64,000 nt of DNA from Anaeromyxobacter sp. (GCA_049840735.1 JASGJN010000007.1:96001-160000), one strand, 5' to 3'; shown: positions 1-64,000, counted from the first letter of the stretch. Notes: generated by a model from the sequence alone, not told the origin. Program-made: numbers and translations.

Positions 1-2
1 CG

Positions 3-806
3 GTCCCCGACACCTCCGCGCCGCTCCGCGCGCCGCGCATCCCGGAGATCGCCAAGCCGGAGAAGTCCACCGGCCGCCCGCTGCTGCCGGTGGCCATCGG
101 CCTGGTGCTGCTGCTGGTGGCGCTGATGGTGGTCGCGGTGATCAAGTTCACCGGCGGCGAGCCGGCGAAGCCCCCGCCGGCCAGGCCCGTGGTGGTCGCG
201 CCGGAGAAGAAGCCCGAGCCGCCGCCTGCGGTGGTGACGCCGCCGGCGGAGCCGCCGGTGGTGGCGCAGGCCGAGCCGGCGCCCGAGGTGAAGCCGGAGG
301 TCAAGGCCGAGCCGCCCAGGCCCGAGGTGAAGGAGGAGCCCAAGGCCACCAAGCCGCCCAAGGTGGCCGCGGTCGCGCCCGCCAGGAAGCCGGACCCCAA
401 GAAGAAGCCCGAGGCGGGCAAGGCCGAGCCGGTGGCCGCCGCGGGCGCCGCCGAGCAGGCGGCGCCGACGGAGCCGGAGTGGGAGGACGCCGACCAGCCG
501 GCCGGCGACAACAAGCTCACGCAGGACGAGATCCAGCGCGTGCTGGCCTCCCGCAAGAAGGCCTTCGACGCCTGTCTGGCCAACCCGTCGCGCGGCCTGG
601 ACACGCCGCTGGGCGCCCGGAAGGTCCTGCTGCGCTTCACGGTGCAGTCGGCCGGGACCGTCGGGTACCCGAACATCGACGACGTGACCGTCAGCAACGC
701 GCCGGTCGGCACCTGCCTCAAGAACGTGGTGAAGGGCATCACCTTCCCGGCGTTCCGCGGCGATCCGGTGAAGTCGGAGCTGGCGATCGCGATCCCGGCG
801 TCGTAG
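3..806 (+). CDS. 5'-truncated membrane-anchored protein with Pro/Lys/Glu-rich linker and C-terminal AgmX/PglI (TonB_C-like) domain; gliding-motility-associated type
   Basis: Frame is open from nt 3. TM segment IGLVLLLVALMVVAVI, then a P/K/E-rich spacer. C-terminal LTQDEIQRVL..AFDAC..VLLRFTVQSAG..GTCLKNVVKGITFPAF is typical of myxobacterial AgmX/PglI C-terminal domains. Confidence 0.7.
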   Translation, partial: VPDTSAPLRAPRIPEIAKPEKSTGRPLLPVAIGLVLLLVALMVVAVIKFTGGEPAKPPPARPVVVAPEKKPEPPPAVVTPPAEPPVVAQAEPAPEVKPEVKAEPPRPEVKEEPKATKPPKVAAVAPARKPDPKKKPEAGKAEPVAAAGAAEQAAPTEPEWEDADQPAGDNKLTQDEIQRVLASRKKAFDACLANPSRGLDTPLGARKVLLRFTVQSAGTVGYPNIDDVTVSNAPVGTCLKNVVKGITFPAFRGDPVKSELAIAIPAS

Positions 807-919
807 CAGGCCGGGACGGGCCTCGCCCCAGGTTGAAGCGCGCCGCTCGCTCCTCACGGAGCGGGCGGTTCGCGCTTCAGGCGAAGACGCCGGCCGCGGT
901 CGACGGGGTGGGGGCCCCT

Positions 920-1229
920 GCGAAGCAGGGGGAGGGGCGCCCTTCGACTCCGCGGCGCTTCGCGCCGCTACGCTCAGGGTGAACGGCCGCGGTAGGCCCA
1001 GGCCCCGCGCAGCAGGGGTGGGGCCCCGACGGCTCCGCCGGCGGGGCGGGGCGCAGCCGCGCGTGCGGCACGCAGGGAGGGGCTCCCAGCGAAGCTGGGG
1101 GAGGGGCGCCCCTCGACTCCGCGGCGCTTCGCGCCGCTACGCTCAGGGTGAACGGCCGCGGTAGGCCCAGGCCCCGCGCAGCAGGGGTGGGGCCCCGACG
1201 GCTCCGCCGGCGGGGCGGGGGGCGCAGCC
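920..1229. repeat. Tandem duplication (period 169 bp) of a multi-hairpin REP-like element
   Basis: ~140 bp copies at ~920-1058 and ~1089-1229. Each has a GCGAAGC hairpin and the core TCGACTCCGCGGCGCTTCGCGCCGCTACGCTCAGGGTGAACGG. Confidence 0.9.
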
Positions 1230-1233
1230 CCCG

Positions 1234-4200
1234 TCAGAAATGTATCGCCTGCGCGCTCGCCGTGGCCGCCAGCGCCTGCTCCCGCCAGGCCGCGCCGTCG
1301 AGCTTCTCGGCCAGCAGCACCGCCAGGTGGACCGGGCGGGCGCCATGGGAGGCGCTGCGCCCCAGCCCCTGCAGGCAGGAGGGGCAGTTGGTGACGATGC
1401 GCCGGCCCGGCTCGGCCGCCACGGCCGGCGCCAGCGCCGCGCGCTTGCGGTGGAGCATGGCGTCGGTGATGTCCGGCCGGGAGAGGGCCAGCGTCCCCGC
1501 CTCGGAGCAGCAGTGGGGCACGGCCTCGACGCGCCCCACGCCGCCCAGCGCCGTCATGACCGCGCCGGCCTTGCCGTCGAGCGAGTCGTGGCAGGGGGCG
1601 TGATAGAGCACCGGCTCGGCGCCCTCGACCCGCAGCCCGCGCTCCTGCACGTAGCGGGCGATGTCCACCACCCGCCCGCCGAAGAGCGCGCCCACCTCCA
1701 TCTGCTCCAGCCCCTCGCGGCAGGTGCCGCAGGTGACCACGCAGCCGTCGAAGGTCAGGTAGGCGAACATGTCGCGCAGCTGGCTGAACAGGATGGTGTC
1801 CTGCAGCACCACCCGGGCGTGCTGCTCGGAGCGGCCGTTGGCGTGGACCGGGAAGCCGCAGCACAGGAACGGCGGCGGCAGGATCACGCGGGTGCGGCTC
1901 CGCAGGAGCAGGTGGAGCGCCGCCAGCGCCACGTCGGACTGGAGCCGCTCCGAGCCGCAGCCGGGGAAGTAGAAGACCGACCGCTCGGCGGCCTGGGCCG
2001 GCTCCAGCACCAGCGCCTGGTCCGGCCCGCAGGCCGGGAGCAGGTCGCGCAGCGTCCGGGCCGGGGCCGGCGCCACCGGCGAGCGGAGCAGCTGGAGCGG
2101 GTAGGGGGCGCTGCGGGCGTCCTCCGGCTGCAGCGGCGCGGTGACGGCGCAGGCGGCGCGCTGCACCGCCCCGCCGAGCTGGACCAGCCCGGCGCGCATG
2201 ACCTTGTTCACCGCCGGCGAGCGCGAGCCGAGGTAGCGGAGCGTGGCGCGGGTGGCGGGCGAGGTGTGCTTGTAGCCGAAGTCGAGCAGGATCTCCCGCT
2301 CCAGCACGCTCACCTCACCGCTGTCGATCTTGACCGGGCAGGGCTCCAGGCACTTGTGGCAGATGGTGCAGTGGTCGGCCACCTCCTCCAGCCAGCGCAA
2401 GAGCTCGAAGCGCGTGGTGCGGGCGCGCTGGGCGTCGTAGAGCAGCGCCTCGATCAGCGCGCCGATGGCCAGGTTCTTGTTGCGCGGGTTGAAGAAGAGC
2501 GCGCGCGCCGGGTGGTGGACGCAGCAGTCCGGCTTGCACTTGCCGCAGCGGACGCAGTGGGCGATGGCCCTGGCCAGCCGCTCCAGGTTGCCGTGCTGGA
2601 GGATGCGGGCCTCCAGCTCCAGCAGGTTGAAGGAGGGGGTGAAGACGCGCTCCAGGACGTCCAGGTCCTCGAGCTTGCCCGGGTTCATGAGGCCGGCCGG
2701 GTCCACCTCGCGCCGGTGCGCGGCCAGGGCGGCGATGCGCTCCGGCTCCAGGTACTTGAGCTTGGTGATGCCGATGCCGTGCTCGCCGGAGACCACGCCG
2801 CCCAGCCGGACCACCTCGGCCATGACGCGGTCGATGACCCCCTCCACCCGCCGCAGCATCTCGCGGTCGTTGGAGAGCACCGGCACGTTCACGTGCACGT
2901 TGCCGTCGCCGGCGTGCATGTGGGTGGCCAGCACTACCCGCCGCTCGCGCACGTGGGCGTGGGCCTTCTCCAGGGCGCCTGCCAGGCCGGGCGCGCCGTG
3001 CAGGAGCCCGTCCAGCCCGCCCCGCAGCCCGTCCAGCAGCGCCAGGCTGCGCAGCTCGGCCGGGCCCGCCGCCGCCAGGGCCTGGCGCGCCTGCTGGCAG
3101 CGCTCCAGCGCGGCCGGGGCCCGCTCCCCCACCCAGCCGGCGTCGTCGCCGCGCGGCGGCGCCGCGCGGAGCAGCGCCTCGGCCCGCTCCACGAAGGCCA
3201 GCTGGGCGTGGCGCTCCTCCTCCACGTTGGCGGCCTCGACCCAGCGGGCGAAGGGGGCCAGCTGGTCCAGGGGCAGGACCACGTCCTCGTTCATCTTGAA
3301 GGCGTTGGTCCGCTTGGCGATGGCCCCCAGCCGCTTGCGGTCCAGCCAGAAGCGCTTGGCCTCGGCCGCGTCGCGCGCCTCGAAGAGCAGCGTGTTGGGG
3401 TGGTGCGCCAGCACCTCGCGCAGCCGCGCCACGCCGGCGTCCGCCTGCGCCTCGTCGTGGCCGGCCAGGTCCACCAGCAGCACGGCCTGGGGCACGTCCG
3501 CCCGCGCCGCCTTGACGCGGTAGTCGATGGCCCGGACGTACTCGCGATCGAAGTGCTCCAGCGCGGTGAGCGCCTCGCGCCCCTGGTTGGGGAACGGGAA
3601 GGCGCGCGCCAGCTCCAGGATCACCTCGCTGGCCTCGTCGAAGTCCGGGCCGAAGAACTCCAGGCAGACCGTGCGCCGGGCCGGGTACTGGCGGTGCAGG
3701 ATGAACTCGGCCGAGGTGATGACGCCGTCGGTCCCCTCCTTCTGCAGGCCGGGGACGCCGCCCAGCGCCTTGTCGGTGATGTCCTTCCACAGGCCGCGCT
3801 TGCGGATCTCGCTCCCGCGCAGCGCCACCGTCCTGAGCGGCCGCCCGGCCTCGTCCTCGACCGCGAACGTGACCGTGTCGTCGGGCAGGATCTTGCGCAG
3901 GCGGTGATCGGTCCGCCGCACCGTCCAGCGCTGGCCGGAGGGCATGGCCATGCGCCAGGAGAGCAGGTTGTCGATGCAGGTGCCCCACTGCACGCAGTCC
4001 TTGCCGCCGGCGTTCTCGGCGATGTTGCCGCCGATGGTGCAGGCCCAGGCGCTGGTGGGGTCGGTGGCGAAGACCAGGCCGTGCTCGGCCGCGTGCTCCA
4101 TGGCCTTCTCGGTGACCACGCCGGCCTCCAGCTCCAGCACGGCCGCCTCGGCGGCGCCGCCGTCCGGCAGCTCGAAGCGGCGGGTGGTGAGGGCGCGGAC

Positions 4201-4863
4201 GCGGTCCAGCCGCTCGGTGTTGACGACCACGCAGTCGGGCCGGAGCGGGACGGCGCCGCCGGTCAGCCCGGTGCCGCCGCCGCGCGGGACGGCCTTGAGC
4301 CCCAGCCGCGCGATGGCGGCCAGCAGCGGCGCGACCTGCGCCTCCTCGGCCGGGAAGGCCACCGCCACCGGCAGGTGGAGGCGCCAGTCGGTGGCGTCGG
4401 TGGCGTGGGAGACCAGCGTGAAGGGGTCGAAGCGGACGCCGTCCTTGCCGATCACCGCGCCCAGCTCGCGCTGCAGGCGGCGGCGCAGCCCGGGGGCGCC
4501 CTCGACCTGGGCGCGGAAGCCGGCCGCCAGGGTGCGGCAGCGCCCCAGCACGTCCATCACCAGCGCCTCGCCCTGCGCGTTGCGCTCGACGAGCGAGAGG
4601 TCGGTCTCGACCTGGCGCAGGAAGCGGCGGCGGCGGCGCGGGGACTCGACCAGCTCCTGGAAGAGGAAGGGGTTGCGGCGGTGGATCAGGATCTCGCCGA
4701 AGAAGCGCATCAGCAGCCGGGCGCTCCGCCCGGTGACCCGCCGCGCCCGCAGGGCCTCCAGCTGGGCCCAGACCTCGGCGCCGAGCAGCTCGGCGATGGC
4801 CTGGTGGTCATCTGCCGAGGTGTAGTTGAAGGGGATCTCGCGGTGCGTGGCGGCGTGCGTCAT
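1234..4863 (-). CDS. Large FAD-linked oxidase / Fe-S oxidoreductase (DUF3683 + GlcD-like FAD domains + 4Fe-4S + CCG domains)
   Basis: N-terminal REIPFNYTS; PRGGGTGLTGG, IGGNIAENAGG, HAGDGNVH, GEHGIG; CVRCGKCKPDC and CTICHKCLEPCP; CCG motifs. ATG at 4863. Confidence 0.85.
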   Translation of the reverse strand: MTHAATHREIPFNYTSADDHQAIAELLGAEVWAQLEALRARRVTGRSARLLMRFFGEILIHRRNPFLFQELVESPRRRRRFLRQVETDLSLVERNAQGEALVMDVLGRCRTLAAGFRAQVEGAPGLRRRLQRELGAVIGKDGVRFDPFTLVSHATDATDWRLHLPVAVAFPAEEAQVAPLLAAIARLGLKAVPRGGGTGLTGGAVPLRPDCVVVNTERLDRVRALTTRRFELPDGGAAEAAVLELEAGVVTEKAMEHAAEHGLVFATDPTSAWACTIGGNIAENAGGKDCVQWGTCIDNLLSWRMAMPSGQRWTVRRTDHRLRKILPDDTVTFAVEDEAGRPLRTVALRGSEIRKRGLWKDITDKALGGVPGLQKEGTDGVITSAEFILHRQYPARRTVCLEFFGPDFDEASEVILELARAFPFPNQGREALTALEHFDREYVRAIDYRVKAARADVPQAVLLVDLAGHDEAQADAGVARLREVLAHHPNTLLFEARDAAEAKRFWLDRKRLGAIAKRTNAFKMNEDVVLPLDQLAPFARWVEAANVEEERHAQLAFVERAEALLRAAPPRGDDAGWVGERAPAALERCQQARQALAAAGPAELRSLALLDGLRGGLDGLLHGAPGLAGALEKAHAHVRERRVVLATHMHAGDGNVHVNVPVLSNDREMLRRVEGVIDRVMAEVVRLGGVVSGEHGIGITKLKYLEPERIAALAAHRREVDPAGLMNPGKLEDLDVLERVFTPSFNLLELEARILQHGNLERLARAIAHCVRCGKCKPDCCVHHPARALFFNPRNKNLAIGALIEALLYDAQRARTTRFELLRWLEEVADHCTICHKCLEPCPVKIDSGEVSVLEREILLDFGYKHTSPATRATLRYLGSRSPAVNKVMRAGLVQLGGAVQRAACAVTAPLQPEDARSAPYPLQLLRSPVAPAPARTLRDLLPACGPDQALVLEPAQAAERSVFYFPGCGSERLQSDVALAALHLLLRSRTRVILPPPFLCCGFPVHANGRSEQHARVVLQDTILFSQLRDMFAYLTFDGCVVTCGTCREGLEQMEVGALFGGRVVDIARYVQERGLRVEGAEPVLYHAPCHDSLDGKAGAVMTALGGVGRVEAVPHCCSEAGTLALSRPDITDAMLHRKRAALAPAVAAEPGRRIVTNCPSCLQGLGRSASHGARPVHLAVLLAEKLDGAAWREQALAATASAQAIHF

Positions 4864-5047
4864 CGAGCGTGTGCTCCGGCGTGAAGCGGGCGCACACGAT
4901 ATCAGCTTTCGCCCGCCCGGCACCCATCCGGTCCGCCGAGGAGGAGGCGGCACGCGGTCGCGGGGCCGCCTGGTCGCGGGGTCGTGGGATTTGCGTCCCG
5001 TGGCAAGGTGGGGCAAACGTTCGCTGGGCCTCTAGACCGAGGGAGAG

Positions 5048-5455
5048 ATGTCGGCCATCCGCTGGACACCCGCGCTCGCCGTGGGGCACGCCACCATCGA
5101 CGGGCAGCACCAGGAGCTGATCAGGCGGCTCAACGCCCTGCTGGCCGCCATGGCCGTCGGGAACCGGTCCGAGATCGAGCAGCTCTTCGAGTTCCTGGCC
5201 GAGTACGTGGTCGAGCACTTCTCCGCCGAGGAGAAGCTGATGCAGGACTCGAGCTTCCCCGGCTACAACGTGCACCGGTCGGCGCACGAGCGGTTCATCC
5301 GCGACTACGCCGGGCTGCGGAAGCTGTACCAGGAGACCGGCGCCACGGCGGCGGTGACCATCAAGGCCAAGACCTGGCTGGTGGACTGGCTGCAGGTGCA
5401 CATCGCCGGCACCGACGTGCAGCTGGCGAGGCACCTCAACGCCAGGCGCGCCTGA
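5048..5455 (+). CDS. Bacteriohemerythrin (single domain)
   Basis: IDGQHQEL, HFSAEEKLM, H..AHERF, WLQVHI..D di-iron ligand pattern; GAGGGAGAG SD upstream. Confidence 0.92.
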   Translation: MSAIRWTPALAVGHATIDGQHQELIRRLNALLAAMAVGNRSEIEQLFEFLAEYVVEHFSAEEKLMQDSSFPGYNVHRSAHERFIRDYAGLRKLYQETGATAAVTIKAKTWLVDWLQVHIAGTDVQLARHLNARRA

Positions 5456-5550
5456 GCGGGCGGGCGCACCCCGACCGAAACGCGGCGGCGCCGTGAAGGC
5501 GGCCGCCGCTTCCGTTATTTCACCCTCCGGACAACCTGCTCCGGAGCCCC

Positions 5551-7381
5551 ATGCCCACGTTCGCCCACGACAGCGCCGCCCACGCCCCGTCCGGCGTGGC
5601 GCAGCGGGTCAACGACTTCTCCCTCCAGGTCGCCACCGCCAACGGCTCGGGGTCGCAGAGCTCCAACGCGGTCCTGCTGCGCGCCATCTTCCGCATGGGC
5701 GTGCCGGTTCTCGGGCAAGAACCTCTTCCCCTCCAACATCGCCGGCCTGCCCACCTGGTACACGATCCGGGCCTCGGCCGACGGCTGGGTGGCGCGCAAG
5801 AAGGAGATCGACCTCCTCGTCGCCATGAACCCGGAGACGGCGCGCGAGGACGTGCTGGGGCTGCCGCCGGGCGCGGCGGTGGTGTACGACGCGCCGCTCG
5901 CGCTCTCCGGGCTGCGCGAGGACCTGGTCTTCTACGGGGTGCCGTTCGACCGCCTGGTCGAGCCGCTGAGCGGCGACGCCAAGCTGCGCAAGCTCTTGCG
6001 CAACATGGCCTACGTGGGCGTGCTGGCCCGGCTGCTGGAGATCGACCTGGCGGAGGTCGAGTCCGCCATCGGCAAGCAGTTCTCCGGCAAGGCCAGGGCG
6101 CGCGACCTGAACGTCGCCGCCGCCCGCGCCGGCTTCGAGGGCGCCGCCGGGCTGGAGAAGCGCGACGGGCTGCGGATCCGCCGCCTGGACCGGACCGCCG
6201 GGAAGGTGCTGGTGGACGGCAACAGCGCGGCGGCGCTGGGCGCGCTCTTCGGCGGCGTGACGGTGGTGGCCTGGTATCCCATCACGCCCTCCTCCTCGCT
6301 GGTGGAGACGCTGGCCGGCTACCTCCGCAGGTACCGCATGGGCGAGGACGGGAAGCCGACCTTCGCGGTGGTGCAGGCGGAGGACGAGCTGGCCGCGCTG
6401 GGCATGGCGCTGGGGGCCGGCTGGGCCGGCGCGCGGGCCATGACCGCCAGCGCGGGCCCCGGCCTCTCGCTGATGGCCGAGTTCGCCGGGCTGGGCTACT
6501 TCGCCGAGCTGCCGGCGGTGATCTTCGACGTGCAGCGCGTCGGCCCCTCCACCGGCCTGCCCACCCGCACCTCGCAGGGCGACGTGCTCTCCACCGCCTT
6601 CCTCTCCCACGGCGACACCCGCCACGTGCTGCTCTTCCCGGGCTCGGTGGAGGAGTGCTTCACCATGGGGGCGGAGGCCTTCGACCTGGCGGAGCGGCTG
6701 CAGACGCCGGTCTTCGTCATGACCGATCTCGACCTGGGCATGAACACCTGGATGGCCGACCCGTTCCCGTACCCGGACCGCCCGCTCGATCGCGGCAAGG
6801 TGCTGGATCGCGAGACGCTGGAGCGGATGGGCGGCTTCTCCCGCTACCGCGACGTGGACGGCGACGGGATCGGCTGGCGGACGCTGCCCGGCACGGAGCA
6901 CCCGCGGGCCGCCTACTTCACCCGCGGGACCGGGCACGACGAGCACGCCGCCTACAGCGAGAGCGGGCAGGTGTTCGAGCGCAACATGGCGCGGCTGGAG
7001 CGCAAGCTGGACGGGGCGCGGGCGCGCCTCCCGGCGCCGGTGCGCCTGGGGCGCGGCGCGCGGGTGGGCGTCATCGCCTACGGCTCCTCGGATCCGGCCG
7101 TGCGCGAGAGCCAGGCGCAGCTCCAGGCGGAGCACGGGCTGCAGGTGGACTACCTGCGGGTGCGCGGCTACCCGTTCGCCGCCGAGGTGGGGGCCTTCGT
7201 GGCCGAGCACGAGCGCACCTACGTGGTGGAGCAGAACCGGGACGGGCAGCTGGCGGCGCTGCTCAAGCTGGACCTGCCGCCGGGGCTGGTCCCGCGGCTC
7301 CGCTCCATCGCGCACATCACCGGCCTGCCGCTGGACGCCCGCTCGGTGACCGACGAGCTGTCCACGCAGGAGAGGAGCTGA
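5551..7381 (+). CDS. korA: 2-oxoacid:ferredoxin oxidoreductase alpha subunit (apparent +1 frameshift at ~5708, probably a sequencing error)
   Basis: NGSGSQS, then after the frame switch GKNLFPSNIAGLPTWY; YPITPSS, QAEDELAA, VQRVGPSTGLPT. Total length 3n+1. Confidence 0.88.
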
Positions 7382-7382
7382 C

Positions 7383-8429
7383 ATGACCACCCCCGCGACC
7401 CCGCCCGCCGGCGGCAAGGTGAACCGGCTGGGCCTGCCGCTGGCCGAGTACCGCGGCGGCAAGACCACGCTCTGCGCCGGCTGCGGCCACAACGCCATCT
7501 CCGAGCGGATCCTGGAGGCCATGTTCGAGATGGGCGTGCCGCCGGAGCGGGTGGCCAAGCTCTCCGGGATCGGCTGCTCCTCCAAGAGCCCGGCCTACTT
7601 CATGGGGCGCTCCCACGCCTTCAACGCGGTCCACGGGCGCATGCCCTCGGTGGCCACCGGGGCGGTGCTGGCCAACCGCGGGCTCCTGGCGCTGGGCGTC
7701 TCCGGCGACGGGGACAGCGCCTCCATCGGCATCGGCCAGTTCGTGCACGCCATGCGGCGCAACGTGCCCATGGTCTACGTCATCGAGGACAACGGCGTGT
7801 ACGGCCTCACCAAGGGGCAGTTCTCGGCCACCGCCGAGGCCGGCAGCAAGCTCAAGACCGGCGTGGTGAACGACCTGCCGGCGCTGGACGTCTGCGCACT
7901 GGCCATCCAGCTGGGCGCCACCTTCGTGGCCCGGTCCTTCTCCGGCGACAAGCGGCAGCTCTCGGCGCTGCTCAAGGCGGCGGTGGCCCACCGCGGCGTG
8001 GCCATGCTGGACGTGATCTCGCCCTGCGTGACCTTCAACGACCACGAGGGCTCCACCAAGTCCTACGCGTACATGAAGGAGCACGACGTGCCGCTGCACG
8101 AGCTCTCCTTCGTGCCGGCGCGCGAGGAGATCACCGTCGAGTACGCGCCGGGGGAGCGGGTCGAGGTGGCGCTGCACGACGGCTCGCGCCTGACCCTGCA
8201 CAAGCTGGAGGAGGGGTACGACCCGCGCGATCGGGTGCGGGCGGTGTCGCGCCTGATGGAGAGCGCGCAGGGCGGCGAGGTGCTGACCGGGCTGCTCTTC
8301 GTGGACGTGAAGGCTCCGTCCTTCCTCGACCTGCTGGGCCTGCCGGACGCGCCGCTGGCCGCGCTGCCGGAGGCGGCGGTGCGGCCTCCCCGCGCGGTGC
8401 TGGACGAGGTGATGGAGGGGCTCAAGTAG
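7383..8429 (+). CDS. korB: 2-oxoacid:ferredoxin oxidoreductase beta subunit
   Basis: LCAGCGH, SGIGCSSK, GDGD..IG TPP motif, DNGVYGLTKGQFS; starts 2 nt after the alpha stop. Confidence 0.92.
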   Translation: MTTPATPPAGGKVNRLGLPLAEYRGGKTTLCAGCGHNAISERILEAMFEMGVPPERVAKLSGIGCSSKSPAYFMGRSHAFNAVHGRMPSVATGAVLANRGLLALGVSGDGDSASIGIGQFVHAMRRNVPMVYVIEDNGVYGLTKGQFSATAEAGSKLKTGVVNDLPALDVCALAIQLGATFVARSFSGDKRQLSALLKAAVAHRGVAMLDVISPCVTFNDHEGSTKSYAYMKEHDVPLHELSFVPAREEITVEYAPGERVEVALHDGSRLTLHKLEEGYDPRDRVRAVSRLMESAQGGEVLTGLLFVDVKAPSFLDLLGLPDAPLAALPEAAVRPPRAVLDEVMEGLK

Positions 8430-8468
8430 CCGCTGGCGGCCGCCGGGAGGCTGGGATAGGACGGGCGC

Positions 8469-9443
8469 ATGCCCAGCGCCATCCGCATCCACCAGCACGG
8501 CGGGCCGGAGGTCCTCCGGCTCGAGGACCTCCCCGCCGGCGAGCCCGGCCCGGGCGAGGTCCGCGTCCGCCACGAGGCGGTCGGCGTCAACTTCGTGGAC
8601 GTCTACCACCGCACCGGCCTCTACCCGATGGCCACGCCGCACGGCCTGGGGGTGGAGGCGGCCGGGCGCGTGGAGGCGGTCGGGGCGGGGGTGGCGGGGC
8701 TCTCGCCGGGCGACCGGGTGGCCTACCTGGCGCCCGCGCCGGGCGCCTACGCCGAGGCGCGGGTGGTCCCGGCCGACCGGCTGCTGAAGCTGCCGGAGGG
8801 TGTGACGGCCGAGGTGGCCGCGGCGGCGCTGGTGAAGGGGCTGACCGTGCACGCGCTGATCCGGCGGGCCTACCCGGTCCAGCCGGGCGACACGGTGCTG
8901 TGGCACGCCGCGGCCGGCGGCGTGGGGCTCCTGGCGGTGCAGTGGCTGAAGGCGCTGGGCGCGACGGTGATCGGCACGGTGGGCTCGGACCAGAAGGCCG
9001 AGGTGGCCCGGGCCCACGGCTGCGATCACGTGGTGGTGTACACGCGCGACGACTTCGTGGCGCGGGTGAAGGCGCTGACCGGCGGCGCGGGCGTGCCGGT
9101 GGTCTACGACTCGGTGGGGAAGTCCACCTTCGAGCGCTCCCTGGACTGCCTGCGCCCCCTGGGCATGATGGTCAGCTTCGGGAACGCCTCCGGGCCGGCG
9201 CCGGCCATCGAGCCGGTGGTGCTCTCGCGCAAGGGCTCGCTCTTCCTGACGCGCCCCTCGGTCTTCCACTACGTGGCCGGCCGCGCGGACCTGGAGCGCG
9301 GCGGGGGCGAACTCTTGCCCATGCTCGCCGACGGGCGGCTGCGCGTGCAGGTGGGCGGCCGCTGGCCCCTCGGGCAGGCGGCGGAGGCCCACCGCGCGCT
9401 GGAGGCGCGCGCCACCACCGGGTCGCTGCTGCTGCTCCCTTGA
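8469..9443 (+). CDS. qor: NADPH:quinone oxidoreductase (zeta-crystallin/MDR family)
   Basis: GGPEVL, GVNFVD.YHRTGLY, HAAAGGVG, VVYDSVGK, KGSLFLTRPS, TTGSLLL. Confidence 0.92.
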   Translation: MPSAIRIHQHGGPEVLRLEDLPAGEPGPGEVRVRHEAVGVNFVDVYHRTGLYPMATPHGLGVEAAGRVEAVGAGVAGLSPGDRVAYLAPAPGAYAEARVVPADRLLKLPEGVTAEVAAAALVKGLTVHALIRRAYPVQPGDTVLWHAAAGGVGLLAVQWLKALGATVIGTVGSDQKAEVARAHGCDHVVVYTRDDFVARVKALTGGAGVPVVYDSVGKSTFERSLDCLRPLGMMVSFGNASGPAPAIEPVVLSRKGSLFLTRPSVFHYVAGRADLERGGGELLPMLADGRLRVQVGGRWPLGQAAEAHRALEARATTGSLLLLP

Positions 9444-9524
9444 GCCGCGCCCGCGCCCTGGCGGGCGCCACACCCCCGCATGCCTAACTTCCCGGTGGGG
9501 CGACGGACGCCCAGCGAGGGAGGG

Positions 9525-10025
9525 ATGATGCGGACACTGGCAGTGATGGCGGCGCTCCTGCTGGCCGGCGCGGCGGGGGCTGCAGACGACACCAACAAGC
9601 AGGCGGCCAAGGACAGCGCCCACCAGGCCGGTCAGGACGCCAAGGCGAGCGCGCAGCACGCGGGCGACGCCATGCAGAGCGGCGCCAAGGCCGCCGGCGA
9701 CAGCATGCAGCGGTCGGGCAGCGACGCCACGGCCGGCGGCGCGCAGGCGAACACCCAGACGGCCGAGGACCAGCGGGACCGGGAGAAGAAGGACAGCTTC
9801 GACATCGAAGGCAAGGTGTCGAAGGTCTCCAGCAAGTCGGTGACCCTGCAGCGCGACGACGCCGGCTCGGCCACGCTCCACACCAACAAGGCCACCAAGG
9901 TGGAGCTGGACGGCAACACGGCGCACCTGTCGCAGCTGAAGCCGGGGCAGGACGTGAAGGCCTCGTTCAACCTCCAGGGCGACAAGCCCATGGCGATCGA
10001 GATCAAGGCCGACTCGAACAAGTAG
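9525..10025 (+). CDS. Secreted protein with 11-residue Ala/Gln repeats and C-terminal OB-fold-like (DUF5666-like) domain
   Basis: GAGGGAGGG SD before ATG 9525; signal peptide; IEGKVSKV..TKVELDG..LSQLKPGQDVKASF..AIEI. Confidence 0.65.
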   Translation: MMRTLAVMAALLLAGAAGAADDTNKQAAKDSAHQAGQDAKASAQHAGDAMQSGAKAAGDSMQRSGSDATAGGAQANTQTAEDQRDREKKDSFDIEGKVSKVSSKSVTLQRDDAGSATLHTNKATKVELDGNTAHLSQLKPGQDVKASFNLQGDKPMAIEIKADSNK

Positions 10026-10048
10026 GGCGGCCCGGGGAGAGAGGGCCA

Positions 10049-10089
10049 GAAAAGACGGCAGCCTCCGGGGAGAACCCCGGAGGCTGCCG
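10049..10089 (-). terminator. Intrinsic terminator (possibly bidirectional) downstream of the RND operon
   Basis: Perfect 15-bp stem CGGCAGCCTCCGGGG-agaa-CCCCGGAGGCTGCCG (10056-10089), followed by TCTTTTC on the minus strand. Confidence 0.8.
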
Positions 10090-10170
10090 GGTCCCGGGCG
10101 AAGGCTGGGGGGGGGATGCCCGCGCCGGGACCAACGTGCGCGCAGACGCGCGCGTCAACCACCAGAAGGT

Positions 10171-13100
10171 TTACGCCGCTTTCTCTTCCGGCGCCACAGT
10201 TGAATCAGCCTTCCGGCTGGCATGGCGGCGCCGGAGGTTGTCGAGCAGGGAGTAAACCACCGGGACCACGAGGAGGGTCAGGACGGTCGAGGTCGCAAGT
10301 CCCCCGATAACGGCCCACCCCATGCCCGTCCGGACCTCGGCGCCGTCCCCCCTTGCGAGGGCCACCGGCAGCATGCCGGCGATCATGGCGATGGAGGTCA
10401 TGAGGATGGGGCGGAGCCGCAGGGGGCCGGCCTCCAGCAGCGCGTCGTGGGCGTTGCGGCCGTCCTCCCGCAGCTGGTTCGCGAACTCGACGATCAGGAT
10501 GCCGTTCTTGGCCACCAGGCCCATGAGCAGGATCACGCCGATCATGGCCATGATGGACAGGTACTCGTGGGCCAGCAGCAGGCCGCCGATGGCGCCGATG
10601 ATGGCCAGCGGCAGCGAGAGCATGATGGTGACCGGGTCGAGCAGGCTCTCGAACTGGGCCGCCAGGATCATGTAGAGCAGGACCAGGCCCAGCAGCAGCG
10701 CCTTCACGAACTCACTCTGCGTGCGCCCCAGCTCCTTGGCCTGGCCGGCGAAGTCCGCCTGGACGGTGGCCGGCAGCTTCCTGGCCTCGTCCACCAGGAA
10801 CTGGTTGGCCGGGCCGAGCGCCATGCCGCGCAGGTCGGCCAGCAGGGTCACCTGCCGCTTGAGCGACTGCCGGTCGATCTGCGACGGGCCGTCGGTCTCG
10901 ACCAGCGTGGCCACGCTGCGCAGCTCCACCAGGTCGCCCTTCGGCGTGCGGAGGGTGAGGGCGCCCAGCTGGTCGGGGTCGCCGCGCACGGCGTCCGGCA
11001 GCCGCAGCTTCACGTCGTACTGGTCGCCCTTCTCGCGGTACTTCACGAACTCGTCCTGCCCGAGGAAGGCGCGCAGCGTCTGGCCCAGGCTGGCGGCCGG
11101 CAGCCCCAGGGCGGCGGCGCGGTCGCGGTCGACCTTCACCGAGAGGAGGGGGCGCCCGGAGCGCGAGGTGGTGTCCACGTCGGCGAAGCCGGGGTTGGCC
11201 TTCATGGCGGCGACCACCTGGGCCACGGCGGCGTCCAGCGCGGCCGGGTCGTCGCTGCGGAGGTTGAACTGGACCGGCTGCGGCCGGGAGCCGCCGCCGG
11301 ACACGCCGGAGCGGTCGGCCACCGTCATGAGGGCGCCCGGGGGGACCCGCAGGTGCTCGCGGAGGTAGCGCTTCATGTCCTCCTGCTTGAAGGCGCGCTC
11401 CTTCACGGGCACCAGGTTGACGGTCAGGGCGGCCTTGTGGACGGCCTCGTCCACGCCGCCGCCCACCAGCGTGAAGACGCTCTTCACGCCGGGGACGGTC
11501 CGGAGCTGCGCGCCCAGCCCGTCGGCCTCGCGGAGGGTGTCCGCCAGCGGCGAGCCGAGCGGCATCTCGAAGGTGACCTGCAGCTCGGCCTGGTCCTGGG
11601 CCGGGATGAAGGTGGTCTGGAGGAACCTGCCCAGCCCCACGGTGCCCACCAGCACGCCGCCGGCCAGCGCCATGGTGGCCAGCCGGTGGTCGAGCGCCCA
11701 GCGCAGGGTGGTCCGGTAGAACCGCTCCACCGCCTGGAACCCGCGCTCGAAGCCGCGCCCCACCGCGCCCAGGCCGGGCACGTGGTGCGCCAGCAGGCGG
11801 GCGGAGAGCATGGGGGTGAGGGTCATGGAGACGGCGTAGGAGATGGCCACCGCCACCGCCACCGTGATGCCGAACTGGAAGAAGAAGCGCCCGACCATCC
11901 CCTCCATGAAGGCCACGGGGACGAACACGGCCACCACGGAGAGCGTCACCGCCAGCACGGCCAGGGCGATTTGGCTGGTGCCGGCCTGGGCCGCCCGGGC
12001 CGGGCTCTCGCCCTTCTCCAGGTGGCGGAAGACGTTCTCGATCACCACGATGGCGTCGTCGATCAGCAGGCCGATCGAGAGCGTCAGGGCCAGCATGGTG
12101 ATCATGTTGAAGGTGAAGCCCAGCGCGTGCATCAGCGCGAACGTGCCGACGATGGAGGTGGGCAGCGCCACCGCCGAGACCACCGTGGCGCGCCAGTCGC
12201 GCAGGAAGATCAGCACCACCAGCACGGCCAGGATGGCGCCGATGATGAGGTCGTGCTGCACCGACTCGATGGACCCGCGGATGAAGCGGGAGTTGTCGCT
12301 CACCAGCTCGAGCCTGGCCTGGTCGCCCAGCAGCTTCTGCAGCTCGGGCAGCTGCTCCTTGACCGCCTCGGCCACCGCCACGGTGTTGGCGTCGGACTGC
12401 TTCTTGATGACCACGGCCACCGCGCCCTTGCCGTCGAGCGTGGCCGCCGAGCGGGCCTCGGCCGGGCCGTCGACGACGCGGGCCACGTCCTTGACCCGGA
12501 TTCTGCTTGCCGCCCGGGCTGGCCACCACCAGCTCGCGCAGCTCGTCCACCGACTGCGCCTCGGTCTCGAGCTTGACCACCCGCTCGCGGCCGGGCTCCA
12601 GCGTGCGGCCGCCGGGCACGTTGATGCTCTGGGCGGCGATGGCCTGCGAGACGTCGGTCGCGGCCAGGCCGTAGGCGCGCAGCCGGACCGGATCGAGCTC
12701 GACGCTGATCTCGCGCTTGCGGCCGCCGACCACGTCCACCGTGCCCACGCCGGCGATGCGCTGCAGGGCCGGCTTGAGGTCGTCCTCGGCCACCGAGGTC
12801 AGGTCCTGGATGGGCATGTCGCCCACCAGCGCCAGCTGGACGATGGCCTGGGCCTGCAGGTCCAGCTTCTCGACCACCGGCGTCTCCACCTCCTCCGGCA
12901 GCTTGGAGAGGGTGGCCTGCACCTTGTCGCGGACGTCCTGGGCGGCCAGCTCCACCGGGTGCTCGAGCTTGAACTCCAGCACGACCACCGACACGGACTC
13001 GTAGTTGGACGAGCGGATGGTCTCCAGGCCGGAGAGCGTGTTGAGCGCCTCCTCCAGCGGCTTGGAGACGTTCTTCTCGACCGTGTCCGGGTCGGCGCCG

Positions 13101-13256
13101 GCCAGCACGGTGGTGACCGTGACCACCGGGAAGTCCACCCGGGGGAACTGGTCCACGCCGATTCTTGGGGAAGGCGTTGATGCCGAACACCACCACCGCG
13201 AGCATGAGCATGCTCGTGAAGATGGGGCGCTGGATGAAGGTGCGGATGGGGCTCAC
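10171..13256 (-). CDS. RND efflux permease, AcrB/AcrD/AcrF family (two apparent +1 frameshifts at ~13162 and ~12501)
   Basis: FIQRPIF..VDQFPRVDFPVVTV; GLLIDDAIVVIEN; KNGILIVEF; LRLRPILMT. Length 3n+2; removing one base at each GATTC site gives a ~1027-aa ORF. Confidence 0.9.
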
Positions 13257-13287
13257 GGAGCTGTTCCTCGCGGGCGGGGTGGGCGGG

Positions 13288-14391
13288 TCACTGCAGGACG
13301 CGGACGTGGGCGCCGTCGGTCAGCTGGGCGCCGGCCTCCGCCACCACCAGATCCTCGGGGCCGACGCCGGTCAGGACGCGGACCGTGCCCGGGCCGAGCT
13401 TCTCGACCTGCACCGGCCGCCGGTGCGCCGTGTCGGCCGCGACCACCCACACGAAGGCCTCGCTCCCCTCGTGCTGCACCACGCCGGCCGGCAGGAAGAC
13501 GCCGGCGGGCGCGGACGGCTGGCGCGCCAGGGCCACCTGCACGATGGCGCCGGTGCGCAGCTCCTTCATCGGGCCCACCGGGTCGGCGCGCACGTCCACG
13601 GTGCGGGTGCCGGCCTCGACCGCGGAGCCGATGGAGCGGATCCGGGCCTGGAGCGGCTTGCCGGACGGGCTGACGGTCACGTCCAGCAGGGCGCCGGGGG
13701 CGAGCAGGTCCGCCACCGCCTCGGGCACCGGCACGCGGACCTCCAGCGTGGAGAGATTGACCATGGAGAGCACGGGGGTGGGCGGCATCATGGCCACGTA
13801 CTCGCCGGCGCTCTTCAGCCGGCCGGTGATCACGCCGGAGAAGGGGGCGCGGATCTCCTGCTTGCGCAGGTTGTCCTCGGCGGACGCCAGCCCCGCGTCG
13901 GCCTGCTCCAGCGCGGCCGCGGCGCGGGCCTCGGCCAGCTGCGCGTTCTCCAGGCTGGCGGGGGACGTCGCGTCCTCCCGCGCCAGCGCCTGGGCGCGCT
14001 TCAGGTCGGCGGCGGCCTGCCGGTGGGCGGCGTCGGCGGCGGCGCGCGCGGCGCGGGCCTGCTGCACGCCGATGCGGGCAGCGCGCTCGTCCTGGACGAC
14101 CAGCACCTGCCCGGCCTTCACCACCGAGCCCACGTCCACCAGGATCCGGTCGATGCGGCCGGAGGCCTCGGCGGAGAGGGTGGCCTCGTGGCGGGCCCGG
14201 ATCTCCCCGGTGGCGCGCACCACGGCGCCGGCCTCGGCCTGGGGCCGCTGGGCCTTGACGGAGACGGCGGCGGCGACGGCGGCGCCATCCGCCGGGGCGG
14301 TGGGCAGCTGGGCCTTGCCGGAGCCGTTGCAGGCGGCCAGGGCGGCGACGGCGGCGAGGGGGAGGAGGCGGCGGCTGGGGCTGGGGATCAT
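13288..14391 (-). CDS. RND periplasmic adaptor (membrane fusion protein), lipoprotein
   Basis: Lipobox LAAC; SGRIDRILVDVGSVVKAGQVL, IRAPFSGVI, TRTVDVR. Confidence 0.92.
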   Translation of the reverse strand: MIPSPSRRLLPLAAVAALAACNGSGKAQLPTAPADGAAVAAAVSVKAQRPQAEAGAVVRATGEIRARHEATLSAEASGRIDRILVDVGSVVKAGQVLVVQDERAARIGVQQARAARAAADAAHRQAAADLKRAQALAREDATSPASLENAQLAEARAAAALEQADAGLASAEDNLRKQEIRAPFSGVITGRLKSAGEYVAMMPPTPVLSMVNLSTLEVRVPVPEAVADLLAPGALLDVTVSPSGKPLQARIRSIGSAVEAGTRTVDVRADPVGPMKELRTGAIVQVALARQPSAPAGVFLPAGVVQHEGSEAFVWVVAADTAHRRPVQVEKLGPGTVRVLTGVGPEDLVVAEAGAQLTDGAHVRVLQ

Positions 14392-14435
14392 GTCGTGCTC
14401 CGGGTGAGGCGGGACGCGCGGCGGGGCCGGCGGGT

Positions 14436-15041
14436 TCAGGTGGCGGCGGGGCGGCCGGCGCCCCGCAGGAAGAGGTCGACGAGGTGGGCGGCGTGGGCGG
14501 CCGGATCGAGCGGCGCCTTACCCAGGAGCCAGGGGATGATCAGGGCGTTGGAGAGGCCGAACAGCACCAGCGCGGCCTCCTCCGACGGCAGGCGCAGCTC
14601 GTCGCCGGCGTGCTCGGTGATGAACTTGGCGCTCCGCTCCAGGAAGCGGGCCGGGCCGCCGCGGGCGGCGCGCACGCGGGGAGGGCCCATGTCGAAGATC
14701 ACCCGCAGCGCGTCCTTGTGCTCGAGCAGCAGGACGAAGACGCGCTGGCTCACCAGCTCCAGCCGCTGCGGGAAGGTGAGGCCGGCCGGGACGCGCAGGT
14801 CCCAGGCCTCGAGGATGCGCCCCTCCATCTCCTCGCAGAGGCCGGTGTAGATGGCCTCCTTGCTGTCGAAGTAGGTGTAGAGCGAGGCGGCCGTGAACCC
14901 CGCCTCGCGGGCGATGGCCTGCATGGTGGCGGCGTGGTAGCCGCCGTCGGCGAACACCCGCGCGGCGGCCTCCAGGATGTCCTGGCGGGTCCGCTCGATC
15001 TCGCGGGCGCGGCGGTGGTCGCGTGGGGAGGCGTTCGGCAC
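14436..15041 (-). CDS. TetR/AcrR family transcriptional regulator
   Basis: ILEAAARVFADGGYHAATMQAIAREAGFTAASLYTYFDSKEAIY helix-turn-helix. Confidence 0.92.
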   Translation of the reverse strand: MPNASPRDHRRAREIERTRQDILEAAARVFADGGYHAATMQAIAREAGFTAASLYTYFDSKEAIYTGLCEEMEGRILEAWDLRVPAGLTFPQRLELVSQRVFVLLLEHKDALRVIFDMGPPRVRAARGGPARFLERSAKFITEHAGDELRLPSEEAALVLFGLSNALIIPWLLGKAPLDPAAHAAHLVDLFLRGAGRPAAT

Positions 15042-15048
15042 GGAACGC

Positions 15049-15099
15049 GGTGTATCGCCCGCCGACTAAAAGGTCAAGTCCACCGAATGGCTATTCGGT
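15049..15099 (-). promoter_or_regulatory. Putative promoter and TetR operator of the efflux operon
   Basis: Inverted repeat ACCGAAT-GGCT-ATTCGGT (15082-15099) next to a minus-strand TTGACC (15077-15072), with a weak -10 (TACACC) 17 bp downstream. Confidence 0.55.
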
Positions 15100-15175
15100 C
15101 TTGTCTGGTAAAAATGCGCCGCGATTGAAGAAATCGCGGCGCACGGGTGTGGCGTGATGTGGGCCCGGACCGGCG

Positions 15176-16591
15176 CTAGGCCTGCTTGATCTCGTGCACC
15201 AGCTTGGCGAGCGAGGCCTTGGCGTCCCCGAAGAGCATGGCCGTGTTCTCGGAGTAGAAGAGCTCGTTCTCGATCCCGGCGAAGCCCGGGTTCATGGAGC
15301 GCTTCATCACGATCACCTGCTTGGCCTCGTCCACGTTGAGGATGGGCATCCCGTAGATGGGCGAGGACTCGTCGCTGCGCGCGGCCGGGTTGACGACGTC
15401 GTTCGCGCCGATGACCAGGGCCACGTCGGCGTTCTTGAAGTCGTCGTTGATCTCCTCCATCTCCTTGAGCTTGTCGTAGGGGATGTCGGCCTCGGCCAGC
15501 AGCACGTTCATGTGGCCGGGCATGCGGCCCGCCACCGGGTGGATGGCGTAGCGGACGTTGCCGCCGTTCTTCTCGATCAGGTTGGCGAGCTCGCGCACCT
15601 GGTGCTGCGCCTGCGCCACCGCCATGCCGTAGCCCGGCACCACGATCACCTCGCGGGCCCAGGCCAGCTGGATGGCCGCGTCCTCCGGCGTGATGGCCTT
15701 CACCGTCAGGCCGGTCGCGGTCTTCTCCGAGGCCTTGGGGGCCGCGCCGAAGGCGCCGAAGAGGACGTTGGTGAAGGACCGGTTCATGGCCTTCGACATG
15801 ATGATCGAGAGGATGAAGCCGGAGGCGCCGTCCAGCGCGCCGGCGATGATGAGCACGTTGTTGCCGATGGCGAAGCCGGTCGCGGAGGCGGCCAGGCCGG
15901 CGTAGCTGTTGAGCAGCGAGATCACCACCGGCATGTCGGCGCCGCCGATGGGGAGCACCAGCGAGACGCCGAACACCAGCGCCAGCGCCACCATGGCGTA
16001 GAAGGCGACCGGGTTGGCCGGGTCCACCAGCAGCCAGCCGAAGAGCCCCGCGGCGGCCAGGAACATGCCGATGGAGACGTAGTTCTGGCCGCGGAAGGTC
16101 ACCGGGCGGCCGGGCAGGATCTCCTGCAGCTTGCCGAAGGCCATGAAGGAGCCGGTGATGGTCAGGGCGCCGAAGAGCACCTCGAAGCCGATGGCGCCCA
16201 TGACCGGGCGGGTGAGCTCCTGGTGCTCGTACAGGTGGCCCCACTCGGCCACGCCCACCAGCGTGGCGGCGATGGCGCCGAACATGTGCGAGATGGCGAT
16301 CCGCTGCGGCATCGCCGTCATGGGCACGTAGACGCCCAGCGGGTAGCCGGCCACGGTGCCGACCACCAGGCCGCCGATGATCCACCCGTAGTGCATGTTG
16401 GCCTGGGTGAGCGTGCCCACCACGGCGAAGAGCATGCCCAGGGCGGCCAGCTGCATGCCGCGCCGCGCCTGGTCCGGGATGGTCAGCGAGCGGAGGCCCA
16501 GGATGAAGAGGATCGAGGCCAGCAGGTAGGCGGCCTGGGTCAGGTAGAGGTTCAGGTTGGCGGCCGGGGCGGCCAGCTCGGCGGCGTTCAC
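15176..16591 (-). CDS. pntB: NAD(P) transhydrogenase beta subunit
   Basis: MTAMPQ, GGADMPVVISLLNSY, VPGYGMAVAQAQH, HPVAGRMPGHMNVLLAEA, GANDVVNP. Confidence 0.96.
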   Translation of the reverse strand: MNAAELAAPAANLNLYLTQAAYLLASILFILGLRSLTIPDQARRGMQLAALGMLFAVVGTLTQANMHYGWIIGGLVVGTVAGYPLGVYVPMTAMPQRIAISHMFGAIAATLVGVAEWGHLYEHQELTRPVMGAIGFEVLFGALTITGSFMAFGKLQEILPGRPVTFRGQNYVSIGMFLAAAGLFGWLLVDPANPVAFYAMVALALVFGVSLVLPIGGADMPVVISLLNSYAGLAASATGFAIGNNVLIIAGALDGASGFILSIIMSKAMNRSFTNVLFGAFGAAPKASEKTATGLTVKAITPEDAAIQLAWAREVIVVPGYGMAVAQAQHQVRELANLIEKNGGNVRYAIHPVAGRMPGHMNVLLAEADIPYDKLKEMEEINDDFKNADVALVIGANDVVNPAARSDESSPIYGMPILNVDEAKQVIVMKRSMNPGFAGIENELFYSENTAMLFGDAKASLAKLVHEIKQA

Positions 16592-16893
16592 TTGTCACCC
16601 CCGGTCTTCCTCGGTGCGTGCTTGAACATCTTGAGCATGCGGTCGGTGATGATGAAGCCGCCCACCACGTTGAGCGTGGCGCTGGCGACCGCCACCGCGC
16701 CGAGCGCGTTGGCGAGCGTGCTGTACTGGTCGCCGCCGGCCAGCGCCAGGGCGCCGACCACCGAGATGGCGCTGATGGCGTTGGTGGCGCTCATGAGCGG
16801 CGTGTGGAGCAGCGCCGGCACGCGGGTGATGGTGAAGAAGCCGACGAAGCCGGCCAGGATGAAGACGTAGATCTGGATGAGCTGGATCGACAT
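16588..16893 (-). CDS. pntAb: NAD(P) transhydrogenase alpha subunit, part 2 (membrane)
   Basis: ATG 16893; VPALLHTPLMSATNAIS..NVVGGF.ITDRMLKMF; overlaps the pntB start. Confidence 0.88.
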   Translation of the reverse strand: MSIQLIQIYVFILAGFVGFFTITRVPALLHTPLMSATNAISAISVVGALALAGGDQYSTLANALGAVAVASATLNVVGGFIITDRMLKMFKHAPRKTGGDK

Positions 16894-16895
16894 GG

Positions 16896-17997
16896 CTAGA
16901 GCCGGACCTTCCCGCCGTGGACCACCAGCATGGCGCCGGCGATCTCCTCCGCCGGGATCGAGGGAGAGGACGCCTTCCTTGCCGCCCAGGTGCGTGAGCA
17001 GCGTGACGATGTTGCGGCCGTACATCTGGCTGGCGTGGAAGGGGAGGGTGGAGGGGAGGTTCGTCACGCCCAGGATGGAGACGCCGTGCTCCACCACCGT
17101 CTCCCCGGCGCGCGTCAGCTCGCAGTTGCCGCCGGTCTCGGCGGCCAGGTCCACGATGACCGAGCCGGGCCGCATGGCGCGGACCATCTCGGCGGTGATG
17201 AGCCGCGGCGCGGCCCGCCCCGGGATGGCGGCGGTGGTGATGACCAGGTCCTGGTCCTTGATGTGGCCGGCGATGGTGGCCAGCACGCGGGCCTGCTCGT
17301 CCTGGCCGAGCTCGCGGGCGTAGCCGCCGCTGCCCTCGGCCGCGACGGCCGGGACCTCGAGGAAGGCGGCGCCCAGCGACTGGCACTGCTCCTTGACCAC
17401 CGGGCGGACGTCGAAGGCCGAGACCACCGCGCCCAGGCGGCGGGCGGTGGCGATGGCCTGCAGGCCGGCCACGCCGGCGCCGATGATGAAGGCCTTGGCC
17501 GGCGCCAGCGTGCCGGCGGCGGTGGTCATCATGGGCAGGATGCGGGGCAGCGCGCCGGCGCCGAGCAGGACGGCCCGGTAGCCGGCCAGCGTGGCCTGCG
17601 AGGAGAGCGCGTCCATCGACTGGGCGCGGGTGGTGCGGGGCACCTTCTCCATGGCCATGGCGTGCACGCCGCGGCCGGCCAGCTGGTCCAGGAGCGGGCG
17701 GGCGCCGTGGGGCGCGAGCAGCGCCACCAGCACCGCGCCGGCCGGCAGCGCCTGGGCCTGGGCCTCGGAGGGGCGCTGGACCATGGCCACCACCTCGGCG
17801 CCGTCCAGCGCCTCGGCCGCGCCGGTCACGGTGGCGCCGGCGGCCTGGTAGGCCTCGTCGCTGAAGCCCGCGGCCGCTCCCGCGCCGCGCTCCACCCTGA
17901 CCTCGTTCTTCGCCTTGCTCAGCCTGGCGACGTTCTCGGGGACGAGCGCGACCCGGCGCTCTCCCACCGCTGCCTCTTTCAGGACCGCGATGCGCAT
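16896..17997 (-). CDS. pntAa: NAD(P) transhydrogenase alpha subunit, part 1 (apparent +1 frameshift at ~16955)
   Basis: ERRVALVP, RAQSMDALSSQ, GAGVAGLQAIATA, DLAAETGGNC. The natural C-terminus EEIAGAMLVVHGGKVRL* lies in the shifted frame ending at TAG 16896. Confidence 0.88.
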
Positions 17998-18324
17998 GTC
18001 TGGTTGCCCTCGGGCTTTGGGGCGTACCTTTGCGCGGCCGGAAGGCATAGGCCCCCGCGGGGGCGATCGGTAATATCCCGGAGGCGCGGGGGGGCCCTTC
18101 GCGCATCACCAGTGGCCCAGGGTCGCAGCCCCGCCACGCCGATATCGCGGTCCGCGCGGTGCGGAGGCGCGGAGTTCACCGTGCGTCAGCGCGGCGCGCG
18201 GGGGCGGCGGCCCGGGCGGCGGTCGCTCGAAACGGCAGCAAACCCCGAAGGTTGCCTCGGCGTCGGGCGGCGTTCCTGCGGGCGCGGACCGGCCGCCTGC
18301 GGCGTCCGAGCGCCGGGGTGCGGC

Positions 18325-18744
18325 TCAGCGCCCCTCGATGTACGTCTGCAGCTGCTCGATGACGAACTGCTTCTCGTCGAGCATGAGCTGGATGATGTCG
18401 CGCATCGAGACCACGCCGATCACCCGGCCGTCCTCCTCCACCAGGAGGTGCCGGGTGGTGTGATCGCGCATCAGCGCGGCCGTCTCCGCCTCGGTGGCGT
18501 CGGGGCGGACGCGCGGGAGGCCCGGACGCATGGCCTCGCGGATGGGCAGGCCCGCGTCCGCGCCGCGCGCCAGGACGGTCAGGACCAGGTCGCGCTCGGT
18601 CACCAGGCCGACGATGCCCCCTGCGTCGCGCACGGCCACCGAGCCGATGTGGTGCTCCGCCATGAGCCGCGCCGCCTCGCGCACCGGCGTGGCCGCGTCC
18701 AGCGCCACGATCTGACGCGTGACCTGCCTCTCGATCGCCGCCAT
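18325..18744 (-). CDS. CBS domain pair protein
   Basis: GGAGG SD; EAARLMAEHHIGSVAV..VGLVTERDL; RHLLVEEDGRVIGVVSMRDI. Confidence 0.88.
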   Translation of the reverse strand: MAAIERQVTRQIVALDAATPVREAARLMAEHHIGSVAVRDAGGIVGLVTERDLVLTVLARGADAGLPIREAMRPGLPRVRPDATEAETAALMRDHTTRHLLVEEDGRVIGVVSMRDIIQLMLDEKQFVIEQLQTYIEGR

Positions 18745-18854
18745 CGTCCACCTCCCGGAAGATCCGATTTCACCGCTCGCGAACGGGGGCCGCCGGGCCG
18801 AGGCGGGGCAGGACCCGACGAGGACGCCTGGCGCGCCGCGTCCAGCGCGGCGAG

Positions 18855-19394
18855 TCAGAGGGCGTCGCGGTGGACCTGCCAGACGCCCAGGCGGATGCCG
18901 CGGTAGGCGTCGACGCAGGAGGCGGGCGCGTCCGGCCGGTCCCAGACGAACGGGGCGAAGCGCGGATCGACGCCGTCCCAGGCCGGGTTGGCGTGCATCG
19001 GGTCGCCCAGCTCGTAGTGGCCCAGCTCGTGGAGGAGCTCGGCCGCCTCGAAGCAGTCGCGGGCCTCCGCGGGGACCAGCACCGAGAGCGTGTGGTTGGG
19101 GTAGTCGGTGCAGCCGTCGTTCCGGGTGGAGAGGTAGCAGACGTAGTCGGCCGAGTCGCGGTAGAGGACGCGCCAGCCGGAGAGGTCGTGCAGGTTCCAG
19201 TAGCCCATCTCCAGGTCGAGGATCCGGTCCACCCTGACCTTGGCCGCGGCCAGGTCGGGCGGGTCGGTCTCGAACTCGATGCAGGCGCCGTGGCTGTCGA
19301 AGTCGCACCGCCAGGGATCGCAGCCGCAGAGGAGCCAGCCGGCGGCCAGCGCCGCCCACCCCGCCCATCGCTTCCTCGCCCACCCCCAGGCCAC
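18855..19394 (-). CDS. Cys-rich putative lipoprotein with HExxH motif (start uncertain)
   Basis: Hydrophobic stretch ending LLCGC; ELLHELGHYELG..H; high-GC3 codon usage in this frame. Confidence 0.55.
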   Translation of the reverse strand: MAWGWARKRWAGWAALAAGWLLCGCDPWRCDFDSHGACIEFETDPPDLAAAKVRVDRILDLEMGYWNLHDLSGWRVLYRDSADYVCYLSTRNDGCTDYPNHTLSVLVPAEARDCFEAAELLHELGHYELGDPMHANPAWDGVDPRFAPFVWDRPDAPASCVDAYRGIRLGVWQVHRDAL

Positions 19395-19568
19395 TGCGTC
19401 GTAAGCTAGGCCGTCCCCGGCGCCGCGGTACGCCCCCGCGCCCGGCCGGACCCGCCGGAGCCGCACGGCCCCCTGCCCGCCCAGGGGGTCGCGCGGGCCG
19501 TGGGCGCTTCGGCGCTTGCGGAGCGCCGCCGGGGGCTCAAGAGTGGGGCTTCGAGAAGGGAGCACGTC

Positions 19569-21227
19569 GTGCCGGTCCCGCAGCGCAGGCGAGCCGTCGA
19601 TCCGACCTGGTTCAAGGACGCCATCATCTACGAGACGCACGTCCGGTCGTTCTACGACTCCAACGCGGACGGGATGGGCGACCTGCGCGGGCTGGTGGAG
19701 AAGCTCGACTACCTGCAGGAGCTGGGCGTCACGTGCGTGTGGCTCCTGCCGTGCTTCCCGTCGCCGCTCAAGGACGACGGCTACGACATCGCCGACTACC
19801 GCGGCATCCACCCCGACTACGGCGCGGTGGAGGACTTCCGCCAGCTGGTCGAGGCCGCCCACGCGCGCGGGCTGCGGGTGGTGATCGAGCTCGTGATCAA
19901 CCACACCAGCGACCAGCACCCCTGGTTCCAGCGGGCCCGGCGGGCACCGCCCGGGTCGCCCGAGCGCGCCTACTACGTGTGGAGCGACACCGACCAGCGC
20001 TACCAGGACGCGCGGATCATCTTCACCGACACCGAGAAGTCGAACTGGACCTGGGATCCGGAGGCCAAGCAGTACTACTGGCACCGCTTCTTCTCGCACC
20101 AGCCCGACCTGAACTTCGAGAACCCCAAGGTGCTCGAGGAGGTGCTGGACGTCCTGCGGCACTGGGCGGAGATGGGCGTGGACGGCTTCCGGCTCGACGC
20201 CGTGCCGTACCTGGTGGAGGAGGACGGGACCAACTGCGAGAACCTGGCCGCCACGCACGACGTGATCCGGCGCATCCGGCGGTACATGGACGACCACTTC
20301 CCCGGGCGGATGCTGCTGGCCGAGGCCAACCAGTGGCCCGAGGACGTGCGGCCGTACTTCGGCGCGGGGGACGAGTGCCACATGGCGTTCCACTTCCCGC
20401 TCATGCCGCGCATCTTCATGGCGCTGCGGCTGGAGGACGTGGAGCCGATCGTGGAGATCATGCAGCGCACGCCGGCCATCCCCGAGACGTGCCAGTGGGC
20501 GCTGTTCCTGCGGAACCACGACGAGCTCACGCTGGAGATGGTGACCGCCGACGAGCGGGACTACATGTACCTGGCGTACAGCCAGGACCCGCGGATGAAG
20601 ATCAACGTGGGGATCCGGCGGCGGCTGGCGCCGCTGGTGGACAACAGCCGGCGGCGGATGGAGCTGCTCAACTCGCTGCTGTTCTCGTTCCCCGGGACGC
20701 CGGTCGTGTACTACGGCGACGAGATCGGCATGGGGGACAACATCTACCTGCACGACCGGAACGGCGTGCGGACCCCGATGCAGTGGAGCCCGGACCGGAA
20801 CGCCGGGTTCTCGCGGGCCGACCCCGGGCGGCTCTACTCCGCGCCCATCTCGGACGCCGTCTACGGCTACCAGGCCGTGAACGTGGAGGCGCAGCTGAGG
20901 GACCCGTCCTCGCTGCTGCACTGGATGCGCAACACCATCGCGCTACGGAAGCTCTTCAAGGCGTTCGGCCGCGGGAGCATGGGCTTCCTGCCCGTCCCGA
21001 ACCGGAAGGTGCTGGCGTACGTGCGGCGGTACGAGGAGGAGCTGATCCTGTGCGTGGCGAACGTCTCGCGCTTCGCGCAGCCCGCCGAGCTGGACCTTTC
21101 CGAGTTCGAGGGGTACGTGCCGGTGGAGATCCTCGGCTACACCGAGTTCCCCCGCGTCGAGAAGCGGCCCTACTTCCTGACCCTGGCCCCGTACGGCTTC
21201 TACTGGTTCGAGCTGCGGAAGCCGTAG
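19569..21227 (+). CDS. treS: Trehalose synthase (maltose alpha-D-glucosyltransferase), GH13
   Basis: [66 protein letters not shown]; no maltokinase fusion. Confidence 0.95.
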
Positions 21228-21428
21228 CGCAGCGGCGCCCTCGCGAGCGCACCCGCGCCCACCCCGCCCCCGGGCTCCCGGGCGCCCGCGCCCTACATCC
21301 GCGGTCCCCGGACCACAGCGGCCCTGGTCCGCGCGGCGCGCCGCCGCGTGAGCCGGGGCGTCCTCCCATGCGATCGTTCCCGGCCAGCGGGGCCCCCGTC
21401 CCGCGCCCCACGCCCCACCGGAGAACGC

Positions 21429-21938
21429 ATGCGCCTCGGCCCGCTCGCCGTCCCCCTCCTGCTCACCTCGGCGTGCGCCACCGGGATCGCGAGCCTGCCG
21501 CCCATGGACCCGGGGCCCCAGCAGTCGGCCGTCTACCTCTACCGCCAGCACGCGGAGCCGACGTCACGGACGGTGGACGTCCTGCTGGACGGCAAGGCCA
21601 TCGCCACGCTCGAGGAGGCCACCTTCACCCGCCTGCTGGTCGCCTCGGGGCGCCGCACGGTGCGGATGGCCTGGCCCGAGGACACGCAGGCCGGCGCCAC
21701 CCTCGAGCTCAAGCTGGAGCCGGGCAAGCGCTACTTCATCAGCGTGGAGACGTCGCGGGTCGGCGGCGGGCTGGCGGGCGACGTGGCGGTGGACGGCGGC
21801 ACGCGCTTCGCGTCGCGCGGCGGCGCGGGCAGCGCCGCCACCATCCAGTCCAAGGTCCGCTCGGTCAACCCGCTCGACGGCGAGTCCACCGTGAAGGCCT
21901 GCTGCAGCTACCTGCCCCCGCTGGTCGGCAAGCGCTGA
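21429..21938 (+). CDS. Lipoprotein, DUF2846-like
   Basis: Lipobox LTSAC; SAVYLYR..VLLDGKAIATL..LKLEPGKRYFI. Confidence 0.7.
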   Translation: MRLGPLAVPLLLTSACATGIASLPPMDPGPQQSAVYLYRQHAEPTSRTVDVLLDGKAIATLEEATFTRLLVASGRRTVRMAWPEDTQAGATLELKLEPGKRYFISVETSRVGGGLAGDVAVDGGTRFASRGGAGSAATIQSKVRSVNPLDGESTVKACCSYLPPLVGKR

Positions 21939-21944
21939 GGCGCC

Positions 21945-23834
21945 TCACCGCGGCGCGCCGCCCTCCCGCGCGCGCTTGCCGTGCATGAGCTCGATGACCG
22001 ACTGGTACAGCCGCCGCCGCGTCTCGTGCCGCTCGTAGGCGCGCGTGATGTACCGCACGTCGAGCTGCACGCCGCCGCTGGTGGGCACCACGTTGATGCC
22101 GGGGACGGCCGAGAAGGTCCGGACGCGGTAGCGGGTGGTGGTCCTGCGCCACTCCTGCTCGGCCTCGCGCGCGTTGGCCTCGGTCACGCCCTCCACCAGG
22201 TGCTGCAGGCCGTCGATGATGGGGTAGGGGTCCTGCCCCAGCGGCACCAGCACCTGGAGCGTGTCCCACATCCACTGGCCCGAGGTGGAGAAGTTGAAGT
22301 AGTGCCCCTCGATGGCGAAGGAGTTCACGAACGAGACCCGCCGCCCGGTGGGGTGGCCGGCGTCGGTCCAGCTCCCGGTCTCCAGCAGCACGGTGTGGAG
22401 CAGCCCGATCTCCGCCACCTCGCCGCCCACGCCCTTGATCTCCACCCAGTCGCCCACGCGGAGGCCGTTCCGGCCCATGAGCACGAACCAGCCGAAGAAG
22501 GCGACGATGAAGTCCTTGAGCGCCACCGTCAGGCCGGCGCCGGCCAGGCCCAGGATGGTGGTGAGCTGGCCGGGGGTGCCGAACACCACGAACACCGCGG
22601 CCAGCACGCCGGCCAGCTGCACGGCCAGCCGCGCCACGGTCCTCAGCGTCCCGGCGCGCAGCTGCTCCTGCTCGCGCCCCGCGAAGAAGCGATCCACGCC
22701 CAGCAGGCCCGCGAAGGTGATGAGCGCGATGATCAGCACCGTGGCCAGGCCGAGCAGCCCCCGGTGCGCGGCGGCGGACTGCTGCCGGCGCGCGATGGCG
22801 GTCCACTCCCCGTAGACGTCCGCCAGCTCCTGCTGGTCCTGCTGGCGGCGCGCGATGGCGGTGAGCCGGCGCTTGGCGGCCGCGGCCTGCCGCAGGGCGT
22901 TGGCCTGGCGGGTGGCCGGGTCGAGGGTGCCGTCGGCTCCGGCCGCCTGCGCCCCCTGCGCCGCGCTCTCCTCCGCCGCCTTCCGCAGCCGCGCGTTGAT
23001 CCGCTCGCTGACGCCGCCCAGCCGCTGGACCTCCGCCAGCGCGTCCGCCCGCGCGGTCTCCAGCTTCGCCACCTTCTCCCGGCGCGCCGCGAGCGCGCGC
23101 CCGCGCACCAGCAGGCTCCCGGTCGCGCTCGTGTCGGGCGCCAGCACCGGCGGCGGGCGCGTCTCCTTCTGCGCCGCGTCGTAGGCCGCCTTGAGCCGCT
23201 GGATCCGCGCCTGCGGGTCGCCGCCCGCCCGGGCCAGCTCCTCGCGCGCCTCCTCCAGCTCGTCCCGGGCCAGCTCCAGCTGGGCCCGCGCCACCTCCAG
23301 GTGGTCCACGATGGGCGGCCGCTCGGAGCCCGGCGCCGCGATGAGCTTGCGGGTGAGCTCGTCCACCTGCCCCTGGGCGGCGCCGGCCGCCGACTCGGCG
23401 CGGTCGCGCGCCTCGGCCAGCGCCTTCACCTGCGGCGTCACCTCGGGCGGCTCCTCGGCGATCCGCCGGAGCGCCTCGGCGAAGGCCAGGTCCACCGCGT
23501 GGTCGGCGAGCCGCTCCGCCTGCCGGGACAGCTCCTGCTCCTCCGGCGTCTCGGCCAGCGCCGAGAGGCGCCGCGCCGTCAGCACCGGCGCCGGGTTCAC
23601 CACCCGCTCGCGCCGCGGCGGGGCGCCCGCCTGGCCGGCCTGGGCCGGCTGCCCGGCCTGGCCGGGCTGCCCGGGGGCCGCCTCGCCGCCGGCCCCGGGC
23701 GGGCGGGCCCGGCCCACCTCCGCCTGCGGATCCGCCGGCGGGGCGTCCGGCTCGCGTGTCAGGTACAGCCCCGCGCCGACGGCGGCGAGGAGGGCCAGCA
23801 GGAGGAACCCGGGTACCCAGCGGCGGAGGTCCAT
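21945..23834 (-). CDS. MscS-family mechanosensitive channel with large periplasmic coiled-coil
   Basis: LGLAGAGLTVALKDFI, LRVGDWVEIKGVGGEVAEIGLLHT; N-terminal TM plus long coiled-coil. Confidence 0.88.
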   Translation of the reverse strand: MDLRRWVPGFLLLALLAAVGAGLYLTREPDAPPADPQAEVGRARPPGAGGEAAPGQPGQAGQPAQAGQAGAPPRRERVVNPAPVLTARRLSALAETPEEQELSRQAERLADHAVDLAFAEALRRIAEEPPEVTPQVKALAEARDRAESAAGAAQGQVDELTRKLIAAPGSERPPIVDHLEVARAQLELARDELEEAREELARAGGDPQARIQRLKAAYDAAQKETRPPPVLAPDTSATGSLLVRGRALAARREKVAKLETARADALAEVQRLGGVSERINARLRKAAEESAAQGAQAAGADGTLDPATRQANALRQAAAAKRRLTAIARRQQDQQELADVYGEWTAIARRQQSAAAHRGLLGLATVLIIALITFAGLLGVDRFFAGREQEQLRAGTLRTVARLAVQLAGVLAAVFVVFGTPGQLTTILGLAGAGLTVALKDFIVAFFGWFVLMGRNGLRVGDWVEIKGVGGEVAEIGLLHTVLLETGSWTDAGHPTGRRVSFVNSFAIEGHYFNFSTSGQWMWDTLQVLVPLGQDPYPIIDGLQHLVEGVTEANAREAEQEWRRTTTRYRVRTFSAVPGINVVPTSGGVQLDVRYITRAYERHETRRRLYQSVIELMHGKRAREGGAPR

Positions 23835-23883
23835 GGCCCGACACCAGACCACGAGTCGGCCGCGGGGTGAAGCGGCGCGTGGG

Positions 23884-24963
23884 CTACCTCACGCCCAGCC
23901 CCAGGGAAGGTGCCGCCGCGGCGCCGCTGGTGCGGACGTACAGGTCGCTCGAGCCGGTCAGCTGCGCGCGGTAGGTCGGGTCCCCGTCGCGCGTGATCAC
24001 GCCGGCGCTGGAGACGTCGAGCGTGAAGGGCATGGGCAAGGTGGTGGCGCCGGTGCTGGCGGCGAAGTCGGAGAACGTCACCCCGCCGGCGGCGTCGACG
24101 GCCAGCGTGCCGTGGTTCCACTGCGAGGCCGCCGCGCTGGGGCCGCTGAGCAGGGCGTGGACGTGGAAGGTGCCCGCCAGGTCCCCCTGAGCGTGCGCGG
24201 CCCCGGTCACGACCAGCACCAGCAGCGTCGGCTCGGGCGCCCCGGCGTCGCCGGTGGTGTTGACCAGGAAGGCCACCTCGCGGTCGGGCGCGAGGAACCC
24301 GAGCAGCGGCGTCCCGGGCATGGTCACGCGGCCGTACCCGTCCACCGCCAGCGTCCCGATCGCGCCCGCCTCGACGCCCTGGCCCAGCGAGTCCACCGCG
24401 GCCGCGATCGAGACCAGCCCGTCCGCGTCCACGCTCCCGGTGCCGCGCTCCCAGCGCGGGTGGGGGCCGCTGTAGAGCGCGTGGTAGGTGAACGCCTTCC
24501 CGGCCAGGTCGGACAGGTGGTAGGTGACGCCGGCCACGCGCCGCCGCCAGATCAGGAGCTGCTGCGCATCCACCACGCCGTCGGTGCGCCCGCTGGCCGT
24601 CCCCACCACCAGCGTGTGGCTGGCCGCCAGCGAGCCGTGGAAGCCCCCCGGCGCGTCGGCGCCCGCCAGCGTCACGGTCCCGTCCGCCGCCAGCGAGGCC
24701 GTCAGGTCGAGCGCGGCCGGCGGCGTGAACGGGCCGGTCCAGGAGAGCCCCTCGGTCGCCTGCACGGCGCCGTCGCTCCCCACCACCAGGTGCAGCCAGC
24801 TCCACTCCGCCGTGTCGTTGGTGGAGAAGCGGAGCAGGTCCCAGTCGCCGGTCAGGTCGTTCCCCGGGGGCTCGCTGGAGCCGCCGGAGGTGCAGCTGCC
24901 GAGAGGGGAGGCCAGGGAGGCGGCCAGGACGGCGAGGGCGAGGCGGGCGACGGGCGAGGGCAT
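23884..24963 (-). CDS. Putative lipoprotein with three repeated beta-rich modules
   Basis: ATG 24963; signal ending LGSC; repeats beginning DLTGDW, DLAGKAF, DLAGTF. Confidence 0.65.
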   Translation of the reverse strand: MPSPVARLALAVLAASLASPLGSCTSGGSSEPPGNDLTGDWDLLRFSTNDTAEWSWLHLVVGSDGAVQATEGLSWTGPFTPPAALDLTASLAADGTVTLAGADAPGGFHGSLAASHTLVVGTASGRTDGVVDAQQLLIWRRRVAGVTYHLSDLAGKAFTYHALYSGPHPRWERGTGSVDADGLVSIAAAVDSLGQGVEAGAIGTLAVDGYGRVTMPGTPLLGFLAPDREVAFLVNTTGDAGAPEPTLLVLVVTGAAHAQGDLAGTFHVHALLSGPSAAASQWNHGTLAVDAAGGVTFSDFAASTGATTLPMPFTLDVSSAGVITRDGDPTYRAQLTGSSDLYVRTSGAAAAPSLGLGVR

Positions 24964-25189
24964 GGGCAGCCTCCGGGCGCGCGGGCTGCTGCGCACCGTG
25001 ATTCTCACGCTGCCCACCCGGCCGGCGTCCGGTCGCGAGGGGTGGACCGAAGGGCCGGGCACGGTGCGGGTGCCCGGGATCGCCCGGCCCTGGCGGCGCC
25101 GGCGCTGCCCTCCCGCGCCTGCGGGAAACGACGACGGCCGGCACCCCTCGGAGGGAGCGCCGGCCGCCGGGTTCATCCGAGGCTGGAGG

Positions 25190-27561
25190 CTACCGCACCG
25201 CGACGGTGACGTTGTCGACGGTGGCCCAGTGCGTGCTGCCGGTGGACTTGACCCGGAAGCGCAGCTTCATGGTGGTGCTCTTGTAGGCGGTGATGTTGAT
25301 GGAGGCGTTGGTGGCGCCCCGCGTGCCGGTGTAGCTCGCCACCTGGGTCCAGGTGGAGCCGCTGTTGGTGGAGACGTCCACCGCCAGGTACTCGGAGGTG
25401 CCGAGGTTCTTGGTGGCGTACTTGAAGCCCAGCGTCACGGTGGTGCCGGTCTTGCTGATGGCGTTCTTGAGCGTGAGCTGCGACTCGGTCGAGCAGTTCA
25501 GGCAGGCCCCGACGCCGGAGCCGTTGAGCGTGCCCTGCTTCCACTTCCCGGTGGTGCTGCCGCCCGCGACCGCCCAGTTGGTCGCGATGCTGTCCATCGT
25601 GTCGTAGAAGTTGCCGTTGAACGCCGGGTAGATGTCGAGCGTGGCGCCGCCCGTGCCGGCGAAGTTGGCGCCGTCCGACCAGCGGGTGTCGTTGATGAGC
25701 GCCTTGTACTCGAAGGCGGCGCCCGAGGCGATGGCGGTGGTGGTGTAGACCCACACGTTGCCGGTGGTCCACTCGGTGGCCACGCCGGCGGTCCAGGAGA
25801 GCGGCGCCAGGCTCCCGCGCAGCGTGATGTTGTTGCCCATGCCCACGTCGTAGTGGACGCGGAAGGTGGTGGTCACGCTGCCGCCGCTGGCCAGCGTCGT
25901 CGCCGAGACGGTGCTCGACTTGGCCGAGGTGCCGGAGGCGTTGGAGGCGGTCACGTAGTAGTAGTACGCGGTGCTTGCGGCCAGCCCGATGTCACCGTAG
26001 CTGGTGGCGGAGGTGGTGCCGGCCACCGAGAAGGTGCAGGTGCTGCAGGTGGCCCGGTAGACCGTGTACGAGGTGGCGTCGGTCGAGGCGGTCCAGCTCA
26101 CGCTGATGGCGCTGCTGGAGGTGGCCGCGGCGGCCACGCCGGTCGGCGCCGCCGGGGTGGAGGCGGTGGCCCCCTGCCAGATGGCGTAGTTGGTCCCGCT
26201 CTGCCCGACCACCCACAGCCCGGCCGACGGCGCCCAGTCGCCGGGGCCGACCTTCACCGCGGTGTTGCCGTTCACGATGGCCGCGTACCTGCTGCTGTCG
26301 GCCGCCTGGATGGACACCGAGCTGGTGCTGGTGATCCCCTGCGCCTTGCGGATGGCGATCATGTTCTTGATGGCCGTCTGCAGCGGCGTGCCCCAGTCGA
26401 AGTAGTGGGACCAGAAGACCGAGGGGGTGCCGGGGTGGGTGAGGATGTACGCGTAGCCCTGCTCGACGTTGGCGCTGGGGAAGGCCCAGTGGTTCTGGCC
26501 GCCCGGCGCCGGGCCGGTGTCGTGGTTGTCGAGGAAGGTGACGGCGTAGGCAGGGTTGGAGCCGATGATGCCGGCCGGCTTGCCGCCGTTGTTCAGCTTG
26601 CCGAAGTCGTTGTAGCTGAACGCCTGCATCAGCAGCGGCTTGGTGACGAAGTCGAACGCGGCCGAGCGGTTGCCGGTGGCGGAGATCCAGTTGTTGATCT
26701 GGTTGCGCCAGTTGCTCGGGTCGTTGACGTCGAAGCTGTTGGTCGGCCAGTGCTCGCCCACCGAGAAGTAGGGCGAGGTGGCCGAGTTGTACTGGCCGAC
26801 GTAGCCGCCGCCGAAGCCCTTCACGTAGTCGTAGCGCCAGCCGTCGAAGCCGATCGTCCCCTTGAGCCAGTTGAGCCAGGTGGTGATGCCGTTCTGGACG
26901 TCGCCGTTGGTGTGGTCGAGGTCGCGGGCCGCGGCGTAGCCCTCACCGGAGTCCGAGGCGCCGCGCTGCGAGACGCCGGCGCCGGGGTTGCCGGCGGCGA
27001 AGTACTCGTCGTTGCTGGTGACCGCGTAGTTGTTGTTCGGGAAGGCGGGGTTGCAGAAGTCCGCCCAGTTGAGGCAGCCGTTGCGGTGGTTGATGACGAT
27101 GTCCGCCAGCACCTTCACGCCCTGGCCGTGCAGCGCCGTGATGGCCGACTGCAGCTGCGCCTGCGTGCCGTAGCTGGAGTTGAGGTTGTTCCACTCGGTG
27201 GGCAGGTAGCCCTGGACCGCGCCCGCCTTGCTGGGCGGCGGCATCCACACCATCGTGAACCCGCCGGCCTTGATGCTGGCCGCGTTGTTCTGCACCGTCG
27301 TGTACCAGCCGCCCTGCGTGCCCCAGATGAACCCCTGCAGCATCACGTCCGTGCCGCCGCCGGTGTAGGCGTCGGCCATGGGCACCTCGGCCGGATCGAC
27401 CGGGAGCACCCCCTCGTCCACCGCCTCCCCGGCGCTGCCCAGGTCCACCGCCTGGTCACCGCCCGGATCCCGATCCCCTCCGGCGCCGGCCCACACGCCG
27501 CCGAACCGACCCACACCAACAGCCCCAGCCACAGCGCTGCTGCGCGCTTCACTGCCTGCAT
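25190..27561 (-). CDS. Lipoprotein alpha-amylase (plant-type-like GH13) with FN3, CBM20-like and C-terminal beta domain (apparent -1 frameshift at ~27470)
   Basis: Signal MQAVKRAAALWLGLLVWVGSAAC in the upstream frame; LADIVINHR, GFDGWRYDYVKG, VGEHW, FLDNHDTG, GYAYILTHPGTP; FN3; VHYDVGMGNNITLRGSLAPLSW. Confidence 0.88.
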
Positions 27562-27829
27562 GTGTGTTTCCCCGTTTTCACCACCGCGCCGGCGGGCGCT
27601 ACCCCGGCTCCGCTCTCCCCGCGCGATCCGCCGGACGATCGCGACGCGGAGCCGGTTCCCTTCCTCGACGGCGGATTTGCGGATTTTGCATTTCCACGCG
27701 TAGGAATGGGACACACCATGTGTGCGGCGACACTCTGCCGCAGCGGCCGGACGCCGCGGAGCTGGTGCGTGACTGTGGGTGCTGGTGGGTGAAGCTGGGT
27801 GTCGAGCGGCGAGCGCCGTCAGGGCGGGA

Positions 27830-29347
27830 TCAGCGCTCGTAGATCTCCACCAGCCGCGCCAGGCGCCGGGCCGTCTCCGGGGCGAGCGCGTCCTCGCGCA
27901 TCCGCCAGGCCCAGTTTCCGCCCAGCGTGGCGGGGCGGTTCATGCGCGCCGGCGTGCCCAGGCCGAGGACGTCCTGCATGGGCACGATGGCGGTGTCGGC
28001 CACCGACGCGAGCAGGGTCCGGATCAGCACCCAGTGCATCTCGCGGCCGTCGGTGGCGAGGTACTCGCGCGCGAAGGCCTTCTCGGCCTCCACCTCCTCC
28101 GCCGTGCGCGTGCTCGCGCCGGCGTCGCCGCCCCACCAGCCCATGACCGTGTCGTTGTCGTGCGTGCCGGTGTAGGCGACCACGTCGCGGGCGTAGTTGT
28201 GGGGCAGGAAGGTGGGCGCCTGCGGGTCGTTGCCGAAGGCGAACTGGAGGATGGCCATCCCGGGGAAGCCGAAGCGGTGGCGCAGCCCCTCCACCTCCGG
28301 CGTGATCACGCCCAGGTTCTCGGCGATGAAGGGGAGCGGCCCGAGCGCCTTCTCCAGCGCCTCGAACAGCGCCGCGCCCGGCCCCTTCACCCACCGACCC
28401 TCCACGGCGGTGGGGCAGCTGGCGAGGATCTCCCAGAAGGCCTCGAACCCGCGGAAGTGGTCGAGCCGGATCCGGTCCACCATGGCCAGCGCGCCGCGCA
28501 CGCGCGTCACCCAGAACGCGAACCCGTCGGCCGCCATGCGCCCCCAGTCGTAGATGGGATTGCCCCAGCGCTGGCCGGTGGCGCTGAAGTAGTCGGGCGG
28601 CACGCCCGAGACCACCGACGGCTCGCCGTCGGGCTGCAGCTTGAACAGGTCCGGCCGCGCCCAGACCTCGGCCGAGTCGTGCGCCACGTAGATGGGCACG
28701 TCCCCCACCAGCGCGATGCCCAGCGCGCGGCAGCGGGCCCGCAGCGCCTCCCACTGCCGGAAGAACTGCCACTGGGTGAACACCTCGGCGGCGATGGCCT
28801 CGGCGTGCTGCTCCCGCGCGGCCAGGAGCGCGGCCGGCTCGCGCTGGCGCAGCGGCGCCGCCCAGCGCGTCCAGGGCTGGCCGCCGTGGGCGTCCTTGAG
28901 GACGGTGAAGAGCGCCCAGTCCTCCAGCCAGGCGGCGTGGCGGGCCCGGAAGTCGGCCAGCTCGGCGCGCCGCTCCGGGCCGGCCTTGTCGGCGAAGCTG
29001 CGCGCGGCGCGGACCAGCCGCTCCTTCTTCCAGAGCAGCGCCTCGTGCAGCGCCGCCGTGTCCGGGGTGCCGGCGGGCGCGCCGGCCAGGTCGGCCTCGG
29101 CCAGCCAGCCCTCGGTCCGGATCACGTCCAGCGAGACCAGCAGCGGGTTGCCGGCGAACGAGGAGAGCGCCTGGTAGGGCGAGTCGCCGTAGCCGGTGGG
29201 CGAGAGCGGCAGCACCTGCCAGAGGCGCTGGCCGGCCTCCGCCAGCCAGGCCGCGAACCGGTGCGCGGCGACGCCGAGGTCGCCGGCGCCGTGCGGGCCG
29301 GGGAGGGAGGTCGGGTGCAGGAGGATGCCGCTGCGGCGGTCGGACAT
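27830..29347 (-). CDS. malQ: 4-alpha-glucanotransferase (amylomaltase, GH77)
   Basis: RRSGILLHPTSLPG, WQVLPL.PTG..SPY, GVPPDYFS..GQRWGNP, RLDHFRG, YTGTHDNDT, RMNRP..GNW.WR. Confidence 0.96.
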   Translation of the reverse strand: MSDRRSGILLHPTSLPGPHGAGDLGVAAHRFAAWLAEAGQRLWQVLPLSPTGYGDSPYQALSSFAGNPLLVSLDVIRTEGWLAEADLAGAPAGTPDTAALHEALLWKKERLVRAARSFADKAGPERRAELADFRARHAAWLEDWALFTVLKDAHGGQPWTRWAAPLRQREPAALLAAREQHAEAIAAEVFTQWQFFRQWEALRARCRALGIALVGDVPIYVAHDSAEVWARPDLFKLQPDGEPSVVSGVPPDYFSATGQRWGNPIYDWGRMAADGFAFWVTRVRGALAMVDRIRLDHFRGFEAFWEILASCPTAVEGRWVKGPGAALFEALEKALGPLPFIAENLGVITPEVEGLRHRFGFPGMAILQFAFGNDPQAPTFLPHNYARDVVAYTGTHDNDTVMGWWGGDAGASTRTAEEVEAEKAFAREYLATDGREMHWVLIRTLLASVADTAIVPMQDVLGLGTPARMNRPATLGGNWAWRMREDALAPETARRLARLVEIYER

Positions 29348-29477
29348 GGGAGCTCCGCTCAAGAGGCGCGTCTGGGGAAGGCGTCTGGCCGAGGCGCCAG
29401 GGAAGGCGAAGCCCGGCGCCCGGTCAAGCCCGAAGTGCGGCAGGGGCGGGGGCGGGCCGCGCCCCGGCCGTCCCGGC

Positions 29478-30194
29478 TCACAGGTGCTGGATGCGCTGCT
29501 CGGGCGCCGGGGCGTCGTCGTCGTGGCCGTCCGGCAGCTGCCGCTCCAGGGCCCGCGCCACCGCGTCGCGCGCGCCCAGCCCGACCGCCAGCGCCGCCGC
29601 CAGCATCACCCCGCCCAGCACGATCCCGAAGGCCAGGGTGGCGAGGCCGCCCCCCACGCCCACGTGCTCGAGCGCCATGGCGGCGGCCAGCACCAGCACC
29701 AGCCACTTCACCGCCAGCGCCAGGTGGTGGGCCTGGCGGATTTGCCGGTTCACCGCGCCGATGAGCACGCTCCGCTCCAGGAAGCGGGCCGCCCCGATCC
29801 CCACCAGCAGGATCAGCGCCCCCACCACCAGCCGCGGCAGGAAGCCCAGCAAGGAGAGCCCCACCGCGGTGGTGGTGCTGGCGCCCAGCACGTCCAGCGC
29901 CAGGGCCACCCCGCCCAGCAGCACGAACCAGAAGGCGCCGCGGGCGATGAGCCAGGAGGGCTCGTGCCGCGCGTCGAGCGGGCCGCCGCCGCTGGTCATG
30001 CCCCACTCGCGGGCGCGCCGGTCGAACCCCATGCGCGCCAGCCCGCGGCGCAAGCCGGCCCGGATGAGCGCCGCCACCACCAGCGCGCCCACCAGCACCA
30101 GCAGCATGGCCACCAGCCCCGGCAGGTCGGCCACCAGCACCGCCGAGAGCCGGCCGAAGGCCGCCGACAGGACCTGCTCCACGCGCTCCCACAT
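29478..30194 (-). CDS. Membrane protein with mechanosensitive-channel TM-helix repeats (CmpX-like)
   Basis: Own SD (GGGAGGG) and ATG 30194; LPGLVAMLLVLVG and FLPRLVVGALILLVG repeats; ALAVGLGARD. Confidence 0.8.
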   Translation of the reverse strand: MWERVEQVLSAAFGRLSAVLVADLPGLVAMLLVLVGALVVAALIRAGLRRGLARMGFDRRAREWGMTSGGGPLDARHEPSWLIARGAFWFVLLGGVALALDVLGASTTTAVGLSLLGFLPRLVVGALILLVGIGAARFLERSVLIGAVNRQIRQAHHLALAVKWLVLVLAAAMALEHVGVGGGLATLAFGIVLGGVMLAAALAVGLGARDAVARALERQLPDGHDDDAPAPEQRIQHL

Positions 30195-30225
30195 GGCTTC
30201 GACCCTCCCTGTGAACGGCCGCCCG

Positions 30226-31451
30226 CTACGGGCTGAGCGATCCGGCCAGCGCCACCGCGAGATGAGGTAGGGCTTCTCGGCCTCGAACGCCGCGCAGAGC
30301 CGCTCGACGCGCGCCTCGGCCTGATCCGGGCCCATCGCCGCCACCTCGTTGACCCAGCCCGCCACCCACCCCAGGTAGAGCGGCGTCATGGAGCGGAGCA
30401 GCTGGTCGCGGTCCATCCGCTTGGCGTACCAGCCCACCGCGAAGTCGTAGACCACCCGGGCCCAGATGGCGTCGGGCACGCGGAAGGCCTCGGCCGGCTC
30501 GCGCTGGATCCGCTGCAGCGCCAGCATGGTCTGCGGCGGGAGGACCTCGCTCCAGAGCCGCCGCAGGTCCTGCCAGCCCAGCGCGAAGGCCGAGACCAGC
30601 GGCCCCGGCGCCGGCGGCGGCACCGGCTCCTCCGGCGCGCGCTCCCCGCCCGGCAGGCCGAAGGTCGGCACCGGCTGCGAGCCGCGCACGCGCTGCCAGC
30701 GCGGCGCGTGCAGCTCCATCTCGTGGAAGACCGGCCCCAGCACCCGGGCCACCGTGCCGGCCACGTCGGCCGGCGGCGCGGGCCGGCGCGGCCGCGGCCC
30801 CAGCACCACCTGGGCCATGCGGCTGTCCCGGGCGATGGCCTTGGTGATGACCCACAGGTCGCCGCCGGCGTGGGCCGGGTCGGTGCGCCAGGACTCGTCG
30901 TGCAGCAGCGCCTCGGCCAGGCGGCGGGAGAGCACGATGTCCGGGCCGAGCGGCTGGCGCAGCCGGTGGCCGAAGAGGGCGCGGGTCAGCGGGTAGACGA
31001 TGCCGGTGACCAGCACGCCCTCGAACGGCCCGCGGGCCGGCGCGGGGGCCACCAGGTCGAAGCCGCCCTCCAGCACCGGCTGGAGCAGCGCGCGGGCGAA
31101 GTCCGGGCCGGCCGGGAGCGGCTGCCCCTCCAGCAGCGCGCAGGCCGGCGCCCCCTGGGCCACCGCCAGCTCCAGCAGCGTGGGCAGGGCGCCGCCGGGG
31201 CCGGTGTGACCGCCGGTGTACACCAGCGGCGGGACCTCTCCCTCCGCCGGGAGCGGATCGCCGGGGGCCAGCGCCCCACGCGGATCCGGCGTGAGCAGGA
31301 CGGTGAGCGAGGGGCGGCCCGCCAGCGCCTGCTTCAGCCCGGCGCGGAGCGCCTGCGCCGTCTCGGTGGCCGCCAGCGCGTCGGGCTCGGACAGCACGCC
31401 GACGACGGCCTGCGGGGCCACGGCCTCGCCCGCTCGTGAAGGATCCAGCAC
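30226..31451 (-). CDS. Glycosyltransferase-like protein (glucosyl/mannosyl-glycerate synthase-like GT-A fold); -1 frameshift just before the stop
   Basis: LLQPVLEGGFDLVAP, IVYPLTRALFG.RLRQPLG, W.RVVYDF, PLYLGWVA, FEAEKPYLISRW. Restoring one T gives ..PDRFSP* at 30226. Confidence 0.7.
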
Positions 31452-31582
31452 GCGGACAACCTAACCGGTCTCCGGGTGGAAGGGGGCACCTTCCCCACCG
31501 GCCGGGACCGTCTCCGGAAGGGGCGATGCACCCTATAGATCAGCCGGGGCGCGCAGGGAACCGCCAGCCGCCGCCGGACGGC

Positions 31583-32593
31583 TCAGCGGGTCCGGAGGCA
31601 GCGCTGGAAGAACGGGGCCATCGAGCCCTCCACCCGGTCGCGGGACAGCTCGTGGCCGCCCTTGAACTCCTCGACCTCCCACCCGAGGCCCCGCTCGGTG
31701 CTCAGCTTGCGGAGGTAGCGCACCCCCTCGAGGATCCAGGGGTAGGCCTCGTCCGTGCCGACCTCGACGTGCACCGCCGCCAGCGCAGGCTTCCGCTGGG
31801 CGTAGGCGTCGAGCTTCTCCGCCCACTGGCCGAACCCCTGCTCCCAGCGGGCGATCACCGCCGCGTCGGCAGGGGAGCCGTCCCAGGTCGGGATGTCGCA
31901 GAGCGAGTCCTTGCTGGAGGGGTTGGGCGCGAAGGCGCGGCCGTAGGCCTCGTGGAACGTCCGATCCCAGATGTCGAAGGCGGACTTCATGTCGCCGGGC
32001 TGCATCACGCCCGGGCCGGTGGCGAAGGTGCAGGCGAAGCGGTCGGGGTGGCGCAGCGAGAGGTTGAGCGCGCCGAAGCCGCCCATGGAGTAGCCGGCCA
32101 GCCCGCGGGCCTCGCGCCGCGCCACCGTCCGGTAGGTCCGGTCGATGACGCCCACCGCGTCGCGCACCACCCAGGACTCCCAGTCGCCGTCGATGGGCCC
32201 CTTGACGAAGAAGGAGCCGCCCATGGGCGAGACGCCGTCCACGCCGACCAGGATGAACTCGCTGCCAGGGCGCGCCGAGAAGGCGGCCCCGAGGGCCCCC
32301 TCCCAGCCGGTCACCATCGAGGGCGAGCCGGAGTAGCCGTGGAGGAAGTAGACCACCGGGTAGCGGCGGGAGGGGCTGCGCGCGTAGGAGGGCGGCAGGA
32401 GCACGAACAGCGCCACGTTCCCCTGCTTCTCCAGGGCGCCGGCCAGCGCCGGGGAACCCACGTGCATCACCTTCATGGTCCCCAGCTTCTCGCGCTCCAG
32501 GATGCGCGCGGCGGGCGGGGCGGCGGCGAGCGCCGGGAGGGCGAGGGCGGCGCAGAGGAAGGCGGCGGCGAGGGCGGTCGGGCGAAGGGGCAC
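31583..32593 (-). CDS. Secreted alpha/beta-hydrolase (esterase, CE1-like)
   Basis: Signal peptide; LPPSY..RYPVVYFLHG; nucleophile elbow GYSMGG; GGH near the C-terminus. Confidence 0.85.
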   Translation of the reverse strand: MPLRPTALAAAFLCAALALPALAAAPPAARILEREKLGTMKVMHVGSPALAGALEKQGNVALFVLLPPSYARSPSRRYPVVYFLHGYSGSPSMVTGWEGALGAAFSARPGSEFILVGVDGVSPMGGSFFVKGPIDGDWESWVVRDAVGVIDRTYRTVARREARGLAGYSMGGFGALNLSLRHPDRFACTFATGPGVMQPGDMKSAFDIWDRTFHEAYGRAFAPNPSSKDSLCDIPTWDGSPADAAVIARWEQGFGQWAEKLDAYAQRKPALAAVHVEVGTDEAYPWILEGVRYLRKLSTERGLGWEVEEFKGGHELSRDRVEGSMAPFFQRCLRTR

Positions 32594-32704
32594 GGGCGGG
32601 CTCCGGGGAGGCCCGCCCCCGGACGCCGGGGGCGGGTCCCTCAAGGACGGGGCAGCCCCCGGTTCGTGACCGGGGGCCGCTTCACCCGCAGCGTATGCCT
32701 GCGC

Positions 32705-36036
<3,332 letters not shown>

Positions 36037-36303
36037 CGGTGATCCTCCGTTGGGCGCGGCGCACGGTCGCGGTGCGCTCCGGAGGAAGTTGTTGGCGCTG
36101 CCCGTCGTTCACCACATTTCCTTGGATTCCGCGGAGTTAACGTGTCTGGTCGAGGTCGCTGGCGGGGCGTGAAGCTGTAAAGGTTGAAAATGTCCTAACG
36201 CGTCACCATGTTGCGCAGCGTCCGTGGCACGGTTTGTCGCATGGGCCCCACCGGAGTTCACCCGGTCCGGCCACTCCGTGTCCCCCGCAGCGGGAGGTGG
36301 CGC

Positions 36304-37735
36304 GTGCAGGACTACCCTGCCCAGCTCGGCGGCAAGGTCCGGGCCGTCCGCCGCCAGCGCAGCCTGACCCAGGCGCAGCTGGCGGAGCGGCTCGGCATCT
36401 CGGCCAGCTACCTCAACCTCATCGAGCACAACCGGCGCACGCTCTCGGCGCCGCTGCTCATCAAGCTGGCCGAGGTGCTCGACCTCGACCTCAAGGCGCT
36501 CTCCAGCGAGGGCCACCAGCGGGTGGTGGCCGACCTGATGGAGGTCTTCGGGGATCCGCTCTTCGACGGCCACGACGTCACCACCGCCGAGGTCCGCGAG
36601 CTGGCGGCCGCCTCTCCCACGGCGGCGCGCGCCATCCTGGCGCTCTACCGCGGCTACCGCACCGCGCGCGAGGCCTCCGACACGCTGGCGGCCACGCTCT
36701 CCGACGGCGACCTGGAGGCGGTGGCCTCCTCGCACCTGCCGACCGAGGAGGTCTCCGACCTCATCCAGCGCGAGCACAACTACTTCCCGGCGCTCGAGGC
36801 CGGCGCGGAGGCGCTCTGGCGCGACGCGCGGCTCGACCCGGAGTACCTCTACACCTCGCTGGTCCGGCTGCTGACCTCGCTGGGCGTGCAGGTCCGGATC
36901 CTGCGGACCGCCGAGATGGGCGGCGCGGTCCGGCGCTTCGACGCGGCCACCCGCACGCTGGCGCTCTCCGAGGTGCTGCGGCGGGGCAGCCGCAACTTCC
37001 AGCTGGCCTACCAGGTGGGCCTGCTCACCCAGGCGCCGGTGCTGGACCGCGCCGCGGGCGATCCGCTGCTCACCAGCGAGGCCTCCCGCGGGCTGGCGAG
37101 GGTGGCGCTGGCCAACTACTTCGCGGCCGCGGTGCTGATGCCGTACGAGCCGTTCCTGCAGGCGGCCCGCACCGAGCGCTACGACATCGAGCTGCTGGGG
37201 CACCGCTTCCGCACCAGCTTCGAGCAGACCTGCCACCGGCTCACCACGCTCCGGCGGCCGGGGCGGAGGGCGTGCCCTTCCACATGGTCCGCGTGGACAT
37301 CGCCGGGAACATCTCCAAGCGGTTCAGCGCCACCGGGCTGCGCTTCGCCCGCTTCTCCGGCGCCTGCCCGCGCTGGAGCGTGTTCGAGGCCTTCACCACG
37401 CCGGGGCTGGTGCGCACCCAGCTCTCGCGCAGATGCCGACCGGCGCGCGCTACTTCTGGATGGCGCGCACGGTGAGCCGCGAGGGCGGCGGGTTCCACGC
37501 GCCGCGCTCGGTGGTGGCCATCGCCATGGGGTGCGAGGCGGCCCGCGCCCGCGAGCTGGTCTACGCCGACGGCGTCAGCATGGACGGCGACGAGGCGGTG
37601 GTGCCGGTGGGGATCGCCTGCCGGCTCTGCGAGCGCGCCGACTGCGAGCAGCGCGCCTTCCCGCAGCTGCAGCACCCGCTGCGCGTCAACGCGAACGTGC
37701 GCGGGGTGTCGTTCTACGCGCCGCCGGGGGAGTGA
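36304..37735 (+). CDS. RamB/PrpR-like short-chain fatty acyl-CoA regulator (XRE HTH + DUF955 + DUF2083); frameshifts at ~37261 and ~37430
   Basis: LTQAQLAERLGISASYLNLIEHNRR; LANYFAAAVLMPY; SFEQTCHRLTTL; RVDIAGNISKR; GACPRW; CRLCERADCEQRAFP. Divergent from the glyoxylate-shunt gene. Confidence 0.88.
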
Positions 37736-37751
37736 CGAAGGGGTGGCGCTG

Positions 37752-37860
37752 CCCTTCGACTCCGCCGCGGATCGCCGCGGCTACGCTCAGGGCGAACGGT
37801 CGCTCGAATCCGTTCGGGCTGAGCGTAGCGGGCCCGCAGGGCCCGCGAGAGTCGAAGCCC
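37752..37860. repeat. Inverted doublet of the REP-like element
   Basis: CCCTTCGACTCC[hairpin]TACGCTCAGGGCGAACGG followed by the inverted copy CCGTTCGGGCTGAGCGTA[hairpin]GAGAGTCGAAGCCC. Confidence 0.88.
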
Positions 37861-37874
37861 AGGCGCCAGCCGAC

Positions 37875-38309
37875 CTAAACGTCGCTGGTGCAGGCGCGGC
37901 ACCTGCGCGCCGCCTGCGGGATGGTCTCCAGGCACGCCGGGCAGACCTTGGTGGGCGCCCCGGGCGGCGGGGGCCGCACGAAGGCCTTGAGCACCAGGAA
38001 GACCACCGAGGCGATGATCACGAAGTCGACAATCCGTCCCAGCAGGTCGCCGTACTTGATGCTCTGGCCGCCGGCCAGCTCCAGCACCGACTCACGCCAC
38101 TCGGTCCCGCCGGGCAGGAGCATGCCGACGATGGGCATGATCACGTCGTCCACCACGCCGCTCACCACCTTGCCGACGGCGCCGCCGATGATGACGCCGG
38201 CCGCCAGGGCGACCACGTTCTGCTTCAGGAGGAACTCGCGGAACTCGTGGCCGAAGGACCGCATCGCTCCCGAGGCCTTTCCCATGGCCGCGCCAGGGTT
38301 CAGCTCCAT
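37875..38309 (-). CDS. mscL: Large-conductance mechanosensitive channel with C-terminal Cys4 tail
   Basis: EFREFLLKQNVVALAAGVIIGGA..VDDVIMP; IKYGDLL..DFVII; CPACL..CRACT tail. Confidence 0.9.
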   Translation of the reverse strand: MELNPGAAMGKASGAMRSFGHEFREFLLKQNVVALAAGVIIGGAVGKVVSGVVDDVIMPIVGMLLPGGTEWRESVLELAGGQSIKYGDLLGRIVDFVIIASVVFLVLKAFVRPPPPGAPTKVCPACLETIPQAARRCRACTSDV

Positions 38310-38467
38310 CTCGCAACTCCCCTCCGGGAGAGCCGTCTCCCGCGCCCCGTCATCCTGACGGGCCCGTCCGGCGTATCAGGCCGGGCCAGGCGCGCCAAGA
38401 AGGGAAGGGCTCCCTGGAGGGTGCTGCAAGGTGTCTGGGCGCGTGGCCCGGAGCGCGTTCACGTGCC

Positions 38468-39832
38468 TCAGCCGGCGATGCCGAGCCGGTCGGTCTCCAG
38501 CCGCGCCGGGCGCGAGGACCGTGCCGACCGGAGCAGCTCTCCGTCGCTGGCCCGCCGGCGCAGGAACGCGTACCGGTCCAGCTCCAGCGCCGCGGCCAGC
38601 GACTCGGCCAGGCGCTCCAGCCAGCGCGCCCGGGCGGCGGCCTGGCCAGCCTCCAGCCGCGTGGACTGCTCCGCCTCGCGCTCCAGCGTCCGCAGCCGGC
38701 GCTCGGCCTCGCGCTCCTCCGCCTCCAGCGCAGCCACCGTGGCCTGCGCGCGGGCCAGCGCCTCGCCGCGCCGGGCCCGCTCGGCGGCGTCGCGCGCCTG
38801 CTCGCGGTCCCAGGCCAGCGCCGCGCCCAGCGCCTCCTCGCGCCGGGCCCAGAGCCAGGCGGCGCGGCGCAGCAGCAGCACCGCCGCGATGGGCAGGGCC
38901 GCCACCCAGACCAGCTCGGCGGCGGGCGCGGCGGAGAGCGAGGCCGCCGCCACCGCCAGCGCGGCGGCGCCGCCGCCGGCCGCCGTGAGCGCCACCAGCG
39001 CCCGCCGGCGCTCGCCGGCCGCGGCCAGCAGCTGGACCCAGCGCTCGGCGCCGGCCGCCACCAGCGCGAACAGGGCCACCGCCCCGCCCAGCGCGAAGGC
39101 CAGGCCGGCGCCGCCCGCGAGCGGCGCGGAGGCCAGCGCGGCCGGGAGGTCGGGGGGCGCGCCGGCGGCGCGCAGCGCCGGCCCGGACAGCCGCAGCGTC
39201 TCGGAGGCGAGCAGGGCGCCCGCCAGCGCCCGCAGCCCCAGCGGCAGCCAGGGCAGCGGGACCGGGGGGCGGCCGCGCTGCTCGGGCGTGGCGGCCAGCG
39301 CCTCGGGATCGACCGGCAGCGCGCCGCGGACCAGGTCGTCGGCCACCGCGCGCGTCAGCGCCTCGGCGTGGGCGCGGGCGTGCAGGAGCCGGTCCGAGGC
39401 CGCGATCAGCGCCGCCGCCGCGGCGGCGCGCGCCGGCGGCTCGGGCGCGGGCGGCGGGGGCGCGGGCGTGCCGCCGGCGCCCCGCGGGGCGGCGCGCGGG
39501 GCGGGGTGGCGCGAGCGGACCACCACCTCGCCGTCCTGGACGTCCAGGTCCACCGGCAGCACCTCCAGCGCCACCGGCAGCCGGGTCGCGTAGCGGGCGA
39601 GGCGATACCGGAGGAAGTCGTCCAGCCGCACGCCGGAGCGGACGGCCAGCCGCGCCGAGAGCTCGGCCTCGAGCCGCGACCGGACCAGCGGCCGCCGGGG
39701 CTCCGCCTCGTCCCTGGCGAGGGCTCGCCGCGCCGCCCGCGCCTGCCAGCCCTCCGTCACGCGCTGGAGCAGCCGCTGCACCGGGCCCCCCGTCGCCACC
39801 GCCGTCCCGAACAGGCCGCCGCTTCCGGACAT
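38468..39832 (-). CDS. Hypothetical multi-TM / coiled-coil protein (paralog of 44632-46050)
   Basis: 454 aa from ATG 39832; motifs shared with the paralog (GVxLDDxLRxRLARY, EQxGRPP, ALAWDR, SLxAALELDRYxF). Confidence 0.75.
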   Translation of the reverse strand: MSGSGGLFGTAVATGGPVQRLLQRVTEGWQARAARRALARDEAEPRRPLVRSRLEAELSARLAVRSGVRLDDFLRYRLARYATRLPVALEVLPVDLDVQDGEVVVRSRHPAPRAAPRGAGGTPAPPPPAPEPPARAAAAAALIAASDRLLHARAHAEALTRAVADDLVRGALPVDPEALAATPEQRGRPPVPLPWLPLGLRALAGALLASETLRLSGPALRAAGAPPDLPAALASAPLAGGAGLAFALGGAVALFALVAAGAERWVQLLAAAGERRRALVALTAAGGGAAALAVAAASLSAAPAAELVWVAALPIAAVLLLRRAAWLWARREEALGAALAWDREQARDAAERARRGEALARAQATVAALEAEEREAERRLRTLEREAEQSTRLEAGQAAARARWLERLAESLAAALELDRYAFLRRRASDGELLRSARSSRPARLETDRLGIAG

Positions 39833-40009
39833 CGCTCGTGCCTCTCTTCCCCGTTGCCCCAGCGCGAAGCTAGGGAGGCAGGCGGGTGAGGGCCAAGGGC
39901 ACCGGCGGGGCAGCGGGTCCAACGGGGGAGTGCCTGGGGACGGGTCCGGTCGCAGGTCAGGCGACCGAGGGATACCGTATCCCACCTGGCGACGGTTACG
40001 TTCCCGGAG

Positions 40010-40393
40010 GTGGGACGAGCGCCCCGCATCCTGGTCGTGGACGACAACGAGGTCCTGCGCACGCTGGTCGCGCAGGCGCTCGAGGGGGAAGGGTACGTCG
40101 CCATCGCCGCCGACAGCGGCGAGGCCGCGCTGGACGTGGCCAGCTTCGACCCTCCGGACCTGTGCGTGGTGGATCAGGTCATGCCCGGCATGAGCGGCGC
40201 GGAGCTGATCCGGGCGCTCCGGTCGTCGCAGGACGAGCGGCTGCGCAGGATCCCCGCCATCGGGCTCACCGGGTACACCGGCGCGGAGCGCGAGCTGATC
40301 GCGGCCGGGGCCTGCTCGGCCATGCCCAAGCCGGTCTGCTACGGCACGCTCTTCGAGCGGGTGCGGACGGTCCTGGGCGAGCAGCTGCATTGA
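40010..40393 (+). CDS. Single-domain response regulator (CheY-like)
   Basis: ILVVDD, DQVMPGMSG, GLTG, KP. Confidence 0.88.
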   Translation: MGRAPRILVVDDNEVLRTLVAQALEGEGYVAIAADSGEAALDVASFDPPDLCVVDQVMPGMSGAELIRALRSSQDERLRRIPAIGLTGYTGAERELIAAGACSAMPKPVCYGTLFERVRTVLGEQLH

Positions 40394-40422
40394 GCGGGGT
40401 TCACGGCCCCGCTCATGACCAG

Positions 40423-40496
40423 CCGTTCGGCCTGAGCCCTTCGACTCCACGCCCGCCGAGCGGGCGCTACGCTCAGGGCGGGCGGAGTCGAAGGCC
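40423..40496. repeat. Nested REP-like element
   Basis: A forward unit CCCTTCGACTCC..TACGCTCAGGGCG sits inside an inverted unit CCGTTCGGCCTGAGC...GCGGAGTCGAAGGCC. Confidence 0.82.
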
Positions 40497-40512
40497 AGGG
40501 ACAAGGCGGACC

Positions 40513-41704
40513 TCACCCCCGCGCGTAGCTCTCCATCGCCGCCGACACCGCCGCGCCGGGGCGGACCGTCCGCCCCTGCCTGGCCAGCGCCTGCTCCAGC
40601 GCGCCCAGCACCGCCAGCACGTGCTCCTGGCGCGCCGACTCGCCCATCAGCCCGATGCGCCAGACCTTCCCCGAAAGCGGCCCCAGGCCGCCGCCGATCT
40701 CGATCCCGTGCTCGGCCAGCAGCACCTTGCGCGCGGCGGCCTCGTCCACGCCCTCCGGCACCCGGATGCAGCTGAGCGTGGGGAGCCGGTGCCCCTCCTG
40801 CGCCTGAGGGGAGCAGCCCAGCGCGGCGGCGCCGGCCATCAGCGCCGCCGCGTGGCGGCGGTGGCGCGCGTAGCGGGCCGGGAGCCCCTCCTCCAGGACG
40901 ATCCGCAGCGCCTCGCGGAGGGCGTAGACCATCGAGATGGGCGCGGTGTGGTGGTACACGCGCTTCCCCTCCGCCCAGTAGTCCGCCACCATGCCCGCGT
41001 CGAGGTACCAGCTCTGCACCTTGGTCTTGCGCGCCCGCACCGCCTCCAGCGCGCGGGGCGAGAGCGTCAGCGGCGCCAGCCCGGGCGGGCAGGAGAGGCA
41101 CTTCTGGGTCCCGGAGTAGCAGGCGTCGATCTCCCAGGCGTCCACCTCGACCGGCACGCCGCCCAGGGACGTGACCGCGTCCACCACCAGCAGCGCGCCG
41201 TGCGCATGGCAGAGCCGCCCCAGCCCCTCCAGCGGCTGGTGCGCGCCCGTGGAGGTCTCGGCCTGCACGATGGCCACCGCCTTGACCGGCTTCTCCGACT
41301 GGAGCACGGCCTCGATCCGGGCCAGGTCGCAGACCTCGCCCCAGGGGACGTCCAGCTTCACGAGCCGCCCGCCGGCGCGCCCCACGATGTCCGCCATGCG
41401 GTTGCCGAAGACGCCTGCGGCCACCACCACCACCGCGTCGCCCGGCTCGATGAGGTTGACCAGCGCCGCCTCCATGCCGGCCGAGCCGGTGCCGGAGAAC
41501 CGCGATGGTGAAGGGGTTCTGGGTGCCCATCACCTCCCGCAGCATGGCCTGGACCTCGTTCATGATGACGAGGAACGCGGGGTCGAGGTGGCCGAGCAGC
41601 GGCGTGGACATGGCCCGCAGCACGCGCGGATGGACCAGGCTGGGGCCTGGGCCGAGGAGCAGGCGGGCAGGGGGCGCGAGCTCGGACACGGTGGAGGCGG
41701 TCAT
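40513..41704 (-). CDS. Alanine-glyoxylate / serine-pyruvate aminotransferase (class V PLP; apparent +1 frameshift at ~41498)
   Basis: RLLLGPGPS, GHLDP, SGTGSAGMEAA, ETSTG, VDAVTSLGG, YSGTQKCLSCPPGL, YHHTAP, WRIGLMG. Confidence 0.9.
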
Positions 41705-41999
41705 GTGTGGCTCCGGGGCGAGGGGTCTGCAGGCCAGGCGCGGCACGATGATCTATTGGGCTCGACGCACGGCGTCCAACGCAGCGCGCGGCTCGCGCGG
41801 GGCCCGGCGCCCGGGCGATGACGGTGCGTGAAGGGTCGGGGCAGGCTCCAGCCGCAGGCTTCAGGCCAGGTGCAAGCTCGGCGCCGCCCGTCTGAATGCC
41901 CTGCCCCCCGGGCCCGTCCGGAAGGAGGACCCCGCCGGCCTTGACCCCCCGGCGCCACCCCTGAGAACCTCTCAGCACCCCGACCGCGGAGGAGTCCCG

Positions 42000-43808
42000 A
42001 TGACCCGCCTCACCCCCGTCCTGCTGGCGCTCGCGTCCCTGCTGGCCTCGCCCGCGTCGGCCCAGCAGCGCCCGGCGCCGGAGCCCTCGCGCGGACTCCT
42101 GGCCTGGTACCCGCTCGCCGGCACCGCGGTGGACGCGCTCTCGGGCGCCCCGGCCCGCGGCGTGGGGCTGCGCGCGGTGGAGGGGCCGCAGGGGCAGGGC
42201 AGCGGCGCGCTCTGGTTCGACGGCGTCCGCAGCTTCGCCGACCTGGGCGACCGGCTGCAGCCGGGCCGCTTCACCGTCTCCGCCTGGATCCGGCCGGAGC
42301 GGGTGGAGACGCCGCAGGTGGTGGTCTCGAAGATCCGCAACCTCCCGGGCCACTACCAGCGCAACCTGGAGCTGCGGGTGGAGCCGGGCGGCAGGCTCTT
42401 CCTGCAGGCGCCGGGCGGCGCCGCCTGGGACGGCGTCACCGGCCAGCGCGCCGTCTCCCCGGGCCGCTGGACGCACGTGGCGGCCACCTACGACGGCGCG
42501 CGGGCGCAGCTCTGGGTGGACGGGGAGCCTGACGGCCCGCCGCTGGAGGTGGCCTACGCCCAGACCCGCACGCCCATCTTCGTCGGCGCGCGCCCGGAGA
42601 GCGGCGGCCGCGACGGGCGGACCGTGGCCGGCCCGGCCTTCTTCTTCCAGGGGGCCATCGCCGACGTGCGGCTCTGGGACCGCGCGCTGGGCGCGCCGGA
42701 GCTGCGCGAGGCGGCGGGGCGGAGCGCGCCGCGCCCGCCGGTGCCCGAGCCCGGCCCGGCGCAGGGGCTGGCGCAGCCCGTGGCGCGCCTGCCGCTCGAC
42801 GGCGACGCCCGCGACGCCACCGGCCAGGCCGACGGACGGGTGGTGGGCCCGCTGCGCGTGGCGGAGGACCGGCAGGGCAACCCCGGCGGCGCGCTGGCCT
42901 TCCCCGGGCGCGACGGCTGGGTGGACCTGGGCGTGCGGGTGGAGCCGGAGCGGCTCTCCATCTCGGCGTGGGTGCGCCTCTCGCGGCTGGACGACGACCA
43001 GGTGATCTTCTCCAAGTGGTCGAGCCCGCCGGGCAGCTCCGGCGACCGCTGGCTGGAGCTGCGCGTGGACCGCGGCGGCCGGGTGGTCTTCGCGCTGCCG
43101 AGCGGCACGCTCTCGCGGGCGCAGCAGGTGCGCAGCGGCCGCCCCATCGCGCAGGGGCGCTGGACGCACCTGGCCGCGGTCTACGACGGCGCGCAGGCGA
43201 CGCTCTACGTGAACGGCGCGATCGAGGGGCAGGCGCGGCTGGAGCCGTTCGAGGCCGCGCGCGGCCCGGCCTTCCTGGGCGGCCGGCCGGACCAGCGCGG
43301 GCAGGGCGTCCGCCCCTGGACCTCGCTCACCGGGCGCCTCGACGAGGTGCTGCTCTTCCGCGGCGCGCTGCGCCCGCAGGACGTGGCCGCGCTGGCCAGC
43401 GGCGCGCCCTTCCCGCCGCCGGCCCCGCCGCCCGGGCCGGGCCAGGACGACGACGTGGCGGCCTTCCTGCTCACCGTGGATCGCTTCGTGGCGCGCTACG
43501 ACCAGGCGGTCATCCAGCGCAAGGCCGGCGAGGTGCAGGAGCTGGAGGGGCGCATCCTGAAGGCGCTGGAGGAGGCCGAGCGCGACGCGCGGGCCGACCG
43601 CAACCTGCGCGTGGCCGGGTACGTGCGGCGGGCCGCGGCCGACCTGCGCGAGGCGAAGGGCGAGCTCGACGCCATGTCGCTCGACCGCAAGCGCTCGGCG
43701 CTGCACGGGCTGTCCGAGGCGCTCTGGAACGACCTGGTGGAGGACGTGGACGGCCTCCCCTTCGAGGACCCGCGGGTGCACGGCCGCAGCCGCGGGCGCT
43801 GGTACTGA
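42000..43808 (+). CDS. Secreted protein with two LamG/ConA-like domains and a C-terminal helical domain
   Basis: GGAGGAG SD; signal peptide; two copies of SAW..GRWTH.AA.YDG..L.VxG; helical charged C-terminus. Confidence 0.85.
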   Translation: MTRLTPVLLALASLLASPASAQQRPAPEPSRGLLAWYPLAGTAVDALSGAPARGVGLRAVEGPQGQGSGALWFDGVRSFADLGDRLQPGRFTVSAWIRPERVETPQVVVSKIRNLPGHYQRNLELRVEPGGRLFLQAPGGAAWDGVTGQRAVSPGRWTHVAATYDGARAQLWVDGEPDGPPLEVAYAQTRTPIFVGARPESGGRDGRTVAGPAFFFQGAIADVRLWDRALGAPELREAAGRSAPRPPVPEPGPAQGLAQPVARLPLDGDARDATGQADGRVVGPLRVAEDRQGNPGGALAFPGRDGWVDLGVRVEPERLSISAWVRLSRLDDDQVIFSKWSSPPGSSGDRWLELRVDRGGRVVFALPSGTLSRAQQVRSGRPIAQGRWTHLAAVYDGAQATLYVNGAIEGQARLEPFEAARGPAFLGGRPDQRGQGVRPWTSLTGRLDEVLLFRGALRPQDVAALASGAPFPPPAPPPGPGQDDDVAAFLLTVDRFVARYDQAVIQRKAGEVQELEGRILKALEEAERDARADRNLRVAGYVRRAAADLREAKGELDAMSLDRKRSALHGLSEALWNDLVEDVDGLPFEDPRVHGRSRGRWY

Positions 43809-43810
43809 GG

Positions 43811-44575
43811 CTACCCTCGCGTCCCCGGCGTCCCGGCGCCGGGGGCGCACCCCGATAGCCACAGCGCCACCTGCCCCAGCGCGCAGGGGACGGCCGCGTC
43901 CACCCGCAGCACGCGCGGGCCCAGCGAGAAGGGCAGGAAGCCCAGCTCCTCCAGCCGCCCCGCCTCGTAGGCGGTGAAGCCGCCCTCCGGCCCGATGGCC
44001 ACCGTGGCCTCGGCGCCGCTGGCCGGGAGGTCCTGCAGCGGCCGCGCGCCCACCGGGTGGGCCAGGAGCCGCACCGGCGCGGGCAGGAGGGTGGTGAGCT
44101 CGTCCTCCACCAGCGGCTTGAAGAGCCGCCGGACCTCCACCGAGGGCAGGAGGGTGTCCCGCCCCTGCTCCAGCCCCAGCACCAGCTCGGCGCGCAGCGC
44201 CGCCGGCTCGAGGAAGGGCGAGGCGAAGTAGGCCTTCTCCACCCGCCAGCTGCCGCAGAGCACGATCCGCTTCACGCCCATCGAGGCCACGGCCTGGAGG
44301 ACGCGGCGGAGGATCTTGGGGCGGGGCAGGGCCAGCAGGAGCGAGAGCGGGGAGGGCGGGGGCGGCGGCTCGGTCAGCCGCGCCGCCAGCACCACCTCTT
44401 CCGGCCCGGCGGAGAGCAGCTCGGCGGTGCCCATGGCCCCGCCCACCACGCCGGCGCGCAGCGTGTCGCCGGCGGCGGCGCGCAGGACCTCGTGCACGTG
44501 GCGGGCGCGCCGGCCGCCCAGCCGGGCGGTGCCGTCGGCCGCGAGCTCGCCGGGCTCGAGCAGGAGCAGGTTCAC
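43811..44575 (-). CDS. rsmE: 16S rRNA m3U1498 methyltransferase
   Basis: HVHEVLR, LPRPK, GLEQG, IGPEGGF, LGPRVLRVDAA. Confidence 0.9.
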   Translation of the reverse strand: MNLLLLEPGELAADGTARLGGRRARHVHEVLRAAAGDTLRAGVVGGAMGTAELLSAGPEEVVLAARLTEPPPPPSPLSLLLALPRPKILRRVLQAVASMGVKRIVLCGSWRVEKAYFASPFLEPAALRAELVLGLEQGRDTLLPSVEVRRLFKPLVEDELTTLLPAPVRLLAHPVGARPLQDLPASGAEATVAIGPEGGFTAYEAGRLEELGFLPFSLGPRVLRVDAAVPCALGQVALWLSGCAPGAGTPGTRG

Positions 44576-44631
44576 GGCGCGGGAGGGTGGCGAAGGCGCG
44601 GAGCCAAGTCAACCCGCCCTGCGCACCCCGC

Positions 44632-46050
44632 TCACGAGGCCAGCCGGCCCGCCTCCGCCGGGCGCGGCTGGGCCGCAGCCGGCGCGCCGGCAGCGCGCAT
44701 GTCGCCCACCGCGCGGCGCGACGGGCCCAAGAGCTCCAGCAGCCCGCGGGCGGAGGCCTGGCGGATGAACTCGTAGCGGTCGAGCTCCAGCGCCGCCAGC
44801 AGCGACTGGGCCAGCCGCGCCAGGCTGGCCTGCTCGCGCCGGCCGGCCTCGGCGGCCCGGCGCGCCACCACCAGCGCGCGGGCGGCCACGTCGCGCAGCC
44901 GGCGCCGGGTCAGCTCGCGATCCAGCTCCAGGTCGCGCCGCTCCTCCTCGGCCCACTCCAGCTCCTCCAGCCGCCGCGCCCGCTCCGCCAGCGCCCCGGC
45001 GCGCTGCCGGTCCCAGGCCAGCGCCGCCGCCAGCGCGGCGTGGCGCCGCTCGCGGTCGCCCGTCGCGGCGTGCACCAGCAGGCTGGCGCCCACCGGGACC
45101 ACGCACAGCAGCAGCACCGCGGCCCAGGCCGGCACCGCCGGACCCTCGCCGGGCAGGGCCACCACCGCCGCCGCGACCAGCGCGATCAGCACCACCGCCG
45201 AGGCCAGCGCCGCGCCCAGCCAGCCGCGGCGGCGCGGCTCGGCCGGCGCAGCGGCCAGCGCCCCGGCGGCGCGGAGCGCGGCGTGCACCAGCGTGAAGAG
45301 CCCGGCGGCCACGCCGAGCGCGAACAGCAGCGTGAAGATCACCTCCGGCGGCCGGGCCGCCAGCTCGGCCCGCAGCCGGTGCGGGTCCAGTCCGGCGGCC
45401 CGCAGCAGCGGCAGCGCCACCTGCCAGGTGGTGGCGGCCAGCCCGGCGCCGGCCAGGGTCAGCAGGACCGCCTCCGAGAGCGCGCTGCGCCCCGGCGGCC
45501 GGCCCAGCTGCTCGGCGGTGGCCTCGATGGGCGGGCCGGACAGCGCGCCGCAGGCCACGTCCGCGGCCAGCCGCCGCTCCAGCGCCTCGGCCCGCTGCCG
45601 CGCCTCGTCGGACTCCGCCTCCAGCGCCGCCAGCCGGACCTCGAGCGCGTGCACCTCTTCGCGCACCGCGGGCCCCTCCGCGGCGGCCAGCGGCGCGAGC
45701 CAGGCGTCCGGGCCCGCGTCGGCCGCGGCCGGCGGCGACGGCGGGGCGACGCTCACGCGCAGCTCGCCGTCCACCACGCCCAGCTCCAGCCCCAGCCGCT
45801 CGCGCGCCACCGGCAGCGCCGCCAGGTAGCGGGCCAGGCGCGAGCGCAGGTAGTCGTCCAGCGTCACCCCGGCCGCCACCGAGAGCCGGGCCTGCCAGAA
45901 GGCGGCCAGCCAGCTCCGGCGCAGCGGATCGATGCGCGCAGGGCGGGGGCGAGGCGGGGGGCGGTCGGCCGGGAGGCCGAGCCAGGAGCGCGCGCGCCGC
46001 GCGAGGGTGGCCGGGGTTTCTGCGGCGGGGCGGTGGTGCACCTCGAGCAC
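44632..46050 (-). CDS. Hypothetical multi-TM / coiled-coil protein (paralog of 38468-39832)
   Basis: GGGAGG SD then GTG at 46050; 472 aa; same conserved blocks as the paralog. Confidence 0.75.
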   Translation of the reverse strand: MLEVHHRPAAETPATLARRARSWLGLPADRPPPRPRPARIDPLRRSWLAAFWQARLSVAAGVTLDDYLRSRLARYLAALPVARERLGLELGVVDGELRVSVAPPSPPAAADAGPDAWLAPLAAAEGPAVREEVHALEVRLAALEAESDEARQRAEALERRLAADVACGALSGPPIEATAEQLGRPPGRSALSEAVLLTLAGAGLAATTWQVALPLLRAAGLDPHRLRAELAARPPEVIFTLLFALGVAAGLFTLVHAALRAAGALAAAPAEPRRRGWLGAALASAVVLIALVAAAVVALPGEGPAVPAWAAVLLLCVVPVGASLLVHAATGDRERRHAALAAALAWDRQRAGALAERARRLEELEWAEEERRDLELDRELTRRRLRDVAARALVVARRAAEAGRREQASLARLAQSLLAALELDRYEFIRQASARGLLELLGPSRRAVGDMRAAGAPAAAQPRPAEAGRLAS

Positions 46051-46212
46051 GGCGGACCTCCCTAGGTCCCTGGTAAGCACTCCAACGTCCGGTGGCCCGT
46101 CCCTCCCTGGGCCGGGCAGGCGAGCGCAGCCTCCATCGGCCCACCCGCGGCCTCGTCCCGCGGCCATGGGGCACAGGCCGGCTGCCCTGCGCTTCGGATA
46201 CACTCGGGCGGC

Positions 46213-46551
46213 ATGTCGGAGCAGGACGCCTCGCGCTGGACGTTGATCTCGGTCCTCTTCTCCTCGGTGCCGCTCTCCGCCTCGCTGGCGGCGACGCTGC
46301 ACCAGACGGCGCTGGACCTCTACCGCAAGGACGAGCCGCAGAGTCCGGTGGGGGGCGACCTGGTCACGGGCCGTGTGGTCAACCTGCGCAAGACCATGCA
46401 GCTCGGGGCCATCAGCGGTCCCGCCTTCGAGGCCAGGCTCGAGACCGAGCGCGGGAGCGGCACCGTGAGATACCTGCTCACGCGCCAGGGGCTGGAGCTG
46501 ATGGGGCTGGGAGATCCCGCCCCGGTGACCCGCCCCAAGTACCTGAACTGA
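46213..46551 (+). CDS. Hypothetical protein
   Basis: 112-aa ORF with protein-like composition and high GC3; no family recognised. Confidence 0.7.
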   Translation: MSEQDASRWTLISVLFSSVPLSASLAATLHQTALDLYRKDEPQSPVGGDLVTGRVVNLRKTMQLGAISGPAFEARLETERGSGTVRYLLTRQGLELMGLGDPAPVTRPKYLN

Positions 46552-46630
46552 GCCGAGGCCGGCGAGGAGCCGCGTCCCTCGATCCCACGAGGGCAGCGCT
46601 GCCCCCACTCGGGCTATGTTCCCCGGCCGA

Positions 46631-47002
46631 GTGACGCGACCGCGGATCCTCATCATCGAGGACGATCAGGACGTGCGCGAGGCGCTGGCCGAGGCCATCC
46701 GCGACGCCGGCGTCCAGGTCGAGCTGGCCACCGACGGCCTGGACGGCCTCGAGCGCCTGCACGCCGGCGCCGCGCCCGGCGCGATCCTGCTCGACCTGCG
46801 CATGCCGCGGCTGGGAGGCGAGGAGTTCCTGCGCCAGCTGCGCACCGACCCGCGCTACGACGCCGTGCCGGTCATCACCATGACCGGCGGGCCGGACCGG
46901 GCACCGGCGCCGGGCGGCGTGGCCCACCTCCAGAAGCCGTTCGACCTGGAGGATTCGATGGGGATCGTGCTGTCGCTCTACGAGACGGCGCCCGAGGCCT
47001 GA
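46631..47002 (+). CDS. Single-domain response regulator (CheY-like)
   Basis: ILIIEDD, LLDLRMP, TMTG, QKPFD. Confidence 0.88.
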   Translation: MTRPRILIIEDDQDVREALAEAIRDAGVQVELATDGLDGLERLHAGAAPGAILLDLRMPRLGGEEFLRQLRTDPRYDAVPVITMTGGPDRAPAPGGVAHLQKPFDLEDSMGIVLSLYETAPEA

Positions 47003-47160
47003 CGGCCGGCCTCGTTCACCCCAGGTCACATCACCAGCCGCCCGAGGCCTCCCCCTCCGGCCCCCCGCGCTGCGGGCGGCCCGGCAGCCTTTGATGGGCT
47101 GGCGGGATCCCGTCCGGGCGAGCGGGTCGCAGCGTGTCGTCCGGGAAGGGGACGGACCCG

Positions 47161-49243
47161 ATGATGGACGCGTCAATCTGCGGGCGGGGGGACGAGCCCC
47201 GCGCCGGGCGGAGGCTGTGGCGGTTCGCGGCGGTGGGCGCCTCCGGCGTGGCCGTCAACCTGGCGGCGCTCCACCTGCTCGCCGCCGGCCTGGGCCTCCC
47301 CGAGCTGGCGGCCTCGGCGCTGGCCATCGAGGCCAGCGTGCTCTCCAACTTCGCGCTCCACACCCGGTTCACCTTCGGTGACCGCGCCGGCCCGGGGGGC
47401 CTGGGGCGGCTGATGCGCTACCACGCGGTGAGCGCGGTGGGGATCGCGCTGCAGCTCGCCACCTTCGCCGCCGCGGCGCTCCTCTCGGCGCAGCTGCTGG
47501 GCCGGCCGGCGCTGGGGGCCTGGCGCTACCCGGCCCAGCTCCTGGGGGTGGTGCTGGGCTTCGGCTGGAGCTTCGTCGCCTCGAGCCGCTGGGCCTGGGC
47601 GCCGGCGCCGGCCGTGCCGGGTCCGCCGGCCCGCCTCGAGCCGGCGGCGCTGCTCTTCTGGGCGCTGCTGCTGCTCCACCTGGTGCCGATCTGGGCGGTG
47701 GCCTACCTGCCGACGCAGGACGGGCCGCTGCACGTGGAGAACGTGCTGGCGCTGCTCCGCCACGAGGCCTCGCCGCTCCTGCGGCAGTGGTACGTCGCGA
47801 ACTGGGGCGCGCAGCCCAACTGGCTCACCCAGGCGCTGATCGCGCCGCTGCTGCAGGTGGTCTCGCCGGCGGTGGCGGAGAAGGTGGTCCTGACCGGCTA
47901 CACCGTCCTCTTCCCGCTCGGCCTCCGGGTCGCGCTGCCGGCCGGCCGGCGCGGCTGGTGGGCGGCGCTGGCCGCCTTCCCCTTCGTGCACGCCTACCCG
48001 TTCTACATGGGCTTCTGGAACTTCTGCTACGGCCTGGCGCTGGCGTTCCTGGCGGCGGGGTTCTGGGCCCGAACGCGCGGCCGCATGACGCCGGGGCGGA
48101 TGGCGGTGCTGGCGGCCCTGTCGGTGCTGCTCTACCTGGCCCACCTGGTGGCCTTCGGCGGCGCGCTGGTGGCGGTGGCCTGCCTCTCGGTGGTCCGGGC
48201 GGCCACGGCCTGGCGGCGCTCGGCGCGCCACCCCGCCTTCCGCGCCGTGGTGCGGCGCGCCTGGACGCTGCGGGCCGCGGTGGGGCTGGTCACCGCCGGC
48301 CCGGGGCTGGCGCTCCTGGCCGCCTGGCTGCTGGCCCACCGCGATCGCGCCTCGGCCCGCATCCCGCTGCCGGAGCTGGTCGCCAAGCTGGCCGCCGGCT
48401 ACGCCATGGTCTCGCTCGACCGGCGAGAGGTCTTCCTGGCGGCTGCGGTCTCGCTGGTGCTGGCGGTGACGGCGGTTCACCTGCTGCTGCTCCGCGCCTC
48501 CTGGTCGCGCAAGCTGCGCCCCGCCGACGGCTGGCTCCTGGCGGCAGCGGTCTTCGCCGTCCTCTACTTCGCCATCCCGGACGTCGTGGCGGCGGGCGCC
48601 CACGTCTCCGACCGGCTGGCCCTCCTGTCCTTCCTCTCGCTGGTGGCCTGGATCGGCGCGCGCTTCGCGCCGGAGGCCTCGGTCCGCCGCACCGCCATCG
48701 CGCTGACCGCTCTGGCGGTGGCGGCGCTGGCGGTCCGGCTCCAGAAGCAGCGGGAGCTCTCCGGGTACCTCGAGGAGTTCGTCTCGGCCTCGCAGGCGGT
48801 GGGGCCGGACAGCGTGCTCCTGCCGCTGGCCTTCGCGCCGCACGGGCCGCGCGACGCCGACGGGCGGCGCATGGGGTACCGGATTCAAGCCGTTCCTGCA
48901 CGCCACAGGCTGGATCGTGGCGGCGCGGGGCGGGGTGGACCTCAAGAACAGCCAGGCCAACACCGATCAGTGCCCGGTCCGCTGGCCGGCGGGGCGGAAC
49001 CCGTTCTCCACCATCGCCGCCTCGCTGGGGCGGATGGAGGGGATGCCACCCTGCGTGGACCTGCGCCGGACGCCGGGCGGCGGGCGGATCGACTACGTGC
49101 TGACCTGGGGGGCCACCCGCGAGCTGCTGGACACGCCCTGCGGCGCGGCGCTGGCGGAGGACCTCTCCCGGCGCTACGAGCCGGTCTTCCTGTCGGAGCC
49201 GCGCGGCTTGCTGGAGGTCTGGAGGCCGCGGGCGGGGCGGTGA
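47161..49243 (+). CDS. GtrA-domain protein fused to a multi-TM GT-C-like membrane protein (apparent +1 frameshift at ~48884)
   Basis: RFAAVGASGVAVN..LSNFALH.RFTF GtrA domain; PTQDGPLH..PNW..MGFWNF and many TM segments; the frame continues IKPFLHA after removing one T. Confidence 0.75.
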
Positions 49244-49302
49244 GGCGCGCGCGCCGACGATGCGGCGCTTCCATTCTTCGTCCGACTGGACCGTGTCCCT
49301 CT

Positions 49303-49347
49303 CGGGCTGAACGTAGCAAGCCCGCAGGGCTTGCGGAGCCGAAGCCC
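49303..49347. repeat. REP-like element (single inverted unit)
   Basis: CGGGCTGAACGTA-GCAAGCCC-GCA-GGGCTTGC-GGAGCCGAAGCCC. Confidence 0.78.
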
Positions 49348-49367
49348 AGGGGTGGAGCGGAAGAGGC

Positions 49368-50027
49368 TCAGACCGGCCCCTGGTCGTCATCGACCAGCGC
49401 GCCCGTCTTCCAGCCCAGCCGGATGGAGAGCATCCGCACCGAGAACGCCACCGCGATGCCCACCGGCGCGGCCAGCGCCGGCTGCACTTCCAGGTGGACC
49501 GAGAGCACGATGAACGCCGAGCAGCCGGCCAGCGCCGCCAGGGCGTAGAACTCTCCCGGCTTGAACATGAGCGGCTCGTCGCGCACCAGCACGTCGCGCA
49601 CCAGGCCGCCGCCCACCGCGTTCACCACCCCGACCAGCGTGGCGGTGAGGAGCGGCAGCTGCAGCGCGATGGACTTCTGCGCGCCGATCACCGCGTACAT
49701 GCCCAGCGCCAGCGCGTCGGCCAGCACGAAGAGGAGCTTCAACCGGTGCATGTGGCGGGCGAAGTAGGCGCCCACCCCGGCGCCGGCCAGCACGCCCAGG
49801 AGGTAGCGGCCGTCGGTGATCACCGCCGGCGGGCCGCCCTGCAGGAACAGGCCGTCGCGCAGCAGCGCGCCGCCCAGGCCGGTCACGAAGGCCAGCACCA
49901 GCACGCCCACCAGGTCGTACCGCTTGCGCATCGCGGCCAGCGCCCCGGTGATGGCGAACAGGAAGGTGGCGGCCAGGTCGAAGGCGACCGGGAGGTGGAA
50001 CGGGCCGGTGAGGAGCGGCGGGTGCAC
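49368..50027 (-). CDS. Trimeric intracellular cation channel / UPF0126 (YadS-like) membrane protein
   Basis: FAITGALAA..D.VG..VTGLGG..RD; DALALG..G; NAVGGGLVRDVL..P. Confidence 0.88.
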   Translation of the reverse strand: MHPPLLTGPFHLPVAFDLAATFLFAITGALAAMRKRYDLVGVLVLAFVTGLGGALLRDGLFLQGGPPAVITDGRYLLGVLAGAGVGAYFARHMHRLKLLFVLADALALGMYAVIGAQKSIALQLPLLTATLVGVVNAVGGGLVRDVLVRDEPLMFKPGEFYALAALAGCSAFIVLSVHLEVQPALAAPVGIAVAFSVRMLSIRLGWKTGALVDDDQGPV

Positions 50028-50100
50028 AGGCGCTTCTTAGCACGCCGTGCGGCGGCGGGCGCGGACGAGGGCGGGCCGGATCCGCTATCCTGCGCGGCCG

Positions 50101-50820
50101 ATGAGCCCCGCCCCGCCCCCGATCCGGATCGTCCTGCTCCGGCCCCGCAACCCGGAGAACCTGGGGGCGGTGGCGCGCGCCATGAAGAACTTCGGCCTGG
50201 ACGACTGGGCCATCGCCGAGCTGGGCACGCACGACTTCGCCGCCATGCGCCGGGTGGCGGTGCACGCCGAGGACCTGCTGGACCGGCCGCGGCTGGTCCG
50301 GACCCTGGACGAGGCGGTGGCTGACTGCGCCTGGGTGGTGGGCACCAGCTCGCGCAGCGTCCCGGGCAAGCGGCGGCTGGCGCCGGCGGCGGTGGCCTCC
50401 GAGGCGCTGGCCCGCGCCGGCGAGGGGCGGACGGCGATCGTGTTCGGGGACGAGCGGAGCGGCCTCACCAACGAGGAGGTCCACCGCTGCCATGACCTGT
50501 CGGCGGTGCCGACCGATCCGGCCCAGCCGTCCATCAACCTGGCGCAGGCGGTGCTGCTCTATGCCTACGAGGTCCGGCGCGCGGCGCTGGCCGCCGCGCC
50601 GCCCCCGGTGCGGCCGGCGGAGGGGGCCACCGACGCCGAGCTGGCGGCGGTGGAGGAGGCGCTGCGCCAGGCGCTCCGCGAGGGCGGCTTCCTGCGCGGG
50701 CCGGAGCGGCACGGCGTGCGAGATTCGATGGCGGCCCTGCGCCGGGCCCGGCTCTCGCGCCGCGAGGCGAAGCTCTGGATCGCGGCGATGCGGATGATGG
50801 GGAAGGGGCGGGGCGAGTGA
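50101..50820 (+). CDS. trmJ: TrmJ/TrmH-family tRNA/rRNA methyltransferase
   Basis: PRNPENLGAVARAMKNFG; AIVFGDERSGLTNEE; PSINLAQAV. Confidence 0.85.
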   Translation: MSPAPPPIRIVLLRPRNPENLGAVARAMKNFGLDDWAIAELGTHDFAAMRRVAVHAEDLLDRPRLVRTLDEAVADCAWVVGTSSRSVPGKRRLAPAAVASEALARAGEGRTAIVFGDERSGLTNEEVHRCHDLSAVPTDPAQPSINLAQAVLLYAYEVRRAALAAAPPPVRPAEGATDAELAAVEEALRQALREGGFLRGPERHGVRDSMAALRRARLSRREAKLWIAAMRMMGKGRGE

Positions 50821-50883
50821 GCCAGCTCCGCGTCAGGGAAGCCTGACAGCGCCCAGAGGCGTGCGGGCAGCTGGCCCGCCCCG

Positions 50884-50929
50884 GTCATGCTGAGCGTAGC
50901 TCGCCCGGAGGGCGAGCGGAGTCGAAGCA
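50884..50929. repeat. REP-like element (single inverted unit)
   Basis: GTCATGCTGAGCGTA-GCTCGCCC-GGA-GGGCGAGC-GGAGTCGAAGCA. Confidence 0.82.
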
Positions 50930-50949
50930 CGACCGGGGGACCGCCCCCG

Positions 50950-51741
50950 TCAGATCCACCCGCCGTCGATCACGTAGGTCTGGTTGGTCATGGCCGCGCT
51001 GTCCTCGGCGCCCAGGAACAGGACCAGCGGCGCCACATCCTCCGGCACCAGCAGCCGCGGCACGCACTGCCGCGACAGCACCTCGCGCTCGTAGTCGGGC
51101 GTCATCCAGAGCCGGCGCTGCCGTTCGGTGAGGATCGCGCCGGGCAGCACCGCGTTGACCCGGATCCCCTGGCCGCCCAGCGCGTGGGCCAGCGAGCGGG
51201 TCATCCCCACCAGCGCCGCCTTGGCGGTGACGTACACGTGCAGGTCGGGGGAGGGGATCATCCAGGCGATGGAGCTCATGTTGACGATTGACCCGCCGCC
51301 GGCCCGGGCCATGCCGGGCGCCACCGCCTGGGCAGCGAAGAACTGGTGCTTGAGGTTCACGGCGATGCCGGCGTCCCAGCCCTCCGGCGTGACCTCCTCC
51401 AGCTTGTGCCGGTCGTCGCGGGCGGCGTTGTTGACCAGCGTCCGCACCGGCCCCAGGCCCGCCTCGATCTCGGCGATGGCCCGCTGCAGCGCGGCGGTGT
51501 CGGTGAGATTGCAGGGCAGGAAGCGCGGCGCGTGGGCCGCGCCGGGGGCGAGCCGCGCCGCCAGCGCCTCGCCGGCCTCGCGGGCCACGTCCAGGAAGGC
51601 CACCTTCGCGCCCTGGCGCGCGAAGGCCTCCACCAGGCAGGCGCCGATGCCGGTGGCGCCGCCGGTGACCAGCGCCACGCGATCGCGCAGGGTGGGGAAC
51701 TGGGCGGCGGTGCCGGCTGTGGTGGGGGCGCTCGGGCTCAT
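50950..51741 (-). CDS. SDR oxidoreductase, D-xylose dehydrogenase-like
   Basis: TGGATGIG, NNAARDDRH, YVTAK, TERQRRLW, IDGGW; resembles sugar-dehydrogenase SDRs such as Caulobacter XylB. Confidence 0.85.
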   Translation of the reverse strand: MSPSAPTTAGTAAQFPTLRDRVALVTGGATGIGACLVEAFARQGAKVAFLDVAREAGEALAARLAPGAAHAPRFLPCNLTDTAALQRAIAEIEAGLGPVRTLVNNAARDDRHKLEEVTPEGWDAGIAVNLKHQFFAAQAVAPGMARAGGGSIVNMSSIAWMIPSPDLHVYVTAKAALVGMTRSLAHALGGQGIRVNAVLPGAILTERQRRLWMTPDYEREVLSRQCVPRLLVPEDVAPLVLFLGAEDSAAMTNQTYVIDGGWI

Positions 51742-51772
51742 GGGCCCGTTCTGGCGCGGGCGGGCGGGGCGG

Positions 51773-52612
51773 TCAAGGGGCGCGAACCCCCGCCACGCGC
51801 GCCCACGCCTCGCCCACCCGCCCCAGCGCGGCGCCGCCCGGCGCCTCCACCACGATCGACGCCGCGGCCGCGCCCAGCCGGGCGGCCTCCACCGGCTCCG
51901 CGCCGCCCGCCAGCGCGAGCATGAACCCGGCCGCGAAGACGTCGCCGGCGCCGGTCGGATCCACCTCGGCGGTGGCGTAGGCGCCCACCCAGCGGCTCCG
52001 GCCGCCCTCCAGCAGCTCGCAGCCGCGGGCGCCGTGGGTGAACACCACCCGCGGCACCGCCCGCTGCAGCAGCTCGAGCAGCCCGGGCTGGCCGCGCACC
52101 TCGTCCTCGCCCACGAAGACCACGTCCACGCCGTCGAGCCAGCCCGCGGGCGGGTTCCAGGGCGGCTGCAGCACGCGGCCATCCGCCGCCACCACCCGCA
52201 GGAGCCCCTGCACGCCCAGCCCCGCCAGCGGCGCGCCGGCCGCGGCCAGGAAGGCGGGCACGTCCAGCTCGGCCAGCACCGGCGCCAGCAGCAGCGCGTC
52301 CGGCCCGCGCCACGCGGCCGGCAGCGCGGCGGCCTCGAGCGGCGGGGCGGCCGAGCCCACGCGCTGGGTGCGGGCGCCGTCCGGTCCGTGCCGGTTCTCG
52401 AAGCGGGTGGTGGCCGGGGCGGGCAGGACGCGCGCCTCCAGACCGTCGAGCGCGGACGCCGGGAAGTCGGCCGCGGCGGCGGTCAGCACCTGCACCCGGG
52501 CCCCCAGGGCCCGCAGCGCCTGCCCGCCGTAGTAGACCGAGCCGCCCGGCGCCGGGCCGGCGGGGGTCGCGTCCAGGGTGACGTGACCCACCGTGAGCAC
52601 CCGCGGGCTCAC
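51773..52612 (-). CDS. PfkB-family carbohydrate kinase
   Basis: VGHVTLD, PGGS, THGARG, VDPTGAGDVFAAGF. Confidence 0.88.
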   Translation of the reverse strand: MSPRVLTVGHVTLDATPAGPAPGGSVYYGGQALRALGARVQVLTAAAADFPASALDGLEARVLPAPATTRFENRHGPDGARTQRVGSAAPPLEAAALPAAWRGPDALLLAPVLAELDVPAFLAAAGAPLAGLGVQGLLRVVAADGRVLQPPWNPPAGWLDGVDVVFVGEDEVRGQPGLLELLQRAVPRVVFTHGARGCELLEGGRSRWVGAYATAEVDPTGAGDVFAAGFMLALAGGAEPVEAARLGAAAASIVVEAPGGAALGRVGEAWARVAGVRAP

Positions 52613-53283
52613 GCGCCCTCCGGCAGGATGCGCAGCACCCGGGCCGCCTTCACGGCGGTGGCCTCGATGTCGAGCGTGGTTGGCACCTCATGGCTGGCCA
52701 GCACCTCGAAGCCGCCGGCCGGCGCGTAGCTGCGGCCCGCGTCGCCTGCCAGCACCGTCACGCCCTGCGCCGCCAGCGCCCGGAACCAGCGCAGCGAGCG
52801 CTCGGCCAGGGCCCGCTCGTAGAACACGTCCCCGGCCAGCAGCAGCTGGCAGCCGGGGAGCGGCCGGCCGATGGCGTCCCCCAGCGCGAAGGCCAGCGCC
52901 ACGCCGTTCCGCTCCGCGTTGAGCGCGATGGCGGCGGCGCAGAACGGGTCCTGGTCCAGCGCCAGCACCGAGCGCGCCCCGGCGCGCGCCGCGGCGATGC
53001 CCACCAGGCCGCTGCCGGAGGCGAAGTCCACCACCGCGCGGCCGGCCGCCAGCGCCGGGTGATCCAGCAGGTGGCGCGCCAGCGCCTGGCCGCCGGCCCA
53101 GGGATAGGCCCAGAACGGCGTGTCGCTCCAGGCCGCCGGCGCGGCGGCGGTGGCGTGCCAGAGCGGGGTCAGCTCGCCGGCCTGCAGCAGCGTCAGCTCC
53201 GGCACCAGCGGGACCGGCGCGGGGGCGGTGCGGGCCAGGACGAGCTCGCGCAGCGCCGCGGGGCCGAGGTCGGGGTCGGTCAT
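52609..53283 (-). CDS. Class I SAM-dependent methyltransferase (PrmA/METTL20-like)
   Basis: ATG 53283; PFWAYPWAGGQALAR, VDFASGSGLVGIAAA, LAGDVFYE. Confidence 0.85.
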   Translation of the reverse strand: MTDPDLGPAALRELVLARTAPAPVPLVPELTLLQAGELTPLWHATAAAPAAWSDTPFWAYPWAGGQALARHLLDHPALAAGRAVVDFASGSGLVGIAAARAGARSVLALDQDPFCAAAIALNAERNGVALAFALGDAIGRPLPGCQLLLAGDVFYERALAERSLRWFRALAAQGVTVLAGDAGRSYAPAGGFEVLASHEVPTTLDIEATAVKAARVLRILPEGA

Positions 53284-53315
53284 CGGGCGCACGCTCCGCC
53301 GGAACCGCGCGCCGG

Positions 53316-54264
53316 TCAAGGGGGCGCGAGCACCCGCAGCGCCCCCGGGCGCAGCGCGAAGCGGGCCGGGGTCTGGCCCGCGGGCTCGCCGTCGGCCACC
53401 AGCGCCTGCGGCGGGTCGGTCTCCGACCACCACCACGCGCCCGCGGCGGCGCACGACCGCCGGATCCTCCAGGTGCCTCCCGCGCAGCAGCCGCGCGCCG
53501 TAGCGGGCCAGCCGGGCCAGGTCGCGCAGCCGCGCCTCGCCCTCCGCCCCCGCCGCCGCCTCCACCACGTAGACGTCCAGCCGGTGATCGTCGAGCCGCG
53601 CGTCCGGCGCGACCAGGTGGCCGCCGCCGTGGTAGCGGCCGTTGCCGACCAACACTTGAAGTGCCTCGTGCTCGCCCTGCTCGCCGTCCACGCCGAGCCG
53701 CACGCGGAAGGGCCGGGCCTCGGCGGCGGCGACCGCGCTGGCCACCGGGTAGGCCAGCGGACCGGCGGTGCGCTTGAGGCCGCCGTGGAGCCGGCGCGTC
53801 ACCGCCGCGGCCAGCCCGGCGGCGGCCGCGTTGAGGAAGGGGCGCCCGTTCACCTCGGCCAGGTCGATGTCCCGCACCTCGCCCGCCGCGAGCGCGCGGG
53901 CCGCCGCGCGCAGGTCGTGGATGGGCAGCCCCAGCCCGCGGGCGAGGTCGTTGCCGGTCCCCATGGGCAGCACGCCGAGCGGCACGCCGGTGCCGGCCAG
54001 GACCGCCGCGGCCGCCGACTGCGTGCCGTCGCCGCCGCCCACCACCACCCGCTCGGCGCCGCTCCGCAGCGCCTCCCGGAGCCGCTCCGGCAGCGCCTCG
54101 GGATCGTCCAGCGCCTCGGCCGCCGCCAGCAGGAAGCCGGCCCGCACCAGCTCCTCCCGCGCCCGCTCGAACAGCGCCTGGCCACGCCGCGCCGCGGCGT
54201 TGACCAGCAGGACGGTCCGGGGCGCCGGGGAGTCCTTCCCCTGGTCCGCCGGCCCGTGGAACAT
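53316..54264 (-). CDS. Diacylglycerol/lipid kinase, YegS/BmrU family (apparent +1 frameshift at ~53423)
   Basis: LVNAAARRG, GGGDGT, LPMGTGNDLARGLG, VGNGRYHGGG; shifted frame ..ADGE..TPARF.LRPGALRV..* ends at 53316. Confidence 0.85.
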
Positions 54265-54390
54265 CGCTGGCTTGCCCACGCCTGCAGGGTGAGTCCCTTG
54301 CCGCGCCCGGGCGAGGCCCGCCCGGGCGGCTCCGGCTGGGATGCGTCGAGACGGTTGCACCCTCGGTGGGGGAGCAGCAAGGTCACAGGC

Positions 54391-54768
54391 ATGGCCACCG
54401 TGCGCCCAGAGGAACGCCGCCGCTTCTCGCGCGTCCCCTACCAGTCCCCGGCCCAGCTGCTGATCGGGACCCGGAGCTTCGTCTGCGGGGTGCACGACGT
54501 GTCGCTCAAGGGCGTCCTCCTGGACAGCCCCGGCCCTGGGCGCGCCAAGCTGGGCCAGCCCTGCCGCGTGGTGATCGACCTGGGCGGCGGCGGCGAGGTG
54601 ATCCAGCTGCAGGGCACGGTGGCCCACGTCGAGGCCGGCACGGTGGGCGTGCGCTGCACCGGCATCGATCTCGAGGGGCTGAGCCGGCTGCGCCGCCTGC
54701 TGGAGCTGAACCTGGGCGACGAGGCGCTCCTGCACCGCGAGCTGGGCGCGCTGGTGCGGAGCCATTGA
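54391..54768 (+). CDS. PilZ domain (c-di-GMP binding) protein
   Basis: ERRRFSR (RxxxR) and DVSLKG (DxSxxG); LRRLLELNLGD..LLHREL as in stand-alone PilZ proteins. Confidence 0.9.
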   Translation: MATVRPEERRRFSRVPYQSPAQLLIGTRSFVCGVHDVSLKGVLLDSPGPGRAKLGQPCRVVIDLGGGGEVIQLQGTVAHVEAGTVGVRCTGIDLEGLSRLRRLLELNLGDEALLHRELGALVRSH

Positions 54769-54822
54769 GGCCTCGCCGCTGGCCTCGACCATTCGCCCCG
54801 GGCTTGTCGAGGCGCGTGGCGG

Positions 54823-55413
54823 TCAGGCCTGTTCTGCGCTCAGCACCCCCTGCAGCTCCGCCAGCAGCTCGGCCCGCACCGCAGTGGCGCGGTCGAAGGC
54901 CTCGCGCGCGTCGGCGCGGAGCCGCCGGCGATCCTCGCGGTTGGGATCGGTGCGGGAGGCCCAGTAGAGCGCGTGCGCTTCGGACCAGCCGTCGGCCAGC
55001 GCGCGCGCCTGGGCGCCGGCGCGGCCGCCCAGCAGGCACTCGGCCGTGGCGGTGGCCCGCAGCAGCTTGGGGAAGAGCGAGGAGAGCGTCTGGGCGGCGC
55101 GGGTCTCGTGCGAGAGGAAGGACTCGCGCCGCTCCTCGCGCGTGGCGTCCTCGTCCAGCAGGAGGTCGTGATAGGGGAGCAGCAGGTCGCGCAGCGCGCC
55201 CTCGAAGGCGGCGCTCTCGCTCCACAGGTCCACCGCCGCGGTGACCCGCGGCCCGTGCACCGCCGCCAGCACCACCCGGCGCGCCTCCAGCGCGTCCTCC
55301 AGCCGCGCCAGCCGGCGCTGCGAGAGGTGGCTCCAGATGGCTGACGCGACGGCCCCGGCGGCGGCCACGATCACGCCCGGGATCACCAGGCCGAAGAGGG
55401 TGAGGTCGTTCAC
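54823..55413 (-). CDS. Hypothetical membrane-anchored helical protein
   Basis: GTG 55413; N-terminal TM LFGLVIPGVIVAAAGAVASAIW; high GC3. Confidence 0.6.
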   Translation of the reverse strand: MNDLTLFGLVIPGVIVAAAGAVASAIWSHLSQRRLARLEDALEARRVVLAAVHGPRVTAAVDLWSESAAFEGALRDLLLPYHDLLLDEDATREERRESFLSHETRAAQTLSSLFPKLLRATATAECLLGGRAGAQARALADGWSEAHALYWASRTDPNREDRRRLRADAREAFDRATAVRAELLAELQGVLSAEQA

Positions 55414-55453
55414 GGGGAGAGTGTAGCCGAGGGGTCCGACGTGGCGGCCGGGA

Positions 55454-57534
55454 TCACCCGCTGCCTCCGGCGGTCCGCTTCCAGATGGTGCCGCACCACA
55501 GGCAAACCCAGCGGCGCTCCTCGCTCGTGGCACGGGCGGTGAGGTGGGCGTCCAGGCGCGAGCCGTCGGTGCGCCCGCACCCGGGGCACCGCCGCTCGGT
55601 GCCGCCGGCGCTCGGGTTGCGGCGGGGTCGGCCCCGGCGGCGCGGCTTCTCCTGCGGCTGCTGCGAGAGCCAGATGGTCCCGCCCTGCGCGAGCTCCGGC
55701 AGCGGCAGCAGCCCGGCCGTCACGGTCGCGCTCCGGCCTGAGAAGTGCTCCACGAAGCGGGTACCGCTGGGAATGCCGCCGGCCTCCACCTCCAGCGGGC
55801 GAGCGGGCCGCGGGCGCTCACCGCGGTGGGCGATCACCAGTGCGCGGCCGGTGCGGCCCTCGCGCTGGTAGGCCAGGGTGTCCGGCTCCACCGAGAGCAC
55901 CTGGAAGCCGCCCTCCAGCAGCGGCTCGGAGGCGCGGCGGAGCTCGGCGAGCGAGCGGTAGAACCCGAGCAGGGGAACGTTCCAGCGATCCCGGTCCCAC
56001 ACCATGCAGCCGCGCGGCCCGAGCGCGGGGTCGTCCTCCATCCCGATTCTCGTCGCCGTACCAGAGCAGCGGGACGCCGGGGTAGGTGAACTGGATCACC
56101 GCGGCCAGCCGGTGGAGGGCGTCGTTGCCGCCCACCACGCTGCGGATGCGCTGCAGGTCGTGGCCGCCCACCATGAGCAGCGCGTGGCGCGCGCTGGTCC
56201 ACGGGATGACCGCGCGCGCCGCCCGCCACGCCGCCTCCAGCGCCTCGGTCGACATGGGGCCGCTGGCGATCCCTGCGTTCCTCCCGCTCGTGCTCCTCGT
56301 GCCGGCGGAGCCAGTGCCAGAGCGGGTAGGTGAAGCCCGCCATCTCGGCCACGCCGTCGAACTGGTCACCCTGCAGGCGGGGGGAGGCGTCCACGAAGCT
56401 GCGGCTCACGATGCAGGCGTCGGCGCGGGTCTCGCGAACGGCGCGGCGAACCTGGCGCAGGAGGTGGTCGGCCTCGCTGGCGCGATCCTCGGGCCGGCAG
56501 AGGTGCAGGGTCCAGCCGTCCGCTGCGTACGGCGGACGCAGCCAGTGCCGGAGGAACGCGTCCTCGGCCGTGAACATGCGCCGGACGAGCTCGGGGGCGC
56601 CGAGGTCGAGCCGCCGCTCGCCGCCCAGCCCCAGCCAGCGCTCGAAGTCCCCGTCGCGGCCCCGGACGAAGAACGCCGCCTCAGGTGAGGAGGGATTGGC
56701 CTGCGCAGCGCGAAACCAGGCGTGCCAGGCGCTCAGCTGGCTCGTATCGGCCTCCAGCAGGTAGCGCAGCCCGTGCGAGGTGAGGGCTTGGCGCAGCCGC
56801 GCCAGCGCCGCATCCCCGCCCAGCCGTGGATCCACGTGGCCGTGGTCGATCACGTTGTAGCGGTGGCTGGAAGGCGACGAGAAGACCGGCGTCAGGGCCA
56901 GCGCCGTGACCCCGAGCTCCGCGAGATGGTCGAGTCGCTCGGACACGCCGGCCAGGTCGCCGCCGTAGAAGGTCACCGGGAACGGGTGATCGGGAGAAGG
57001 AGGCGTACCCCACGGGAACAGCCGGGGAGGGGCGTCCGCGAACTCGCCTTCACGGTAGGTCCAGGTCTGGCCGTCGAGATCTCCCGGGAGGGCGTCCGCC
57101 GATCCACCGCGTGCGAATCGATCCACGAACGCCAGGTACAGCACCGCTGCGTGAAGCCAGGCCGGGCGAGCCCCGCCGGCCACCAGCTTGAAGTCGGTGA
57201 CGTCCGGCGGACTGTACGGCGTGATACCCGCCGCGGAGTAGGACCACACGCCGTCGTCGCTCTCGAGCACGAAGCGGTAGGACGTGAGCCCTGCTCGCAC
57301 GGGCAGCTCGGCCTCGTACCACTGCGCGGGCGGCTCGAGGGAACCGGGCTCCATGGGAGTGAAGACCTGCCACCCATCCGCGCACGTGCGCACGAACACG
57401 CGCCGGATTGGCGCCGATGCGGAGGCGCGGAGGCGAAGCCGGACGGGCTCACCCGCCGCCGGCTCTGGGTTCGAGACGTACGTCGCCGAGCCATCGTGAT
57501 GGATGGTGCCGAGCCAGGCCGGTGGAAACCGCAT
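55454..57534 (-). CDS. Maltodextrin glucosidase (MalZ)-like GH13 protein lacking catalytic residues, with C-terminal AT-hook and Zn-ribbon (apparent frameshifts at ~56270 and ~56047)
   Basis: HHDGS N-domain, DRFAR, FYGGDLAG, HVDPRLGGD, RHWLRPPY, GFTYPLW, PGVP..YGDE as in MalZ. Regions I-III read EADTSQ, DGWTLHL and IVSRSF. Tail KPRRRGRPRR..CPGC..CLWC. Length 3n+2. Confidence 0.8.
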
Positions 57535-57999
57535 TGCGAAGCTTAGGGCCGAATTCCCGGTTCGCGTCAAATGCATCGCACGGCGTATTGGCGCGTCGTC
57601 CTGCCGGCCGCCCTCCGTCCCCAGGCGATCCCGCTTCGCCAAGCTCTACCCCCGGTCGGGATGATGTTCGCAAGAAGGGTTCGCCACAAGGGGTCAATTC
57701 AAAGCCCCTAACGGGACAGTGCGCAGAGGTCTGACGAGGGTACACATCAGTGAAGTCAGTATCTTGTGTCGGCACGTCGAGGTGAGGTCGAGGGGGCTTG
57801 TGTGTGTGACGCGTAGCGTCGTTCGCATTTCTCAAGATCCAAAATCTCGTTGCCGGTTCTCCACGCGCACCCATAGCGTGGGCCGCCTCTCATTGAGGGT
57901 CAGACCCTGGACTGCATTGGGCGCGATAGAGCGTCGGGGCGCTCTATTGCGCAAACGCCGCCTGGGCGGCGCGGGGTTGCGGCCTGGCTTGGAGGAGTC

Positions 58000-60900
58000 A
58001 TGAAGGGGAACGTGTGGTGCGGGGCGCTGGCGCTGCTCCTGGTGGGCGCGCTGGCTGCTTGCGGTGGATCGCCGGCCGGGACCGGTGACGGGACGCAGAG
58101 CCAGGACGGAGGGGCGCTCACGAGCCCGGCCGTCATCTACTACTACCTGCCGTACAAGGGCTGGTCGCAGGCCAACATCCACCACGACGCCGCAGGCGCC
58201 TGGACCGCGGTGCCGGGGGTGGCCATGGCGCCGGCCTGCCCGAACTGGCTGGCCATCACGCTCAACTCCAGCGCGTCCAGCTTCCAGGCGGTCTTCACCG
58301 ACGGCCAGGGGCACTGGGACAACCCGACGGGCGGCGGCAACTACGTCGTGGGCGGCGGGATCTCGGTGGTCCAGAACGGCAAGCTCACTGCCAACGCCGC
58401 CAACCCCTGCGCCACGCCGCCGCCGGCCGTCACGGCCACCGTCTTCTACAAGATCGGCTGGGCGGCACCCAACATCCACCACAACGGCTCGGGCAGCTGG
58501 ACGGCCTCGCCGGGGGTGGCCATGGACGGCGCCTGCGCCGGCTGGTTCAAGAAGGCCATCACCCTGGGCGCCGGAGCCACCGCCTTCCAGGCGGTCTTCA
58601 ATGACGGCAAGGGGACCTGGGACAACAACGGTGGCCGGAACTACACGCTGGCCAGCGGGGTGTCGACCGTGAGCGGCGGCGTGGTCACCTCCAACGCCAC
58701 GGACCCCTGCGGCACGGTCGACACCACCCCTCCCACCGCGCCGTCGACGACGTCGGCCAGCGCCTCGGGGACCACCATCACCGTGAGCTGGGCGGCCTCC
58801 ACCGACGCCGAGAGCGGGGTCGCCAGATACGTCATCACCCGCACCGGCGGCACGCAGGGGCCGGTCACCCTGAGCAGCACCAGCACCACGCTGGTGGACG
58901 CCGGGCTCACGGCCGACACGCTCTACACCTACACGGTCGTGGCGGTGAACGGGGCCGGGCTGAGCTCGGCGGCTGGGCCGCAGGCCCAGGTGCGCACCGG
59001 GGCCGCGCCTCCTGGCGCGACCATCACGGTCTACTACGCGAACACCGCGGCCTGGGGCCTGGTCAACATGCACTACCAGAAGCTGGGCGTGACCTGGACC
59101 ACGCCGCCCGGCGAGGCCATGACGAAGGACTGCGACGACTGGTGGACGAAGCAGGTCGACCTGGGCACCGCCACCAGCATGAAGGCGGACTTCAACAACG
59201 GGAGCGCCTGGGACAACAACAGCGGCGCCGACTACGTGCTCACCGCCGGCATCGTGACCGTGCGCAACAAGGTCGTGACCAAGGTCACGGCCAGCCCCTG
59301 CACGCCGGACGTGACGCCGCCCAGCGCGCCCGGCACGCCCACGGCCACCGTCACCGGCGGCGTGAACGTGAACCTGGCCTGGGCGGCCTCCACGGACGAT
59401 CGCGGGCTGGCGGGCTATGACCTGACCCGCACCGGCGGCAGCCGGGGGACGGTGGCCCTGACGAGCGGCGTGGCCTCCTTCTACGACCCCAACCTGGACG
59501 AGAACACCAGCTACACCTACGCGGTCCGGGCCCGCGACAAGGCTGGCAACGTCTCGGCCTGGACGCCGGCCGTGCAGGTCCGCACCACGGTGGTGCCGCC
59601 CCCGCCGCCCACGCCGGACGCCACCCCGCCCATCGGCACCGATCCGCGCGAGGACGCCATCTACTTCGTGATGACGGCCCGGTTCTACGACGGGGATCCC
59701 ACCAACAACCGCGGCGGCAGCCAGCACGTGAGGTCGGGCAACGCGGCCAACAACGACCCCATGTTCCGGGGCGACTTCGCCGGCCTGATCCAGAAGCTCG
59801 ACTACATCAAGGCGCTGGGCTTCTCCGCCATCTGGATCACGCCCGTGGTGCTCAACCGGTCGGACTACGACTTCCACGGCTATCACGGCTGGGACTTCTA
59901 CCGCGTGGACCCGCGGCTCGAGTCGGCCGGCGCGACGTACCAGGATTTGATCAATGCCGCGCATGCCAAGGGGATCAAGATCATCCAGGACGTGGTCTAC
60001 AACCACTCCAGCCGCTGGGGCGCCAAGGGGCTCTGGACCACCAAGGTGTTCGGCGTGCGTGACTCGCAGTGGAGCTGGTACTACGACCAGCCGGTGGCTG
60101 GTCTCGAGTACGACGGCCTGACCATCGACCCGAACACCGGCAAGAGCTGGTACAACGGCGACCTGTGGTCGACGGCGGAGCCGGTCGGCAACACCTGCCG
60201 GTCCTGGGGCGTGGCCACCCAGTACTCCAGCCCGGAAGGCTACCGGATCTACAACTGCCAGTGGCCCAACCCGACCTCGGGCATGTTCCCGGCGCAGTAC
60301 TTCCACCAGTGCTGGATCGGCAACTGGGAGGGTGAGGACTCGCGCAGCTGCTGGCTGCACGAGGACCTGGCCGACTTCAACACCGAGAGCGCGGCCGTCC
60401 AGCAGTACCTGATCGGCGCCTACAACAGGTTCGTGGACATGGGCGTGGACGGGTTCCGCGTCGACACCGCGGTGCACATCCCGCGCGTCACCTGGAACCG
60501 GCGGCTGCTCCCGCCGCTCCATGCCCACGCCCAGGGCAAGTGGGGCGCGGCCGGCCAGAACTTCTTCGTGTTCGGCGAGGTGGCCGCGTTCGTGAACGAC
60601 AAGTGGAACCGCGGCTCGGTCAACCACTCGGCCCAGTTCTTCACCTGGAAGGAGCGCAAGGAGTACACGCAGGACGACGTCCAGGCGGCGCTCGATCAGT
60701 ACAACTACGAGCAGCAGCTGGGTACGGGCAACCAGCCCACCAGCACCAACGCCTTCCTGGACGGGAACGCCTACCACGCGCCGGACCACAGCCAGTTCTC
60801 GGGCATGAACATCATCGACATGCGCATGCACAACAACTTCTACGACGCGCGGAACGCGTTCCAGAACGGCATGGACTCGGACGATGCCACCAACGACTCC

Positions 60901-61579
60901 ACCTACAACGTGGTGTACGTGGACTCGCACGACTACGGGCCGGGCAAGTCGCTCAACACCTACGCCGGCGGGACCGACGCATGGGCCGAGAACATGAGCC
61001 TGATGTGGACGTTCCGCGGGATCCCGACGCTCTACATGGGCTCGGAGATCGAGTTCAAGGCCGGCGCTCCGATCGACTGCGGCCCGAACTGCCCGCTCTC
61101 CACCACCCGGCGTGCCTACTACGGTGACAACCTGGCGGGCACGGTCACGGCCGCCGACTTCGGCGTGACCGGCAGCGCCACCGGCGCGGTGGCGGCCACG
61201 ATGGACAAGCCGCTGGTGAAGCACCTGCAGCGCCTGAACCAGATTCCGCCGGCGCATCCCGGCGCTGCAGAAGGGCCAGTACTCCACCGCCGGCGTCAGC
61301 GGCTCGTCCACCGGCCTCGCGTACAAGCGGCGCTTCACCGACGCGGCCAGGGGCGTGGACAGCTTCGCGCTGGTCACCATCTCCAGCGGCGCCACGTTCA
61401 CCGGCATCCCCAACGGCACGTACAGGGACGCCATCACCGGTGACGTGCAGGTCGTGACGGCTGGCACCCTGACGGCTTCGGCCAGCGGGAAGGCCAACAT
61501 GCGCATCTACGTGCTCGATCTCCCGGGGAACCCCGCCCCGGGCAAGATCGGGAGCGACGGGCCGTACCTCAGGCCCTAG
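58000..61579 (+). CDS. Multimodular lipoprotein amylase/amylopullulanase: 3x CBM25-like, 2x FN3, GH13 (apparent +1 frameshift at ~61244)
   Basis: GGAGGAG SD; lipobox LAAC; W..PG..M...FNDG..WDNN modules; IYFVMTARFYDGD, DVVYNH, GFRVDT, FGEV, VDSHD (catalytic triad intact). Confidence 0.9.
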
Positions 61580-61798
61580 CCGGGCTCCGGCCGGCGGATC
61601 CCGGTTCCTCTCCCCGTTCGATCCGCGGATCCGCCGGCGGAGGTTGCAGCCTCTCCCCACCGCGCTCCCGCCGCTGCTCGCGGCGGGTGCGCCTTCACCA
61701 CCCACCACGACAACCCACGCGCGCCGGGAGGCGCGCCACGGGGCGCGTGCACCCATCGCCGGCGAGGGGATGGGCGCGTGCGCCCTCGAGGAGGCTTC

Positions 61799-64000
61799 AT
61801 GCAGACGGAACGACCGAAGGCTGGCTGGGCGCTCATCGCGCTCGCGGCAGCGGCGCTGGCGTGCGGAGGAAGCCCGGAGCAGGCGGCGGAGGGCCGAGCC
61901 GGCGGCGGCGCCGGCTCCCTCGCCAGCCCGGCAGTCATCTACTATTACCTGCCGTACAAGGGCTGGTCCCAGGCCTACGCCCACCACGCGGCCAGCGGAA
62001 GCTGGACGGCCGTCCCGGGCGTGCGCATGGCGCCCGCCTGCACCGGCTGGGTCAGCGTCACGCTCGACTCCGCGGCGAGCAGCTTCCAGGCGGTCTTCAA
62101 CGACGGCCAGGGGCACTGGGACAATCCGACCGGTGGCGGCAACTACGTGGTGGGGGCCGGGATCTCGGTGGTCCAGAACGGCCGCCTGACGGCCAACGCC
62201 GCCAATCCCTGCACCGCGCCCCCACCCGGCAGCACCGCCACCGTCTTCTACCGAACGAGCTGGACGGCGCCGAGGATCCACTACGGCGTGGGCGGCACCT
62301 GGACCACACCGCCGGGCCCCGCCATGGACCCGGCCTGCACCGGGTGGTGGAAGAAGAGCGTCGAGCTCGGCACGGCCACCGGTTCCCTGGTGACGTTCAA
62401 CGACGGCAGCGGCAGCTGGGACAACAACGGCGGCCGGAACTACGCGCTGGGGGCCGGGACCTCGACCGTCAGCGGCGCAGGAGTGACGGCGGGCGCCGCC
62501 GATCCCTGCGGCGGCGTGGACGTGACACCCCCGAGCCAGCCCCAGGGCGTGCTGGCGTCGGCGAGCGGCACCAGCATCACCGTGACCTGGTCGGCCTCGT
62601 CCGATGATTCGGGGCGTGACCGGCTACGAGGTCACGCGGACGGGCGGGTCGCAGGGGACCGTGGTCGCCACGGCTGCCGGCACCAGCCTGACCGCCACCG
62701 GGCTCACGCCTTCGACGCGTTACGCCTTCACGGTCAAGGCGCTCGACGCTGCGGGGAACCGCTCGGCGGCCAGCGCCGAGGCAGCGGCCACCACCGGCGG
62801 CGCCCCCACGGCGATCCGCATCTACTACAAGGGCGCGGCCTCCACGACCATCTGGACCTGGGAGCCGAGCGCCCGGGCCATCAGCCAGCTCGCGGGCTTC
62901 GCCTGGCCCGGGCCTGCCATGACGCCGGATCCGGAGAACCCGGGCTGGCTCTACTGGGAGCTGCCGCCGGCCTACGCGCCCTACAACGCGGCCCTGGCGT
63001 TCCTGTTCGCCGGGACCCAGACCCAGGTCAACCTGCCGGGGCCGGTGACGAGGTCGATGTGGTGGAACGGGACGGCCTGGTCGGATCACAACCCCGACCC
63101 GGCGACCGCCCCGGTGGTCACCGTGACGCCGAACGGCGGCTGGTTCGGGGCGGCGACCTCGACCAGCGTCAGCATCACCGTCACCACCCGCGCCGACGCG
63201 CCCGTCACGGCCATGACCTACCGGGTTGGCGGCGGGGCGGTCACGCCCTTCGCCTCGAGCCCGCTCGCCCTGACGGTGCCGCTCTCGGCCACGCCGGTCA
63301 CGGTGACGGTCAGCGCCACCAACGGCGTGGGGACCACCACCCTGACCAGCCAGCCCTTCCAGCAGGGCACGCAGCCCATGCCGTCCTTCAGCTGGAAGAA
63401 CGCCACCGTCTACTTCGTGATGACCGATCGGTTCGTGAACGGTGACACCTCGAACGACGGCTCCTTTGGCCGCGTGAAGGTGGACGCGACCGGCTCGAGC
63501 ATCGGCACCTTCCACGGTGGTGACCTCAGGGGCCTCCTGCAGAAGGTGGACGACGGCTACTTCACTTCGCTGGGCGTGAACGCCATCTGGATCACCGCGC
63601 CCTACGAGCAGATGCACGGCTGGACCGGCGGCGGGACCTCGGGTGACTTCGCCCACTACGCGTACCACGGCTACTACGCCCTGGACTGGACCAACCTCGA
63701 TCCGAACATGGGCACGACCACGGACCTCAAGGCGTTCGTGGACGCGGCCCACGCCAAGGGCATCCGGGTGGTGTTCGACGTGGTGATGAACCACACCGGC
63801 TACGCCACGCTCCGGGACATGGCCGACTTCGGGTTCGGCGGGAAGAAGGCAGGTTTCAACGCGGCCTGGACGCCCGCCGCAGGCCAGACCTGGCACAGCT
63901 GGAACGACCTGATGATTGACTATGCCTCCACCGCGGTCCAGGGGGACTGGGCGCGCTGGTGGGGGCAGCCGTGGATCCGGGCCGGGATCGTCGGCTACGA
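61799..64000 (+). CDS. Second multimodular lipoprotein alpha-amylase (2x CBM25-like, FN3, further modules, MalS-like GH13), 3'-truncated; apparent +1 frameshift at ~62608
   Basis: GAGGAGG SD; ALAC lipobox; after the shift FSWKNATVYFVMTDRF, IGTFHGGDLRG, YEQMHGW, YAYHGYYALDW, DVVMNHTGYAT. Confidence 0.88.

Follow-up and report, generated by a model that had tools for sequence, protein, structure and literature searches.

The SLC3 heavy chains are inactive GH13 proteins of eukaryotes that act via protein partners and have no zinc ribbon. In AT-hook proteins such as CarD and HMGA, an RGRP core lies in a basic stretch, with repeated hooks and an acidic region. Arabidopsis BAM7 and BAM8 (BZR-BAM) join an amylase-derived, apparently inactive domain to a DNA-binding domain and are proposed sugar sensors, according to the account in PMC8774843. 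As described there, they are plant proteins with a beta-amylase fold and a BZR1-type domain, and their target is shoot growth rather than starch genes. The pseudoamylases BAM9 and BAM4 are also inactive amylase-fold proteins kept for regulation, which these sources describe as eukaryotic proteins that work via protein partners, with no zinc ribbon (PMC12046210; PMC8774843). NrdR follows the logic of a ligand-binding domain, here an ATP-cone, coupled to a zinc ribbon (PMC9110341; PMC12176259). These papers report that D15 and R17 of the NrdR ribbon read bases and set specificity, and that arginines 12, 26-29, and 37 grip the backbone. MalZ and Apg (GH13_21; PDB 5BN7, 7VT9, 9IXW) consist of an N domain, a (beta/alpha)8 barrel, and a C domain.

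The window, a 64,000-nucleotide stretch of Anaeromyxobacter sp. DNA analysed as a whole, contains a gene for a protein with the same three domains (TM 0.87-0.89 for a paralogue model). Unlike MalZ and Apg, the window protein has an additional linker and a Cys4 ribbon, so that the domain order is N domain, GH13 barrel, C domain, basic linker, and ribbon. We lean towards the reading that it may be a one-component regulator sensing maltodextrin, the bacterial counterpart of BAM7 and BAM8 in plants, with an unrelated origin. The combination of a predicted inactive enzyme fold with a candidate DNA-binding domain, as in BAM7 and BAM8, is present in eight proteins, to which the fractions below refer. 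The features of the gene are as follows.

55454..57534, minus strand: whole MalZ-like gene, about 692 residues if the two breaks are bridged and each given as X.
56275..57534, minus strand: first piece, N-terminal beta domain and barrel up to region III (MalZ PRK10785, E 1.6e-74, NCBIfam).
56851..56871, minus strand: SSHRYNV, the kept His-x-Tyr floor of the -1/-2 subsites, by mapping to Apg.
56737..56754, minus strand: region I, EADTSQ, conserved His changed to Gln, by alignment.
56500..56520, minus strand: region II, DGWTLHL, nucleophile Asp changed to His and the preceding Arg to Thr, by alignment to MalZ.
56395..56412, minus strand: region III, IVSRSF, acid/base Glu changed to Arg, by alignment to MalZ.
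56268..56274 (near 56272), minus strand: first frameshift (+1), adjoining GATC, most likely an assembly error.
56148..56168, minus strand: region IV, GGHDLQR, His-Asp kept (Asp in 8/8).
56042..56049 (near 56046), minus strand: second frameshift (+1), at GAGAATC, which is seen again at further junctions and in other genes of the assembly.
55670..56041, minus strand: barrel end (PRGCM, Arg kept) and C-terminal beta domain, ending in GGTIW, the same endpoint as in active enzymes.
55613..55648, minus strand: basic linker KPRRRGRPRRNP with an RGRP core, AT-hook-like (in 4/8 family members).
55481..55588, minus strand: Cys4 zinc ribbon, CxxC-x24-CxxC-G-x2-W, three beta strands, NrdR/TFIIS type.
55574-55588, minus strand: CPGCG, first Cys pair.
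55481-55513, minus strand: RWVCLWCGTIW, second Cys pair.

The gene starts at 57534, stops at 55454 on the minus strand, and is spread over three frames. PRK10785 is the top model, or near the top, for all three pieces; the protein aligns to E. coli MalZ (PDB 5BN7/7VT9) with an E of 1e-50 and has no signal peptide. A first-pass annotation of this DNA had described a MalZ-like protein with the altered motifs EADTSQ, DGWTLHL, and IVSRSF. All three motifs were located at the positions it gave, and the alignment to E. coli MalZ confirmed the replacement of the nucleophile by His and of the acid/base by Arg. Because 32 of 61 frame-switch junctions on four contigs have GATC, GAATC, or GATTC no more than 20 nt away (vs 17% of random sites), and both neighbouring amylases carry frameshifts of the same kind, the two breaks in the gene are most likely assembly errors. 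Intact paralogues align gap-free across both. The tail is genuine coding sequence, because GC3 is 0.94 over the last 65 codons of the gene and the tail is in frame in four intact paralogues. The frame does therefore run on into an RGRP and Cys4 tail, as originally proposed.

Seven MalZ-like genes are found in this genome (6.7 Mb, 94% complete), and five of them have the Cys4 tail: C7 (the window gene), C22a (P0004, 68% identical to the window protein), C22b (P0005), C4 (P0006), and C14 (P0008). Four of these five are intact. C20 (P0007) and C26 (P0009) have no tail and an intact triad, and an active sister paralogue in the same genome is 51% identical. Protein searches gave three further tail-bearing proteins from JGI metagenomes (P0010, P0060, and P0061), each a singleton, on contigs of 14, 3.2, and 8.5 kb, respectively. 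Database records name the family proteins alpha-glucosidase or leave them unnamed. In an alignment of 68 proteins, made up of the paralogues and homologue-search hits, leaving aside the fragment P0036 and also P0012, which duplicates P0007, the nucleophile Asp is absent from all eight tail-bearing proteins. Asp/Glu/Asp is kept in 59 of the 60 tail-less homologues, the exception being the distant P0035, and one intact, tail-less enzyme is found in each of the four other genomes of the bacterial family with a close MalZ homologue. The architecture, the family, and the linkage between the tail and catalytic loss are thus established. The expected co-occurrence of catalytic Asp loss with the Cys4 tail was borne out in 8/8, within one clade and usually beside secreted glucanases; RGRP, which the proposed test had joined to the Cys4 tail, is present in only 4/8. 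Close homologues that all keep the triad and have no tail would have spoken against the first-pass annotation. Instead, seven relatives have the tail and no nucleophile.

The eight tail-bearing proteins fall on one side of a branch with an SH-aLRT of 97 (39 GH13 parts, tails removed, quick search), sister to a group containing P0007. Support for the clade is 93 after dropping 47 active-site columns (22 rows). This placement means a single origin and not eight independent events. The probable single ancestor of the tail-bearing family was a cytoplasmic maltodextrin glucosidase of the MalZ type. On the tree, P0060 is placed with C7 and C22a, with which it has in common DGWTLHL, the RGRP linker, and a ribbon that is 69-73% identical. 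The pairing of P0005 with P0061 has a support of 96 on the tree of 39 parts and loses that support once the active-site columns are dropped.

Among 92 genomes of the bacterial family, the tail is confined to this one, which is also its only carrier among 363 order and 401 phylum genomes (tail profile E<=1e-6; 18-19 candidates scored per genome). A profile search of 1.84 billion representatives returned the family members P0008 and P0002 as the only true matches; below them came repeat proteins and some small ribbons, of which two are NrdR-type by Pfam. A homologue search with all eight ribbons gave no additional member, and the ESM Atlas gave no usable feature match. A scan of metagenome contigs by full-length alignment, dominated by ordinary GH13 matches, found the tail in 0/80 loci, and tail patterns gave four weak matches of 16-32 residues each in Firmicutes MAGs on GTDB contigs. 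The lone match of a plasmid search (E 0.2) was discarded, and P0096, in the cluster of P0004, is 52 aa long and unrelated. The family is rare and under selection, with one genome and three metagenome proteins as its only known sources, and the architecture is undescribed in the mostly open-access literature searched.

A decaying gene with real frameshifts and a chance read-through tail could account for the two breaks, for the GC3 of the window copy (0.90 vs 0.97-0.99 in its paralogues), and for the branches of the tail-bearing proteins, which are longer than those of the active enzymes. However, seven intact relatives bear the same tail, three of them from other samples, and the breaks fit the GATC error class of the assembly. 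Additionally, dN is 0.22 and dS 0.55 for C7 vs C22a, figures that are indicative only because synonymous sites saturate at a GC3 of 0.97-0.99 (for active C20 vs C26, the dN/dS figures are 0.74/0.53). The dN/dS check that had been proposed is therefore unreliable here. Decay is a very improbable explanation for the window gene, and the family as a whole is not decay. The pseudoenzyme-plus-ribbon is almost certainly a maintained architecture in this family.

The losses in the barrel are selective. The window protein keeps 103 of the 144 columns that are invariant in 58 active enzymes, and all eight proteins keep 72; the lost columns cluster at regions I-III and the beta-6/7 loops. Unlike MalZ and Apg, the window protein has replaced the nucleophile Asp, the acid/base Glu, the region I His, and the region II Arg (Asp336, Glu373, His251, and Arg334 in Apg numbering). 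Asp336, Glu373, and Arg334 are jointly lost in five of the eight, the window protein included. The acid/base Glu is kept in just two, the basal members P0006 and P0010, which also have the Arg; later members have lost both, which suggests stepwise loss. These changes had been read as multi-base and away from GATC. For the nucleophile, GAC to CAC is a one-base change, so the reality of the loss rests on the same His in P0004 and P0060; by that measure, the loss is real.

The donor-side pocket residues of MalZ and Apg are retained in the family. All eight proteins keep the equivalents of the Apg His of HxY, Tyr211, Trp292, Gly170, Asp448, and Arg496 (with one Tyr to Phe and one Trp to Tyr), residues whose roles are taken from PMC12373829. 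More is left, therefore, than the region IV HD to which the first-pass annotation had reduced the active site, since the HxY, Trp, and Arg of the -2/-3 subsites survive too. Selective scaffold retention is established, and it would make sense for a protein that still needs to hold the non-reducing end but no longer needs to cut. The pocket of the window protein may fail to bind maltodextrin, because the region I His and region II Arg that bind the -1 sugar are lost there. The structure prediction that had been suggested was run on the intact paralogue P0004. The AlphaFold model (pLDDT 87.8) keeps the MalZ fold, with a TM of 0.87 vs MalZ and 0.86-0.89 vs MalZ, Apg, and TVA I, and the ribbon lies beyond a disordered linker.

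We infer from these replacements that the window protein and its family are catalytically inactive. According to PMC12373829, Apg D336A has 48% activity left, so that "dead" is a prediction only. That paper also reports that Apg is dimeric in solution, that D448 is essential and, as its authors argue, the nucleophile, that E373A/R334A is inactive, and that the inactive D448N binds ligand more tightly. BmaN1 is described as an active GH13 enzyme despite an aberrant triad (PMC5347038). The family proteins could then still be enzymes of changed chemistry or substrate that act via the region IV Asp, as proposed for Apg, with the ribbon as an accessory metal or localisation domain. The Asp448 equivalent in 8/8, the activity of D336A, the Arg and Glu of the basal members, and the derived pocket residues common to orthologue pairs (17/29 and 16/21, vs 3/20 and 6/22 across subfamilies) are in keeping with this. 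However, five of the eight, the window protein among them, have none of Asp336, Glu373, and Arg334, Apg E373A/R334A is inactive (PMC12373829), and the substitutes (His, Asn, Ser, Tyr) differ between subfamilies with no new common catalytic set. We consider a surviving enzyme unlikely.

The conserved element of the tail is the ribbon and not the AT-hook, and sequence comparison makes the ribbon the DNA-binding candidate. The emphasis that the first-pass annotation had placed on the AT-hook and CarD is not supported in that form. Unlike CarD and HMGA, the window protein has one RGRP (in the context KPRRRGRPRR), no Pfam AT-hook match at E<=10, and no CarD domain. RGRP is present in single copy in four of the eight tails, which belong to two tree branches. 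Of 715 Arg/Pro-rich windows in the proteome, 10 (1.4%) contain it, and given this rarity, it looks selected, though optional. The Cys motif, first given with x22, has x20 between CG and RWVC, and the Cys pairs are 24 residues apart. Thirteen positions are invariant in the eight tails (C3, P4, C6, G7, G11, R13, R28, W29, C31, L32, C34, G35, and W38), and three Trp are conserved. The proteins stop 0-8 residues past the last Trp, with no ATP-cone after the ribbon.

The ribbon resembles that of NrdR in its identical Cys spacing and in having strands at matching places. Of the positions on the DNA-reading face of NrdR (PMC9110341; PMC12176259), 15 is acidic in 8/8, 17 is Arg in six and His in two, and Arg28 is invariant; the window ribbon has Asp15 and His17. 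An invariant Arg13 is added, and it points the same way on its strand. In a gap-free alignment to the ribbons of 14 NrdR proteins from myxobacteria, hhalign gives 93.6%, a score matched by 0/150 column shuffles with Cys fixed and by 2/150 with CP..CG and CG fixed. Seven of 14 weak loci found with the tail profile over the 92 genomes are NrdR ribbons. However, the family ribbon is C-terminal, its sensor is a 610-aa GH13 module and not an ATP-cone, and it has neither RRRR nor Arg37: Arg26, Arg27, and Arg29 are missing, with only Arg28 invariant, and position 37 is Ile or Thr. It also falls below the NrdR cut-off of Pfam (PF22811), with 15.2 bits for the window tail and 18.2 for the best (P0060) vs 27.2. 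A PDB profile search places NrdR at E 1.5, behind rubredoxins and L37a, and an NCBIfam profile search did not single it out. Structure prediction of a ribbon homodimer with zinc scored 0.01, which speaks neither for nor against the likeness. The genome has its own nrdR. The tail ribbon would at best work like an NrdR ribbon, and it is not an NrdR.

Other ribbons compete for the likeness. In fold searches, NrdR ties with TFIIS, Rpb9, and GRF ribbons (Z about 3, E>0.2), the CG-x2-W end of the ribbon is TFIIS-like, and PF01096 (TFIIS) gives 14 bits vs a cut-off of 21. A sugar-sensing regulator that acts on RNA or RNA polymerase, and not on an operator, would be in line with this ranking, with the long 5' regions of the amylase genes, and with hairpins in the C22b-linked leader. 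TFIIS ribbons have an invariant Asp-Glu at the hairpin tip. However, an invariant acidic pair is absent from the tip of this ribbon, where the columns vary over the eight tails, and the glucanase-gene leaders have no Rfam match. Action on RNA or polymerase is improbable, slightly more so than a surviving enzyme.

The family also stands out by its neighbours. In the window, the gene is divergent from two large secreted amylases across a 465-bp spacer of lower GC, as had been noted from the outset, with the following features.

57535..57999, no strand: 465-bp spacer between the divergent genes, GC 0.62 (whole window, 0.74).
58000..61579, plus strand: secreted GH13 amylase 1 (3 x CBM25, Fn3, CBM26), triad motifs intact, frameshift near 61258.
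61778..64000, plus strand: secreted GH13 amylase 2 (2 x CBM25, Fn3), running beyond the window, frameshift near 62612.
57540..57570, minus strand: candidate promoter TTGACG-19 nt-TAAGCT, 5 nt before the ATG and possibly leaderless, found by eye.
57705..57715, plus strand: CCCCTAACGGG, candidate operator core with TAACGGG, common to three other secreted-glucanase promoters, a weak lead.

Adjacency to secreted glucanases is established. Three of the five tail-bearing paralogues have a secreted glucanase gene at a distance of 365-466 bp, and one more has such a gene within 3 kb. C7 and two CBM25 amylases point away from each other (466 bp), C14 is divergent from a secreted GH13 gene (365 bp), C22b immediately precedes a GH57-CBM20 gene and a GH31 gene (374 bp), C22a is 2.9 kb from two CBM25 amylases, and C4 is 38 kb from the nearest secreted glucanase. 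The active tail-less paralogues are 75 and 162 kb from secreted glucanases, and C26 faces a sugar-binding-protein gene. The chance that a random gene lies within 500 bp of a secreted glucanase is about 0.2% each, for 13 hand-chosen loci. Since the amylases at C7 and C22a are paralogous (75-80% identical), the neighbourhoods are not fully independent; these two count as one event, and the linkage as about 3/4 lineages. CBM25 occurs in one of the 92 genomes, this one.

This adjacency bears on the view that the protein is a pseudoenzyme acting on proteins, either as a heterodimer with an active MalZ paralogue or by binding a regulator or transporter, with the Trp-rich ribbon as an interaction module. 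E. coli MalT is controlled by other proteins. MalZ-type enzymes are dimeric, the active sister paralogue could supply a partner in the same genome, the ribbon has its three conserved Trp, and its NrdR match is sub-threshold. A precedent is BAM9, which is reported to activate plant AMY3 (PMC12046210). However, partner binding leaves unexplained the invariant surface of acidic 15, Arg13, and Arg28, the basic RGRP linker in two tree branches, and the adjacency to secreted and not cytoplasmic enzymes. Action on proteins is rather unlikely, though the strongest of the competing explanations.

A target for the proposed regulator was sought in the spacers. Three of the four linked spacers contain TAACGGG, a count equalled by 7/1500 random sets and 45/1500 AT-matched sets (p about 0.005 unmatched and 0.03 AT-matched). 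It is absent upstream of the C22b-linked GH57 gene. The one CBM25 gene left, on C4, also has it upstream and came to light through the motif search itself. Genome-wide, 21 of 2861 intergenic regions contain it, in addition to the C7 spacer. With the TAACGGG matrix, one of 20 held-out regions scores 10.7 (95th-99th background percentile) and the others score <=8.3. The site is a weak operator lead that could belong to another factor, and the five LacI-family genes of the genome could serve as ordinary regulators. An EM motif search of 15 glucanase upstream regions, w/o a control run, gave low-information motifs only. Two other candidates, GGGT-N2-ACCC and a pattern that we take to resemble the NrdR box (one match, at 57757), were rejected as operators, as they are not specific to glucanase loci. 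A promoter scan for 16-18 nt spacing did not recover TTGACG-19 nt-TAAGCT, whose spacing is outside that range.

A maltodextrin-sensing regulator could work as follows. A GH13 ancestor would have lost its bond-cutting residues and kept the fold and the non-reducing-end subsites, and the ribbon would have been gained C-terminally behind the basic linker. The secreted amylases would act outside, and the resulting maltodextrins would be imported and bound, with maltose, by the dead barrel. A MalZ-type dimer would present two ribbons, which may read a short palindromic site in glucanase promoters in the fashion of NrdR, optionally assisted by the RGRP linker in the minor groove. Bound sugar would alter the ribbon geometry and switch amylase transcription. 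Paralogues with separately remodelled pockets may sense different alpha-glucan products for different loci. A bolder version is possible but short of probable: that this is a bacterial transcription factor family assembled de novo from an NrdR-type zinc ribbon and an entire glycoside hydrolase of 610 residues, and that its evolution is still under way. Its basal members would have lost the nucleophile only and its later members also the acid/base and Arg, and the diversified pockets would each tune their own secreted alpha-glucanase locus via a CCC-N-TAACGGG-type site.

Bacterial sugar regulators usually sense through LacI, ROK, or similar domains, and to our knowledge, a ribbon of this type is known as a sequence-specific reader mainly from NrdR. 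If the proposed reading is true, a GH13 hydrolase as sensor and a ribbon as reader would be a new pair. It would also be a bacterial parallel to plant BAM7 and BAM8, whose sugar sensing remains a proposal in the account of PMC8774843. The family bears on the claim that the region IV Asp alone supports catalysis in MalZ-type enzymes. With eight proteins that range from nucleophile-only loss to full remodelling, and an active sister in the same genome, the transition from enzyme to regulator would be directly testable.

The features around the divergent catalytic-residue-deficient MalZ-like gene (window 57534-55454, minus strand) are as follows:
57921-57952: inverted repeat some 50 bp upstream of the amylase start, with arms of 13 bp that are 92% complementary and a loop of 6 nt.
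57540-57570, minus strand: candidate promoter, TTGACG-19 nt-TAAGCT, ending 5 nt ahead of the ATG of the MalZ-like gene.
54826-55353, minus strand: ORF of 176 aa, just 3' of the MalZ-like gene.

No clear ribosome-binding site is found at the start of the gene. The transcript is possibly leaderless, with a candidate promoter that has a long spacer (19 nt). The downstream ORF encodes a hydrophobic segment at its N-terminus, has no Pfam match, and may be co-transcribed with the MalZ-like gene.

Possible donors of the ribbon tail, suggested by sequence similarity, are the unannotated phage family phrog_1467, which weakly matches all eight ribbons (alignment A5; best E 7e-4), and the small standalone NrdR-type ribbons P0050 and P0053, which likewise match the tails. 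The genome's own nrdR (C2:185611-185732, minus strand) is split by a frameshift within the ribbon, probably an assembly error. P0035, a distant MalZ homologue without the tail, has Gly at the aligned nucleophile position and lies on a long branch of its own.

Elsewhere in the genome, 3 nt separate the start of paralogue C22a from the preceding MarR-type gene (L021 12588-13169, minus strand), which closes a cluster that appears to be for menaquinone synthesis. Behind the paralogue C22b, a GH57 gene has a leader with several hairpins (L022 10088-10178), for which an Rfam search gave no match. The C14 glucanase locus lies 2.4 kb from genes whose translations appear nitrogenase-like (L025 1-3811, minus strand).

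Two secreted GH13 genes, C4:103383-106850 and C20:553470-556943, have a 627-aa domain in common at 98% identity and differ in their N-terminal modules; the sequences point to either recent duplication or gene conversion. The whole genome holds nine CBM25 domains, which were not found in 91 other genomes of the taxonomic family, and 54 PF00128 matches. The starch-degrading arsenal of this organism is large.
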